64,000 nt of DNA from Mobula hypostoma (Eukaryota): assembly GCF_963921235.1 (NCBI RefSeq), contig NC_086097.1, positions 124,188,001 through 124,252,000 of the forward strand, in the 5' to 3' direction. The notes under the pieces were generated by a model that was given only the letters and a program-made list of their open reading frames with translations, did no database searches and was not told where the DNA came from. Position 1 is the first letter of the stretch; every line of letters begins with the position of its first letter. The position numbers were made by a program, and so were the translations under genes. Below are positions 1 to 64,000 of this stretch, piece after piece.

Positions 1-126
1 TGTGCTGACAAGACCTGTCCTTGTTTGCATCTAGTAATCACAATGCTATTAGTTTCAAAATGTTCACCCACATAAACTGTCACCTGCACTGTCTCATCCC
101 CGATATCAGATCAAGTATCGCACTCT

Positions 127-2280
127 CCCCCTTGGTGGAACTTCTACATACTGATTAAGGAAACTTTCCTGAACAAACTCTATCCCATCTAGTCTTTTTA
201 CAGCATGTGGAAAGTTAAAATCACCCACCATAAGAACCTTGTGTGTTTCTTTCAACAGTCTGTAAACTCTCTACAAATTTATTCTTCAAAATCCCTCAGA
301 CTGTTGGGTGGTCTGTAATATAGCCCCATTAACGTAGTCATACCCTTCTTATTTCTCAGTTCCACCCATAATGCCTCACTAGACAACTCCTCCAGTCTGT
401 CCTGACTGAGCATTACCTTGATATTTTCCCTAACTAGTAACCCCAACCCTCCTCCTTTAGTCCCTCCTGTTTCATAGAAACATAGAAACATAGAAAATAG
501 GTGCAGGAGTAGGCCATTCGGCCCTTCGAGCCTGCACCGCCATTTATTATGATCATGGCTGATCATCCAACTCAGAACCCAGCCTTCCCTCCATACCCCC
601 TGACCCCTGTAGCCACAAGGGCCATATCTAACTTCCTTTTAAACATAGCTAATGAACTGGCCTCAACAGTTTGCTGTGGCAGAGAATTCCACAGATTCAC
701 CACTCTCTGTGTGAAGAAGTTTTTCCTAACCTCGGTCCTAAAAGGCTTCCCCTCTATCCTCAAACTGTGACCCCTCGTTCTAGACCTCCCCAACATCGGG
801 AACAATCTTCCTGCATCTAGCCTGTCCAATCCCTTTAGGATCTTATACGTTTCAATCAGATCCCCCCTCAATCTTCTAAATTCCAACGAGTACAAGCCCA
901 GTTCATCCAGTCTTTCTTCATATGAAAGACCTGCCATCCCAGGAATCAATCTGGTGAACCTTCTTTGTACTCCCTCTATGGCAAAGATGTCTTTCCTCAG
1001 ATTAGGGGACCAAAACTGCACACAATACTCCAGGTGTGGTCTCACCAAGGCCTTGTACAACTGCAGTAGTACCTCCCTGCTCCTGTACTCGAATCCTCTC
1101 GCTATAAATGCCAGCATACCGTTCGCCTTTTTCACCGCCTGCTGTACCTGCATGCCCACTTTCAATGACTGGTGTATAATGACACCCAGGTCTCGTTGCA
1201 CCTCCCCTTTTCCTAATCGGCCACCATTCAGATAATAATCTGTTTTCCTATTTTTGCCACCAAAGTGGATAACTTCACATTTATCCACATTAAATTGCAT
1301 CTGCCATGAGTTTGCCCACTCACCCAACCTATCCAAGTCACCCTGCATCCTCTTAGCATCCTCCTCACTGCTAACACTGCCACCCAGCTTCGTGTCATCC
1401 GCAAACTTGGAGATGCTGCATTTAATTCCCTCATCCAAGTCATTAATATATATTGTAAACAACTGGGGTCCCAGCACTGAGCCTTGCGGTACCCCACTAG
1501 TCACCGCCTGCCATTCTGAAAAGGTCCCGTTTATTCCCACTCTTTGCTTCCTGTCTGCTAACCAATTCTCCACCCACACCAATACCTTACCCCCAATACC
1601 GTGTGCTTTAAGTTTGCACACTAATCTCCTATGTGGGACCTTGTCAAAAGCCTTTTGAAAATCCAAATATACCACATCCACTGGTTCTCCCCTATCCACT
1701 CTACTAGTTACATCCTCAAAAAATTCTATGAGATTCGTCAGACATGATTTTCCTTTCACAAATCCATGCTGACTTTGTCCGATCATTTCACCGCTTTCCA
1801 AATGTGCTGTTATCACATCCTTGATAACTGACTCCAGCAGTTTCCCCACCACCGACGTTAGGCTAACCGGCCTATAATTCCCCGGTTTCTCTCTCCCTCC
1901 TTTTTTAAAAAGTGGGGTTACATTAGCCACCCTCCAATCCTCAGGAACTAGTCCAGAATCTAACGAGTTTTGAAAAATTATCACTAATGCATCCACTATT
2001 TCTTGGGCCACTTCCTTAAGCACTCTGGGATGCAGACCATCTGGCCCTGGGGATTTATCTGCCTTCAATCCCTTCAATTTACCTAACACCACTTCCCTAC
2101 TAACATGTATTTCGCTCAGTTCCTCCATCTCACTGGACCCTCTGTCCCTTACTATTTCTGGAAGATTATTTATGTCCTCCTTATCGCATCTTGAACAACA
2201 GAACCCAGAAACATCGAGCTGTCACTCTTGTCCCTCCTGCAACCAAGTTTCACTAAAGGCTACAATATCATAATTCCAGT
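127..2280 (-). mobile_element. Old CR1 LINE fragment (AP endonuclease region), split by a younger CR1 at 473-2183
   Basis: Minus-strand peptide GGGLGLLVRENIKV...EALWVELRNKKGMTTLMGLYYRPPNS is typical of the CR1 APE domain; the sequence resumes at about 2184 (ttgaacaacagaacccagaaacatcgagctg...caaccaagtttcact). Confidence 0.75.
473..2183 (-). mobile_element. Young 5'-truncated CR1 LINE with uninterrupted RT ORF (572-2128)
   Basis: 518-aa ORF with KSPGPDG, QHGF, YLDFQKAFDKV, GVPQGSVLGP and FADD motifs; 3' tail of 8-bp tandem (TTTCTATG)n at 473-497. Confidence 0.95.
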
Positions 2281-2404
2281 GATGACGTTGCAGCTACAAC
2301 ACAATAACCAGATATGGAATTGATAGCCTCCGTCCTTAGATCACAAGTAAACAAGAGGTGAGCTTACGTCACAAACTGCTGCCACTGCCCACCTCCACTG
2401 GTAC

Positions 2405-2612
2405 AGGGCTGGGGCTACACCACTGTCTGTAGGGAGTTTGTACGTTCTCCCTGTGACCACAAGGGCTTCCTCCGGTGCTCTGCCTTCCTCCCACATCCCA
2501 GTCACCATAAGGATTCATAGGTTAATTAGTCACATGGCTGTGAATGGTCAGTGCTGGTTCATTGGGCCAGAAGGGCCTGTTACCATGTTGTATCTCGAAA
2601 TAGAAAATAAAC
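2405..2612 (+). mobile_element. V-SINE/HE1-like SINE fragment
   Basis: V-domain-like gagtttgtacgttctccctgtgacc...ttcctccggtgctctgccttcctcccacatcc, followed by a CR1-like 3' end (gggccagaagggcctgttacc) and an A-rich tail. Confidence 0.65.
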
Positions 2613-2940
2613 TCTGCTAGAGCAATTCCTGACTTTGACGCTACATAGTTTAAGCTGTACAATCATCCTAATTTGCTCATCAAATTACAGTGAGTAATTT
2701 GAGGAGAAAAGTCAGTTCTTATCCTCATCAGACTTTTAGAGTTATATTCCTGCCAGGAGTGCTAAAATAACTAAGGCAGTAACCCTGATAGATTTTCCTT
2801 TCTAACCCAGTCATTGACACCAGAAAGTTTTCTTTGTTCAGACAAAGGAACCCTGGCATTTTCCCAGTCTGTATGGCTGAGGTGCATAACCAAGTTAGCA
2901 GGAAGGAATAGGCAGTCATAACTACTTTTAAATTAGGTGT

Positions 2941-3225
2941 AGTCATAGAACACTACAGCACAGAAACAGGCCCTTTGGCCCATCTAGTCCATGCTGAAAT
3001 ATTGATCTGCTTAGTCCCATCGTCCTGCACCTAGACAATGGCCCTCCATCTCTCTCCCATCCACGTGCCTATCCAAATTTCTCTTAATTACTACAAGCAA
3101 ACCTGCATCTACCACTTCTGCTGGCAGCTCGTTCCATTTTCTCACCGCCTTGAGTGAAGTTACCCCTCATGTTCCCCTTAAACACTTCACCTTTCACCCT
3201 TAACCCATAATCTAACCTGTGCATT
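2941..3225 (-). mobile_element. Degenerate CR1 3' end
   Basis: catagaacactacagcacagaaacaggccctttggcccatc start; ttcacctttcacccttaaccc motif is shared with the 39977-40780 copy. Confidence 0.7.
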
Positions 3226-3419
3226 TACTATTTTAATTAAACCAAACTTTTGCACATTATAAGAATACTCAACGTTTGATTTTAATTGAATTTATTTTTA
3301 GATATGCTTCTTACAGTCACCCTGTTAGGCAAACCAGCTTGCAAACAAATGTATAAATACCAAACCAAGCATATGCAACATATTGTAACTGGCACTAGTG
3401 TTCTAAAGCTTAAAGAAAA

Positions 3420-4383
3420 TTTTAAAAGATTGCAACTTGTTTTTTATTCTTAAGGATAAAATTTCAATTATCAACATGGCAACATAAACCAAATACACAC
3501 TGTATAATGCACAAAACATACTTTCATATAAGAAATTGATTTTGCATTTAAGTGAAATTCAACAGTGCATCTTTTAGCCGAGATTGCCTTTGAGTTTTAT
3601 TAGTGTCTCGGTCCATCCAGGAGGAAAAGGCTATGGTCTTTACCTCTCTTTAATGCTTCAAAGCAATGTGCAAAATTCTGCACTGTGCTTTCAATCTGTA
3701 ACAAACTGCATTAGCAGCAATCATCCACTATGAATACTTCCTTTTTCAGAACAAGGAACCAGTTAAAATAGTTACGCAAAATAGTTTCTAAAGCCTGAGT
3801 ATTGTCTTTGGTAGGCTAATAAAGGGTTATATCTTAAGATCATTTATTCATTATTCACAATTTTCATCCATTTTGTTAGCATTCTTCTGTGGTATACTGT
3901 GGTCAAAGCATTTTTTTTTTGAGAAGTATAAACATATCCTCAAATAAAGCAGGTATTAAATGTATTTTCCAAAAGGCACCAGGAAACAGTGAAGGAGAAT
4001 GGGTCAGTCAATCTTCAATCATAGAATAGCCACAGTCAAGAACACAGTTTTTTGAACAACTGTCAACTGATTTCTGCTTGCATTTTGAGATGTCTCCAAG
4101 TTCAGCTACATATGCTTCACACGTCACCTTCTCGGCCAATGTTACTGTCTGATAGATGCAACTCTTCTCCCAACCTTTAGAAATTGAACTGGTTAGCTGG
4201 GAGCAGATCAGTAACAACACTTAACCCTAACACCTACACCTTTTGACCTTCAAAATCCATGATCTTGTTGATTAATAAGCACCAGTTTCAATCAGTTATT
4301 AGTTTTCTTTTATATTAATCAGCATATAACTGTTAGCAGAACTGATTAGTGCCATTTATGATACAAACTGCAGCAGTGAAAGA
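3420..4383 (-). other. RNF19A: RNF19A 3' UTR (approximate extent)
   Basis: About 1 kb of repeat-free, AU/U-rich (minus strand) sequence after the stop codon; repeats resume below about 3220. Confidence 0.6.
3443..3448 (-). promoter_or_regulatory. Candidate polyadenylation signal AATAAA for RNF19A
   Basis: Plus-strand tttatt at 3443-3448, at the end of the U-rich UTR. Alternative hexamers lie at 3291-3296, 3596-3601 and 3843-3848. Confidence 0.45.
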
Positions 4384-5038
4384 TTAAATTTCTGAATGAA
4401 TTGCACTAGTCTGTTGCTGATTATTATTGGTTACATTTTCTGTTTCCTCATTGGCATTATTGGACTCGGAAGTTACAGCACCATTCTCCTCTGCAATAAG
4501 GTTCAGCTGCAAGATTTCAGCACTTGGTCCATTTGCAACAGATGCCAGACCACCCTGTAATGGGCATGTCTCCAAACGATCATTCTCCACCTCAGGAAGG
4601 GGACTGACTGCTGAGAAACGACTATGATAATCACTTGAACCGTGGCTACAAGATGTTTTCATGCTCTCCATATCAGATCCGCTAAATTCTGAGAAATGGC
4701 TGGAGTGAGAGTCTGCTACAGATGGAATACTGTCGCTAAGTGATGGAGAATCAAATTCGCTCGAATTAGTGCTTCTTTGTTCTAATAACTGTGCATCCAT
4801 CTCTTCACGAGTTTCATTTATCTTCATACTGCCTCTTTTCTGTAATTTTCCTTTGCACTTTTTAGTTGTTGTTTCTTTAGACCATTTGGAGGCATTGCTT
4901 CGATTATCCAGGGGAGGGGCTGAAGTTAAAATGACTACATTGCGACTACTGTCATCCACACCACTGCTTCCACTGTTGTGCCTCAACTTTGCAGGCTTTG
5001 ACTCAATGTCAACTTGCACTTCCAGACTGTTTCCTTCC
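4384..5038 (-). CDS. RNF19A: RNF19A last coding exon (Ser-rich C-terminal tail)
   Basis: tttccatatag|G GAA GGA AAC: EGNSLEVQVDIESKPAKLRHNSGSS...SLSDSIPSVADSHSSHFSEFSGSDMESMKTSCSHGSSDYH...SAIHSEI*; TAA at 4384-4386. Confidence 0.95.
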
Positions 5039-5107
5039 CTATATGGAAATCAAGAAATACAGATTTAATGTTAGTGATATCTAAAAATATTCCAACAGAG
5101 CACATTA

Positions 5108-5547
5108 ATTAGAGAAAGGGTTAATGTATGAAGAGCATTTGATGGTTCTGGCCCTGTACTCGCTGGAGTTTACATGAATGAGGGGGGAATTCTCACTGAA
5201 TATCGAAAGGTCGAGATATAGAGTGGACGTGGAGAGGTCGTCACCTATGGTGGGGAAGTCTACAACCAAAGGGCACAGTCTCAGAACAGAAAGATGTCCT
5301 TTTAGAACAGAGACGAGGAAGTATTTCTTTAGCCAGAGGGTGGTGACTAGGTGGTATTCATTGCCACAGACAGCTGTGGAGGCCAAGTCATTGGGTATAT
5401 TTAAAGCAGAGTTTAATAGGTTCTTGATTAGTAAGGGTGTCAAAGGTTACAGGGTGAAGGCAGGAGAATGAGGATGAGAGGGAATGATGGAATGGCAGTA
5501 CAGATTCAATGGGGGAATGGCCTGATTCTGCTCCTTTGGTCTTATGG
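5108..5547 (+). mobile_element. Degenerate CR1 3' fragment
   Basis: Encodes ...GHSLRTERCPFRTETRKYFFSQRVVTRWYSLP..., homologous to the C-terminus of the young CR1. Confidence 0.85.
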
Positions 5548-6050
5548 AGAACTCTACACTCATGGTTAAATAGGAAGCAAGAGAACTGCAAGTATCCATT
5601 TGAAAGTTCATATGAAAAGCAAAATAATTACATGATGGCCCTGCAATCAGCAACATTCTGAACTCCCTGACGTGTACTGGCGTCTTCAATTTAATGTCAC
5701 TGATGGAAGATCTTTGAATTCTTTTGCTTTGTGACAAAGATATTAAAGGATAATTTGGTATGACCAATTAAAGCTTATCTTGCCAAGTACAATCCATATT
5801 CCATGAACTAAAAACAGCTGGTAACAGGAATGTAACAGTATATTAACATGCAGCCTTCAAAATAAGTAGTTCACATGCACTTTGAAAAACAGATCAACTG
5901 AATTGACTGATTTACAATAATGAATACTGCAAAGCATGATATTTTACAAGCTTAAAAACCAGTCCTCTAACAGGCCACTTAAAAACGCTTCAGATAATTA
6001 GGACAATCAGAAATAACATGGATATCCCCACTGAATTTGGTTCTTTCAAT

Positions 6051-6189
6051 AAAACAGAAGAGATTCTGCAGATGCTGGAAATCCAGAGCAACAATACACA
6101 AAATACTGAAGGAACTCAACTGGTCAGGCAGCGTCTATGGAGGGGAACAAATAGTTGACGTTTCAGGCCGAGATACTTCATCAGGACTT
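6051..6189 (-). mobile_element. Penelope-like terminal-repeat fragment with hammerhead-like core
   Basis: agattctgcagatgctggaaatcc...gcagcgtctatgg...; minus strand 6188-6153 reads agtc CTGATGA agtatctcggcct GAAAC GTC aact. Confidence 0.65.
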
Positions 6190-6365
6190 ACTCTGTTAAT
6201 GTTTTTAGGCAAACCAGAAATGTTCCTCCCCTTTGGATATTTACAAGAAGGACTTCACTATTATAGATGTTCAAAAACTTTCTATACTTGACATAACTGC
6301 AGGGCTCAATTTAATACCAGCAAGCCCACAGAAATATGCTTTCCTTTACAGTTACAAATTGAATA

Positions 6366-6662
6366 TCATAAGACCATTAGATAGAGCCATTCCATCATGG
6401 CTGATTTGTTATCCCCCTCAACCTCATTCTCCTACCTTCTCACCATAAACTTTGGTGCCCTTATTAGTCAAGAACCTATCAAACTCCAGTTTAAATATAC
6501 CCAATGACTTAATCTACACAGCTGTCTGTGGCAATGAATTCCACAGATTGACCACTCTCTGGCAAAAGAAATTCCTTATCTTTGCTCTAAAGGGATGTCC
6601 TTGTATTCTGAGGTCGTGCCCTCTGGTCCTAGACTCCCCCACTAGAGGAAATATTGCCTCTA
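6366..6662 (-). mobile_element. Degenerate CR1 3' fragment
   Basis: Minus ORF FPLVGESRTRGHDLRIQGHPFRAKIRNFFCQRVVNLWNSLPQTAV. Confidence 0.85.
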
Positions 6663-7611
6663 AATCTATTGCATTTAAAATGTACCCCAGGTTATTTCTC
6701 ATAAGCCTTATTCAGAATGGAAAGATATTGTAGTTCCACATGGATAGTCAGACTACAACTTATTGCTATTAGACTGGTTCTGTATTTACCAAAAGTGTTA
6801 GAAATGCAGATATTTCCTCTCTGGAAAAGTATAAAGTTTCAAAAAAGAGTAGTGGTTCAACTATGAAACTGAAGCCAACATTAGCAGTGGGACAAAAATA
6901 TATCCAAAAATTAAAAGAAAAGGAGATTCCATACGAGAGAATTTTGAGTCTGGAGCTGCCCTGGTCAGGTCCCTTTGTGTGTCAATCCTATCACCCCAAA
7001 GTTACAAAAGCTGCTTTTTTCAGAGCATCACACACAAAATGCTGGTGGAACTCAGCAAGTCAGTTAGCATCTATCAGCAGATCCTGCCTGACCTGCTGAG
7101 TTCCTCCAGCAGTTTGTATGTTTGCTTTGAATTGCAACATCCGCAGAATCTCTTGTGTTTATGATTTCAGTTTCAAAGTATAGAACTTCATTTTGATGAG
7201 CCTTAACTTTTTTAAAAAAAAAATGACTAACATAATGGAAAGCGGCAAGGCCAGCAATTTAAGGATTATACTCAGAAGTATTTTATAAATGTCAGTACGT
7301 GCAAGACCACAGCTGGCTGTATCATTTGCAACTAGTCTGTGATGCAACTTCCACTGTTTTCACACTGTGGAAGGTTGAAACGCACATTTCACCTACATTT
7401 CTCAACTCAATATCAGCACTTTTGAACTAGCCACAAGGCTCACCAAGCCCACAGAGTAGAATTCAGCTGCCAAAATCCTGTACTGAAGTGACTGCTTTCA
7501 AAGTCAGAGTAAATTCATTATCAAATGACAATGACATATATGTCACTGTATACTATCCTGAGTTTCATTTTCTTGTGGACATTCACAAAGAAATAATAGA
7601 ATGAAAAACTA

Positions 7612-8161
7612 CACAGACCCCACTTGGAGTACTGTGCTCAGTTCTGGGCGCCTCACAACAGGAAGGATGTGGAAACCATAGAAAGGGTGCAGAGGAGATT
7701 TACAAGGATGTTGCCTGGATTGGGGAGCATGCCTTATGATAATAGGTTGAGTGAATTCGGCCTTTTTTCCTTGGTGCAGCAGAGGATGAGAGGTGACCTG
7801 ATAGAGGTGTATAAGATGATGAGAGGCATTGATTGTGTGGATAGTCAGAGGCTTTTTCCCAGGGCTGAAATGGCTACCACGAGAGGGCACAGTTTTAAGG
7901 TGCTTGGAAGCAGGTACAGAGGAGATGTCAGGGGTAAGTTTTTTTTTAAAAAACAGAGAGTGGTGAGTGTGGAATGGGCTGCCGTCAGCGGCGGTGGAGG
8001 CTGAAACAATCGGGTCTTTTAAGGGACTCCTGGATAGGTACATGGAACTTAGAAAAATAGAGGGCTGTGGGTAAGCCTAGGCAGTTCTAAGTAAGGACAT
8101 GTTCAGCACAGCTTTGTGGGCCGAAGGCCCTGTATTGTGCTGTAGGTTTTCTATGTTTCTA
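7612..8161 (+). mobile_element. CR1 3' fragment (second subfamily) inserted in an older LINE 3' remnant (about 7500-8270)
   Basis: EYCAQFWAPHNRKDVETIERVQRRFTRMLPG; tail ttttctatgtttcta; the same 3' end recurs at 25975-26130. Confidence 0.85.
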
Positions 8162-8535
8162 TAAACAAAAATGGACAAACAACCAATGTGCAAAAGACAA
8201 AACCTTTTGCATAATACATAATAAATAAATAATATTGAGAACATGAGTTGAAGAGTCCTTGAAAGTGTTTTGTAAAAGGTAAATAATTAGGTGCACAATA
8301 CATTAATTAGATCTGAGATTAAGAGGGACTCCTACAAATTCACATTCATTTCATTTCAGCATTAGTATTGTGAACAGTGAGACACTGTCAAAGAACTTCT
8401 GAAAGCAAATGGGAAATGGCTAATTTCTTTCTTTAAAGAGATTCTTTAAAAAATTTATTGTATTTTCCAGTCAATAATTTAAACATTTTAAATATCACAC
8501 CATGGCTTGTTAAGGATGTCAGTGAAGTAACAGAC

Positions 8536-8679
8536 CTGTCCTGTGGGTTGTAGGAATTGATAATCGATCCGGCCATGGCCCTCGTGCTGGCATTGTCACT
8601 GATTGTCCCAATACTGACCGTGCCTGACTCACCACTGAGACTATATTGCTCCTTCTGGATATCTGCCTGCACTTCTAAC
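8536..8679 (-). CDS. RNF19A: RNF19A coding exon 8
   Basis: atttattgtag|[55 protein letters not shown]; donor CAG|gtctgt; 144 nt. Confidence 0.93.
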
Positions 8680-8872
8680 CTACAATAAATTGGAATAACA
8701 ACACAAGTTAGAGGAGGGAAGAACAGTTTGCTTAGAACACATCTGTTACAAGATGACAGCTTCAAAATCATTTAGTATGAATGAAAACCGTATTTCAGTG
8801 GTCTTGAACTTTACATTTTTTTTTACCTTTATACATTTCCTAAAATGGAATAGTAACTTCAATTAGATATTA

Positions 8873-9350
8873 ATAGAACATAAAACATTACAGCATAATA
8901 CAGACCCTGCGGCCCATGATGTTACACTGACCTTTTAACCTACTGTAAGATCAATCTAACCCTTCCCTTCTACATAACCCTGCATTTTTAGCCATTTCTG
9001 CTCTGGCTATCAGCTCTATTTCTGCCTCTTATCATTTTGTACACCTCTATTAAGTCACCTCTCACCCTCCCTCACTCCAAGAGAAAAACCCTGGCTTGCT
9101 CAACCTATCCTCATAAGACATGCTCTTTAATCCAGGCAGAAACATCCTGGTAAGTCTCTCCTGCACCTTCTCTAAGGCTTCCATGATCTTCCTGTAATTA
9201 GGTTCCCAGAACCGAACACAATATTCCAAGTGTGGTCTAACTGGGGTTTCATAGAGTTGCAACATTACGCTGGTGCTCTTCTCCTCAATACCTCGACTAC
9301 TGAAGGACTACACACCATATTCCATCTTAATCACCCTATCCACTTGCGCA
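8873..9350 (-). mobile_element. Degenerate CR1 3' fragment
   Basis: LQLYETPVRPHLEYCVRFWEPNYRK... Confidence 0.8.
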
Positions 9351-9687
9351 GCATAGATCCCTCAAGTTGGACAAATAGGGGAATAGAGCAGCAGTAACTT
9401 TGTAAACTGCAGCTGTGAAGGTTATGCATGACAGAATTAATCAAAATTACACTTATTAAAGATAGTGTTGTCATCAATTTATTTTTAGTCTGCTCCCACA
9501 AAATGGTCAGAATATGAAACTATCACAATACATTGCTAAGATAGCTCAGAAGTTAGTATTTTTACTTTTCAAGTTATTTAACGGCATGTGATTTGACAGG
9601 AAGCATTGGATCAGACTACCATGGGATTCACACAAGTTGGTAACTAAGTGACCTGCCCCTGCACCATAGCATTCAGTGGTTCTAGAC

Positions 9688-10390
9688 CAGGTGTCCCCAA
9701 CCCTTTTTTGCACCGCGGACCGGTTGAATATTGACAATATTCTTGCGGACCAGCCGACTGGGGGTGGTTGTTCAAGTAGGGTTGCCAACTTTCTCACTCC
9801 CAAATAAGGGACAAAAGTAGCAGTCAAATACAGGACATTTGTGTTTATCCCGAGAAAGACTACCATGACCATGAAGCCTTGTGCGGGCACCTGTGTGCGC
9901 ATGCGTGATGTGCGCATACATGACGATTTTTTTCTACAAATCGGTTTTGCTTAATCTTCGATTTTGTTAAGTGAAACTACACTGTACATACATTATTTCT
10001 ACTTTATATAGGCTGTATATTTATCATATTATTCCTGCTTTTACTATATGTTAGTGTTATTTGAGGTTTTATGTGTTATTTGGTATGATTTGGTAGGTTA
10101 TTTTTTTGAGTCTGGGAACACTCAAAAATTTCTCCCATATCAGTCAGCTTATGAACGGTTTCATAGGAACACTACCTTAGCGGGGGAAATACGGGGCAAG
10201 GGCGGTCCCGTATGGGGCAAACCAATTTAGCCAATATGGGATGTCCTGGCTAATAGGGGACAGTTGGCAACCCTATGTTCAAGTTCAACAGTGGGCGTGA
10301 CAGGGAATGAGGAAAGGTGCAGCTGACTCATATCGTTTCCTATTGCCAACTCCTATCGTTTCCTTGTGGCCTGGTGGTTGGGGACCACTG
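9688..10390. mobile_element. Non-autonomous hAT (Charlie-type) DNA transposon, composite
   Basis: TIRs caggtgtccccaacc / ggttggggaccactg; perfect 8-bp TSD TTCTAGAC at 9680-9687 and 10391-10398, matching the Charlie NTCTAGAN preference. Confidence 0.9.
9777..10275. mobile_element. Second non-autonomous hAT element nested inside the first
   Basis: Perfect 14-bp TIRs tagggttgccaact / agttggcaacccta; 8-bp TSD TGTTCAAG at 9769-9776 and 10276-10283. Confidence 0.9.
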
Positions 10391-10469
10391 TTCTAGACAA
10401 CAGGTGGACTGATTTATTTGCATGTAGTCGTGTTCTCTTCCCTTCCATGTTGTTAACCCCATGTAAAGA

Positions 10470-10722
10470 AAGATTTGCTTTATTGGTCACACGTACATTG
10501 AAATATACAGTGAAACACATTGTTTCCATCACATCAGCTGGGATTGTACTAGGCTACGTTTCCCACGCCATCATAGCATGCCCACAACTCACTAACCCTA
10601 ATGTATACATCTTGTGGGAGGAAACTGGAGCACCCAAAGTCAACGCATACAAGCATCTTACAGACAGTGGTGGGAATCAAACCCCTGCTATAAAGTCATG
10701 TGCTATCCGCCACCCTCCCGAG
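10470..10722 (-). mobile_element. Degenerate V-SINE/HE1-like SINE
   Basis: tgtgggaggaaactggagcaccc...acagacagtggtgggaatcaaaccc is the reverse complement of the V-domain and tRNA B-box region. Confidence 0.55.
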
Positions 10723-10802
10723 CCACCTTTAAATGGCAAAAGTTTCCATTATTAAAAGACTTGCTTAAAAGAGCATATGGAAAAGAAACCTGGAAGGCTT
10801 AC

Positions 10803-11016
10803 CTATTGAAACAGTTAACCATCGCGCTCCCAGAAAGGCTCCCAGTGATACTCGCTCCAGCTAATGCCATGGTGCTCGCTGTTTCACTCAAGTTGTCTCG
10901 TATTACCCCGATTCTGTCCATGTGACTGCCACTTGCACTCAAACTGCCTGTTAAACCCCCGACACTTCCTTCTCCAATACTGGGGTTGTTGCGAGCTTCC
11001 ACCACAAACGTCGTAT
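10803..11016 (-). CDS. RNF19A: RNF19A coding exon 7
   Basis: tccacctag|AT ACG ACG: DTTFVVEARNNPSIGEGSVGGLTGSLSASGSHMDRIGVIRDNLSETASTMALAGASITGSLSGSAMVNCFNR; donor TAG|gtaagc; 214 nt. Confidence 0.95.
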
Positions 11017-11220
11017 CTAGGTGGACAAGCAGCAGCACGACACTTCACTTGTTAGCAATTATAACTCTGAACCGATGGAGCTTTATTTCTAACATACATT
11101 TCAGATGATGAAAACATGCCTACAACTTGGTGAGTGCACTTGTACCCTGCACTGGAAAATTAGAAGAACAACCTATGCAAAACAAGAATTGCAAATCTAA
11201 ATATAATGTAGTCAAAATTC

Positions 11221-13388
11221 AGAAAGGCCTAGAGTGGACATGGAGGGGATGTTTTCAAAAGTGACCTTACCCTTAATTGACCATATTATTCAACTTTCAT
11301 CTAAATGGTTTCCATTATATTTAACTTTGATTGGTCGTATTAATGCAGTTAAGATGTTTTTTCTGCCAAAATTTTTATATATATTTCAGGCATTACCGAT
11401 TTCTGTTCCAAAATCTTTTTTTGATAAAGTTGACTCAAAAATTTCTTCATTTATTTGGCAAAATAAAAACCCAAGACTGGGTAAAATACATTTACAGAAA
11501 GCTAAGACAGATGGAGGTTTAGCATTACCTAACTTTAGATTCTATTATTGGGCAATTAATATTAGACATATGAAATTTTGGTTACTTGACCAGGATATAC
11601 TATCCATTCCTAAATGGGTAGCATAGGAATTACAATCTGTTCAGGGCTATACACTTGGCTCTATTTTAGGTTCCTCTCTTCCTTTTGATTTGAAACGCCT
11701 CAAACAGGTCTCTAACCCGATAGTTAAATATACCTTACGTATTTGGTTTCAATTCAGAAAATTTTTTGATCTTAACCAATTTGGGTTAGCGATTCCCATT
11801 TTAGGTAACATATTTTTTCCTCCCTCTTTCACAGATCGTGCTTTTCAAATTTGGAAGACTAAGGGTATTTCACGGTTTTTGGATTTATTTTTAGATGGTT
11901 CCCTTATGTCTTTTGAACAATTATCTAATAAATATAACTTATCAAGAATACATTTTTTTAGATATCTACAAGTTAGAAATTTCCTAAGTACTATACTTTC
12001 TTCCTTTCCAATGCTTCCTCCTACATATATTTTAGATACTATAATTAACCTTAATCCATGTCAGAAAGGTGCATCGGCTATGATTTATAATATTATTACG
12101 AAATTTAGGAAAACTCCATTTGATAAGATTAGGGTAGATTGGGAACAGGAATCGGGTTCTATCATTTCTGTGGATGACTGGGGGTAGATTTTAGTCAATT
12201 AGTCAATACTTCCTCTATCTGTGCTAAACATTCCCTAATTCAATTTAAAGTTGTTCATAGAGCACATATGTCCAAAGATAAATTAGCTCGTTTTTATTCT
12301 CATATTAATCCTTTTTGTGATAGATGTCCGGGGCAGATAGCCTCTTTAACTCATATGTTTTGGTCTTGTCCTACTCTGGAAACTTTTTGGAGAGACATTT
12401 TTAATATTATCTCAAAGGTATTGAATATAGATATCTCTCCTCACCCTATTACTGCTATCTTTGGATTACCTAAAATTTCCAATAATCTTTCTCCTTCAGC
12501 CCGTAGAATGATTGCATTTCTTACTTTAATGGCGAAAAGATGTATCTTACAACATTGGAAAGAGCTTAATGCTCCAACCACCTTTTTTTGGTTTTCTCAG
12601 ATGATATTATGCTTGAATTTGGAGAAAATTAGAAGCAATCTCTATGATTCCTCACTTAAATTTGAACAGACCTGGAGATCTTTTATTCAATATTTTCATT
12701 TAATGTAATTTTTTTTTCTTCTCTTTTTGGCTCCATATTTATATTCCCTTCTTGTTTTTTTTTACTGTTTTTAATGGAGGTCGGGTTTGAGGACGTGATT
12801 TTAAGTTCTTTAACTCTACTTGGTTCCAAGTTAGCCCATTGCTTTGCTTTTAGTTTTGTTGCATGGTGGGTTTTTTTTGGTTTTTTTTTTCCTTTTCTAT
12901 ATATATATATATATATAAATTAGTATACTATTATGTTACCTTATTATGTTATGTTTAAATTACATTGTTTGTATCTTTCTTTATCTGTATTAATATCTCC
13001 TGTAATTTTATTATATTCTAACAGTGTATTAGTGCCTATATGGCTTACCCTTTTGTATACTTATTCAATAAAAAGATTTAAAAAGAAAGAAAAGAAAAGT
13101 GACCAGAGGACAGAGCCTTAGAATAGAAGAACATCCCTTTGGAATAAAGGTGAGGAGAATTTCTTTGGCTACAGCATGGTGAATCTGTGGAATTCATTGC
13201 CACAGGTAGCTGTGGAGGACAAGTCATTAGGTATATTTTAAAGCAGAGTTTGATAGTATTTTGATCAGTTAGGGCATCGAAGGTTATGAGAAGTCAGGAG
13301 AAAGGGGTAAAGAAGGATAATAAATCAGCCATAATGGAATGATGGAGCAGTGTCGATGGGGCAAATAGCCTAATTCTAATATGGTCTA
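11221..13388 (+). mobile_element. Old CR1 3' fragment interrupted by the L1
   Basis: aaaggcctagagtggacatggaggggatgtttt continues after the TSD as agaggacagagccttagaatagaagaacatcccttt... Confidence 0.75.
11267..13094 (+). mobile_element. 5'-truncated L1-clade LINE (ORF2 C-terminal part, 3' UTR, A-rich tail), inserted in a CR1 fragment
   Basis: LTLIGRINAVKMFFLPKFLYIFQALP, GGLALPNFRFYYWA and CCHC knuckle CDRC-x8-H-x4-C; AATAAA at 13067-13072; 10-bp TSD AAAAGTGACC at 11257-11266 and 13095-13104. Inactivated by TAG at 11624, TAG at 12185 and a frameshift near 12190. Confidence 0.93.
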
Positions 13389-13920
13389 ATAAACAATGTG
13401 CTGGAGAAACTCAGATGGTCATGCATCTATGGGAAGAAACAAACTGTCATCATGTTGGTTTGAAACTTGGACCAGGATTGAGAGTGGAGAGGCAAGATGG
13501 CCAGTAGAAAGAAACAATTCCAAGGTGAATGACCATAAACATAGGAGCAGAATTTGGCCATTAAGCTCATCAAGTCTGATCTGCCATCCCATCAGGGTTG
13601 ATTTGTTATCACTCTCAAACCCATTCACCTGCCCTCGCCCCATAACCAACTAACCATGTTCAGTTACGAAAGCAGATATTGTTCTCAAAATGAAATTTAA
13701 GATGTTGCCCAATCATTTCTTAAAGCAATGAAAATGTGTTTTAAACAGAGCAATTAAGCATACTGAACACAAGAGATTCAGTAGATGCTAGCAGTCCAGA
13801 GTAACACACCCAAAATGCTGGAGGAACCCAACAGCATCTATATTGGGGATTAACAGTAGACATTTCGGGCCTACTGAAGGCAGCTGGATACATGAGAAGG
13901 GGTAAAATCAATTTGCTTAC

Positions 13921-14079
13921 CTAATGCTGTATTTCCTCTGCCTGCATTATCATTCTCATCATCAAACTCTATCCGCACACCCTTTCCAGTGCCAGCAGAA
14001 ACACCACAGCCACCACTACGGCAGAGGGAAATAGGAACCACTCCATAAACATATGCTAACATAATGGGTACTCCAATGC
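13921..14079 (-). CDS. RNF19A: RNF19A coding exon 6
   Basis: tcttcacag|[60 protein letters not shown]; donor TAG|gtaagc; 159 nt. Confidence 0.95.
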
Positions 14080-14362
14080 CTGTGAAGACAGAATACAAAA
14101 AGAAAGTTACTTAACAACTACAAAACACACAATGTCTGTAACTGTTAGCGGTAGGATTTTTATGTGCTGCACTACATGGATTCACACTGCTCTTTCACAT
14201 TAATTTAATAGAGATACCAGAGTTAATAAAAATAAAAATAATCTGGCCCATCACTTTGGTAACAGCAAATAAGCCTTAAGTCAAGACAGGCCAGTCCATG
14301 TGGGTAAGCCACCATTTCCTACTGCTAAACCAGATGATTGAAGACGACTGATACTTCATTAA

Positions 14363-14545
14363 TAACACACAAAATGCAACAGGTCAGGCAGCATCTATGG
14401 AAGGGATATGAAAAGAGTCAACAATTCGTCATGAATGGTTTCGGCCCTTTATTCCTTTCCATTGATGCTGCCTGACCTGCTGTGCCCCTTCACCATTCTG
14501 TGTGTGTTGCCCTGGACTTCCGGCATCTACAGATTCTCATGTTTC
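14363..14545. mobile_element. Old Penelope-derived palindromic element
   Basis: aacacacaaaatg..caggtcaggcagcatctatggaa ... ttccattgatgctgcctgacctgctg..tgtgtgttg, then tail ggcatctacagattctc. Confidence 0.6.
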
Positions 14546-16449
14546 TAATTCTTCATTATTTTGTGCTATAACTGGCCTATGCCCTGAGTGCTAGTTTTGT
14601 TAATGACCAGGCTTTTGTTATTTGCAAATACCCCACTTACAAACAGATTATATTAAAATCTGACTTTCTATTAGAGACCCAAAATGCACTAACATTTCTA
14701 ACACCTCTCAACAGTCATTCTTTTGAGTTCCACTTTCGTTTCTAATCAATGTCAACTAGGCAAAAGCATCAACAGCTGCACAATATGAAGTACGTTCAGA
14801 CACAAAGCAGCCACAGACACACCACACTCTGAAACTGTTGGTTGACAACCTAACACCAATGCAAATTTACAGAACATTTAGGATTTTAACAGCAAAAAAA
14901 ATACAGAAAAAAAATTAGCCAATAGTCTTCATTTTGACCACCACCTTGGCCACTTTGACCATATGTAACAGGGTCAAAACTCAGTACAGTATACCACTCT
15001 GTGATAGTTTAGAATGCTTTCAGACAACTCATATTGCAGATTCGTCAACTGTACCTTCTCCCTGATGGTAGTAAGGAGAAGTGGACATGTCCTAGATGTT
15101 GAGGCCCTTTATGATGGATGTCACCATCTTGAGGCATCGCATATTAAGATACTCCCGACGCTGGGGAGGCTACTACCTATAATGGAGCGGCTGAGTTTAC
15201 AACCCTCTGTAGCTTTTTCCGATCCAGTGCAGTGGCACCTACCAGACCTATGTCGAATGCTCTCCACAGTACATCTGTAGAAATTTGTTCAAGTCTTTGG
15301 AGACATTCCAAATCTGCACAAACTTCTAATGAAATCTAATCTCTGGCATGCTTCATAATTGTATCAATATGTTGAGCCCAGTATAGACCTTTAGAGATGT
15401 TGAATTCTGATCAGTACAAAGGATCCAATGAGCAAAACGTCCAACATCAGCAGAAAGGAAGAGTGACCTGTTAACTGGTCTTGGCTGAAAATTCCAACAT
15501 ATATTGCTAATGTCGATTTATAAGGAATTTATCTGAGGACTAGGAATTCCCCACCACTGAAATCTATGGATGCTTGGTTCATGAGAAGACTAAAGACTTG
15601 AAACAATAGATGCTGAGAAACGAGAGCTAATGGAAATTGGTACCAAGTCAAAACAGAGAAATGATGTTCTTCCTTATACTGTGTATTGCTGGAACATAGT
15701 ACAACACCCTTCACTAAAGCTACCCAATGATAAATTGCTCCTCAGATTATAAACAAGAGATTCTGCAGACGCTGGAACTCCAGAGAAAAACACACACACA
15801 AAATGACGTAGGTATTCAACGGAGAGGAATAAACAGCTGACATTTCAGGTTGAGCCCTGACGAAGAGACTACGCCCAAAAAGTTGACCCTTATTCCCCTC
15901 CTTAGATACTGCCTGACCTTCTGAGTCACTTCAACACTCTGTGTGTATTGCACCTTAGGCTATTGTGGAAGCAGCTCCTAGATGACTGCTCTTGGACAAA
16001 CCAGGGAGGGAAGCACGACACTGAGCACTGATTTGCAGATCTCCTGTGGTGGAAGGATGTGGACCACTGCTGGAAAATAGCAGAACCTTTTTCATATGTT
16101 GGCAAATCACTCAGATCCTTCAGTCCCTCATCACTATCTGGTGAATATGATATCATCCCTCCCTCTCTCACACAGTGGGGAGAGCTAAGCAGCCAAGAGA
16201 TTCCACTATGGCAATTCGCTCAAAGGCTATCGATCACCCTATTCCCTTCACCCAAATCAACCCATTTTGGAATTAATATTAACAGCTTGTTTCCAACTTC
16301 TCAGATAATGGGGTGGACTAAATGGCAATTTGCGGATCTCAGAGCTGCACCCCTGGTGATCTGGCGAACATCTATTGCTAGATATTCCAATTAACATTCA
16401 GCAAGAGGTGGACTTTTGTGCAGACATAACCACAAGAGATTCTACAGAT

Positions 16450-16715
16450 AACAACACACATAAAAGTTGCTGGTGAACGCAGCAGGCCAGGCAGCATCTC
16501 TAGGAAGAGGTGCAGTCGACGTTTCAGGCCGAGACCCTTCGTCTGGACTAACTGAAGGAAGAATGAGTAACTCCTTCAGTTAGTCCTGACGAAGGGTCTG
16601 GGCCTGAAACGTCGACTGCACCTCTTCCTAGAGATGCTGCCCGGCCTGCTGCGTTCACCAGCAACTTCTATGTGTGTTGCTTGAATTTCCAGCATCTGCA
16701 GAATTCCTGTTGTTT
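16450..16715 (+). mobile_element. Young Penelope-derived palindromic non-autonomous retro-element, copy 1
   Basis: About 110-bp inverted arms around a 12-nt loop plus an unpaired tail ending ctgttgttt; 14-bp TSD GAGATTCTACAGAT at 16436-16449 and 16716-16729. Confidence 0.88.
16581..16618 (+). ncRNA. Minimal type I hammerhead ribozyme motif
   Basis: tagtc CTGACGA agggtctgggcct GAAAC GTC gactg: stem I agtc/gact, conserved core, palindromic ACGT stem III, GUC triplet. Confidence 0.6.
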
Positions 16716-18145
16716 GAGATTCTACAGATGCTGGAAATACACAGCAACAGGCACAAGATGCTGGAGGAACTCAGCAAGTCAGGCAGCATCTATGGAGAGG
16801 CACAAACAGTCAACATTTCAGATCGAGACCCTTCATCAGGACTGGAAAGGAAGGAAGAAGCGGAATAAGTGGGGGGCGGGGAGGAGAAGGAGTACAAATT
16901 GGCAAATGATAGGTGACACCAGGTGAGGGGAAAGGTGGGAATGAAGTGAGAAGCTGGGAGATGACAGATGGAAGAGGTAAAGGGCTGAAAATGGTATCAG
17001 TTAAGAGAGGAGAGTGGTCCATGGGAGAAAGAGAAGGAAGAGGGGCACCAGAGAAAGGTGATAGGCAGTTGTGGAGGAGGAGGAGTAAGAAGGGTGTCAG
17101 AATGGGGAATAGAAAAAGAGAGAAGGGAGAGGGGGAAGATATTACCAAAAATTGATGTTCATGCCATCAGGTCCGAGGCTCCCCAGATGGAACACAAGAT
17201 GTTGTTCAGTAAGTAACTCCATGTCAGCAATAAATGCTAATTATACACAAACGCTTTAATAATTATCCACTTGGTGTTCAAAATGCCCATCTAGACTGTT
17301 AACCAATACCAACCCTTGGTGGAACATGGTCATCCCTTTCACAATGGTGGTTAAAACAAAAATGCCAAAAGAACAAAGGTGCAGGTGGAAATAAGGTTTA
17401 AAAAAAAAAGGAAGGGGGCAGAAGGGAGAAATTACAAGTTAGAGAAATTGATGTGCCTGCTGCGTTCACCAGCAATTTTGATGTGTGTTGCTTGATGTGC
17501 ATGCTGTCAGGCTGGAGGCTGCCCAGACAGATTACGAGGTGTTGCTTCTCCACCTGAGCATCGCCCCATCATGACAGTACAGGAGCCCAAGGACCGACAT
17601 GTCAGAATGGGAATGAGAAGTGGAGTTAAAATGGGTGGCCACCAGGGAAGCCCACCTTTTGAGACAAACCGAGCAAACGGTGCTCAGTGCATGCATACAT
17701 TTTGCAAAGTAGAAATCCAGAACATTAGCACTGATACAAGCATTCATGGCTGCCTTGATATGGCAGCAGTTTTGCAGAGCAACTGAGGCATAGAAATGTA
17801 CTTCAAAAATCAGACAACTGGGTGCAACACATTCTTTTAAAGCCAAAACACTCCTTTTTTTGTATGAACACATTAGGTCTTTTCTTTTTTATTACTATGA
17901 ACATGGCAAATGAGGATGAGCTAAGTCATACCACTGCATTTCACTAAGTTATTCACTATTGATGTTTTACTGACAAAGACATGGGCACTCAAAGCCAGCA
18001 GCAGAGAAGGAAAAAAAAACACAAGTGTTCATTTCTGTGCAAATGCTTTCTTCCAGCTCCATATCTTAGAATCTAACATTTTAAGATTTAAAAATATACT
18101 TTAATCAAAGGAAAAAATGTTCTCTGTAAGTAAAATCATGAAACC

Positions 18146-18550
18146 ATAGGATATAGGAGCAGAATTAGGTTATTCAACCCATCAAGTAGCTCTACCATTC
18201 CATTATGGCTGATTTATTATCCCTCTTAACCTCATTGTCCTGCCTTCTCCCCATAACCTTTGACGTCCTTACTAATCAAGAAACTATCAACCTCCGTTTT
18301 AAATAAACTTAACGATTTGACCTCCACGCCCATCTGTGGCAATGAACACCAGATTCACCCCCTGACTAAAATTCTCCCTCATCTCTGTTCTGAAGGGACA
18401 CCCTTCTAGGCCGAGGTGGTGCGCCCTGCTCCCAGACTCCACCCCCCCGCCCCACCACTGGAAACATCCTCAGCACGTCCACTCTATCCAGGCCTTCATT
18501 CTTCTCAACTCCAGCGAGCACAGGCACAGAGGTATATCAATTGCTCCTTT
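18146..18550 (-). mobile_element. Degenerate CR1 3' fragment
   Basis: cataggatataggagcagaattagg...ccttctccccataacctttga...actaatcaagaa pattern. Confidence 0.75.
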
Positions 18551-19016
18551 TACCCTCCGCACCCTCGCCATGGCAGAGACAACTAAAGATTTGTTAAAAA
18601 AAATACCCAAGTAATTTACTATTCTAACAAACACAGCCAGCCTAGCTTTCCAATAAATGGCAGTCAATCTGAGGGAAGCAAAGCCATGACCAGAATAATG
18701 AACATCTTTTAACAAATTAAAATTTTGTACACCAATGAAGTTTCAAAATTACACTGATAAACAGTGGAGTACAAAATGCACAGATTAGAACTGCACACTA
18801 GGGCAATCCTGGTCATTCAAAGATGCTGCATTGTGACATTTTCCATTCTGCTCTAATTTAGTCCAAAATAATAAAATGGAATGGTGGAACAGACACGGTG
18901 GGCTAAATGGCCTAATTTTGCTCGTCTTATTTACAAGTAGCAAACACAGCTACTAACATACCCAGCTTTTATCCAATATTGTTAGATAAAAATCTCCAAT
19001 GTTAAACTTTTCTTAC

Positions 19017-19131
19017 CAACAGTTACTGCAGCAACAACAGGCGAAACAATGACTGACAATGTTACACCTCCAGTGATTGCCAAGTTCCGTTTGTGCTTTG
19101 AAATGTCCTTTCCCTCGTAGCGATTATGTAT
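19017..19131 (-). CDS. RNF19A: RNF19A coding exon 5
   Basis: Not in the ORF track. gttttctag|[47 protein letters not shown]; donor TTG|gtaaga; 115 nt. Confidence 0.95.
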
Positions 19132-19619
19132 CTAGAAAACAACAAAATCTTTAAACAGGTGTTTGACAGCTTTCTTTTGTTATCACCATGTTCCAAACTA
19201 AAGGAAGAACTGTGTATAGGGGAATTTTTTTCTTCAGTTATACTGCTATGGAATACCTTGGGCTATATTACAACACCAAATACTTTAGAAATGCAGCTGG
19301 TTTGGGGGGAAATCAAAGAATGAGGCTGATGACTAAAGATAATTCCTTTATAGTTCATATGCAAGATCACACAACTCTGCACAGGCACATAATCAAATAG
19401 ATGTCATGTCAGCTGGCAAAATTAGAAGAAACTAAGCACTTGCTCAAGCACAGATTTTAAGGAGAGTCTTAAACAGAGACTAGAAGTAAAGAATTAGAAG
19501 CCCATGTGGGCACTTAGCAATAAGCATTCACAGGAACCAGTATAACGTGCAATTTTCACAACTGTAGTTTTGAACACTTTAAAAATACACTTAAAACACT
19601 TGGGAGTTTCAGGAGAAAA

Positions 19620-20063
19620 GATCCCGGAATGAAAAGATTAACAGCTAGATGGCTCTGGGCCTGTACTCGCTGGTGTTTAAAAGAATGAGGGGGCATCTCA
19701 TTGAAGTCTATCAAATATTGAAAGGCCCAGATAGAGTGGACATGGAGAGGACATTTCCTATAGTGAGGAAATCTACGACCAGAGGGCCTATCCTCAGAAT
19801 AGAAAGACATCCCTTTAGAACAGAGATGAGGAGGATTTTTAGCCAGGCAGTGGTGAATCCACGGAACTCAATGCCACAGATGCTGTGAAGGCCAATTCAT
19901 GGGTTATATTTAAAGCAGTGGTACATAGGTTCTTGAATAGTCAGGGTGTCAAAGGTTACTGGGAGAAGGCTGAGAATGGGTTTGAGAAAGATAATAAATC
20001 AACCATGATGGAATGGCAGAATAGACTGGATGGGCCAAATGGTCCATTTCTGCTATGTCTTAC
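19620..20063 (+). mobile_element. Degenerate CR1 3' fragment
   Basis: ALGLYSLVFKRMRGHLIEVYQILKGPDRVDMERTFP... Confidence 0.85.
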
Positions 20064-22605
20064 TGCCCAATGGAAATTCTGATTTATTATAAATTTCAGT
20101 ACATGCATGCACTTTTACATCTAGAGGATTCAAGTACTTTTGATATTTGATTAAACAAAAAATCTTTGCATGGTCCCATTTAAAATTGATTCCAAAGGAA
20201 TTATACAGTCTTGGTTCTAACAAAGTGGGAAAAAAATGCCTTTTCAGCAGCTGTAACAACACTAGTACATTTCTCTTTTAAATTATCCAAACGAAGAGCA
20301 GAGTTCTTTTTTAAATGCTGGAGGCTTTATCTTGCTCTGACACAATCAGTAAATGTTGCAATTTACAGGAATCTTTATTCAACTCGAGACCCCGTGCCTG
20401 CTCCGTAAAAACTTAATTCCCAAAACAGGAAATTCTCAACTGGTAGACAAGTTTTTTTTAAAAAAAGAGAAATTGTAAGTTCAATTACCACGTAGGCATA
20501 AAAGGTTCTTTCTTTTGATGCCATTGATATTAATATAATTCAAACTGATTAGGCAATCAAATTACCACACATACTTTCTAAAAAAAATTGCATTACTTTT
20601 TGTGGCAACTTACACTCCACTATTCTCTATTTCGTCATTTATCGTCCCCTCCCACTAACAAATGAATCTAAGTGTTCATAACAACATACAACAAATCTCA
20701 ATCACAACATACAACAACTAAACATCATACAACTGATTTTAAGCAGAAACTAAAGGGCAAACTAAATGTTGCAAAAGAAATGTCAGACAGCACAGCGGCA
20801 CACAAAATATTGAACTAGGCTGAGAGCCACATAAAATTGCATAACATTTCCATGACTAGCAGGACCCATTTTATTCTCCCTGTATTTTTTTCTCCTACTG
20901 CAACAGTTTATTTTGGGGAAGGAAAAACAGGAGGTCTGGTTGATTTTTATTCCCTGGATTAACATACACATTCAAATATCGTCAACGTTACACTTTCTAT
21001 CCAATTTGTAAACTTCATCTGCAGTGTGAATACTGCTGTCACGTTCTCCACATCTAAATTTTCTACTTGCGGGTATAACTGATGAAATAAACTGATCATG
21101 AGCTTGAAGCCAAGTTAATCCTCTTAAAAATGGTAAGTACCAATAATGCACTAAGCAACACTGAAGGCCACGTGCAAGTGAACATGGCCTTCACTATCCT
21201 AAGTGCACCTTTTTAAGGTCACATGCAAGCAAATTTTTTTTAAAAGGTCATTTCCTTAAAAAGGCAGACAGGCGGGTGATGGCTAATATTTTACCTTCAG
21301 TAATACATTACTATACTAATGTTAGAATCAGATTTATTATCACTGACATACAGTAGGGCATGAAATTTGTTTTGAGATAGTAGTGTAGTACATAAAAATA
21401 CTATGTTACAAGAAATACAGTATATATTAAAAATTAAAGTAGTGCAAAAAGAGAGCAAAAAAGTGAGGTAGCGAACATTGTCTATTCAGAAATCTGATGG
21501 TGAAGGGTAGGAAGCTGTTTGTAAAATATTGAGTTTGCATCTTCAAGTTCCTGTATCTCCTCTCTGACATTAGTAATAAGAGAGCATGTCCTGTCTGATG
21601 GAAGTCCTTAATCATAGGCGTTGCCTGTTGAAGATGTCCTCAGTTGTGGGGAGGCTATGATGGTGGTGGGCAGCCCATGATGGAAACACAAAATACTCTG
21701 CAGATGCTGGGGTCAAAGCAACACTCACAACACGCTGGAGGAACTCAGCAGGTCGGGCAGCATCCGTGGAAACAATCGGTCAACGTTTCGGGCCGGAACC
21801 CTTCTCAGTCGTGTTGTGAGCCCATGATGGAGCTGGCTGAGTTTACAACCGTCTGCCACTTTTTCTGCAGATGGCTGTAAACTCAGAATGAAGATAATGT
21901 TTTATCTTCAGTAATACTGGTCCTGCTAAAGTGCTTTTATATCCATTAAGGTGGCTTGTGTGAGGGGGAAAGCCCAAGTGAGATAAACCAAAGTGAGATG
22001 GAGACTTCTAAACCAGAAAATAATTGCCAAAAAAACAATTTTCTGCTCTCCACTACTGCTGCCTGACGCGACTATGCATAGTTTTTTAGTGCTGTAGTTC
22101 TTCTTCAAAGGTTATTCTGACTGGGAATGTAGGCAACAACTGATTGACAGCAAGGGTTACACAATATGAAATTTCAAAGATTTTAAATCATAAAAAACAC
22201 TAAGAATGGAAATGGGGATTTGTTTTCAATTTTTCTGCCCTATACACAACCCCTTCAAAGAAAATACATTACCAACAGGGACATTTCTCATACATAATAA
22301 GTAAGCACAGAGTTATAAAGTAATATAGCACAGAAACTGGCCCTTCTGCCCAACTGGTCCATGCAGCTCATTCCACTTACTATGCTTCATGAGAATAAAC
22401 TACCTCACAGATCTTTTAAATCTCTACCCTCTTGTATCCTTGCCAGCAGTTTTGGACTCCCCAAACCCGGGGGGAAAAAAACATAACATTTCTCCTCATC
22501 CACACTTCTTGAACTTATAAACTTCAGTGGGGTCACCTATGACCACAGGAACAAAGATCCAGCCTGGTCTGCCTCTCCCTATAACTCAAGCCTTCTAGTC
22601 TTGTC

Positions 22606-22833
22606 ACAAACAAGAGAAAATCTGCAGCTGCTGGAAATCGAAGCAATACACACAAAATGCTGGAAGAACTCAGCAGGTCAGGCAGCATCTATGGAAAAAA
22701 TACAATATGAAATTTCAAAGACCTTAAAATCACAAAAAGTCCTGAAGGGTTTCAGTCTGAAGTGACCACTGTACTTTTCTCCCCCCATAGATGCTGCCTG
22801 GCCTGCTGAGTTCCTCCAGCATTTTGTATGTAT
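22606..22833. mobile_element. Old Penelope-derived palindromic element
   Basis: caaaatgctggaagaactcagcaggtcaggcagcatctatgg ... ccatagatgctgcctggcctgctgagttcctccagcattttg arms. Confidence 0.7.
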
Positions 22834-22918
22834 TCCTATAGTCTTGTACACCTTCTCCAGCTTGATGACATTCGTAACACACCCTCAATAAATACCTCAG
22901 AGATGTGCATACTCTTTA

Positions 22919-23350
22919 TAAGGGTTAATGGACAAAAAGCATTTGATGGCTCCAGACCTGTAATCACTGGGGTTCAGAAGAATGAAGGGAGATTTCAATG
23001 AAACCCATCGAATATTGAAAGGCCTAGGGTGAGTGGATGTGGAGAAGTTGTTTCCTACAATGGAGGAATCTTAGGACCAAACAGTACAGCCTCAGAATAA
23101 GAGGACGCCTGTTTAGAACAGAGAGGAGGAGGAATTTGTTTAGCTGGGTGGGGAATCTGTGGAATTCATTGCCACCGATGCCTGTGGAGGCCAGGTCATT
23201 TAGTACATTTAAAGCAGATGTTGATAGGTTCTTGATTAGTCAGGCCATCAAAGGTTATGGAAAGAGGGCAGGAGAATGGGTTTAAGACAGATAATAAATC
23301 AGCCATGATTGTACTTCAGAGCAGATGCAATAGGCCAATGGCCTAATTTT
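22919..23350 (+). mobile_element. Degenerate CR1 3' fragment
   Basis: YSLRIRGRLFRTERRRNLFSWVGNLWNSLP. Confidence 0.8.
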
Positions 23351-24607
23351 ATGATTTCCCAAGTTTTGCCGCACAACTTTAGTTATACAAGCATAATTAT
23401 TTCTTCTGATTCTTAAGCAAATTATTACCAGCTAAGGGCAAAATGATGCACAGCAGTGATGCAGCAGCAAATAATCCTGGCATAGCATTCAAGAGAACAG
23501 AACTCAAATCCCAACATGGTTGTGGTATTTATCTGGAATTTTAAAAAAGTCATTAGAAATGACCATAAACCCCAACTACCAGTTTGCCTGACCTACGAGC
23601 ATCGTTCAGGAAGGAAAGATCATATCGCTACCCTGGTCTGGGCTTACTTGCCACTCCAGACCCACTAACATGGCACCCTTTCAAATGTCCTCTAAAACAG
23701 CTGACCCAGCTGCTCTTTAGCAGTTACTGCTAGTCTTGATAGCAATCTCACAAGGTGAGTAACAGTAACAATCCTGTTTAAAATTCACTGGTCTGTCAAA
23801 AGAAAACTCTGCCACATCCTCTCTCACTTCCACAATCGCCCCAAACTGAAAAAAAGCATTGTAAACGGTTTCTTAAACTGCCAAATATCCTATTATCTGT
23901 GTTGCTCACTCACACTTAAGAATAAAAGGCATAAAATTCAACCTCAGCGCCATTCAAGATGCCTGTCTTTTCCATCATTCCAAATATTTGTTCGAACAGC
24001 TCAACCTACAAGGAAAACTTAAGCTCAATTGGTACGACATCCTTATCTGATAATGTTACCAGCAGCACATTCCAGTTAAACCAAAGATTTACTGGATTCA
24101 ATATCAGATTTTCCTAGTGGAAAATTGCTTACAGCCAGATGCTACATTAAATTACAGTTAACTATGCACTTTTTGGAAATGCTTCAGTCTCCATCTTTGA
24201 CAAAGGAAGAAATTAGGAATACTACACTAACAAATTACTTCACATGTTGTCTGTGGAAGATTCCTGAGATGTATAGAATTACATTTTTTAAATACCTGTT
24301 GGTAATACTTGTTAATTCTAATTTCCTTTACACCCAGGGAATTCAAAAGTTAAATTGTATTTTGAAGTATTGTATGAAACAGTTTCACAATACATTGTCA
24401 TTGCTTCTGAGAGACACTGGAGATTTGGAACTCAGATTCTTGATCCACAGAGGTAGTCATTTAGAGCTCATCAATGCACCAATTTGAACGTGATGACAAC
24501 TATTACGTATCCAGGTGGCTCACAGTCAGAAGATGAAGTTCTCATTAAACTGAATCTCAAGCAGAAAAGTAACATGTCAGCCTACATGTGTACAGGAGAT
24601 ACCAAAT

Positions 24608-25109
24608 ACAGTGGTCACTGAGGGCATGCTCGTGGTCTGCTGCTGTAACCTATCCACTTCAAGGTTCGACGTGTGTTATGCTCTTCTGCACACCACTGTC
24701 GTAATGCATGGTTATTTGAGTTACAGTCAACTTCCTGTCCTCCTGAACCAATCTTGCCATTCTCCCCTGCCCTTTCTCATTAACAAAGTACTTTCGTCCA
24801 CAGAACTGTTGTTCACTGGATTTTCTTCTGCTGCTCGCACCACCCCGTGAACTCTAGAGGCTGGAGTGCATGAAAATCCCATGAGATCAGCAGTTTCTGA
24901 GATACTCAAACCACTCCGTTTGGCACCAGCAATCATTCCACAGTCAATATCACTTAGATCACATTTGCTCCCCATTCTGATGTTTGGTCTGAACAACAAC
25001 TGAACCTCTTGACCATGTCAGCATGTTTGATTTGCTGCCACACAACTGGCTGATTAGATACTTGCATGAACGAGCCTGCATATGTGCACCTAATAAAGTG
25101 GCCACTGAG
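24608..25109 (-). mobile_element. Non-autonomous Tc1/mariner element (about 500 bp family), copy A
   Basis: TIR taataaagtggccactgag; residual transposase HTH MGSKCDLSDIDCGMIAGAKRSGLSISETADLMGFS. Confidence 0.85.
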
Positions 25110-26812
25110 AATACAATGGATGTGTATGGTTTGTTGAGGACAATGCAGCCCTGCTTGTTGTTTAGAACCCCAAAGCTTACACCATAAAACTTCAAACTTT
25201 GTATTCTTATAGAACTTCCCAGTTCATCGCAAGGAGCATTAAAACCATTGGGGGGGGTGGGGGGGGGAGTTCTTGAAGGTTCATAAATAGGGATCCATGC
25301 TGATAGAAGACATTAGGGTCATTTTGATGATTTGCTAAACTCTATTGGAAATGCACTTCCAACAGACTAGGCCAAATAAAGACATGCACAACAGTTTTCT
25401 TTTTGTGGATACTAGCTGTAAAAATTAATCGCTACTATGTTTCGCTGGCACTTCCTTAAGGCAAACTAAAGGCAAGACTTTTAAATATAGATTTTGGTAG
25501 GCTTCACTGCAGTGTCAACTAGGAGAAATAATAAGGAGAAAGTTAATTTATTAATTTTTATTCAAATTTAGAATGAGCCTTGAATATTTTAACAGCTATA
25601 TAAATAGTTAATTTTATGCCATATTTTAACATTCGTCAGTGTTGCAATAATTCTGAGTTGCTGACAGTGCTACATTTCCTGCAATTGAAAGTGTAAGATC
25701 AGCTGAATATGGAACAATGGAAAATCTCACTCACTGCAAAAATGAGTTTGGAATGCTTTTTAAAAAGCTACAAGAATCTTATAATTTTTGTAACCACTTC
25801 CTCTGCTCCTCAAGAACATGACTGGGTTTTCTTCTCCCTAGCCAAATCCTTCCTATCCTTGGATTCAAATCTTCCCCCATAATAATAATAATAATATCAA
25901 ATCTACCAATAATTACATTAAACATTGAAGAAGCAGCCATACCTATGGGACAGAATATCTAATCACACACAGACGATAGGGTCTTTTAAGAGACTCCTGG
26001 ATGGCTACATGGAGCTTAGAAAAATAGAGGGCTATGGGTAAAGCCAAGGTAGTTCTAAGGTAAGGACATGTTCGGCACAGCTTTGTGGGCCAAAGGGCCT
26101 GTATTGTGCTGTAGGTTTTCTATGTTTCTAAGAACATTCAGAATCCTTATTGTTGTCTCTAGTTATTTAATAGTTGTAGAATATAGAGCATTACATCAAC
26201 AGTACAGGCCCTTCAGCACACAATGTTGTGTTGACCTTTTAAACTACTCTAAGATCGATCTAACCCTTCCCGCCATTTTATTATCATCCAAATGCCTATC
26301 TAACTTCTTCTACCACCACCCTTGGCAGGACATTCCACACATCCAATATTGTGTAGAAAACTTGCCTCTGATATCCCCTTCTAAACTTTTCTCCAATTAC
26401 CTTAAAATTATAGCACATAACAGCACAGTACAGGTCCTTCTGCCCACTATGTTGTGCCAATTATACCCCCTGGTATTAGCCATTTCAACCCTGCAAAATG
26501 TCTCTGGCTATCCACTCAATTTATGCCTCTTATCATTTTGTACATCTCTATCAAATTATACTAGCTTACGTCCATCATGTAACAATTTCTGGCCTAGGAG
26601 AAAGCACTTTGGCTATCCACTTGAGCTATGCCTCTCAAGACCTCTATCAAGTTATCCAAGTTAATTGCACATCCATGACTTAAAATTCAGGAATTTAGAG
26701 GATTCCAAGAATCAGTGTAACTTTAACTGAGAACAGGAAAATATAATTGCAACTAAAATGTACCTTATTCCAAATTAGCATATATCAGAGCACTTTTAAA
26801 CATCAACTGTAC

Positions 26813-26975
26813 CTTCCTGCCAACATATACGGGAATCCCAATGATCATGGCTGGAATGGCAATCCCTGCAATGAGTGCGATTCCAACTGGAGCACCAACT
26901 AACGTGCCAAGCTGCCACAGGATCTTCTTTTTACGACTCCAGGGCTTCTTTCCCCAAAACGTACAGCCTGAAGGA
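26813..26975 (-). CDS. RNF19A: RNF19A coding exon 4 (first hydrophobic/TM segment)
   Basis: ttctccag|[61 protein letters not shown]; donor AAG|gtacag; 163 nt. Confidence 0.96.
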
Positions 26976-27159
26976 CTGGAGAAGGGCAAAGCACAGAGTT
27001 AAACACAAAAGTATAAGACAAAGCAATTGAGTACGTGGCACTTATTTTAATACAATTTCAAAAATAAAAAGTTTAATGAAAGCTTACCACTCAGTAGCAG
27101 AATGGAACCCAGGTAATCAAAAATAATCATATGCCGCAAATGCAACGTCCTTTTAAATA

Positions 27160-27694
27160 CTCTCAGTGACCACTTTATTAGGTACATACTCCTGCTCATC
27201 AATGCAAATGTTTAATCAGCCAATCATGTAGCAGCAACTCAATGCATAAAAACACGCAGACATGGTTAAGAGGTTCAGTTGTTGTTCAGACCAAACATCA
27301 GAATGAGAAGGAAATGCGATATCTGTGACTTTGACCATTGGTGCTAGACAGGGTGGTTTGAGTATCTCAGAAACTGCTGATCTTCTGGGATTTTCATGCA
27401 TAATTGTCTCTCAATTTAATACAGAATGGTGCAATGAACAAGAAAAACATCCAGATATTGGCAGTTCTGTGGACGAGAATGCCTTTTTAATGAGAGAGGT
27501 CAGAGGAGAATAGCCAGACTGGTCTAAGCTGACAGGAAGCCGACAGAAACTCAGATAACCACACATTACAACAGTGGTGTGCAGAAGAGCACCTCTGAAT
27601 GCACAGCACTTCAAACATTGAAGTGGATGGGCTACAGCAGCACAAGACTTACACCAAGTTCCATTCTTGTACCTATTGAAGTGGCCAATGGATG
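27160..27694 (+). mobile_element. Non-autonomous Tc1/mariner element, copy B
   Basis: ta|ctctcagtgaccactttattaggtac ... gtacctattgaagtggccaatggatg|ta; GARQGGLSISETADLLGFS. Confidence 0.88.
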
Positions 27695-30465
27695 TATAAA
27701 TCCATGGTCAATGCAATTTGCTTGAGGGGAGAAATAACATTTGATTTTTTAAACAAGTTAATTATAGATTGCACAGCGAAATAATCTTGAAGTAAGTCCA
27801 TATTTCAGACAATCTGAACAAACCAATATATCTATTCCACAAGCAGAATTTGAGTTTCTTCAACTTGAAGTCAAAATCATTAAACATTTACGATACAAAC
27901 CGCATTCATCCGATCATGGGACCTTAAGTATAGCAATCAAAGCTAACTAGTAAAGCATTCTAATCATTTCCTGTCAAGTAACAGAACTGTCATTTTAATG
28001 GCATTTACACAATCATCAACTGAGTTAACAGCTTGATGCTCTTGATGCTCTCAATTCTGTACAGGCTAAATTGTGGGCAATTATGAAATGCTTGAAAACC
28101 TGGGTTGCTTTTCTGGCTGACTGGAATCTTAATTGTAATTTTTTTTAAGGGTTCCATTTCATTAGCTTTCATTCCTGTTATTCTCCACAGCCCCTTAACC
28201 AGTGATTTAAAACAAAACAGTCAAAGGAATGCCTAACTTTGAAGTGACCCAAAAATTCTGTTCCCTTATTAAAAACATCTGAATTCAAATTACTTCAGAA
28301 CTGGAATACTGGTTCAGCTCCAAACCAGTTATTGGGATTGGAAGCTGGAACAGAGGAGATATATCCAAGTGAAATCTGTTTCCTTACTTCAGCCAGGGTA
28401 TTTCAGATGCGGCTGCCCTGACAGGGCGGTGGCTCTTCAGATTCATTTATTTCTCACACTGACATTGAAACATTCTGTGAGATGTATCATTTATGCTTAC
28501 AACCAGCACAACCTAACAATGTGCTGGGGCAGCCCACAAACATCATCACATACAGCATGCCCAACATGTTCACAGAATATGGTGCCACTTGCCTGGTCAA
28601 TATTTATTTCTAGACTCTGAAGTTCCCGTACACTACTTCCTCTCCAAAAAATTCTCTTCCAGTTTTTTTTTGGCATAGTTCTACAAGCTACATTGCACAA
28701 GTGGCATCTGACATACTTTAATGCAGACAGCAAAGGTGGCTAACTATACAACCACAAGAGGCACATCCTAGCCCACTTCCTTGCCCAACACACCAAATAC
28801 CCAGCACCTGCCATTAAAACAAATTTCAGGACACAAAATTTCAATATTAAATATTCTAGGCAATATTTTTAAGCAACTTCAATGACATTACCACATTTGT
28901 ATGGCAAGGTAGGAAGTCAAAAAGGTTTCTAAAAAAAATTATGAGTATACTACATAACATGTAGGGAGAATGTTTCAAATAGTGAAGACTCTAGGACCAG
29001 AAGGCACAGCCTCAGAATACAAGAACATCCCTTTACAACAAAGATGAGGTGGAATTTCTTTAGCCAGACTGTGGTGAATCAATGTAATGCATTGTCATAG
29101 ATGGCTGTGGTTATATTTAAAGTGGAAGTTCTTGATTAGTAAGGACACAGGTTATAGGGGGAAGCTAAGAGAATGGGGTTTAGAGGGATAACTAATCAGC
29201 AATGATTAAATAGCAGTTCAGACTCGGTGGGATGAACGTCCCAATTCTGTTCCTATGTCTGATGGCCAATGCTGTCCGAATGCCTTTGGTAGCAAAGGTG
29301 AAATTAATCAAAGTATAGGCTAGAAGACTCAAAGTTAAATTTCAAATCAGTACATCTAGAAAAGGCTGCTGGATATCGATATCTGGCTTTCATTCCTCAG
29401 ATTAAGTACAAGAAAATTCCATTGAGATGGAAGTATTATTCTATATTGCCAAGATTTCAGCTGCTACCTAGTGCTTACTTTTGTTTTCTGTAAAAATCCA
29501 AGCTGCTAAACTCCTGATGTTTCAATCTAACTGAATACTTCATCGCCACTGTTAAAGACACAAGATTATGTCAAGCAACATGGTCCATTACATTTTCTTC
29601 ATGGTCACTGTCATGGATTCTATTTCTGCCAATGAACCGAAAATGTTCTACAGTTCATTCTAAGAATTTTCAGAGAATGTTTCGTGTAGTTTAAGGCTAT
29701 AAAACCTAAATATTAAGATTTGGACTATTAAACAGCAAGTTAAATTGCATACCACCAGTGCCCTAAGTTGCATCAAGTCCAGTACACCCTTCCAATATTT
29801 GCCAAGCCAACTGACAACCTGCAAGCAAACATTTTTGAAGAATCGCCCTTCACTAAATTTCTTGCAGCAAACAAACCTTCAGATCTTCTGCACAGACAGA
29901 AGTCCAGAATCAGGTTTACTATCACTGGTGTATGTAGTGAAATTTAAGGTTTTGAAATACATAATAAAATCTAGTTACAATATAAAAGAGAAATTAGACC
30001 AAATAGTGAGGTAGTGTTCATGGGTTCATTGTCTGTTCAGAAATTGGATGACAGAGAAGAAGCTGTTCCTAAAAGGTTAAATGTGGACCCGGAGGATGGA
30101 TAGCAATGAGAAGAGGGCATGTCCTTAATATTGAAGGCCACCTTCTGACAATAACGTAAAATCATATAAATGATGGAAAAAGATAACAAAAACAACGAGG
30201 TAGTGATCCTTGTGTCCGGTTTTCTTCATTCCATTACTAGCAGCCATTTGTACTCAAGACTGAAAATGCATCCCAAAGCTCTTCCTTTCTTTAAGGGTCC
30301 TTAAAATATTTACTCAAGTTTTTGCTAGCCTTTTCTAATGTCTCCTAGTACAGCGTGGATCAAATTTAAGTTTCCCTTGAGAAATTTTGGTAAAGTCATT
30401 CTATCCTAATATATTTACAATCCTCTATTCATCAGATTTTCAATATACAACTGTTCTCTGCTTAC

Positions 30466-30610
30466 CTTAAATAGTGCAGGTCAGAGATTTCTTTCATACA
30501 TAGCCAGCAGAATTCACAACCACATACAGCACAAGTCATATGATTACAGCTTCCATCATTCATTTTTATTATGTATGCTGCACATCGTGGACAAGGCTTA
30601 ATATCATCCG
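30466..30610 (-). CDS. RNF19A: RNF19A coding exon 3 (RING2/Rcat with catalytic Cys)
   Basis: Not in the ORF track. ttctttacag|CG GAT GAT ATT AAG CCT TGT translates as [47 protein letters not shown]; donor AAG|gtaagc; 145 nt. Confidence 0.96.
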
Positions 30611-31555
30611 CTGTAAAGAATTAATAAATTACATTATTCACAAATACAAAATGATGAGTAAAAATGGTAATAAGACACAAGATCAGAATTAGGCAATTGG
30701 GCACATCGAATCTGATTTGGTCTCTTTTTCACACCCCTATTCTTCAGCTTCTCCCCATAACCTTTGACGCCTTTATTAATCAAGAACCTACCAACTAATG
30801 CCATAAATATACCCAATGCCTTGGCTTTCACAGCTGTCTGTGCAATGAATTCCCCAGATTCACCATCCTCTGGCTAAAGAAATTCCTCATCTCTATTCTA
30901 AAGGGATGTTCTTCTATTCTAAGGCCATGCCATGTCCACTAAAAATTGAATGCATCATAGGCAGAATCAAATGGTTGGAAAAACAGATCTGCAGGTTCAT
31001 AATTATACACTTATTTTTATTTTCTATGTTTTCAGTGCAGCTACAATCTTCATTAATTACGAACAAGATTTTGCAAAGAAACAGTTGATTCTTAGAAGCA
31101 TTCTATACATACAATTTTTGTTAAATAAAAGGACCACAGAACATAAAAAGGTATAGCATAGTACTTCTGGCCCACATTGTTGTGCCAACCCTTTAACCCA
31201 CTCCAAGATCAATCTAATCCTTCTCTCCCACATTACCCTTCCCTCTCTTCCAATATTCCTTAGTTTAGCACTGTTTACAAGGTCAATCTTAGTGAAAATT
31301 TTCAGGATTAAATCACAACCAATTTCAACATTGAAAATGACTGCAGACTATGTTAGGTCTAAATATGCTGCAAATTAATTACAGAACAAATTACTATGGC
31401 ATAAATAGTACATAGTAAACAATGCCAAAAAGTGATCTTCCATGACCCAGCATTTTCTCTACAATGACCAAGGTTCTGCAGTGCACTTCAGCAAGTGCAG
31501 GCAACAATTTCACACAAACCTCTCCCAGGTTGGTGTGGATAGCTATGTTCTAAAC

Positions 31556-31640
31556 CAGGAGTCTCCATCCTTTTTTTATGCCATGAACCAGTACTATTAA
31601 GGAAGTGGTCTGTGGAACCCAGCTTGGGGATCTCAGCTCT
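31556..31640. mobile_element. Very short degenerate hAT-type MITE; related copy at 46387-46468
   Basis: Both copies share cagg...cca(a/t)cctttttttatg(c/t)catg(a/g)acc..tactattaa...ggtctg.gga.ccca. Confidence 0.5.
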
Positions 31641-33492
31641 GAACTATCTAGCTGCATTTAATATCCATTCAAATTTCACCTGCCATTACTTCTCTTGAGC
31701 CTTCCACTGGGTGGCCTAGAAAACTATCCAATGCAGGGGAGACATTGATATTCAATGATAATGATAAATTTAAATTTAATATTGGTAGAATGTGGAACTG
31801 TTGATACAGCAGTGCAAATTACTTCAAAAGCAATGCTAGATGAACTAAGAATGGCAGACAGCTTGTGCGGACATGAACAATTAGGCTGTAAGGGCTGTTT
31901 CTAAGGTATGTTAAAATTTGAGATAAAGTTGCTGTTTAAAAGTGCTCTGGTAGATGTTAATTTAGAAAATGTACATTTTAATTGCAAGTGTATTGTAGCA
32001 GTTAAAGTTGCACTGATTCTTGAACTCTGCATTTCTGAATTTTCAGTCATGGGTGTAAACTAGGATAACTTGATAGAGGTGTTAACAAGATAATGAGGGG
32101 CATAGATCGAGTAGATAGCCAGAGACCTTTCACGCAAAGGCCTTGTTTTAAGGAGATTGCAGGAAAGTATATAGGGAGGACATAAGAGGCAAGTTTTTTT
32201 TTAAACAAATTGAGTGGGTGTGGTGGTAGATGCAGATATATTGAAGGCATTTAAAATAGGCACATGGATAATAGAAAAATGGAGGGGTATGTAGGATGGA
32301 AGGGTTAGATTGATCTAAGAGTAGATTAAAAGGTTGACACAACATTGTGGGAAAGAGCCTGTACTGTAATGTTCTAATGAGCATGTACTGTGTTGTGCTT
32401 TTTACATCTACTGCCTCATGATGATTGAGCTATCGCAAAAAAAAATTCAAGAAAGATTTTTCATGGTACTTATGACCACACAAGGATCTTCTGATCCACC
32501 TAACCCTACCACTCCTCCCCATCCAACACCTTCAATTCAATATTACCAGCTCAACTCTATTGCCCAACCAGATTGAACACTCATCCCAACAACTGGCTTG
32601 ACCTTGTCAATCAAATAGAATTGTCCAGACCTCCCAATAAGAGCTACTGGGTGGCTGGTGCAATGGCATCAACCACCTGATGTCCACATGATAAAATGTG
32701 CTCTCATCGCTGGATATGTCACGATTCAACAAGTACATTTCTAACTTGCAATGACATGGAAGCAATTTGGCTTGGAAAAACTAGCAGAAATTGCGAATAC
32801 CTGTAGCTTTTAAAGTGTGGTATTTTGATGGAACCATCTATAGAAAGAGCTAAACTCTGAAAAAATAACATATACACTTTTCCCAATTCAAAACTAACCT
32901 TGTTCTTTTGAACTCAGATCTGCAGCGATGTTTAATAAGTAACACACACAAAATGCTGGAAGAACTCAGCAGGTCGGGCAGAATCGAAGGAAAGGAAGGA
33001 AGAGTCGACGTTTCAGTTCCTAATGAAGGGTCCCGGCCCAAAAAATTGACTCTTGCCTAACCTACTGTGTTCCTCCAGCATCTTGTGTATGTTACTCTGG
33101 ATTTCCAGCATCTGCAGTTATTTTGCACGTAGCTATGATCTTGATTTCAGATGACAATAGACTAACCTATTTATGAATAGATGTAGGAATCCAGCTGCAA
33201 GCAAGGACATTCTCAAAATAAGCCATTTACAATAATTCCTGAAATAGTGATGTTCATACAAACACAACATGGACACTGTAAATTGGGATAACATCAAAGC
33301 AAGGAAAAGGTCCCATCTGAAGCACTGGTGCCAAAATAAAGTCCCCACCCCCACCCAAAGGAAGATTGTTAGAATCAATCAGGATAAAACCTATAGCTGG
33401 GTCATGGGCTGTTTGCGAAGAGAACGTAAATTTTTATCACCCCAAACTAGTCAACAATTGTAGAAACCACAATTAAAATACATTGTTATTAC

Positions 33493-33815
33493 CTGTCGAA
33501 CGAGATGGTAGAATTTGATTGACCAGCAGACTATTTATTTCAGGTAACCCCTTTCTTCCTGTAATCTCATCCTGAACGTATCTACGAAGTGTCCAGTTTT
33601 CTGTAGCCGTTGCTCCAGATTCTTGACTGTAGCTGATTGATGACGAACGCATTGTTCTTAGTCGTAAGCTCTGCGCTCTCTGTTGACGAGCAGCATCGCA
33701 AGTCTGATTCGGGTGCCATATTTGCTTACAGTGGTAACAGAACTCAGTACCACATCCTTCTCGGGCACAAGTCAGTTTTGGACAGCTGGCACAGCCAAAT
33801 GCTATCACTGCATAA
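33493..33815 (-). CDS. RNF19A: RNF19A coding exon 2 (IBR domain plus extended linker)
   Basis: Acceptor ttttgcag|T TAT GCA; encodes [69 protein letters not shown]. The first strong phase-1 donor is ACAG|gtaata at 33493/33492; this donor position is less certain than the rest. Confidence 0.88.
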
Positions 33816-34244
33816 CTGCAAAAGATAAAAATATACTGATTGTCTGCATAATAAATTCACTTTTGACCCCTTCTAGAGTGTAGTGGACATCAAAATCCTA
33901 TCAATAAATTATATGTACTAAAAAGTTTCCAGACTTCAAATGCTTAACTCATTCAGCAACATCATAAAAACCTCCAGGTTCATTTTTGCAAATTATCAAA
34001 ATGATAGCAAATAGGCTCTAGTAGTACACAATGTGTCAGTAATAGTTTTCTTCTCTCACATGGATGCTTTGTCACCTCATAAGTAAGCTCAGCATCTTAC
34101 TTTTCAGTCTCAACTTGTATAATCCAAAATCCATGTACTACACCAAATCCAAAGTGTTTGTATGCCTTATGCAAATTAAATCAGATAGCTGCATCTTTTT
34201 GCATGCTTCTCCAAGCTTCCTAAAGGCAGATAGGACAAAGAAGA

Positions 34245-34592
34245 CCATAAGATAAAGGAACAGAATTAGGCCACTCAGCTCATCCAGTCTGCTCCACTGT
34301 CCAGGCATCATCGATTTACTATCCTTCTTAACCCCTTTCTCCTGCCTTCTCCCTTAAACACCCTTACTAATCAAGAACCTATCAATCTCCACTTTAAATA
34401 TACCCAATTACTTGGCCTCCACGGCCATCTGTGGCAATGAATTCCACAGATTCAACCTCCCAGCATAAATTCATCATCATATCTGTTCTAAAGGAACGTG
34501 CTTGTATCCAGAGGCTATGCCCTCTGGTCTTAAGACTTCCCCACTGTAGGAAATATCCTCACGGTGTCCACTCCAACCCTTTCAATATTTGG
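34245..34592 (-). mobile_element. Degenerate CR1 3' fragment
   Basis: ccataagataaaggaacagaattaggcc...actaatcaagaacctatcaa...ctgtggcaatgaattccacagattc. Confidence 0.8.
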
Positions 34593-35424
34593 TAAGATGT
34601 GAATAGCTGATGTGATGGATGAATGGTAATGAATTCAAAATAAAAGTTATGATTAGATTCACTTAATTGAATTTAAATGTTTCATTTTGAAATCTTTATA
34701 TCCTCAGGTTTAAAAGACAGTCACAAAAGGATTCTCAGAGATGTCCGAAGGTGACCAGATGAAATACATGCAATGCAGTAGTTGACAAGACAATTCACTT
34801 AGCAGCTCATGGAATTCAAGTATTAATTGTTTAAAAGCTGAAGTGCTGCACATTATCATAGATATCTCCATCATTGTCAAAAACTGTACCTGAAATTTAC
34901 ACAATAAGGGTATCAAAGGTTACAAGGAGAAGGCAGGAGAATAGGGTCAAGTGGTAAAATAAATCAGCCATGATGGAATGACAGAGTAGACTCCATGAGC
35001 CAAATGGCCCAACTCTGCTCCTATGTTTTATGGTCTGAAACAGTGTTAATGTTGATTTAACTGAAAATATTTAAGAGACAGCTTGATGGCTCACCATCTC
35101 AGACTTCAGTACTATGTTAGGTTTTACGACTTATTTCAAGTGTGACTGTTGTCTGGAAATCAGAGTTCAACAAATGAACAAAATCAGCTTAGGGGACGGC
35201 AATATCCTTATGCAAAAGCAAATGTGATAGAGCAAGTGTGAAAACAATGAATCCACACAGTATCTTCATGCAAAAAATACCATCCTATGCTGCTTAAAAT
35301 GCTATCTGTAAATGTAATGTGATGTTGAAATGTCAAAATCTATAACTATACTGAAAAACGAACAGCATTATAAATTTGTGGAGCTGCCAGCTGGATTTCG
35401 GAAAGAAAAGATAACTCCCTTGAA

Positions 35425-36490
35425 AGGTTTATTCGGATCACAAGCAACAGGCATGGTTATAGCATTGGCTGATTGGTAACAGGCAGCAAATGGGAATAAA
35501 AGGACCCTTTTCTGATTGGCTGCCAGTGACTAGTGGTGTTCTATAGGGGTCGATGTTGGGACCGCTTCTTTTTATGCTAGATATCAATGCTTTAGATGAC
35601 GGAACAGGTGGTTTGGTTGCCAACTTTGCAGATGATACGAAGATGGCTGGAAAGGCAGGGAGTGTTGAGGAAACAGGTAGGCTGCAGGAGGACTAGGACA
35701 GATTAGGAGAATGGGCAAGAACGTGGCAAATAAAATACTATGTTGGAAAATGCATGGTCATGCACTTTGGTAGAAGAAATAAATGTGCGGACTATTTTCT
35801 AAGTGGGGAAAAAATCCAAAAATCTGAGATGCAAAGGGACTTGGGAGGTTAACTTGTAGGTAGAATTGGTGTTCAGGAAGGCAAATGCAATGTTAGCATT
35901 AATTTCGAAAGGTCTAGAATACAAGAGCAGGGACATGATGCTGAGGCTTTATAATGCACAGGGGAAGCCTTACCTTGAGTATTGTGAACAGTTTTGGGCT
36001 ACTTATCTAAGAAAAGACGTGCTGGCATTGGAGGGGGTTCAGAGGAGTTTCCAGGAATGAAAGGGTTATCATAAAAGGAACGTTTGACAGCTCTAGGTCT
36101 GTACATGTTGGAATTTAGAAGGACAAGGAGGGGCAGATCTCATTGAAACCTTTCGAATGTTGAAAGGCCTAGACAGAGTAGATATGGAAAGAATGTTTCC
36201 CATGATGGGGGATTCCAGGACAAGGGAGTACAGTCTCAGGATAGTGGGGCATCCATTTAAAACAGAGATGCGGAGAAATTTCTTTAGTCAATGGGTGGTG
36301 AGTTTGTGGAATTTATTACTAGGCCATTGGGTGTATTTAAGGCAGAGATTGATAGGTTCTTGATTGGGCATGGCAAAGGTTACGGGAAGAAGGCTGGAAG
36401 GTTGGACTAAGGGGGAGAAAAGGATCAGCCATGACTGAATGTCTGAGCCGACTCAATGGGCCAAATGGCCTAATTCTGCTTCTATGTCTT
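35425..36490 (+). mobile_element. Decayed CR1 RT fragment with 3' end
   Basis: gtgactagtggtgtt, tttgcagatgatac (FADD) and KANAMLALISKGLEYKSRD; multiple stops and frameshifts. Confidence 0.9.
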
Positions 36491-36855
36491 TTTTAAAAAA
36501 AAAAGATGAAGCCTTGGAACTGAAAACTGTTTTCCATTGCAAAGCTTCAGATTAGTCACACTGCTAAAATCATTAGAAACACCTTAAGATGAACATATGC
36601 ATGGAATCAGGAATATATAGCTAACAAAACCAAAAAATGTTAACATTTATGTAGGACAATTTGGGCTTCACTTGGGAAATAGATTGAGCAATTACGTGCA
36701 GCGTGATGTACCACGGAATTTCAATTAGCACAAAAAGGTTGATACATTTGGAGGCATAAACATAGGTGTCCACATACTCACTAGGACTGTATAGTTGACA
36801 AAGTGAATGCTACGTTGTTGCCAATATCTCAATGGCTGAATAATCATAAAATGTT

Positions 36856-37356
36856 GTGGCCACTTTATTAGGTACACCTGGTCATTAATGCAGCTATCTA
36901 ATCAGCTAAACATAAGGGAACAACTCAATGCATAAAAGCATGTAGACATGGTCAAGAGGTTCGGTTGTTCAAACATCAGAATGGGGAAGAAATGTGATCT
37001 AAGTGACTTTGACCATGGAACTGTTGGTGCCAGGCGGCCTGGTTTGAATATCTCAGAAACTAATAATCACCTGGGGTTTTCACGCACAACAGTCTCTACA
37101 AAGAATGGTGCACAATACAGAAAATATTCAGTGAGTGGCAGTTCTGTGGGCGAAAATGCCTTGTTAATGACAGAGGTCAGAGGAGAATGACCAGACTGAT
37201 TCAAGCTGACAGGAAGGTGACTTAAGCAATCACATGTTCTTCTGCACCAGTGTCGTAACATCTGTGAACACACATGTTGAACATTAAAGTGAATGGCTAC
37301 AGCAGCAAAGACCACATCGGGCTACACTCCTGTAGTTAATAAAGTGGCCATTGAGT
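36856..37356 (+). mobile_element. Non-autonomous Tc1/mariner element, copy C
   Basis: gtggccactttattaggtacac ... taataaagtggccattgag; MGKKCDLSDFDHGTVGARRPGLNISET. Confidence 0.88.
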
Positions 37357-38115
37357 ACAAATTTATTTATGCTTACATATGGCAGTGGATATAAAAATTT
37401 TTAAAAATATTTTAATCGCACTAAGGATTTGAGCTAAAAGCACAAACTGGAAATCAGGTGATTAAGCCCTTCTGTAATTAAAGGAAACAACTCCCAATAC
37501 AAGGTATTCTTGCCTCCCAACCTCAATGAATTCCAAAACAATGTAAATCACATCCTCTGATGGCAATGTTTAGCGTTCCTTCTACGTAAAAAAAAATCAG
37601 ATTTCCCACTTACAAAGTAGATAAACAGTTGTCCTCTTTACACAATTAAACTAACTCCTACTTTTTTGCCAGGTGAAATCACAATTGAACTTAGCAACAA
37701 GGCACTCTCAATACTAATGACATAACATCATTTATTGTTAATGAGTGTTATTTCATTAATATTGAGAATCTTTATACTATCAATATTGAGAACTATATTA
37801 TTCTTTAGTATTGAGTGTACATTGATGATGGTTTAAATGAAATACTGTCATGTGAATAGGAGATCACCTTCAGCCATAAAATACAAACTCAGGTTTTCAT
37901 CAACATACACAGGAAATATTCATGAGGGTAGAGAAAATAATTGTCAAATTAAGTCTTCATCTGCATTTAACGTCTGGATCTATTAATGAACTTAAATTGG
38001 GGCACAACATTTGATGCTCACATCTTCTTGAAACCTAGCTTGTGACCACTTAAAGCAAACAAGCCATAGTGAGCATGTGGAGAACTGATGTTCTCAATAT
38101 TACTTATTAGTATTA

Positions 38116-38901
38116 CAATGGACTTGATTAATTGGGCCATCAGTTAATTGAGCTAGCCACCTATTTGGGACAACCCTTAAAGAACAAATCTTAAAATTAC
38201 CAAAATTTCCTTTGTTTATTTGGGACACTATGCTGCTTAATTGGGACAGGAGACTATAGCTGAACAGTTTCCAACCAGCATCAGATGTGTGCACTTGAGT
38301 GGCTATTAGACACTACAATGTGCTTCACTTGTACAATTTTTAAATAGTGTCAGTTGCGTGCACTTGTTCAAAAAGCAGTGGTTTTTGTCACTCATAGTTG
38401 GTGAGAAATAAGCACCAAGACAATTCAGAACTGTTTTGCTCATTGCAGTTTCAAGCATTCAGGCCTGGAGATGACAGAAAGGGCTGGGAGTGAAAATGAA
38501 ATGATTTCACTAATTCAAGTTGGAAATCAACAATCATCTTGAATGTTACAATGGAAATGAAGATTTTTAGGATGCAATCATTGATAGCATTGTATGAAGG
38601 CAGCCCATTATCTACACTAGGTGTCTGCACTGATTTTGTTCATTTACAGTCAATCAAAAAGAACATGACAGTGTACACTGGATGAATTCCTCCATTGATA
38701 ACAATTAGGACCTAGAACAGTGTTATACTACTGTACTACTATTGATAGTGTTCTAATTTGTTCTGCATTTCGTTTAAATAATTTGTTCCTGTTTTTAATA
38801 CCTTTTTAACTATTTCCATGAAACTTTGGCTAATTGCACAACCACTTTATTGGGCCAAAATATACTGGTCCTGACGTGTCCCAGTTAACTGGAATCCACT
38901 G
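38116..38901. mobile_element. Non-autonomous Tigger/pogo-like element
   Basis: ta|caatggacttgattaattggg ... cccagttaactggaatccactg|ta: imperfect TIRs with TA flanks and subterminal ttgggac repeats. Confidence 0.65.
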
Positions 38902-39976
38902 TATTTTGCTTTTCTTTTTGTGTTTGCACAATTTGAAATGTTTTGCACATTGGTTGTTTGTCCATCATTGTGTGAGATTCTCATTGATTCTATTGAATGT
39001 CTCTGTTCTACTGTGAATACCGGCAAGAAAATTAATCTTAAAATAAAAATTTAATGTAATTTATGTTTAAATCTAATCCCCTACAAAAATATGTATATTT
39101 AGATTAGCAAATTGATAACATTAAACTGAATTTTATTTAGGTTTTATGAACTGCAGAATTTATAATCATACAAAAAGTCAAACGATTCGGCCATGTAAAA
39201 ATCAGATTAATTTCTGAAAGGATTTTATATATCAAACTACTATATCTTTAATATTCATTTTAGACTCCTGAATTTCATCAATACTGAAATGCTTCTCAGA
39301 GGTTGACATCTGTAATCCATCCAGCAAACCATCTATTAGCAATTCATGTCTTTTTAACCATCTTTATACAAGTTAACTTTACCCAACTACAAATACTCAT
39401 TCCTGAGCAGGAATGGTTCCTGTATTGCATGTGGCTCAAATTTAATCCATCATGCTTTTCATTGTATCCTATGAATTAAAATGAGAAGAAAAACATTTTT
39501 TAAAATGATCTTTAACTGCAAACAAATCTTGAAAGTTTAAGACATCAAGTATTTTAATAAGAGGATAAGTAATTTGCGAAGTGTATCAGTCTTGGAGACT
39601 GTGTTGAGACCAAGGAATTAAGTTAAGTGAAGAGCTTCAGGGATTTCTGATCTAAAACCACATCTATCGAATGAAGAACAATAATGAACCTTTTTTATGA
39701 ATATTGCCAAAATTACTTTGCAGCTGCTTTTTGGGCAAAAGGAATACATTTACTCTTAACTCATTTGAATTACTAAACTGCATGTTTAAAGTGAAGAATA
39801 CATCAAGCTTTATGCTAGAAACAAGAACTTTAAAAGGACAGGGATGAAAGGCTTAACTAACACTTCCTAATTTCAGCATAAAGGTTGCTAAATCACTGCA
39901 TAAAAACATGGTAAATAAAGTGTGTTATATATCTGGACTTTCAAAGGGATTGTTAATGTGTTGCATAAATGTTAGA

Positions 39977-40780
39977 GTCAGAGTCGGTGAACAAAAACAG
40001 GTCCTTTGTCCAATCCAATCGGCGCTGAACTGTCAGTCTGCTGAGCCCCATCGACCTGCGCCTGGACCATAGTCTTCCATACCCTCCCATCCATGTACTT
40101 ACCCATACTTCTGTCAAATGATGCAACTGAACCTACATCCACCACTTCCGCTGGCAGTTTCACCCTTAACCTATGACCTCTTCTTCTAATTTCACCTAAC
40201 TTCAGAGGAAAAAGCATGCTTGCATTTACCCTATCTCTACCCTTCGTAATTTTGTATACCTCTATCAAATGTCCCCTCATTCTCCTTTGCTCCAGAGAAT
40301 GAAGCCCTAACCTGTTCAACTTTTCTCTACAACTCAGATCCTCAAGCCTTGGCAACATCCTTGTAAATTTACTTTGTACCTTTTCAATCTTATGATATTT
40401 TTCCTGTAAATGCTGTCACCAGAACTGCACACAATACTCCAAATTAAGCCTCACCGATTCTTATATAACTTCAACACAACATCCCTATTCCTGTACTCAG
40501 TACGCTGATTTATGAAGGCCAATGTGCCAAAAGCTCTCTTTATGACCATATCTACCTGTGATGCCACTTTCAAAGAATTATGCACCTGTACTCCCAGATC
40601 CTTCTGTTCTACCACACTCCTTGGTGCCCTACCACTCACTTGTTAATCCTAACCTGGATGCCCTTATAAAATGCAACACCTCACATCTATCTGCATTAAA
40701 TTCCATCTGCTATTTTTCCAGCTGATCTGGATCCCACTGCAAGCCTTGATAGCATTCCTCAATGTCAACTATGCCCCCTT
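39977..40780 (-). mobile_element. Decayed CR1 fragment with 3' end
   Basis: EQKDLGVQVHNSLKVASQVD..., LNRLGLHSLEQRRMRGHLIEVYKI. Confidence 0.88.
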
Positions 40781-41893
40781 AATGTAGTCACATAAAGCGT
40801 TCAGATGAAGTCCTACAGTAGGAGCAGAGAGTTGTATAAAGGACAGAAAACCAATGGACAATTTACAGGTTACCTTGGGTGAAACAATGCTGACAGTCCA
40901 GTACCAATTCATTTTTTAAAAAATGCATGTTACTGAGTTGGGTTTCACAAGATTTATGATACAGGACTAAACAATACAGTGTGAAGTGATGAGGATTGAG
41001 TCCATAAAAAAACTATGCACAAGATTAAGTCAGTGGCAAGTGGGGGAAAAATGCAAGAAACTTCACTGCATTCATTTTGGAAGGAAGAAATGGAAGGTTT
41101 CCTGCACAAGAAATGGATAATGGATCAGTGTCCAATAACAAGACACATTTCTTCTACTACAGATTGAAAATTTGTGATTCATGTATTCAAAAACTAGTTT
41201 ATCCCACACTTTGTGGGCTGATTCCTAGAAAAAAGATGAGTTGGCATTGGGGAGGGTCCAGAGAAGGCTCATGAGAACCACACTCTTGGGACAACAGCTT
41301 CTGAACTCATCTCCCCAGCAAAAAAAAATGCACATTATGAAATGTCTCTGAGCCGTTTGAGATTGGCAACAAGAGTTAACAGGGTGTGCAATAAGAATGG
41401 TACTATTTTATGTTAAAGAGAGAGCAATGTAAAAATTAAAGCATACCCATGTTCAGCATCTTCAGTGTATTTCAAAGTATCTTTAATAGTAAGCAGCACA
41501 AACTAATCTGATAGATTGTACAGCAATTCAGAGCCCATTTCAACTCTCACCACCATCCCCCACTATATCTTTTGAATGCCACAAAATTCAACCCAGGCAC
41601 AAATTTTATGAGAAAACATTCACTCAAAGGAATTATGAAGTCATGTGGGAAAGAACTATTTTTCATAATATTTCAATCAAATTCAAACATTCGAGTCAAT
41701 AAAACTGTTACGCAAGAAATGTGTTTTTGACTAGAGTTCCAGGTTTCAAATCTTGATGCTTGTGATGTATATTAGTTTGTGGCCAAATAATTAAATTATA
41801 ATAAACTAAAGGAACATGTTTAATACTAGAGCAGCAGTAGAAGATTGCAAATTGTATTTCTATTTTAATTCTTCCAGGAGAAAATGGAACATA

Positions 41894-42384
41894 CCCTCAG
41901 TAGCCACTTTATTAGGTACACCTGTACTCCTGCTTGTTAATGCAAATATCTAATCAGCCTATCACATGGCAGAAATCCAATATACAAAAGCATGCAGACA
42001 CAGTCAAAGGATTCAGTTGTTGTTCAGACTAAACATCAGAATGGGGTAGAAATGTGATCGAAGTCACTTTGAACATGAAAATGATTGGTGGTGCTAGACC
42101 AGGAGGTCTGAGTATCTCAGAAACTGCTGATATCCTGGTATTTTCATGCACACGTCTCTCAAGTTGGTGCAGTAAAAACGTCTACTGATCAGCAGTTCTG
42201 TGGGTGAAAATACCTTGTGAGGGGGGTTAGAGGAGAATGGTTATACTGGTTCAAGCTGAAAGTAACTCAAATAGCAACAGTGATGTGCAGCACAGCATCT
42301 CTGAATGCAGAACATATTAAACCTTGAAATGGATGGGCTACAGCAGCAGAGGCCACACCAGGTTCCATTCCTGTACTTAATTAA
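41894..42384 (+). mobile_element. Non-autonomous Tc1/mariner element, copy D
   Basis: ta|ccctcagtagccactttattaggtacacc; internal sequence is alignable to copies A-C. Confidence 0.85.
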
Positions 42385-42557
42385 ATGGGTACTTAATTTC
42401 CCCATAGAGGTTTGATAACATACTCAGAAATTTGAAAAGAACAATATTTGGAAACGTGGAAATGAAAGTTCGTGTAAATCAATTATCTCCTCTCCCTCCC
42501 CCCCCCCCCCCGCCCCCCACCACTCAGATAAACTTAAAATTAAATGTTTTTCCTTAC

Positions 42558-43144
42558 CCACAATCAGGAGCAGGGCACCATCTGCAGTCTGGATCTGCCA
42601 CCAACCAACGGCGTAGCATAAACTCCTCATATTTTTCCATCAGCAAATCATCGTTTAAAATCAATTGAATATCATGGGGATTGAATTTCTCAGTACACTC
42701 TGGGCAGCTTATATTAACCCTACTTTCCGAGATCTCAATTCGCAAGTACTGCCGCAAGCAATCTCCACATGACCTGTGGTGGCATGTCATAATGTCCGGG
42801 AATTTATCCTTAGGTTGACGCAAAAGGCACAGAGGGCATTCAAGAAAGTCTCCACTTTGTTTGTCAGTGGACATAGTCCCACTTTCAGACAAGCCACTGG
42901 TTGACAATATCGAGTTCTTGTCATTACAGATTTCGGAATGAATGCTTTCGATGCTTGCAATTCCATCAACTCCCCCATTTAAGTCCCTGGACTTTTGCTT
43001 TGACTCTCTTTTCCTTCGAAATAGAGATCCAAGTGACAGGCGACGTTTCTTTGGTGCCTTTTTAACTGAGGGTAAACTAACTGAGGATGCAGAGGACTGC
43101 AAGTCACGGTCTGAGTCTACTTGCTGATTGCGATGCAAGCTCAT
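42558..43144 (-). CDS. RNF19A: RNF19A coding exon 1 (start codon, RING1 and start of IBR)
   Basis: [21 protein letters not shown]...[48 protein letters not shown]...RWCPAPDCG. Donor TGTGG|gtaagg at 42558/42557. In-frame upstream TGA at 43163-43165. Probable acceptor ttctccttcacag| at 43304/43303. Confidence 0.96.
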
Positions 43145-43303
43145 TTTTCCTCCACACCTCTCTCAGAGGGTCCAGTCTTGGAAACCTGCTACAAACCAGT
43201 TTTCTTCCAAGCTCCAATCTTTTACAACATTCTCATTCTTCAGACATAGCCGCCCCTCAGGAGAATAGAAGGCAGTTTTCTAGAAAAATTGTTCTAAGAA
43301 TTT
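43145..43303 (-). other. RNF19A: RNF19A 5' UTR part of first coding exon, with two overlapping uORFs (MSEE* 43233-43247; MRML* 43222-43236)
   Basis: Polypyrimidine tract plus cag at 43304-43330; three upstream ATGs, each closed by a stop within a few codons. Confidence 0.7.
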
Positions 43304-43689
43304 CTGTGAAGGAGAAGAACAGGAAACATAAAATCTTTCATACTCTGGCTTCAAATGGTATTACTCATTCTCCGCTCTGTTTATCATTGCTGTTCACTGA
43401 TGACTTTTTGTTTTTTAAAAAGAATTTCTGTTAAAGTGATGCATCTTCAACACCATTACAAAGCTAATACACACCAGTTTAAAACTAACAAATATGGTAG
43501 GGGAAGTAGACAGAATCAATGTTTTAACAATGGCAAATAGTTTTCTGTTCAGAATGGCTTTAATTTAATTCATAGAATCATAAAACTGTTCTGACAGAGG
43601 CAGCAATTATCTTAGTCTATCAATTCTACATCGGCTCCTAAAAGCAATGAATTTGAGATCATATAATCTGCTTAAAGAAGCTTTGCCTA

Positions 43690-43980
43690 GTAGGGTGCAA
43701 TGGTAGCATAATGCTATTACTATACCAGCGGTAAGATTATGGTTCAATTGCCACCACCGTCCACAAGCAGTCTGTAAATTCTCTCGTGACCACTTGGATT
43801 TCCTCTGGGTGCTCCGGTTTCCTCCAACATTCCAAAAAGACACACAGTTAGAGTTAGTGAGTTGTGGGAATGTTACACTGGTGACACCAGCACAATCCTT
43901 GCTGATTTGATTTGATGCAAATAATGCATTTCATTGTATGTTTCCATGGACCTATAACAAATAAAGCTAATCTAATCTTT
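43690..43980 (+). mobile_element. V-SINE/HE1-like SINE
   Basis: tRNA-like head (ggttcaattgcc B-box), V-domain ggatttcctctgggtgctccggtttcctccaacattccaaa, L2-like tail caaataaagctaatctaatct. Confidence 0.65.
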
Positions 43981-44277
43981 TTATACATTTTTCCCTAACA
44001 GGTAGATAAGTGGCAGCTGAAACTTTATTTAGAAAATTCTGACGTGATACGCACCGGCTTTAAAGTTGTGAGGACAGTATAATGAAGTAGCACAGAGGGA
44101 ACTGGGTGTATATCTGGGTAGCGTAACCTGTTTCATACATGCTCAGCCTCATTTTCCTTCTTTACCTTCCATGACTCCCATGATTAAATAAGCTTCTCTA
44201 AACATGCCCGTCTATTTTCAAAGACTGTGCTTCTCCACGCGCTTTAGGAGTACTGGGACTGGAAAGCTTTAAAATAA

Positions 44278-44732
44278 TCCTGGGAATGAAAGGGTTAACC
44301 TATGTGGCATGTTTGATGGCTCTGGGCTCATACTTGCTGGAGTTTAGAAGAATAAGGCAGGGATCTCATTGAAACCTACAGAATATTGGAAGGCCTAGAT
44401 ATAGTGGATGCAGAGAGGATGTTTCCTATAGTGGGGAAGTCTCGGACCAGAGGACACAGTCTCAGAATACAAGGACATCCATTTAGAATGGAGATGAGGT
44501 GGAACTTCTTTAGCCAGAGGGTGCTGAATCAGTGGAATTCAATGCTGCAGATGGCTGCGGAGGCCAAGGTAAAAGTGGAGGGTGGTATGTTCTTGATTAG
44601 TAAGAGTGTCAAAGGTTACGGGGTGAAGGCAGGAGAATGGAGTTGAAAGTGATAATAAACCGAACATGATGGAATGGCGAAGCAGACTCCGTAGGTCAAA
44701 TGTCTTAATTCTGCTCCTTGTCCTCCGGTCTT
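44278..44732 (+). mobile_element. Degenerate CR1 3' fragment
   Basis: GLDIVDAERMFPIVGKSRTRGHSLRIQGHPFRMEMRWNFFSQRV. Confidence 0.85.
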
Positions 44733-46557
44733 ACACCACGCCACTTCATTGATACTGATTCTGACAACATGCATCAGATGTGGATACAAGCTGGATCAGC
44801 TGTCTCTGTGTGAAATTTCGCCATTCTCACATCAATGTCCTCCTGTACTCTATTTCAACACCCTCCCCATGCTCCTCACTGCCTACCATACTTCTAGGTT
44901 TTGCTGCAGCTAGAAATATTACTGTTAGTGGACAGCCAGAGACTTTCTCTCAGGGCAGAAATGGCCAATACCAGGAGTCATAATTTTAAGGTGATTAGAG
45001 GAAATTATAGGAGAGATGTCAGAGGTACAATTTTTTTTAAAGAAAACACTGAGTGGTAATGCACTTCTGTGGATGGTGGTAGAGGCAATGTCAAAGGAAG
45101 GGATAGAATGATTGAGTAGGTTAAAAGATTACTCAGGTCCTTTAGTCCTGGTAACATCCATGCAAATCTTTTCTGCACTTTATGATCAAAATTCAAGGAT
45201 TGAAACCCACTGGCCATTTCATTCAGCTAATATCACACCAGTTATCCAATATGAGTCCCAGTAAATGAGTATTTCATCGCCAATAACAAAATGACTAAAA
45301 TAACTATGCCCAGAACACATGCACTCCTATGTTTCAAACATTCTTTTTATTTTACTTGTGCACAAAGGACAGAATGTCCCATGCCACCCACGCTGTTCCG
45401 AAGCCAGGACAGGACAGGACAGGAAACTGATTTTTATACAGTATTGGCTTATTAGTTACGGATATCGACCATTTGGTAAACTGTATGTTTGAATTCCTTG
45501 CTTGTAAGATCAATCACCATTCACAATTGAGGTGCTAACACTCAATCGAAACTTCAGGCGGACAGCTGATGGTATTTTTAAGTTAGTAAAGCAATTGTCC
45601 CTTAATTGTTGGGTGTATTTCACATCCTTCCATTATTTCTACCCCATCTGATTCTGGCACCCTTGTTGTGTAAAGGGACGCTACATTTTAGGAAGACCTT
45701 TCTTGGAAAGTCTCACTACAGGGGCCTCACTTATCTGGCTTGAGTACACTGCCACAGTCACCCCTATGTATCTTGTCTGCCATAAGCAGAGGCACCTCCG
45801 GTGCTCTCACTTGACTACAACTGCCCCAAGCTACCCTTGCCCGAACGTTGTCTTAACTCTTGCCTTACCACAACTTCCACAAGCCCTTCACTGAGATAAA
45901 TTAATCATTAAGATTTTAAAAATAGTAGCTAGTAAATTTTATTCAGAATAAAACAAGGTGTTCAGAATAATAAAAATACTTACAGTACTACTTGACAGTG
46001 GGAAAAAGAAACAGAATCTTAAAACCTCATTTCAAAATTTGGCCTTGCACTTTTACCTTCATTTGCAAAACCATAAATCTGCTTTAAATTCAACCTTCTT
46101 CCTGCTAGTCAGGTATGCTCCAAAATGCTTCTCATCATGGATCATGTGGTGAAATGATTGGCGTTCACAAGAACCAAAAGTACCTCATTTGCATAGCATA
46201 ATTTATCTAGAGTTAGGTTATGCTTAATGACTCAGCTCTACGAGCAAATTGAAGTGTTTGAATCATCTGTGTTTTTTTTTCCACTCTCAAGGAGCCAGTT
46301 GATATACATTCAGTTTCACATTGCATCCAGCTGAATCAGAGTGAACTCAACAAACACATGAAATTTGTTCTATGATCCATCTAAATCAGGGGTTCCCAAC
46401 CTTTTTTTTATGTCATGGACCCTTACTATTAACCAAGGGGTCTGAGGACCCCAGGCTGGGCACCACAGACCCAAGTCCTAACCCAGTACTCATTTGTTTG
46501 CTGAGTCCACAGCTCCCAGGTTAGCTGACATTTTATCACAAATCGAAGTTCACAAAT

Positions 46558-47540
46558 CGTGCATGCAGCCTGTTACAGCCGCTCCGACTGGTTTTCTTAC
46601 TTTTTACTTCTTACTTTTCTAACTTACGTTATTTGTTGTATTTTTTTTCTCACGGTAACACGTTGAAGCTGCACCCTCTCTAACATGCTGGTAGAGAGTG
46701 TTTTATTTGGGTTTTTAGCGCTGTAAATAGTTACATTCGGACACGTCTCATTAGCGTGGCAGCAGTATGGTCGCACTGTTTATTCCAGGGACCAGCTGAT
46801 TGCGCTTATGCCGGCCGGTTTAGCGAACAGAGTGGCGGACACCCCAGCTGAAATCTGGAGGAAAACACAGAGGATGCAGAGGGGGAATCAAAAAGGCAAG
46901 GAAAGAGGACCGGGTCGAAACAACAGAGACTTACAGAGAAGAGGAGTTATAAGCCGTGTCTTCCCTCTTTCATTATGGGCAGTGTGAGATCGCTGGGTAA
47001 TAAAATGGACGAGTTGACGGCGCTAGCCAGGCGTCAGAGAACATTTCGGGAGTGCAGTGTGATGTGTTTTACTGAAACATGGCTGCACGAGGACATACCC
47101 GACCAAAACATTTCCATGGACGGCTTCTAGACCGTTCGGGCTGACCGGAAGTGCACTGAGAGCAGTAAGCGTAAAGGAGGGGGGCTTGCTGTTCTGGTTA
47201 ACAACAGATGGTGCAATCCTGGTCATATTATGATCAAGGAACGTGTTTGTAGACCGGATATTGAACTTTTTGCTGTTGGATTCCGGCCATATTCCACCAA
47301 GACGCAACACTGGGCATCATTCCTGCCTGTGGTCATCGAACTTTGCAGCTCCTCCCGTGGAGGGTCAGACACCCTGAGCCAATAGGCTGGTCCTGGACTT
47401 ATTTCCAGCTGGCATAGTTTGCATATTGTTTGATGTTTGTGGTTTTGTATTGCTATATTTATGCTCTATTCTTGATTGGTGCAGCTGTAACGAAACCCAA
47501 TTTCCCTCGGGATCAATAAAGTATGTCTATCTATCTATCT
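46558..47540 (+). mobile_element. Internally deleted Rex1/Babar-like LINE (5' region plus endonuclease N-half fused to 3' UTR)
   Basis: Frame from 46951 reads KPCLPSFIMGSVRSLGNKMDEL...CSVMCFTETWLHEDIPD...GF*TVRADR...KRKGGGLAVLVNNRWC, then jumps at about 47292 to a 3' end with aatttccctcgggatcaataaagta and a (TCTA)n tail. Confidence 0.8.
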
Positions 47541-47924
47541 AATTTTACCCCAAGTGTTCAAAATACCAACATTAACACAAACATTTTTAAATTATCAACA
47601 ATGAAAACAGGAGTAGGATTGTGTGGTTGTTGGTCTCCTCAGGCATTTAATTAGATGATGGGCACCTCTCATCCATTTATCACCTTTGTACATTGCCCAA
47701 AATATACAAGGCTATGAACTCGACATTGAACTCTCAATGGGTTCTGATCTTGTTCTGTCTACCTCATTCATCACGATCTTGAGGAAACGTAATCGAAAGG
47801 GTGAGGACCAGTCCAACAGTCCAGTCAGTCCTTTCAATCACAACTCATGTATTCAAACCACAACACCATAAGCATTTGTGTAATTTGCAGACTTACTAAC
47901 CTACCCTTTCACTTCCTTATCCAG

Positions 47925-48450
47925 GTCATAAAAACATCAAAGAGCAGGGGTCTCCAAACAGATCCCTGCTGAACACCACTGGTCACCAACCTCCAGGCAG
48001 AATACACTCTGCCTACTGTCACACTTTATCTGTGTGGGCAAGCCAATTCTGAATCCATGCAGTTAGGTCTGCCTGAATCCCATGCCTCCTGACTTAATGA
48101 ATGAGCCTACCATGGGAATCACTGTCAGATGCCTTATTAAAATCCATATACTCTATATTCACTGCTCCACCTTCATCAGTTTGTTTTGTCACTTCCTCAA
48201 AGAGTTCAGTGAGGCACAACCCTGCCCTTCACAAAGCAATGCTGACCATCTCTCAATAGAATATGCTTCTCCATATGCTCAAATACTATCTCCAACAATC
48301 CTCTCAAGTAGTTTGCCCACCACTGAAATAACACTCACAGGTTTAAATCCCAAGAATTTCCCATTACCTTTCTTGATCACAGGAATAATATGTGCCACCC
48401 TCCTATCTTCTGGTATTACTCTTGTGGTCGGCGAGGATACAAAGATCATA
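47925..48450 (-). mobile_element. Decayed CR1 RT fragment
   Basis: acagatccctgctgaacaccactggtcacc (reverse of the VTSGV-QGS motif); aaaatccatata; cacttcctcaaa. Confidence 0.7.
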
Positions 48451-48469
48451 GTATTAAATTTACTCTATA

Positions 48470-49273
48470 CATACCACTAAAAAAAAATGTTCATGCCCAT
48501 AAAGACTTTTCAAAACGTCACTTAGAAGATACTGCAAAGATGTGGAAGGTCTTGTGGTCAGATGAGAGTAACGTGGAACCTTTTGGCATTAACACTGTGG
48601 TACTGTGATGTAAATGTAATACTGCGCATAGCAAGGTAACACCATCACTACTGTGAAGTATGGTGGAGGTAGTGTCATGTTATGGCAATGCTTTTCAGCA
48701 GCAGGGGCTGGAAATCCAGACAGGATGGTGGAAGAGAATGCTGCTAAACAGAGAGAGACTCCAAATAAAAATCTGTTAGCTTCCGCCAAAAAGCTTAAAC
48801 TGGGGAGGAAGTCTGTTTTTCAGCAGGACAACAACCCAAAGCACACTGCCAGAGCAAACATGGAGGGGCTTCAAATGAAGGAAATTGATGTCTTTGCGCA
48901 GCCTGGAGTCCTCACCTTAACCTGATTGAACATCTCTGGCAAGACCTCAAGATTGCTGTCCACTGCTGCTCCCCAGTTAACCCGGCACAGCTTGAGCAAT
49001 TTTGCAAGGAGGAATGGGCAAACCTTGCTCCATATTGTGCAAAGCTAAAAACAGACTTATCCAATAGGACTACTGGCTGTAATAGCTGCAAGCTGTGGTT
49101 CAACTAAGTACTGAGCAAATGGGGCTGAATACTTTTGAACTGCAGATATTTCAGTTTTTGAATTTTTAGTTTTCATGCTTCACAAATAAAAATTCTCAGT
49201 TAAATTGATCCCTGTTGTAATACTCATTTATGTGAACAAAGGGTTGGGGGCTGAATACTTTTACAAGGCATTG
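48470..49273 (+). mobile_element. Tc1 transposon 3' fragment (decayed DDE transposase plus IR/DR-type right end)
   Basis: VLWSDES, VKYGGGSVMLW and FQQDNNPKHTA motifs; direct repeat ggggctgaatactttt at about 49121 and 49247; ends ...ggcattg|ta. Confidence 0.88.
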
Positions 49274-49950
49274 TATAAATGTTAACTTTGTCATTACTTG
49301 TCAAAAGTGGAAAACTTGCAACACCTAACTTTGTGCAATCTTCATCAGGCTGTCAATGTTGATCAACATATAGTGCTATTGCTTGGACCCAACTGTGAAC
49401 ACATAATTAAGATCAACACAGAGGGAATAATAGTGATGTGCTGCCTTTCAGCTGAGATGTTGAACTTTGAGAGTTGACTGATTAGATTATGATTATCCAG
49501 ACTGGAATTATCTTTCTTCCTGGGAAATAATTGGGTAATTTTCCACATCATTGGGCATACTGCAGCATTATAACTCTACTGGAACAGCTTGGCTAGAGGC
49601 AGAGCCCACTCTGGAGCACAGGCCTTCTTGCTGCCTCTGAAGAATTATAGGGAACTTAAAGTATCTTTCAGCAATACCTCTAATTATCCAAAAAAGTATG
49701 TGGCCATCATTTCATTTCTCTGTTTGATCTTGTGCCAAACTGGTTGCTGTGTTTGCCTACAACCTAACAATAATTGTATTTCTAATATTATAGCAATTCA
49801 TTGAATATGAAGTACTTCAGAACATCTCAAACTCCACATAAATGTCCTTTATCGGTCAGTTTTAATAGTTTTTATTCATCATAACGAGCAGGCATTCACC
49901 CATCCCATCCTTTGCACATCACTCGGGTTATCTGTAGATCCACCAGATGA

Positions 49951-50595
49951 TGTGACTGTGAGACGAGACACTGAAGTTGGCGACATAAAAATCTTTATTC
50001 ATCATAGCAGCAGACATATCCTAAAGACCCTCTCAAAAAGAGTCTCCCAAAATCAAAATGCATCACATTTCTAAACCCTTAAGATCAAGTGCAACAACAG
50101 ATGACACAATACAACTCCAATAGTTACAGTGATATTATCAATATTGGGGAGAGTCTGACAATACTTCGAGATACGTATCCACAATAAGAGGCATCCCTGA
50201 ATGTTCAAACACCTTTGTTGGGACAAAGTAATTTATACAGGTCTAATAGTCAATGGGGATAGAGATCTCAAGACACCCCAAATTAACATCAGCTTCCTTG
50301 AACTCCTGTTACAATGGTGTAGATAACTTAGACAACAGCTGCCAGGTTTGATACAGACTAATTAACATAAACCCATTATTTTATGTTTGGCTGATGCATA
50401 TCAGAAAGTAGAATCATGGTCATTTCACTTTTCAAAACATCTCTTAGCAGCCAGCTCCCTGCAGTGGGCCACCAGCCAGTGCTCTGTTTGCAAAGCTGCC
50501 CTTTTAACTTCAAACTCATTACTGCCTGTAACTATATTAAGAACTATCAGTGGGTCTTATATGATTTAATCTGCTGTATTCATACAATTCCATAA
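49951..50595 (-). mobile_element. Possible solo LTR
   Basis: Begins tgtgactgtgagacgagacac and ends caattccataac; minus-strand AATAAA at 49994-49999, about 45 nt from the end. No TSD found. Confidence 0.3.
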
Positions 50596-52406
50596 CTCCT
50601 GAATCTCTAACATCAGATTATTGTCATTTTTTTTCTTTTCCAAAAAAGCTATTTTCTGTTTCCATTGTGCAGTCAATATTCAATTCCTGCTGAAATTGTC
50701 TCCTTTAAAGTACCATCTTTTACTTCTAGCTAGGTTTCTAATGGCTAATACATGATAATTTGTGCTTTTAGCTTGCTTGATTTCTTGTTATAACATGCAT
50801 TTAGGTGGCTCGTCTTGGCCTGCACTGTAATTCTCCTTTTTCTTATGGATTTTAAAAGATTGAAAACTGACAGCCATTCCTTTACAATGGATGTCAACAA
50901 GGAAAGTATGATCTTGTATTTATACGCAGTTTTTTCATGTGCTCTCAAAGTCTGGGCTACCAATTTAAATTTGCCTTGCACATAGAAAAATTACTTAAAA
51001 TCCTCCACCATATTCATACAGAAATGGATGGCAAGTTAATATAAAGATATTGGTGTGCTGTAGCAGACAGTACAGTTAACTTTACTGCAAAGAATGATCA
51101 ATTAATTTGTTTGGTAGGATTGATGAAAATAAAAGAACTGTATGCTCTTCTAAACACAAAAGAGCCATCTGTAAAGAACAGTTCTTCAGTTTAATACCCT
51201 GTCCACCCCCAATAAGGCTGCATAAATGTACCTTGCAAAACAAAACTGAATCTCAGAGTAACACCACTGAGCCAGGCAGTCACTTCTATCAGGAAAGAGA
51301 ACCCTGAGAAAAAGTTTTGCCAGAACTTCATGGAAAATAAAGTTTATCCTGTAAAATAATATTTGTTTCAAAATACAAAAGAATGTCTCAAACTGATAGA
51401 ACAGTATTGCAATTATACTTAACAGCATTCTGATCCCTTGAGGTCAGAGAACATAACTTTAAAGTTACAGTTACCTCTGATTACTTAAATCACTTAAAGA
51501 AAAATTAATCATTGCCTTTATAAACAGGTAGGCGTGTGTGGTGTACAGAGATAATTTTTTAAAATTGCAGGCTATTTCATGAAAATAGTGCAAAGTAAAA
51601 TTCTTACATTTGCTAAAATCTGTAAACTAAAGACCTAAACCACTTAAAAAGATAAAGAACCCTCAGTTATTTCCAATTTTTGTTAACTTTATAAATAAAA
51701 TTAGTTAGCATATTTATCTTAATAGGAATAGACCATTTGGCTCCTTATGACTTCACCGGCTTTCAAAGTCTACATTTATTATCAAAGTATGCATATGTCA
51801 CCGTGTACTACTTTGAGATACATTTCTTGCAGGCATTCATTGAAAAATAAAGAAATACAATCAAATTTTAAGATACGCACATAAAGAATGGCAATTAACC
51901 AATGCGCAAAAGGAACTGTGCAAATAAATTTTTAAAAATTAAAATATGAGCTGTAAAGTTTCCTTCAAAGTGAATCCGTAAGTTGTAGAATCAGTTCAGA
52001 GTTGTGATGAGTAAAGTTATCTACACTGGTTCAGGAACCTGACGACTATATGGTAACAACTGTTCTTGAACCTGGTGGTATGGGACCCAAGGCTCCAGTA
52101 CCTGCTGCTTGATGGTAGTAGGGAGAAGACAGCATGACCTGGGGTCCTTGATGGTCCATAAGCAGTCGATCTTCTACCTCAACACAATGTTTCTGAGCCA
52201 ATGCCATACCTCTGATTCCATTTACATCTACCTAATGTACTAACCTCTGCCTTGAACGTATTCAGTGAATAAGCATTCAGTCACTGAGGAAAGAATTCCA
52301 AACATTCATCAGCCTGTCCTGAATACCTAACTCCTTATAATGAAGCAACACACATAAAAGTTGCTGGTGAATGCAGCAGGCCAGGCAGCATCTCTAGGAA
52401 GAGGTG

Positions 52407-52444
52407 CAGTCGACGTTTCAGGCCGAGACCCTTCGTCAGGACTA
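52407..52444 (-). ncRNA. Minimal type I hammerhead ribozyme motif (left arm, RNF19A-sense strand)
   Basis: Exact reverse complement of 52475-52512. Confidence 0.62.
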
Positions 52445-52474
52445 ACTGAAGGAAGAGTGAGTAACTCCTTCAGT

Positions 52475-52512
52475 TAGTCCTGACGAAGGGTCTCGGCCTG
52501 AAACGTCGACTG
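52475..52512 (+). ncRNA. Minimal type I hammerhead ribozyme motif (right arm)
   Basis: tagtc CTGACGA agggtctcggcct GAAAC GTC gactg. Confidence 0.62.
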
Positions 52513-54149
52513 CACCTCTTCCTAGAGATGCTGCCTGGCCTGCTGCGTTCACCAGCAACTTTTATGTGTGTTGCTTGAATTTCCAGCATCTGCAGAATTC
52601 CTGTTGTTTCCTTATAATGAAACTAAGAGCCTTAGTTTGAGACGTGACATCAGATGAGATGGACCCCACATTTCTTTTGTCAGACCCTGAAAGACTATTG
52701 TATTATTCAATGAGATCAGCTCCAAAACTTGACAGTAGAGACCAGCCTGCATAGTTGCTCCAGTCCAGGAACCAACAAGCTGACCCAGTGATAGAGGAAG
52801 TGCAGCATTCTTAGGGTGGAGGACCAGATCCATGCAGTTGTAAGATGTGAATGCACCAGAGCAATACACAGCTTGAACATCTCTATTTTTGTACTCAATT
52901 CCTTTTGCAATAAGGGACAACAAACTTATACATCAACTTCTCGTGATTTATAAAACAACAGCCAGGTTTATTGAAACACCTTTCCAACTCCCCCTTTAGA
53001 CAACAAAGACCAGACAGCACTATAAAATCCTATTAAGCCCAGGTGCAAAACATAAATTCTTTCTTCTCTCAAATGACAGTCGAGCACATGCCACAATTCT
53101 AGTTCAAGTTTAAATGTGATTCGGCCTACACATGAATAAAGCCAAATGAAACAATATTCCTCCGAGGCCAAGGTGCACAACACAGTACCAACACCACACA
53201 AAGTTACGATCGCAGAAAAAATCATGCAGTCTAGAAAATATAGCCCTAGTCCCCAAGTGTCATGGCCTGTACATTGGCGCTGTATAGGCTGTTGCCCTGG
53301 AGCTGCGTTTCTGCAAGAACAAGCCTGCAGCAGTTCCTCATCATGCGATAGTGCAGCCACAGATGAATGCAATCTAGATTGTTTGCCATTGAGCAAACAC
53401 TGGAGGCCAGCACTAACAGGAGGGGGCCAGCACCCAACCCAGTGCGGAATCTAACAGTGCCTCTGCTCTCTCCCACATCGCCTCCATTAAAAGTTTACAG
53501 TTAAAAGCGAACTTTGGAATAATACTCAAATTAGTTTATCATTCAATTTTGGAACATTGAATTCCTTTTTGCTTAACAATCTTCAGCACATCCAGTACTA
53601 AATCATATAAGTGTTGTAATGTCTTGTCTGTTCCTTTCACTTCCCTGCAGAACTCCTATGCAATTGAAAACTGAAACTTAGCTCATGCTGCGATTACCAG
53701 GCATTTTATTTACGTAATGCAGTTTCACAATACACAAGAGTCCAGGACAAAGAAGCAGGCAGGAAAAATCATAGCGGACACTATCCACCTAGCAAACTGA
53801 CTTTTCCAAAGCTCCCCCAGAAAGCGCAAAAGGGCTATTAAAACAAAAACTTCATGCCATTTTAAGTTTGTTCTCTCCAGCAGTTAATTTGATCTACCAT
53901 TCTAGTTAGCCAACCCCACCCCCTCTCTCTATTACCTCAGTCACTGCACTGTAAACACTTTAACCAGCTTTTTACAATGCTGTTTACATTGTAAATACAT
54001 GATGGCATGTATTCATGCACATTTTATTCCAAACCTGTACTTTAACTAACTTTACTTTTATGTAATTATTTTACTCTTTATAATTGTTGAAAATTGTTTC
54101 TCATTGCATGTCATGCCAACATACAACAAATTGCTAATACATGTTGATT

Positions 54150-54965
54150 ACCCGTTTCCAAAACTCCAAAATCTGAAAGTTTGTGACTCGAAGTCAGAAA
54201 TGGACAATTCTACACTGCAGTGGGAAGGTTCCCAGTCGAAGCACGGGTGAATCCCTGTGCATCACAGACAGTCTTGATAAGTGACCTCACTTATGCAATG
54301 AACAGAAGTTAATATAAAATAGAAAAACACTGCTTAAAGAAAACAATCAAGATCTCAATCATGTACTGAAAGAGTGAATTCATCAGTGGAGTGAATGTAT
54401 GCCACTTAACTGTATGCTGATGATGAAACAAGCAAAGATCTATCATGACAAACTGAAAATTGAAGGTAACTGAATATTCAGCAGGGTGGTTGCAGAAATT
54501 TAAGAAATGGCACAGCATTAAATTTTTTTTTAATTATAAAGATAAAACATCTGCTGATCAGAGAAATTCATTGATGAGTTTGTGAAGATCGTCACTCATG
54601 AAAATTTAACACCAGAACAACTCTACAATGCTGATTGTATTTATAACCTTACATAAAACCTAAAAGATAACAGTAAAATACAAATACAATGTACTGTAAC
54701 TTTTTTCCCAAAACATGGCATCGTAGGTGGACCCTTTGTTTGTGGTTGTTCAACAGCTGATTCAGGCTTTCTCTCCATGTCGTTGTGCTGTTTTTGTTAC
54801 CCTGCACTTTATATTTTCATTATATTAATGATGTAATGATTTTTACTGTCAAGTACACATGTCTGATGAACAAATGTGAGACAAAGACTGCTTACCCTTA
54901 GCACATAAATTCTGAGTCGGAAATGATGGCGATCCCAAGCTATCTCATCATACATTCCAAAATCT
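54150..54965 (+). mobile_element. Decayed Tigger/pogo-like DNA transposon
   Basis: gaatattcagcagggtggttgcagaaatttaagaaatggcacagcatt = EYSAGWLQKFKKWHSI (CENP-B-type HTH); ccaaaatctg repeats near both ends. Confidence 0.6.
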
Positions 54966-57052
54966 GTTTTGTGTGAGACAGTTCATGTAAAGCATAAACT
55001 CCCACACAGACCGGGCTGAATATCCTATTTATGTGCTGGAAATTCTGTGCATTGATGGACAGTCGTGAGCTAATAACCTTTGCTAATCTGGGTTATTTTT
55101 AAATTAAGAAACCTATTTCAAATTTTCTCTTCTATTTAAGGAGCCATATGTCAAATATACTCAAGATAGCACTTCATATGAATTTTCCCAAAAGACAGAT
55201 CCAGAAAAACATAAGTAACAGAATCCTATTATCAACTATAAGTATCCATTAAGCATATTTTACTATTAACAACCATGATTCAGCCTCTCCTAAGACTCTC
55301 CAACAACCTTCCCTTCCTTTAATTACTTCTTTCCACCCAAATCCTATCAAACTTTTGGACATCTGTCCTAATACTGCTTTATCAGGCTTAGAATGAAATT
55401 TTGTTCAAATGCATTCCTGCAATGAGTTTTTTTTAAACAATGTTAATGATGCTATAAAAATTGTAATTTGAGAAAAATCACAGAACGAAAAGATACGACC
55501 AGACAAAATTGGATGCTAATCCAGAAAAAGGAGATTTGAAGAGTGGATTAAAGGCTTTAAAGCAGTTAGTTATAAGGAGGATGTTTAAAAAAAGAGGCAA
55601 AGGAGAATGAGAAGCTGTGAGGAAGTCCTATTTTAAACCATCAATTAGGTTAAAATTGCCTTTGGCAGTTTTTTTTCTAAAAGGGAAAGGTGTCTCTCAA
55701 ATAGATTTACACAAACTGCACTGACGATCATATTGCATTGCACACAACACTGACGTGATTAGTGGAGGTTAGAGGACACTGGTGACCTTTTTTTTTCTCA
55801 ACAATTTGCACTGCCAGATGGCAATAAGATACAGAAGTGATTAAGATAACTGTTCCTTTTTCAGTCCTTTACCTCTTCCACCTAGCCCCTCCCACCTGCC
55901 TCCTCACTGATCTCACCCATTATCTGCCAGCTTGTGTACTCCTTCCCCCCTCCCCTCCATCCACCTTACTTTCCAGTCTTGATGAAGGAGCTCAGCCCAA
56001 AACGCCAACTGTTTTTCACCTCCATAGATACAGCGTGACTGGCTGATATCCTCCAATATTTTGTGAGCGTTGTTTGTAATATCCAAACTCCATTATGGCC
56101 AACATTTTTTTTTGTTTTTATTTAATTATGTGTATAAGCAAGTTCAAAATTGGCTCAGTGTTAGGAAGAAGTTGAAGGTTGATTGTTGGAATTGAGGCCA
56201 GTGACTAATGGTGTGCCACAGGGTCTGATGTTGGCACCCTCGTTATTTGTTATGTAAGTGATCTGGATGAAAATGCTTGCTTCATCAGTAAGTTTGCAGA
56301 TGACACAAAAGTAGGAGTTGTTATTGATGGGCATGGGTTTAGGATGAAAGGGGAAAAATCTGACCGGCAACTTTTTCCACACAAGGGGTGGTGAAAATAT
56401 GGAGTGAGTCAGCTTACAACTAAAAGTTGACAAAACTAGACTATGACAAAATATTCTTGCTCTTAAATTGAGTGAGCCAAGGGTGACCTAAACCTATGAA
56501 TCAGCATCCCTGAATGCAAATTTTTACAATTTCCTGTGCTGATTTCCCAGAATATCCATTACTGGAATTTGAACACATGGCTTACAAAATGACAAACTTT
56601 TTTTAAAAACTTAGCTTCCTGGAAACTGACTGCCCAAAAGCAGTCTGACAGGATATTGTGTTGGGTTTAAATCAGATTAACTTTGAAAATAATGTACAAG
56701 TCCTTGGATCAGCACCTTATAAACAAACAATTTAATTGCCACACTGACTTCATTTATAAATGCTGATCCTTTGTAAATTAAAGAGAAAGGAAATAAAGTA
56801 AAATTCAAAGCAACATTCTTAACCACCAAGCTCTTGAACCAGAGCGGATAACTTCATTCAACTTCACTGAACTGTTTCCACAACCTATGGATACACTTTC
56901 CAAGACTCTTTGTCTTATGCTTTTGAGATTTATTGCTGATTTGTTTTTTTTCTCTTCTATACTCCCACAGTTGTCTTTTGCACATTGACTGTTTGTCAGC
57001 CCTTTTGGGTGTAGTCTTTCATAGATTCCATGATTCTTGGAGTTACTGAGTA

Positions 57053-57345
57053 TAAGAACATAAAAAATAGGAGCAGGAGTAGGCCATCTGGCCCATCGAG
57101 CCTGCTCCACCATATAAGATTCATCACTGATCTGGCCATGGACTCATCTCCACCTAACTGCCTTTTCCCCATAACTCTTAATTCCTCTACTACGCAAAAA
57201 TCTATCCAACCTTGTCTTAAATATATTTACTGAGGTAGCCTCCACTGCTTTATTGGACAGAAAATTCCACAGATTCACCACTCTGTGAAAAGCAGTTCCT
57301 CTTCATCGGTCCTAAATCTATTCCACCAAATCCTGAGGCCATGTC
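57053..57345 (-). mobile_element. CR1 3' end inserted in an older LINE 3' remnant (about 56800-57422)
   Basis: taagaacataaaaaataggagcaggagtaggccatc...aattccacagattcaccactct. Confidence 0.75.
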
Positions 57346-57422
57346 CTGCAAGAAAACAAATCTCAGGGCTGTATATGGTGACATATATGTACTTTGGTAA
57401 TAAATCTAATTTTGGACTTTGA

Positions 57423-57612
57423 ACAAAATGCTGGAAGAACTCTACAGGTCAGGCATCTACGGAGAGGAATAAACAGTAAATGTTTCGGGCTGAGATTGGG
57501 TTTCAGCCTGAAACATTCACTCTTTATTCCTCTCCATAGATGCTGCCTGACCTGTTGAGTTCCTCCAGCATTTCGTATACGTTGCTCTGGATTTCCAGCA
57601 TCTGCAGACTCT
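57423..57612. mobile_element. Old Penelope-derived palindromic element
   Basis: aaatgctggaagaactc..caggtcaggcatctacggagaggaataaa ... tttattcctctccatagatgctgcctgacctgttgagttcctccagcattt plus tail. Confidence 0.7.
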
Positions 57613-57922
57613 CAAGTCTTTATAAAATAAAATTCAACTGTACAGCAATCCCATCCATTCCCAATCTGAATCAGGTTTAATATCACTCCACATTAATGTT
57701 TTGCAGCAACAGTACATTGCAACACAGTCATAAAACCATAAATTACAATAAGTATATACACCAGATAAAATAAAAGTAGTGCAAATAGAGGAGGAAAAAT
57801 ACTGAGGAAGTGCTCATGGGTTCATTGTCCAATCAGATATCTGATGGCAGAGGGCAAGAAGCTCTTCCTGAAACATTGAGTGTGTGTCTTCAGGTTCCTG
57901 TATATCCTCCTTGATGGTAGCA

Positions 57923-59458
57923 AAGTGGCAAATTAGTGGATAAATCCCCAGGACCTATCAAGGTGCTCCCTCGGGCCCTGTGAGAGGCAAGTGCAGAAAC
58001 CACAGGGGACCTAGCAGAAATATTTTTAAATCATCCTTAGCAACAAATGAGGTACCAGAGGACAGCTAATGTTGTTCCACTGTTAAAGAAAGGCTGTAAA
58101 AATAAACCAGGAAATTACCGGCAGGCGAGCCTGGCATCAGTAGTGGGGAAGTTTCTAACGTATTCTAAGGAACCAGATATACGAATATTTGGACAGACAG
58201 GGACTGAGTAGGGATTGTCAGCATGGCTATGTGCGTGCAAGTCATTGTTAACTAATCTTAGAGATTTTTGAGGAAGTTACCAGAAAAGTTGAAGGCAAGG
58301 CAATGGTTCTTGTTTAAATGGACATTAGCAAAGCACTTGACAAAGTCCCGCATGGGAGGTTAATCAGGAAGGTTCAGTCGCTCAGCATTCACGATGAGGT
58401 GGTAAAGTGGATTTGACATTGGCTTTGTTGGAAAAGCCAAAGAGTGGTAGAAGATGGTTGCTTCTGACTGAAAGCCTGCGACTGCTAGAGTGCCTCAGGA
58501 ATTGGTGCTGCGTCCATTGTTGTTTGTCATCTATACCTATGATCTGGATAATAATGTGGTTACCTTGATCAGCAAATTTCCGGATGACACAAAGACTGGG
58601 GGTGCTGTGGACAGCGAAGACTAACAGAGCTTGCAGTGGGATCTGGACCAGCTGGAAAAATGGGCTGAAAATTGGCAGATTGATGCAGACAAGTTGAGAT
58701 GTTGCACTTCAGTAGGATCAACCAGGGTAGGTCTTACACAGTGAACAGTAGAGCACTGAGGAGTGTGGTACAACAGCGGGATCTAGGAATACAGATCCAT
58801 AATTTGTTGAACCTGGCATTGCAGGTAGATAGGATTATAAAGAAAGCTTTTAGCACATTGGCCTTCATAAATCAAAGTACTGAGTACAGGAGATGGGATG
58901 TTATGTTGAAGTTGTACAAGATATTGGTGGGGCCTAATTTGGAGTATCGTCTGTAGTTTTGGTCACCTACCTACAGGAAAGATGCAAATAAAGTTGAAAG
59001 AGTACAGAGAAAATTTACAAGGATGTTGTCGGAACTGGAGGACTCGAGTTATAAGGAAAAATTAAATAGGTTTGGACTTTATTCCTTGGAATAGAGAAAA
59101 TCGAGGAGTGATTTGATAGAGGTATACAGAATTATGAAGGGTATAGATAGTGGAAAATGCTGCTTACATTTACCCTGAGGTTGAATGCAAAAGGTAATTG
59201 GTTAAGGGTGAAAGGTGAAAAGTTTAAGGGAAACAAGAGGGGAATCTTCTTCACCCAGAGGGTCGTGAGAATGTAGAATGAGTTGCCAGTGCAAGTGGTG
59301 CACATGAGCTCGATTTCAATGTTTAAATTTGGATAGATACATGGATAGTAGGTTTACAGATGGTTATGGGTCGGGTGCAGGTGGACGGAACGAAGCAGTT
59401 TAAATGGTTTGGCACATACCAGATGGGCTGAAGGGCCTGTTTCTGTGCTATGACTATT
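57923..59458 (+). mobile_element. Old CR1 RT fragment with 3' end
   Basis: aaatccccaggacct (KSPGP), gacaaagtcccgcat (DKVPH), gtgcctcaggaa, gatgacacaaag; many stops. Confidence 0.88.
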
Positions 59459-60727
59459 ACTCTAAGAGGGCATGTCCTGGGTGGTAGAGGTCCTTCCTGA
59501 TGGTTGCCACCTTCTTGAGGCATCACCTTTTGAAGATGTCCTCGATGCTGGGGGAGGCTGGTACCCATGATGCAGCTGCTGAGCCTGTGACCTTCTGCAG
59601 GTCTTTCCAATCCTGTGCAGTGGCCCCTCCATACCAGATGGTGATGCAACCAGTTAGAATGCTCCCCATGGTACATCTGTTGAAATCTGCCAGCATCCTT
59701 GGTGATGTACTCCAAATCAAATATAGCCACTGCCCTACTTTTTCCCTCAACTGCACAATATGATGGGACTAGGACAGAAAGTCAGAGATATTGATACCAA
59801 ACTTGAAATTGCTCACCTCTTCCACTTCTGATCCCTCGATGAGGACTAGTGTGTGTGTTCCCTTGACTTCTCCTTCCTGAAGTCCACATTCAGTACCTTG
59901 GTTTTACTGACGATGAGTGCACGGTGTTGCTCCGACCCGACTCAACCTGATCTGTCATTCCTTTTCACCTCCTCGTCTCCATCTGAAATTCTGCCAATAG
60001 TTGTGTCATTGGCAAATTTATAGAGGGTGTGAGCTGCGCTTAGCCACACAATCATGGGTGAAAAGAGAGCAGCGCAGTGCGCTAAGCACACATCCTTGAG
60101 GTACGGCCAGTGTTGACTGTTAGTGAGGAAGAGATGTTATTTCCAGTCAGCAAAGACTATGGTCTCCCAATGAGGAAGTCAAGGATCCAGTTGCAGAGGG
60201 AAGTACAGAACCCAAGTTTTAGAGCTTTTTGATTAGATCTGAGAGCATGATTGTGTTGAACGCTGAGCTGTAGTCAGTAAACAGCAGCCTGACACAAATA
60301 CTCCTATTGTACAGGTGATCCAAGGCCGAGTGTAGAGCCAGTGAGATTACATTTGCTCTATACCTATCGTGGCAATAGGCAAATTGCAGTGGATCCAGGT
60401 TCTTGTTTAGGCAAGAGTTGATTCTGGCCAGGACCAGCCTCTGAAAGCACTTCATCACAGAGGATGAGAGTGCCACTGGGCAATAATTATTGAAGCAGCT
60501 CATCTGCTCTTCTTGGGCACTGTTTATGATTGTTGCCCTTTTGAAGCAGGTTGGAACCTCCGACTACAGCAGTGAGAGATTGAAAATGTCCTTGAACACT
60601 CCCGCCAGTTGGTTGACTCAGGTTTTCAGAGCTCTACCAGGTACACCATCAGGGGTTGACGCTTTGCAAGGGTTCACCCTCTTGAAAGATGTTCTGACAT
60701 TGGTGTCAAAGACAGATCACAAACATT

Positions 60728-61753
60728 GCGGTGACTAGTGGGGTACCGCAAGGCTCAGTGCTGGGACCCCAGTTGTTTACAATATATATTAATGACTTGG
60801 ATGAGGGAATTAAATGCAGCATCTCCAAGTTTGCGGATGACACGAAGCTGGGTGGCAGTGTTAGCAGTGAGGAGGATGCTAAGAGGATGCAGGGTGACTT
60901 GGATAGGTTGGGTGAGTGGGCAAACTCATGGCAGATGCAATTTAATGTGGATAAATGTGAAGTTATCCACTTTGGTGGCAAAAATAGGAAAACAGATTAT
61001 TATCTGAATGGTGGCCGATTAGGAAAAGGGGAGGTGCAACGAGACCTGGGTGTCATTATACACCAGTCATTGAAAGTGGGCATGCAGGTACAGCAGGCGG
61101 TGAAAAAGGCGAACGGTATGCTGGCATTTATAGCGAGAGGATTTGAGTACAGGAGCAGGGAGGTACTACTGCAGTTGTACAAGGCCTTGGTGAGACCACA
61201 CCTGGAGTATTGTGTGCAGTTTTGGTCCCCTAATCTGAGGAAAGACATCTTTTCCATAGAGGGAGTACAAAGAAGGTTCACCAGATTGATTCCTGGGATG
61301 GCAGGTCTTTCATATGAAGAAAGACTGGATGAACTGGGCTTGTACTCGTTGGAATTTAGAAGATTGAGGGGGGATCTGATTGAAACGTATAAGATCCTAA
61401 AGGGATTGGACAGGCTAGATGCAGGAAGATTGTTCCCGATGTTGGGGAGGTCCAGAACGAGGGGTCACAGTTTGAGGATAGAGGGGAAGCCTTTTAGGAC
61501 CGAGATTAGGAAAAACTTCTTCACACAGAGAGTGGTGAATCTGTGGAATTCTCTGCCACAGCAAACTGTTGAGGCCAGTTCATTAGCTATGTTTAAAAGG
61601 AAGTTAGATATGGCTCTTGTGGCTACAGGGATCAGGGGGTATGGAGGGAAGGCTGGGTTCTGAGTTGGATGATCAGCCATGATCATAATAAATGGCGGTG
61701 CAGGCTCGAAGGGCCGAATGGCCTACTCCTGCACCTATTTTCTATGTTTCTAT
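60728..61753 (+). mobile_element. Young 5'-truncated CR1 LINE (same subfamily as 473-2183)
   Basis: 310-aa open frame matches the C-terminal part of the 572-2128 ORF except for 3 residues; tail tttctatgtttctat. Confidence 0.95.
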
Positions 61754-61999
61754 TCGCATAAATGTAGTTTAATTTTCCCTTTCAAAGTATGGATAAAAAG
61801 CATTGAGTTCAACTGCGAGAGAAGCAACACTGCCATTCATGATATTAAGTTTTGCTTTGGAGGAAATAATGGCCTGCAGCAACTGCCAGAGCTGACGTGC
61901 ATAATACATGGCTAAGCTGCAGCTGACAGTTTCAGAACTAGGACCAAGGTGCTTTCTGGGGAGGAGGGAGACAGCTACGACTACACGCATCAATACTCA

Positions 62000-62592
62000 G
62001 TACCTTCTACAGGAGTGCATTGGGGAGATTCCTAACATGCTGCATCACGGAGTGGTATGGGAACTGCACTGCGGCAGCCAGGAGGGCTCTACGACGGATA
62101 GCTAAAACTGTTCAACATGTCACTGATACAAGCCTACCTGCCTTCAAGGACATATATACACAGGCAGGTGCTGGAAAAAAGCCAGCAAGGTCATGAAGGA
62201 CCAATCCCATCCACCCTGCTCTTGCGGACTATTTGTCCCAGTCCCATCAGGGAGGAAGCTACGCAGCATCCACACCAGGACCACCAGACTCAAAAGCAGT
62301 TACTTCCCCCAAGCCAACAGGCTGATCAACATCTCCACTCATCAACCCACCTATCCCACCATGACTATCATTTCCTGTCAGAATCACGTTATGCACAGAT
62401 ACCCCTCTACCTAGAATCACGTTACATACGTACAATCAGACTAAGAACACAAGTTAATCTTATGAATTCGTGTTTCTCATGTGTTCTTTTATGCTTATTG
62501 TGCATTTTGTGTGCTGCATCAGATCCGAAGTAGAAATCATTTTGGTCCCCTTTACACTTGTGTACTGACAAATACAAAGCACAATCTTGAAT
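62000..62592 (+). mobile_element. Rex1/Babar-like LINE 3' fragment
   Basis: KDQSHP...LFVPVPSGRKLRSIHTRTTRLKSSYFPQANRLIN. Confidence 0.75.
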
Positions 62593-63524
62593 GTTACATC
62601 AGTGAATCAAAAGCCCATTGCACCCTCAGAATTTGAGAAGTAGCATTAAATAAGGAAGCTATTTGTTAGATTGTGGAGGGGATACTTCACGTTTCTCAAT
62701 TAGAAGCTGAGTGGTTTCAAGTAGCGCCTAGCCTCCCCATTTGTGCCCACCAGAATGCCACTAAGTACATGAATGACATTCTTTGGGATTGTTTCAAACA
62801 TGAGCCAGTTAATAATTCCTTCAATTCACTGTGCAATCCCCATTTCTAAAAATTCACTGCTGCATTTAGAATACTATGACAATGTTTAAATTCTTTGGGC
62901 TTGGGTTCGATTGGGATTGCATATGATTATGTCAGCTTTAAATTTTATGCCCAAGAAAACCTCTAATGCTATACAGGAGATCAAAAAAGTGATTATGCTA
63001 GCAGCTGAAGGCTTATTATTGAGACTGCAAGTGCGAGGGAGTAAGGGGCTTGCTTTGCTGATATTCTGTTGCGTGTATGTTCTTCAAACATGGTGAGCAT
63101 GCTATGTTAGCACAGGCAATACCTGCAGGTTGCCCCAGCAAACCCTCAGGTTACGTTGGTTGTTAAAACAAACTACACATTTCACTGAATGTTTCCATGT
63201 ACCGCACATGTAATAAATAAATGAATCTGTTCCCTGAATAAAGAACAAAAGATAAAACTGGATTAGATGGTTGCAAGCTCATTTGTCACCCAAAAAACAT
63301 CCATCTACCTAGCAGAGTAAAGCACTGGACTGCCAAACCCCAAATACACACTCCAGACACTTGAAAACAAAGTTCTGGCCAATTCTAGCACAATGGTGAC
63401 ATTCACTACACCAAGTGCTGCCTTCACTGCCTTTTGGATCAGACATTAAATCAAGTCTGATCTGTCCTTTCACACTGTTGACATTATTCTATGGGGCAGT
63501 TTCAAAAATGAACCAGTTAATTTA

Positions 63525-63740
63525 TCTTTTTTATTTAGAGGTACTATGCGGTAACAAGCCCTTCGAACCAACAAGCCCAAGCCAGCCAATTACACTGTAA
63601 CCTACTAACCCATATGTTTTTTGAATGTGGGAGGAAACCCACAAAGTCATGGGGAGAATGTGTGAACTCCTTACAGACAGTGACAGGAATCAAACCTGGA
63701 TCACTAGCGCTGTAATAGCTTCACATTACCATGCTGCCCG
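63525..63740 (-). mobile_element. Degenerate V-SINE/HE1-like SINE
   Basis: tgtgggaggaaacccacaaagtcatggggagaatgtgtgaactccttacagacag...ggaatcaaacc. Confidence 0.55.
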
Positions 63741-64000
63741 AGCTTATCCCTTGCAATTCACTGACCAATAACATTCCTGAAAAAAAAATTGCTGCATTTC
63801 AGCTACCACTATTATTGTTAAACACAAGAAACCTCAGGACCATCCACTGTCATGTCTCATTATTAGCATGTCCTTTCTTACAAGCAGGTCCAGTTATGCG
63901 AATTAACTCAAGTCTATGGCATTACAGCCCAAAATGGAGTTGATGACTTCTGACTGAGGGATGAGAATTGGTGGGAGATGATCATTGCTATCCATGGTTA

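Follow-up and report, generated by a model that had tools for sequence, protein, structure and literature searches.

The window analysed here, 64,000 nucleotides of Mobula hypostoma DNA (contig NC_086097.1, positions 124,188,001 to 124,252,000), carries on its minus strand a gene for a RING-IBR-RING E3 ligase, which we take to be RNF19A-like. The gene extends over 4387-43162, with nine coding stretches (near 42557-43162, 33476-33856, 30.6k, 27.0k, 19.1k, 14.1k, 11.0k, 8.7k and 5.0k) and a transmembrane exon. Two short palindromic repeats lie in the same gene region. Copy 1 (16450-16715, plus strand) is flanked by the 19.1k and 14.1k exons. On one side of copy 2 is the first coding exon and on the other a CpG island ~24 kb past the window end, a position that would place copy 2 in intron 1 of the E3 ligase gene.

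A preliminary description of this DNA had reported two near-identical copies with inverted arms of about 110 bp, a 12-nt loop, an unpaired tail and long, differing target-site duplications (TSDs), and this anatomy was confirmed. Over 264 nt, the sequences at 16452-16715 and 52346-52609 differ at 6 bases (98% identity). The arms of copy 2 (52343-52453 and 52466-52576) measure 111 nt and are 99% identical, those of copy 1 (16452-16559 and 16572-16679) measure 108 nt and are 96% identical, and the hairpin fold has a z score of -31 against 200 shuffles. Both copies possess an unpaired, one-sided tail of 33 nt that terminates at the same base (52577-52609, plus strand, in copy 2). Copy 1 is bounded by a 14-bp TSD (16436-16449 and 16716-16729), and copy 2 by one of 12-13 bp (52332/3-52344 and 52609/10-52621; taken as 52332-52344 and 52610-52621), its length depending on one ambiguous T and on two final bases that also fit the arm. 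Copy 1 landed in the tip of an older Penelope-like element (PLE) 3' end: its left TSD is the terminal 14 nt of that end, and the right TSD together with the remainder of the end occupies 16716-16858 on the minus strand, 75% identical to the young family. The older PLE with copy 1 at its tip can be followed over 16716-17642, and three stubs elsewhere in the genome (L029, L146 and L151) also lie in or beside older PLE ends.

The 12-nt loop is present in both copies with one substitution; however, it is not a designed loop, but the left arm continuing into the sequence of its parent. Positions 3389-3510 of the parent unit align with 52464-52343 of the window, so that the apparent loop of copy 2 (52454-52465, minus strand) is simply the last 12 nt of an inverted arm running over 52343-52465. 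This inverted arm (minus strand) corresponds to a PLE 3' end without its tail, approximately -156 to -34 from the tail end, and the sense arm (52466-52576, plus strand) begins at parent position -144. Likewise, the copies had been said to lack coding capacity, which is true of the stub, although the element whose end it represents does code for protein.

Both copies represent the 3' end of an autonomous PLE that is abundant in the genome, inserted head to head in short form, and the Penelope origin proposed earlier is upheld by the same ends being found on copies that encode reverse transcriptase (RT) and a GIY-YIG domain. Genome-wide, the last 37 nt have 25,238 exact matches; for 26 nt lying immediately 5' of the hammerhead the count is 29,519, while the reversed control sequences of both have zero genome matches. 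Arm lengths are continuous from 100 bp to 2.7 kb, the longest arms reaching into an RT/endonuclease ORF. The ORF of locus L110 (679 aa) contains an RT, a C-X4-C-xx-C finger and a GIY-YIG domain; YIDD and GIY-YIG-type residues are visible, and Pfam detects RVT_1 (E=2.5e-5) and GIY-YIG (E=6e-4), both below the curated cut-offs. Locus L117 is a 3.5-kb unit in partial tandem, with the tail running on into the 5' part of the ORF, and the focal arms are 94-97% identical to the end of this unit. The features of an endonuclease-bearing (EN+) PLE are thus present: an RT parent with a C-terminal GIY-YIG domain, direct and inverted pseudo-LTRs, partial tandems, a 30-40 bp tail and a hammerhead motif. The available text of PMC8557442 defines Neptune/Nematis by a CX2-5CxxC finger between RT and EN, and the L110 ORF resembles the elements described there in its RT, finger and C-terminal GIY-YIG with CCHH; in contrast to them, no microsatellite targeting is evident in the TSDs listed here. 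By its motifs, the family would accordingly be an endonuclease-bearing PLE of Neptune/Nematis type, with the choice between Neptune and Nematis turning on motif and vertebrate host. Private divergence is ~1%, supporting the claim of recent activity. Reads from four sequencing runs left the unique flank of copy 1 uncovered, and four runs compared with a pLTR-ORF stretch marked neither a start nor an end there, none of the joints listed being of splice type.

To assess how ordinary this shape is, exact tail matches were taken in order of position from contig C1 until 70 had been collected (0-6.1 Mb), and 68 of them were mapped after removal of L084, the other end of L083, and L104, a 40-nt piece of a complex locus. 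An inverted arm is present in 44 of the 68 mapped copies, 28 of which are palindromes of at most 320 bp with varied centres; 16 copies are short direct stubs. TSDs of at least 10 bp were found at 56 of the 70 loci, 48 of them 13-15 bp long. The preliminary description had inferred a fixed 3' end; the two focal copies do end at the same base, but the end of the family is only roughly fixed: of 56 TSD-bounded copies, 44 agree to within 2 nt and the other 12 reach 4-11 nt farther out. Relative to the tail end, most inverted arms begin 27-46 nt farther in. At the other extremity, the 114 arm 5' ends, taken from BLAST and blurred by microhomology, comprise 39 long and 75 short ones. Of the short ones, 45 cluster immediately 5' of the hammerhead, at -150 to -121. 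Only 5 of the 75 fall in the bin of the cleavage site (-102), and hammerhead cleavage was rejected as the cause of arm length. What we take to be a branch-point-like motif, a pyrimidine run followed by AG, and an initiator-like TCAGTT lie at family positions -156 to -132 (52454-52478 in copy 2), just 5' of the hammerhead, and either kind of candidate signal could set the common arm end. An intron in Drosophila virilis ends at hammerhead helix I, according to the available text of PMC4209133.

The two arms of one copy agree at subfamily sites far above independence (for example 31 of 38, versus 14.7 expected). This agreement argues against arms drawn from unrelated RNAs as a rule, although later homogenisation within the hairpin could also cause it. 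In L143, L144 and L151, private changes are symmetric in both arms, consistent with one template for both or with conversion within the hairpin. One locus of another kind, L083/L084 (L108:377-4061), is a 3.7-kb inverted copy with a tail at both ends, at which no TSD was found.

A minimal type I hammerhead had been described in each arm. The motif scan supports such a motif, and it is present in three of the four arms, although on opposite strands within each copy. In the sense arm of copy 2 (52476-52511, plus strand) it has a 4-bp stem I, a short stem II and no stem III loop; the inverted arm of copy 2 carries it at 52408-52443 on the minus strand, which is the strand of the host gene, and the sense arm of copy 1 at 16582-16617 (plus strand) with one change in the loop II region. 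The motif in the inverted arm of copy 1 (16514-16549, minus strand) is broken, with the core CAGACGA, and was missed by the scan. Because the motif is readable on one strand per arm, any transcript contains one motif together with its full antisense copy. Folding of the full-length transcript gave a pairing probability of 0.9997 over the hammerhead, the sense arm being paired with the other arm. The hammerhead is therefore predicted to be an inherited passenger, inactive within the hairpin. Rfam returned no hammerhead match at E<=1; its miRNA and U6 matches scored below the gathering thresholds and were rejected, those to miRNAs falling on older hairpin stubs, two of which, both two-armed, give such false matches. 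The minimal metazoan PLE hammerheads described in the accessible part of PMC4209133 likewise lack a helix III loop, possess palindromic bases there and have an extra base before stem II; they are reported to need a dimer and to show low activity. The stub motifs lie on opposite strands, and so, unlike those hammerheads, they would form no dimer within one transcript.

Target-primed reverse transcription, rather than cut-and-paste, had been proposed as the mode of insertion, and the asymmetric ends, TSDs of 10-17 bp and RT-coding parent all support it. In the scheme that we envisage, the endonuclease would make a staggered cut and each DNA end would prime reverse transcription; one start would lie at the tail end and the other ~33-38 nt inside, and the two short cDNAs would be joined end to end. 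This combination of staggered cut, double priming and cDNA joining very probably builds the palindrome. Since two primed cDNAs would be joined at each insertion, the palindrome would normally be made anew at every landing. Template switching between inverted arms is also said to occur and could blur the arms later. An in vitro study of PAc (Poseidon of Anolis; PMC11167929), in the portion available, reports that both strands are cut and extended, that two RNA-internal RT starts bound the tail and that hammerhead cleavage is dispensable. The two starts bounding the tail and the extension of both strands are like those inferred here, albeit in another clade, and the accessible text of that paper presents no model of inverted copies or their junctions. 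For PLE inverted copies, the consulted part of PMC3846280 gives a further proposed model, antisense self-priming.

The general layout is known. An inverted, 5'-truncated copy, a one-sided tail of 30-40 bp and a TSD are described for PLE insertions in the available sections of PMC8557442 and PMC3846280. Pen2a of Adineta, in the accessible text of PMC3846280, resembles the present stubs in its inverted truncated copy, one-sided tail, TSD, hammerhead in the terminal repeat and partial tandems (as in L117). By comparison with what that text states, the ray family has tens of thousands of copies, ~40% of which are palindromes of at most 320 bp, and TSDs of 13-15 bp versus 8-10 bp. The element is ordinary for its class, and what sets the focal pair apart is a local twin.

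Allowing one differing base, the focal junction pattern has two matches in 3.48 Gb, both in the window. Exact matching for the junction would miss decayed copies; a complete list of 21 loci with the same gap length nevertheless contained no further copy of it, and the focal centre was absent from 23 other best BLAST loci with a readable centre (one of 24 went unread). The two copies are 36 kb apart, and the chance that two of two genome matches lie so close is ~2e-5. In addition, all four focal arms carry the minority variant -47T, with an extra change beside it in the right arm of copy 1. This variant was present in 3 of 65 scored sample copies and has 5,287 exact genome hits, compared with 25,238 for the tail, which corresponds to ~5-20% of the family. 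The unique shared junction and the minority subfamily support the common origin that had been claimed for the two copies, and the pair is almost certainly related. Segmental duplication was rejected as its source, the flanks being unrelated. Because the centre is unique in the genome and the copies are only 36 kb apart, one was likely copied locally from the other.

If stubs are occasionally copied locally, other neighbours should share centres. A full listing of loci with 12-16 nt between two fixed arm motifs yielded 115 loci (of 309 with gaps of 4-17), with 84 distinct junctions, 69 of them singletons. With the focal pair left out (113 stubs), an exactly shared junction was found in 5 of 20 pairs within 5 Mb, versus 0.27 expected from label shuffles (p ~3e-5), in 2 of 7 within 1 Mb (0.09 expected) and in 6 of 67 within 25 Mb (0.9 expected); junction classes were labelled by eye, and the distance cut-off was picked after the lists had been seen. 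We aligned all five near pairs, a third member with one mismatch, and distant controls. The flanks were unlike in all aligned near pairs, and near twins with their own TSDs comprised a pair on C21 (4.8 Mb), a triple on C2 (0.4-2.2 Mb) with an odd insert of 14 nt, and a pair on C52 (0.9 Mb), a third copy of whose junction occurs on C5. The right end of L148 is interrupted, and L146, in one near pair, is nested in an older copy and has no clear TSD. The pair at 120.1 and 123.3 Mb on C1 probably arose by chance, as its two members differ in subfamily and its junction was seen 11 times. Segmental duplication accounts for L207 and for L026/L027.

A further pair, L177/L199 (C1, 1.9 Mb apart), has a junction with exactly two genome matches and shares a rare left-arm variant seen in 5 of 335 arms examined; as it was found within the 6-Mb sample, its nearness is partly a product of selection. 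A second junction class, read in the first 100 of 856 loci, showed no excess sharing (2 pairs versus 1.2 expected within 1 Mb; 7 versus 6.2 within 5 Mb, the motivating pair left out), and its two pairs within 100 kb were one tandem duplication and one common junction. Recurrent junctions dominate this class, so that local copies making up a few per cent would easily go unnoticed. None of its seven other two-member classes lay within 5 Mb, and two were at 15 Mb. An odd 12-nt junction, present in 2 of the 100 listed loci, is common to L209 and L210, which lie 15.4 Mb from each other on C1 and differ at a subfamily site in both arms. Overall, we consider it probable that local sharing is a general effect, real and rare.

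Which process produced the twins is a more finely balanced matter. In the route that we narrowly favour for the focal pair, at about an even chance, a stub is re-copied, the source being a transcript made locally. An RNA that reads across an old stub, probably the pre-mRNA of the host gene, would act as template for one or both of the primed DNA ends at a site not far away, and would bring the old junction into an insertion bounded by a TSD of its own. Within the host pre-mRNA, the arm without the tail is in sense orientation. Reverse transcription primed on it would preserve the order of left arm, loop and right arm, and the tail end would need to come from a second RNA. The whole-arm sharing to within ~12 nt of the end, the kept loop direction and the common host gene speak for re-copying, and L142 and L199, in which the left arm and junction are common and the right side is not, fit a second RNA for the tail. 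The available text of PMC3846280 further reports that PLEs can move intron-bearing (unspliced) host sequence in trans. Against re-copying, most twins are megabases apart, beyond the reach of one transcript, and with its sense arm paired with the other arm (0.9997) a stub transcript would be a poor template. As to the pair as a whole, we lean towards the reading that both copies are head-to-head PLE 3' stubs and that one was likely copied locally, probably by the enzyme of the element from the transcript of its neighbour. More tentatively, and with a little less than even confidence, we suggest that the enzyme re-inserts still-local RNA through an old stub at distances of kilobases to megabases, sometimes with a second RNA for the tail end. 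If so, a retroelement would hop locally and stubs would not all be dead ends; junction twins would form a genome-wide record of nuclear two-template insertion, which would also fit the intron retention of PLEs.

The strongest competitor, which we regard as possible though less likely than not, is ectopic gene conversion, in which a break at the palindrome tip, or an open insertion gap, would be repaired from the nearest similar stub. Distance-dependent conversion between repeats is established, and hairpin-forming inverted repeats reportedly induce breaks. Conversion would need no copying through a 111-bp RNA duplex, and twins at megabase distances and in both orientations accord with it, as does partial sharing: L142 is unlike its twins in the tail and right arm, L199 is unlike in the right arm at -97, and L009/L011 carry -47T in opposite arms. 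The last pair fits neither re-copying nor conversion cleanly. On the other hand, sharing in the focal pair extends as far as -47T, a site ~100 nt away from the centre in either arm and, in the left arm, ~12 nt short of the outer end, and twins mostly share the entire subfamily haplotype. Moreover, all 6 clear near comparisons with a rare junction agreed in loop direction relative to the tail, even though palindromes could pair up in both orientations; of the 7 distant comparisons 4 agreed, a weak contrast scored by eye.

The preliminary description had instead seen a master template feeding copies with the focal loop, that is, a non-autonomous palindromic unit, retrozyme-like and MITE-shaped, spreading via RNA. 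The finding of one centre in two near-identical copies, each with a TSD of its own, would suit such a master, and non-autonomous PLE derivatives exist according to the accessible parts of PMC8557442 and bioRxiv 2026.07.22.740005. It had also stated beforehand that a lack of other copies sharing the loop would speak against it, and the genome holds two matches, both of them focal. The focal junction, occurring only twice, has given no amplified family; the centres of other stubs differ (69 of 84 are singletons), no tandem units were seen, and arm lengths continue into the ORF. A master is thus largely refuted and very unlikely. Nor are the copies a new ribozyme-bearing mini-element or parasite, since they are 3' stubs of an autonomous PLE whose palindrome and tail layout has been published. 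Non-LTR retrozymes (bioRxiv 10.64898/2026.07.22.740005), as presented in the text available, are likewise non-coding, PLE-derived and equipped with a type I hammerhead, but in them direct units are arrayed in tandem and one strand carries two or more motifs; here there is a single inverted pair with one motif per strand and no amplified family of fixed structure.

That two independent insertions coincidentally acquired one junction, or did so through sequence-driven end joining, is more improbable still: some junctions do recur widely, one 11 times in 27 loci and another 14 times in 100, but the focal junction occurs nowhere else, and its 36-kb proximity and shared minority subfamily argue against coincidence. 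A DNA MITE moved by a cut-and-paste transposase, suggested by the long inverted arms and small size, is refuted by asymmetric ends rather than symmetric terminal inverted repeats with a fixed short TSD, by TSDs of 10-17 bp, by a variable left start and right end, and by identity to an RT-coding element.

The focal pair bears on how PLEs make inverted copies, from which RNA and where, questions treated in the consulted parts of PMC8557442, PMC3846280 and PMC11167929. The available text of the EN+ PLE accounts (PMC3846280 and PMC8557442) does not mention twins that lie near each other and share a junction, and among the papers listed by literature searches outside subscription journals none referred to junction twins in its title or the opening lines of its abstract. 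Stub junctions serve as natural barcodes, and near twins with separate TSDs let genomes alone test local template capture against ectopic conversion; either answer bears on the evolution of thousands of intronic hairpins in this lineage. Editing of the hairpin by ADAR in host pre-mRNA was considered for the private changes of copy 1, 2 of 5 of which fit against a background of 10 in 84 (probability ~0.11 by hand), and is unsupported.

The window contains several other repeats. Older, diverged two-armed stubs of related PLE families lie at 7020-7121, 14375-14532, 15757-15946, 22638-22831, 32934-33117 and 57423-57607. A young RT-coding LINE-like element is represented by two pieces of 1,026 nt (482-1507 and 60728-61753), inverted with respect to each other, 99% identical and 59 kb apart in the same gene region; Pfam RVT_1 was detected at 575-2221 on the minus strand and at 60698-61660 on the plus strand. 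A zf-RVT fragment of another LINE is located at 12178-12705.
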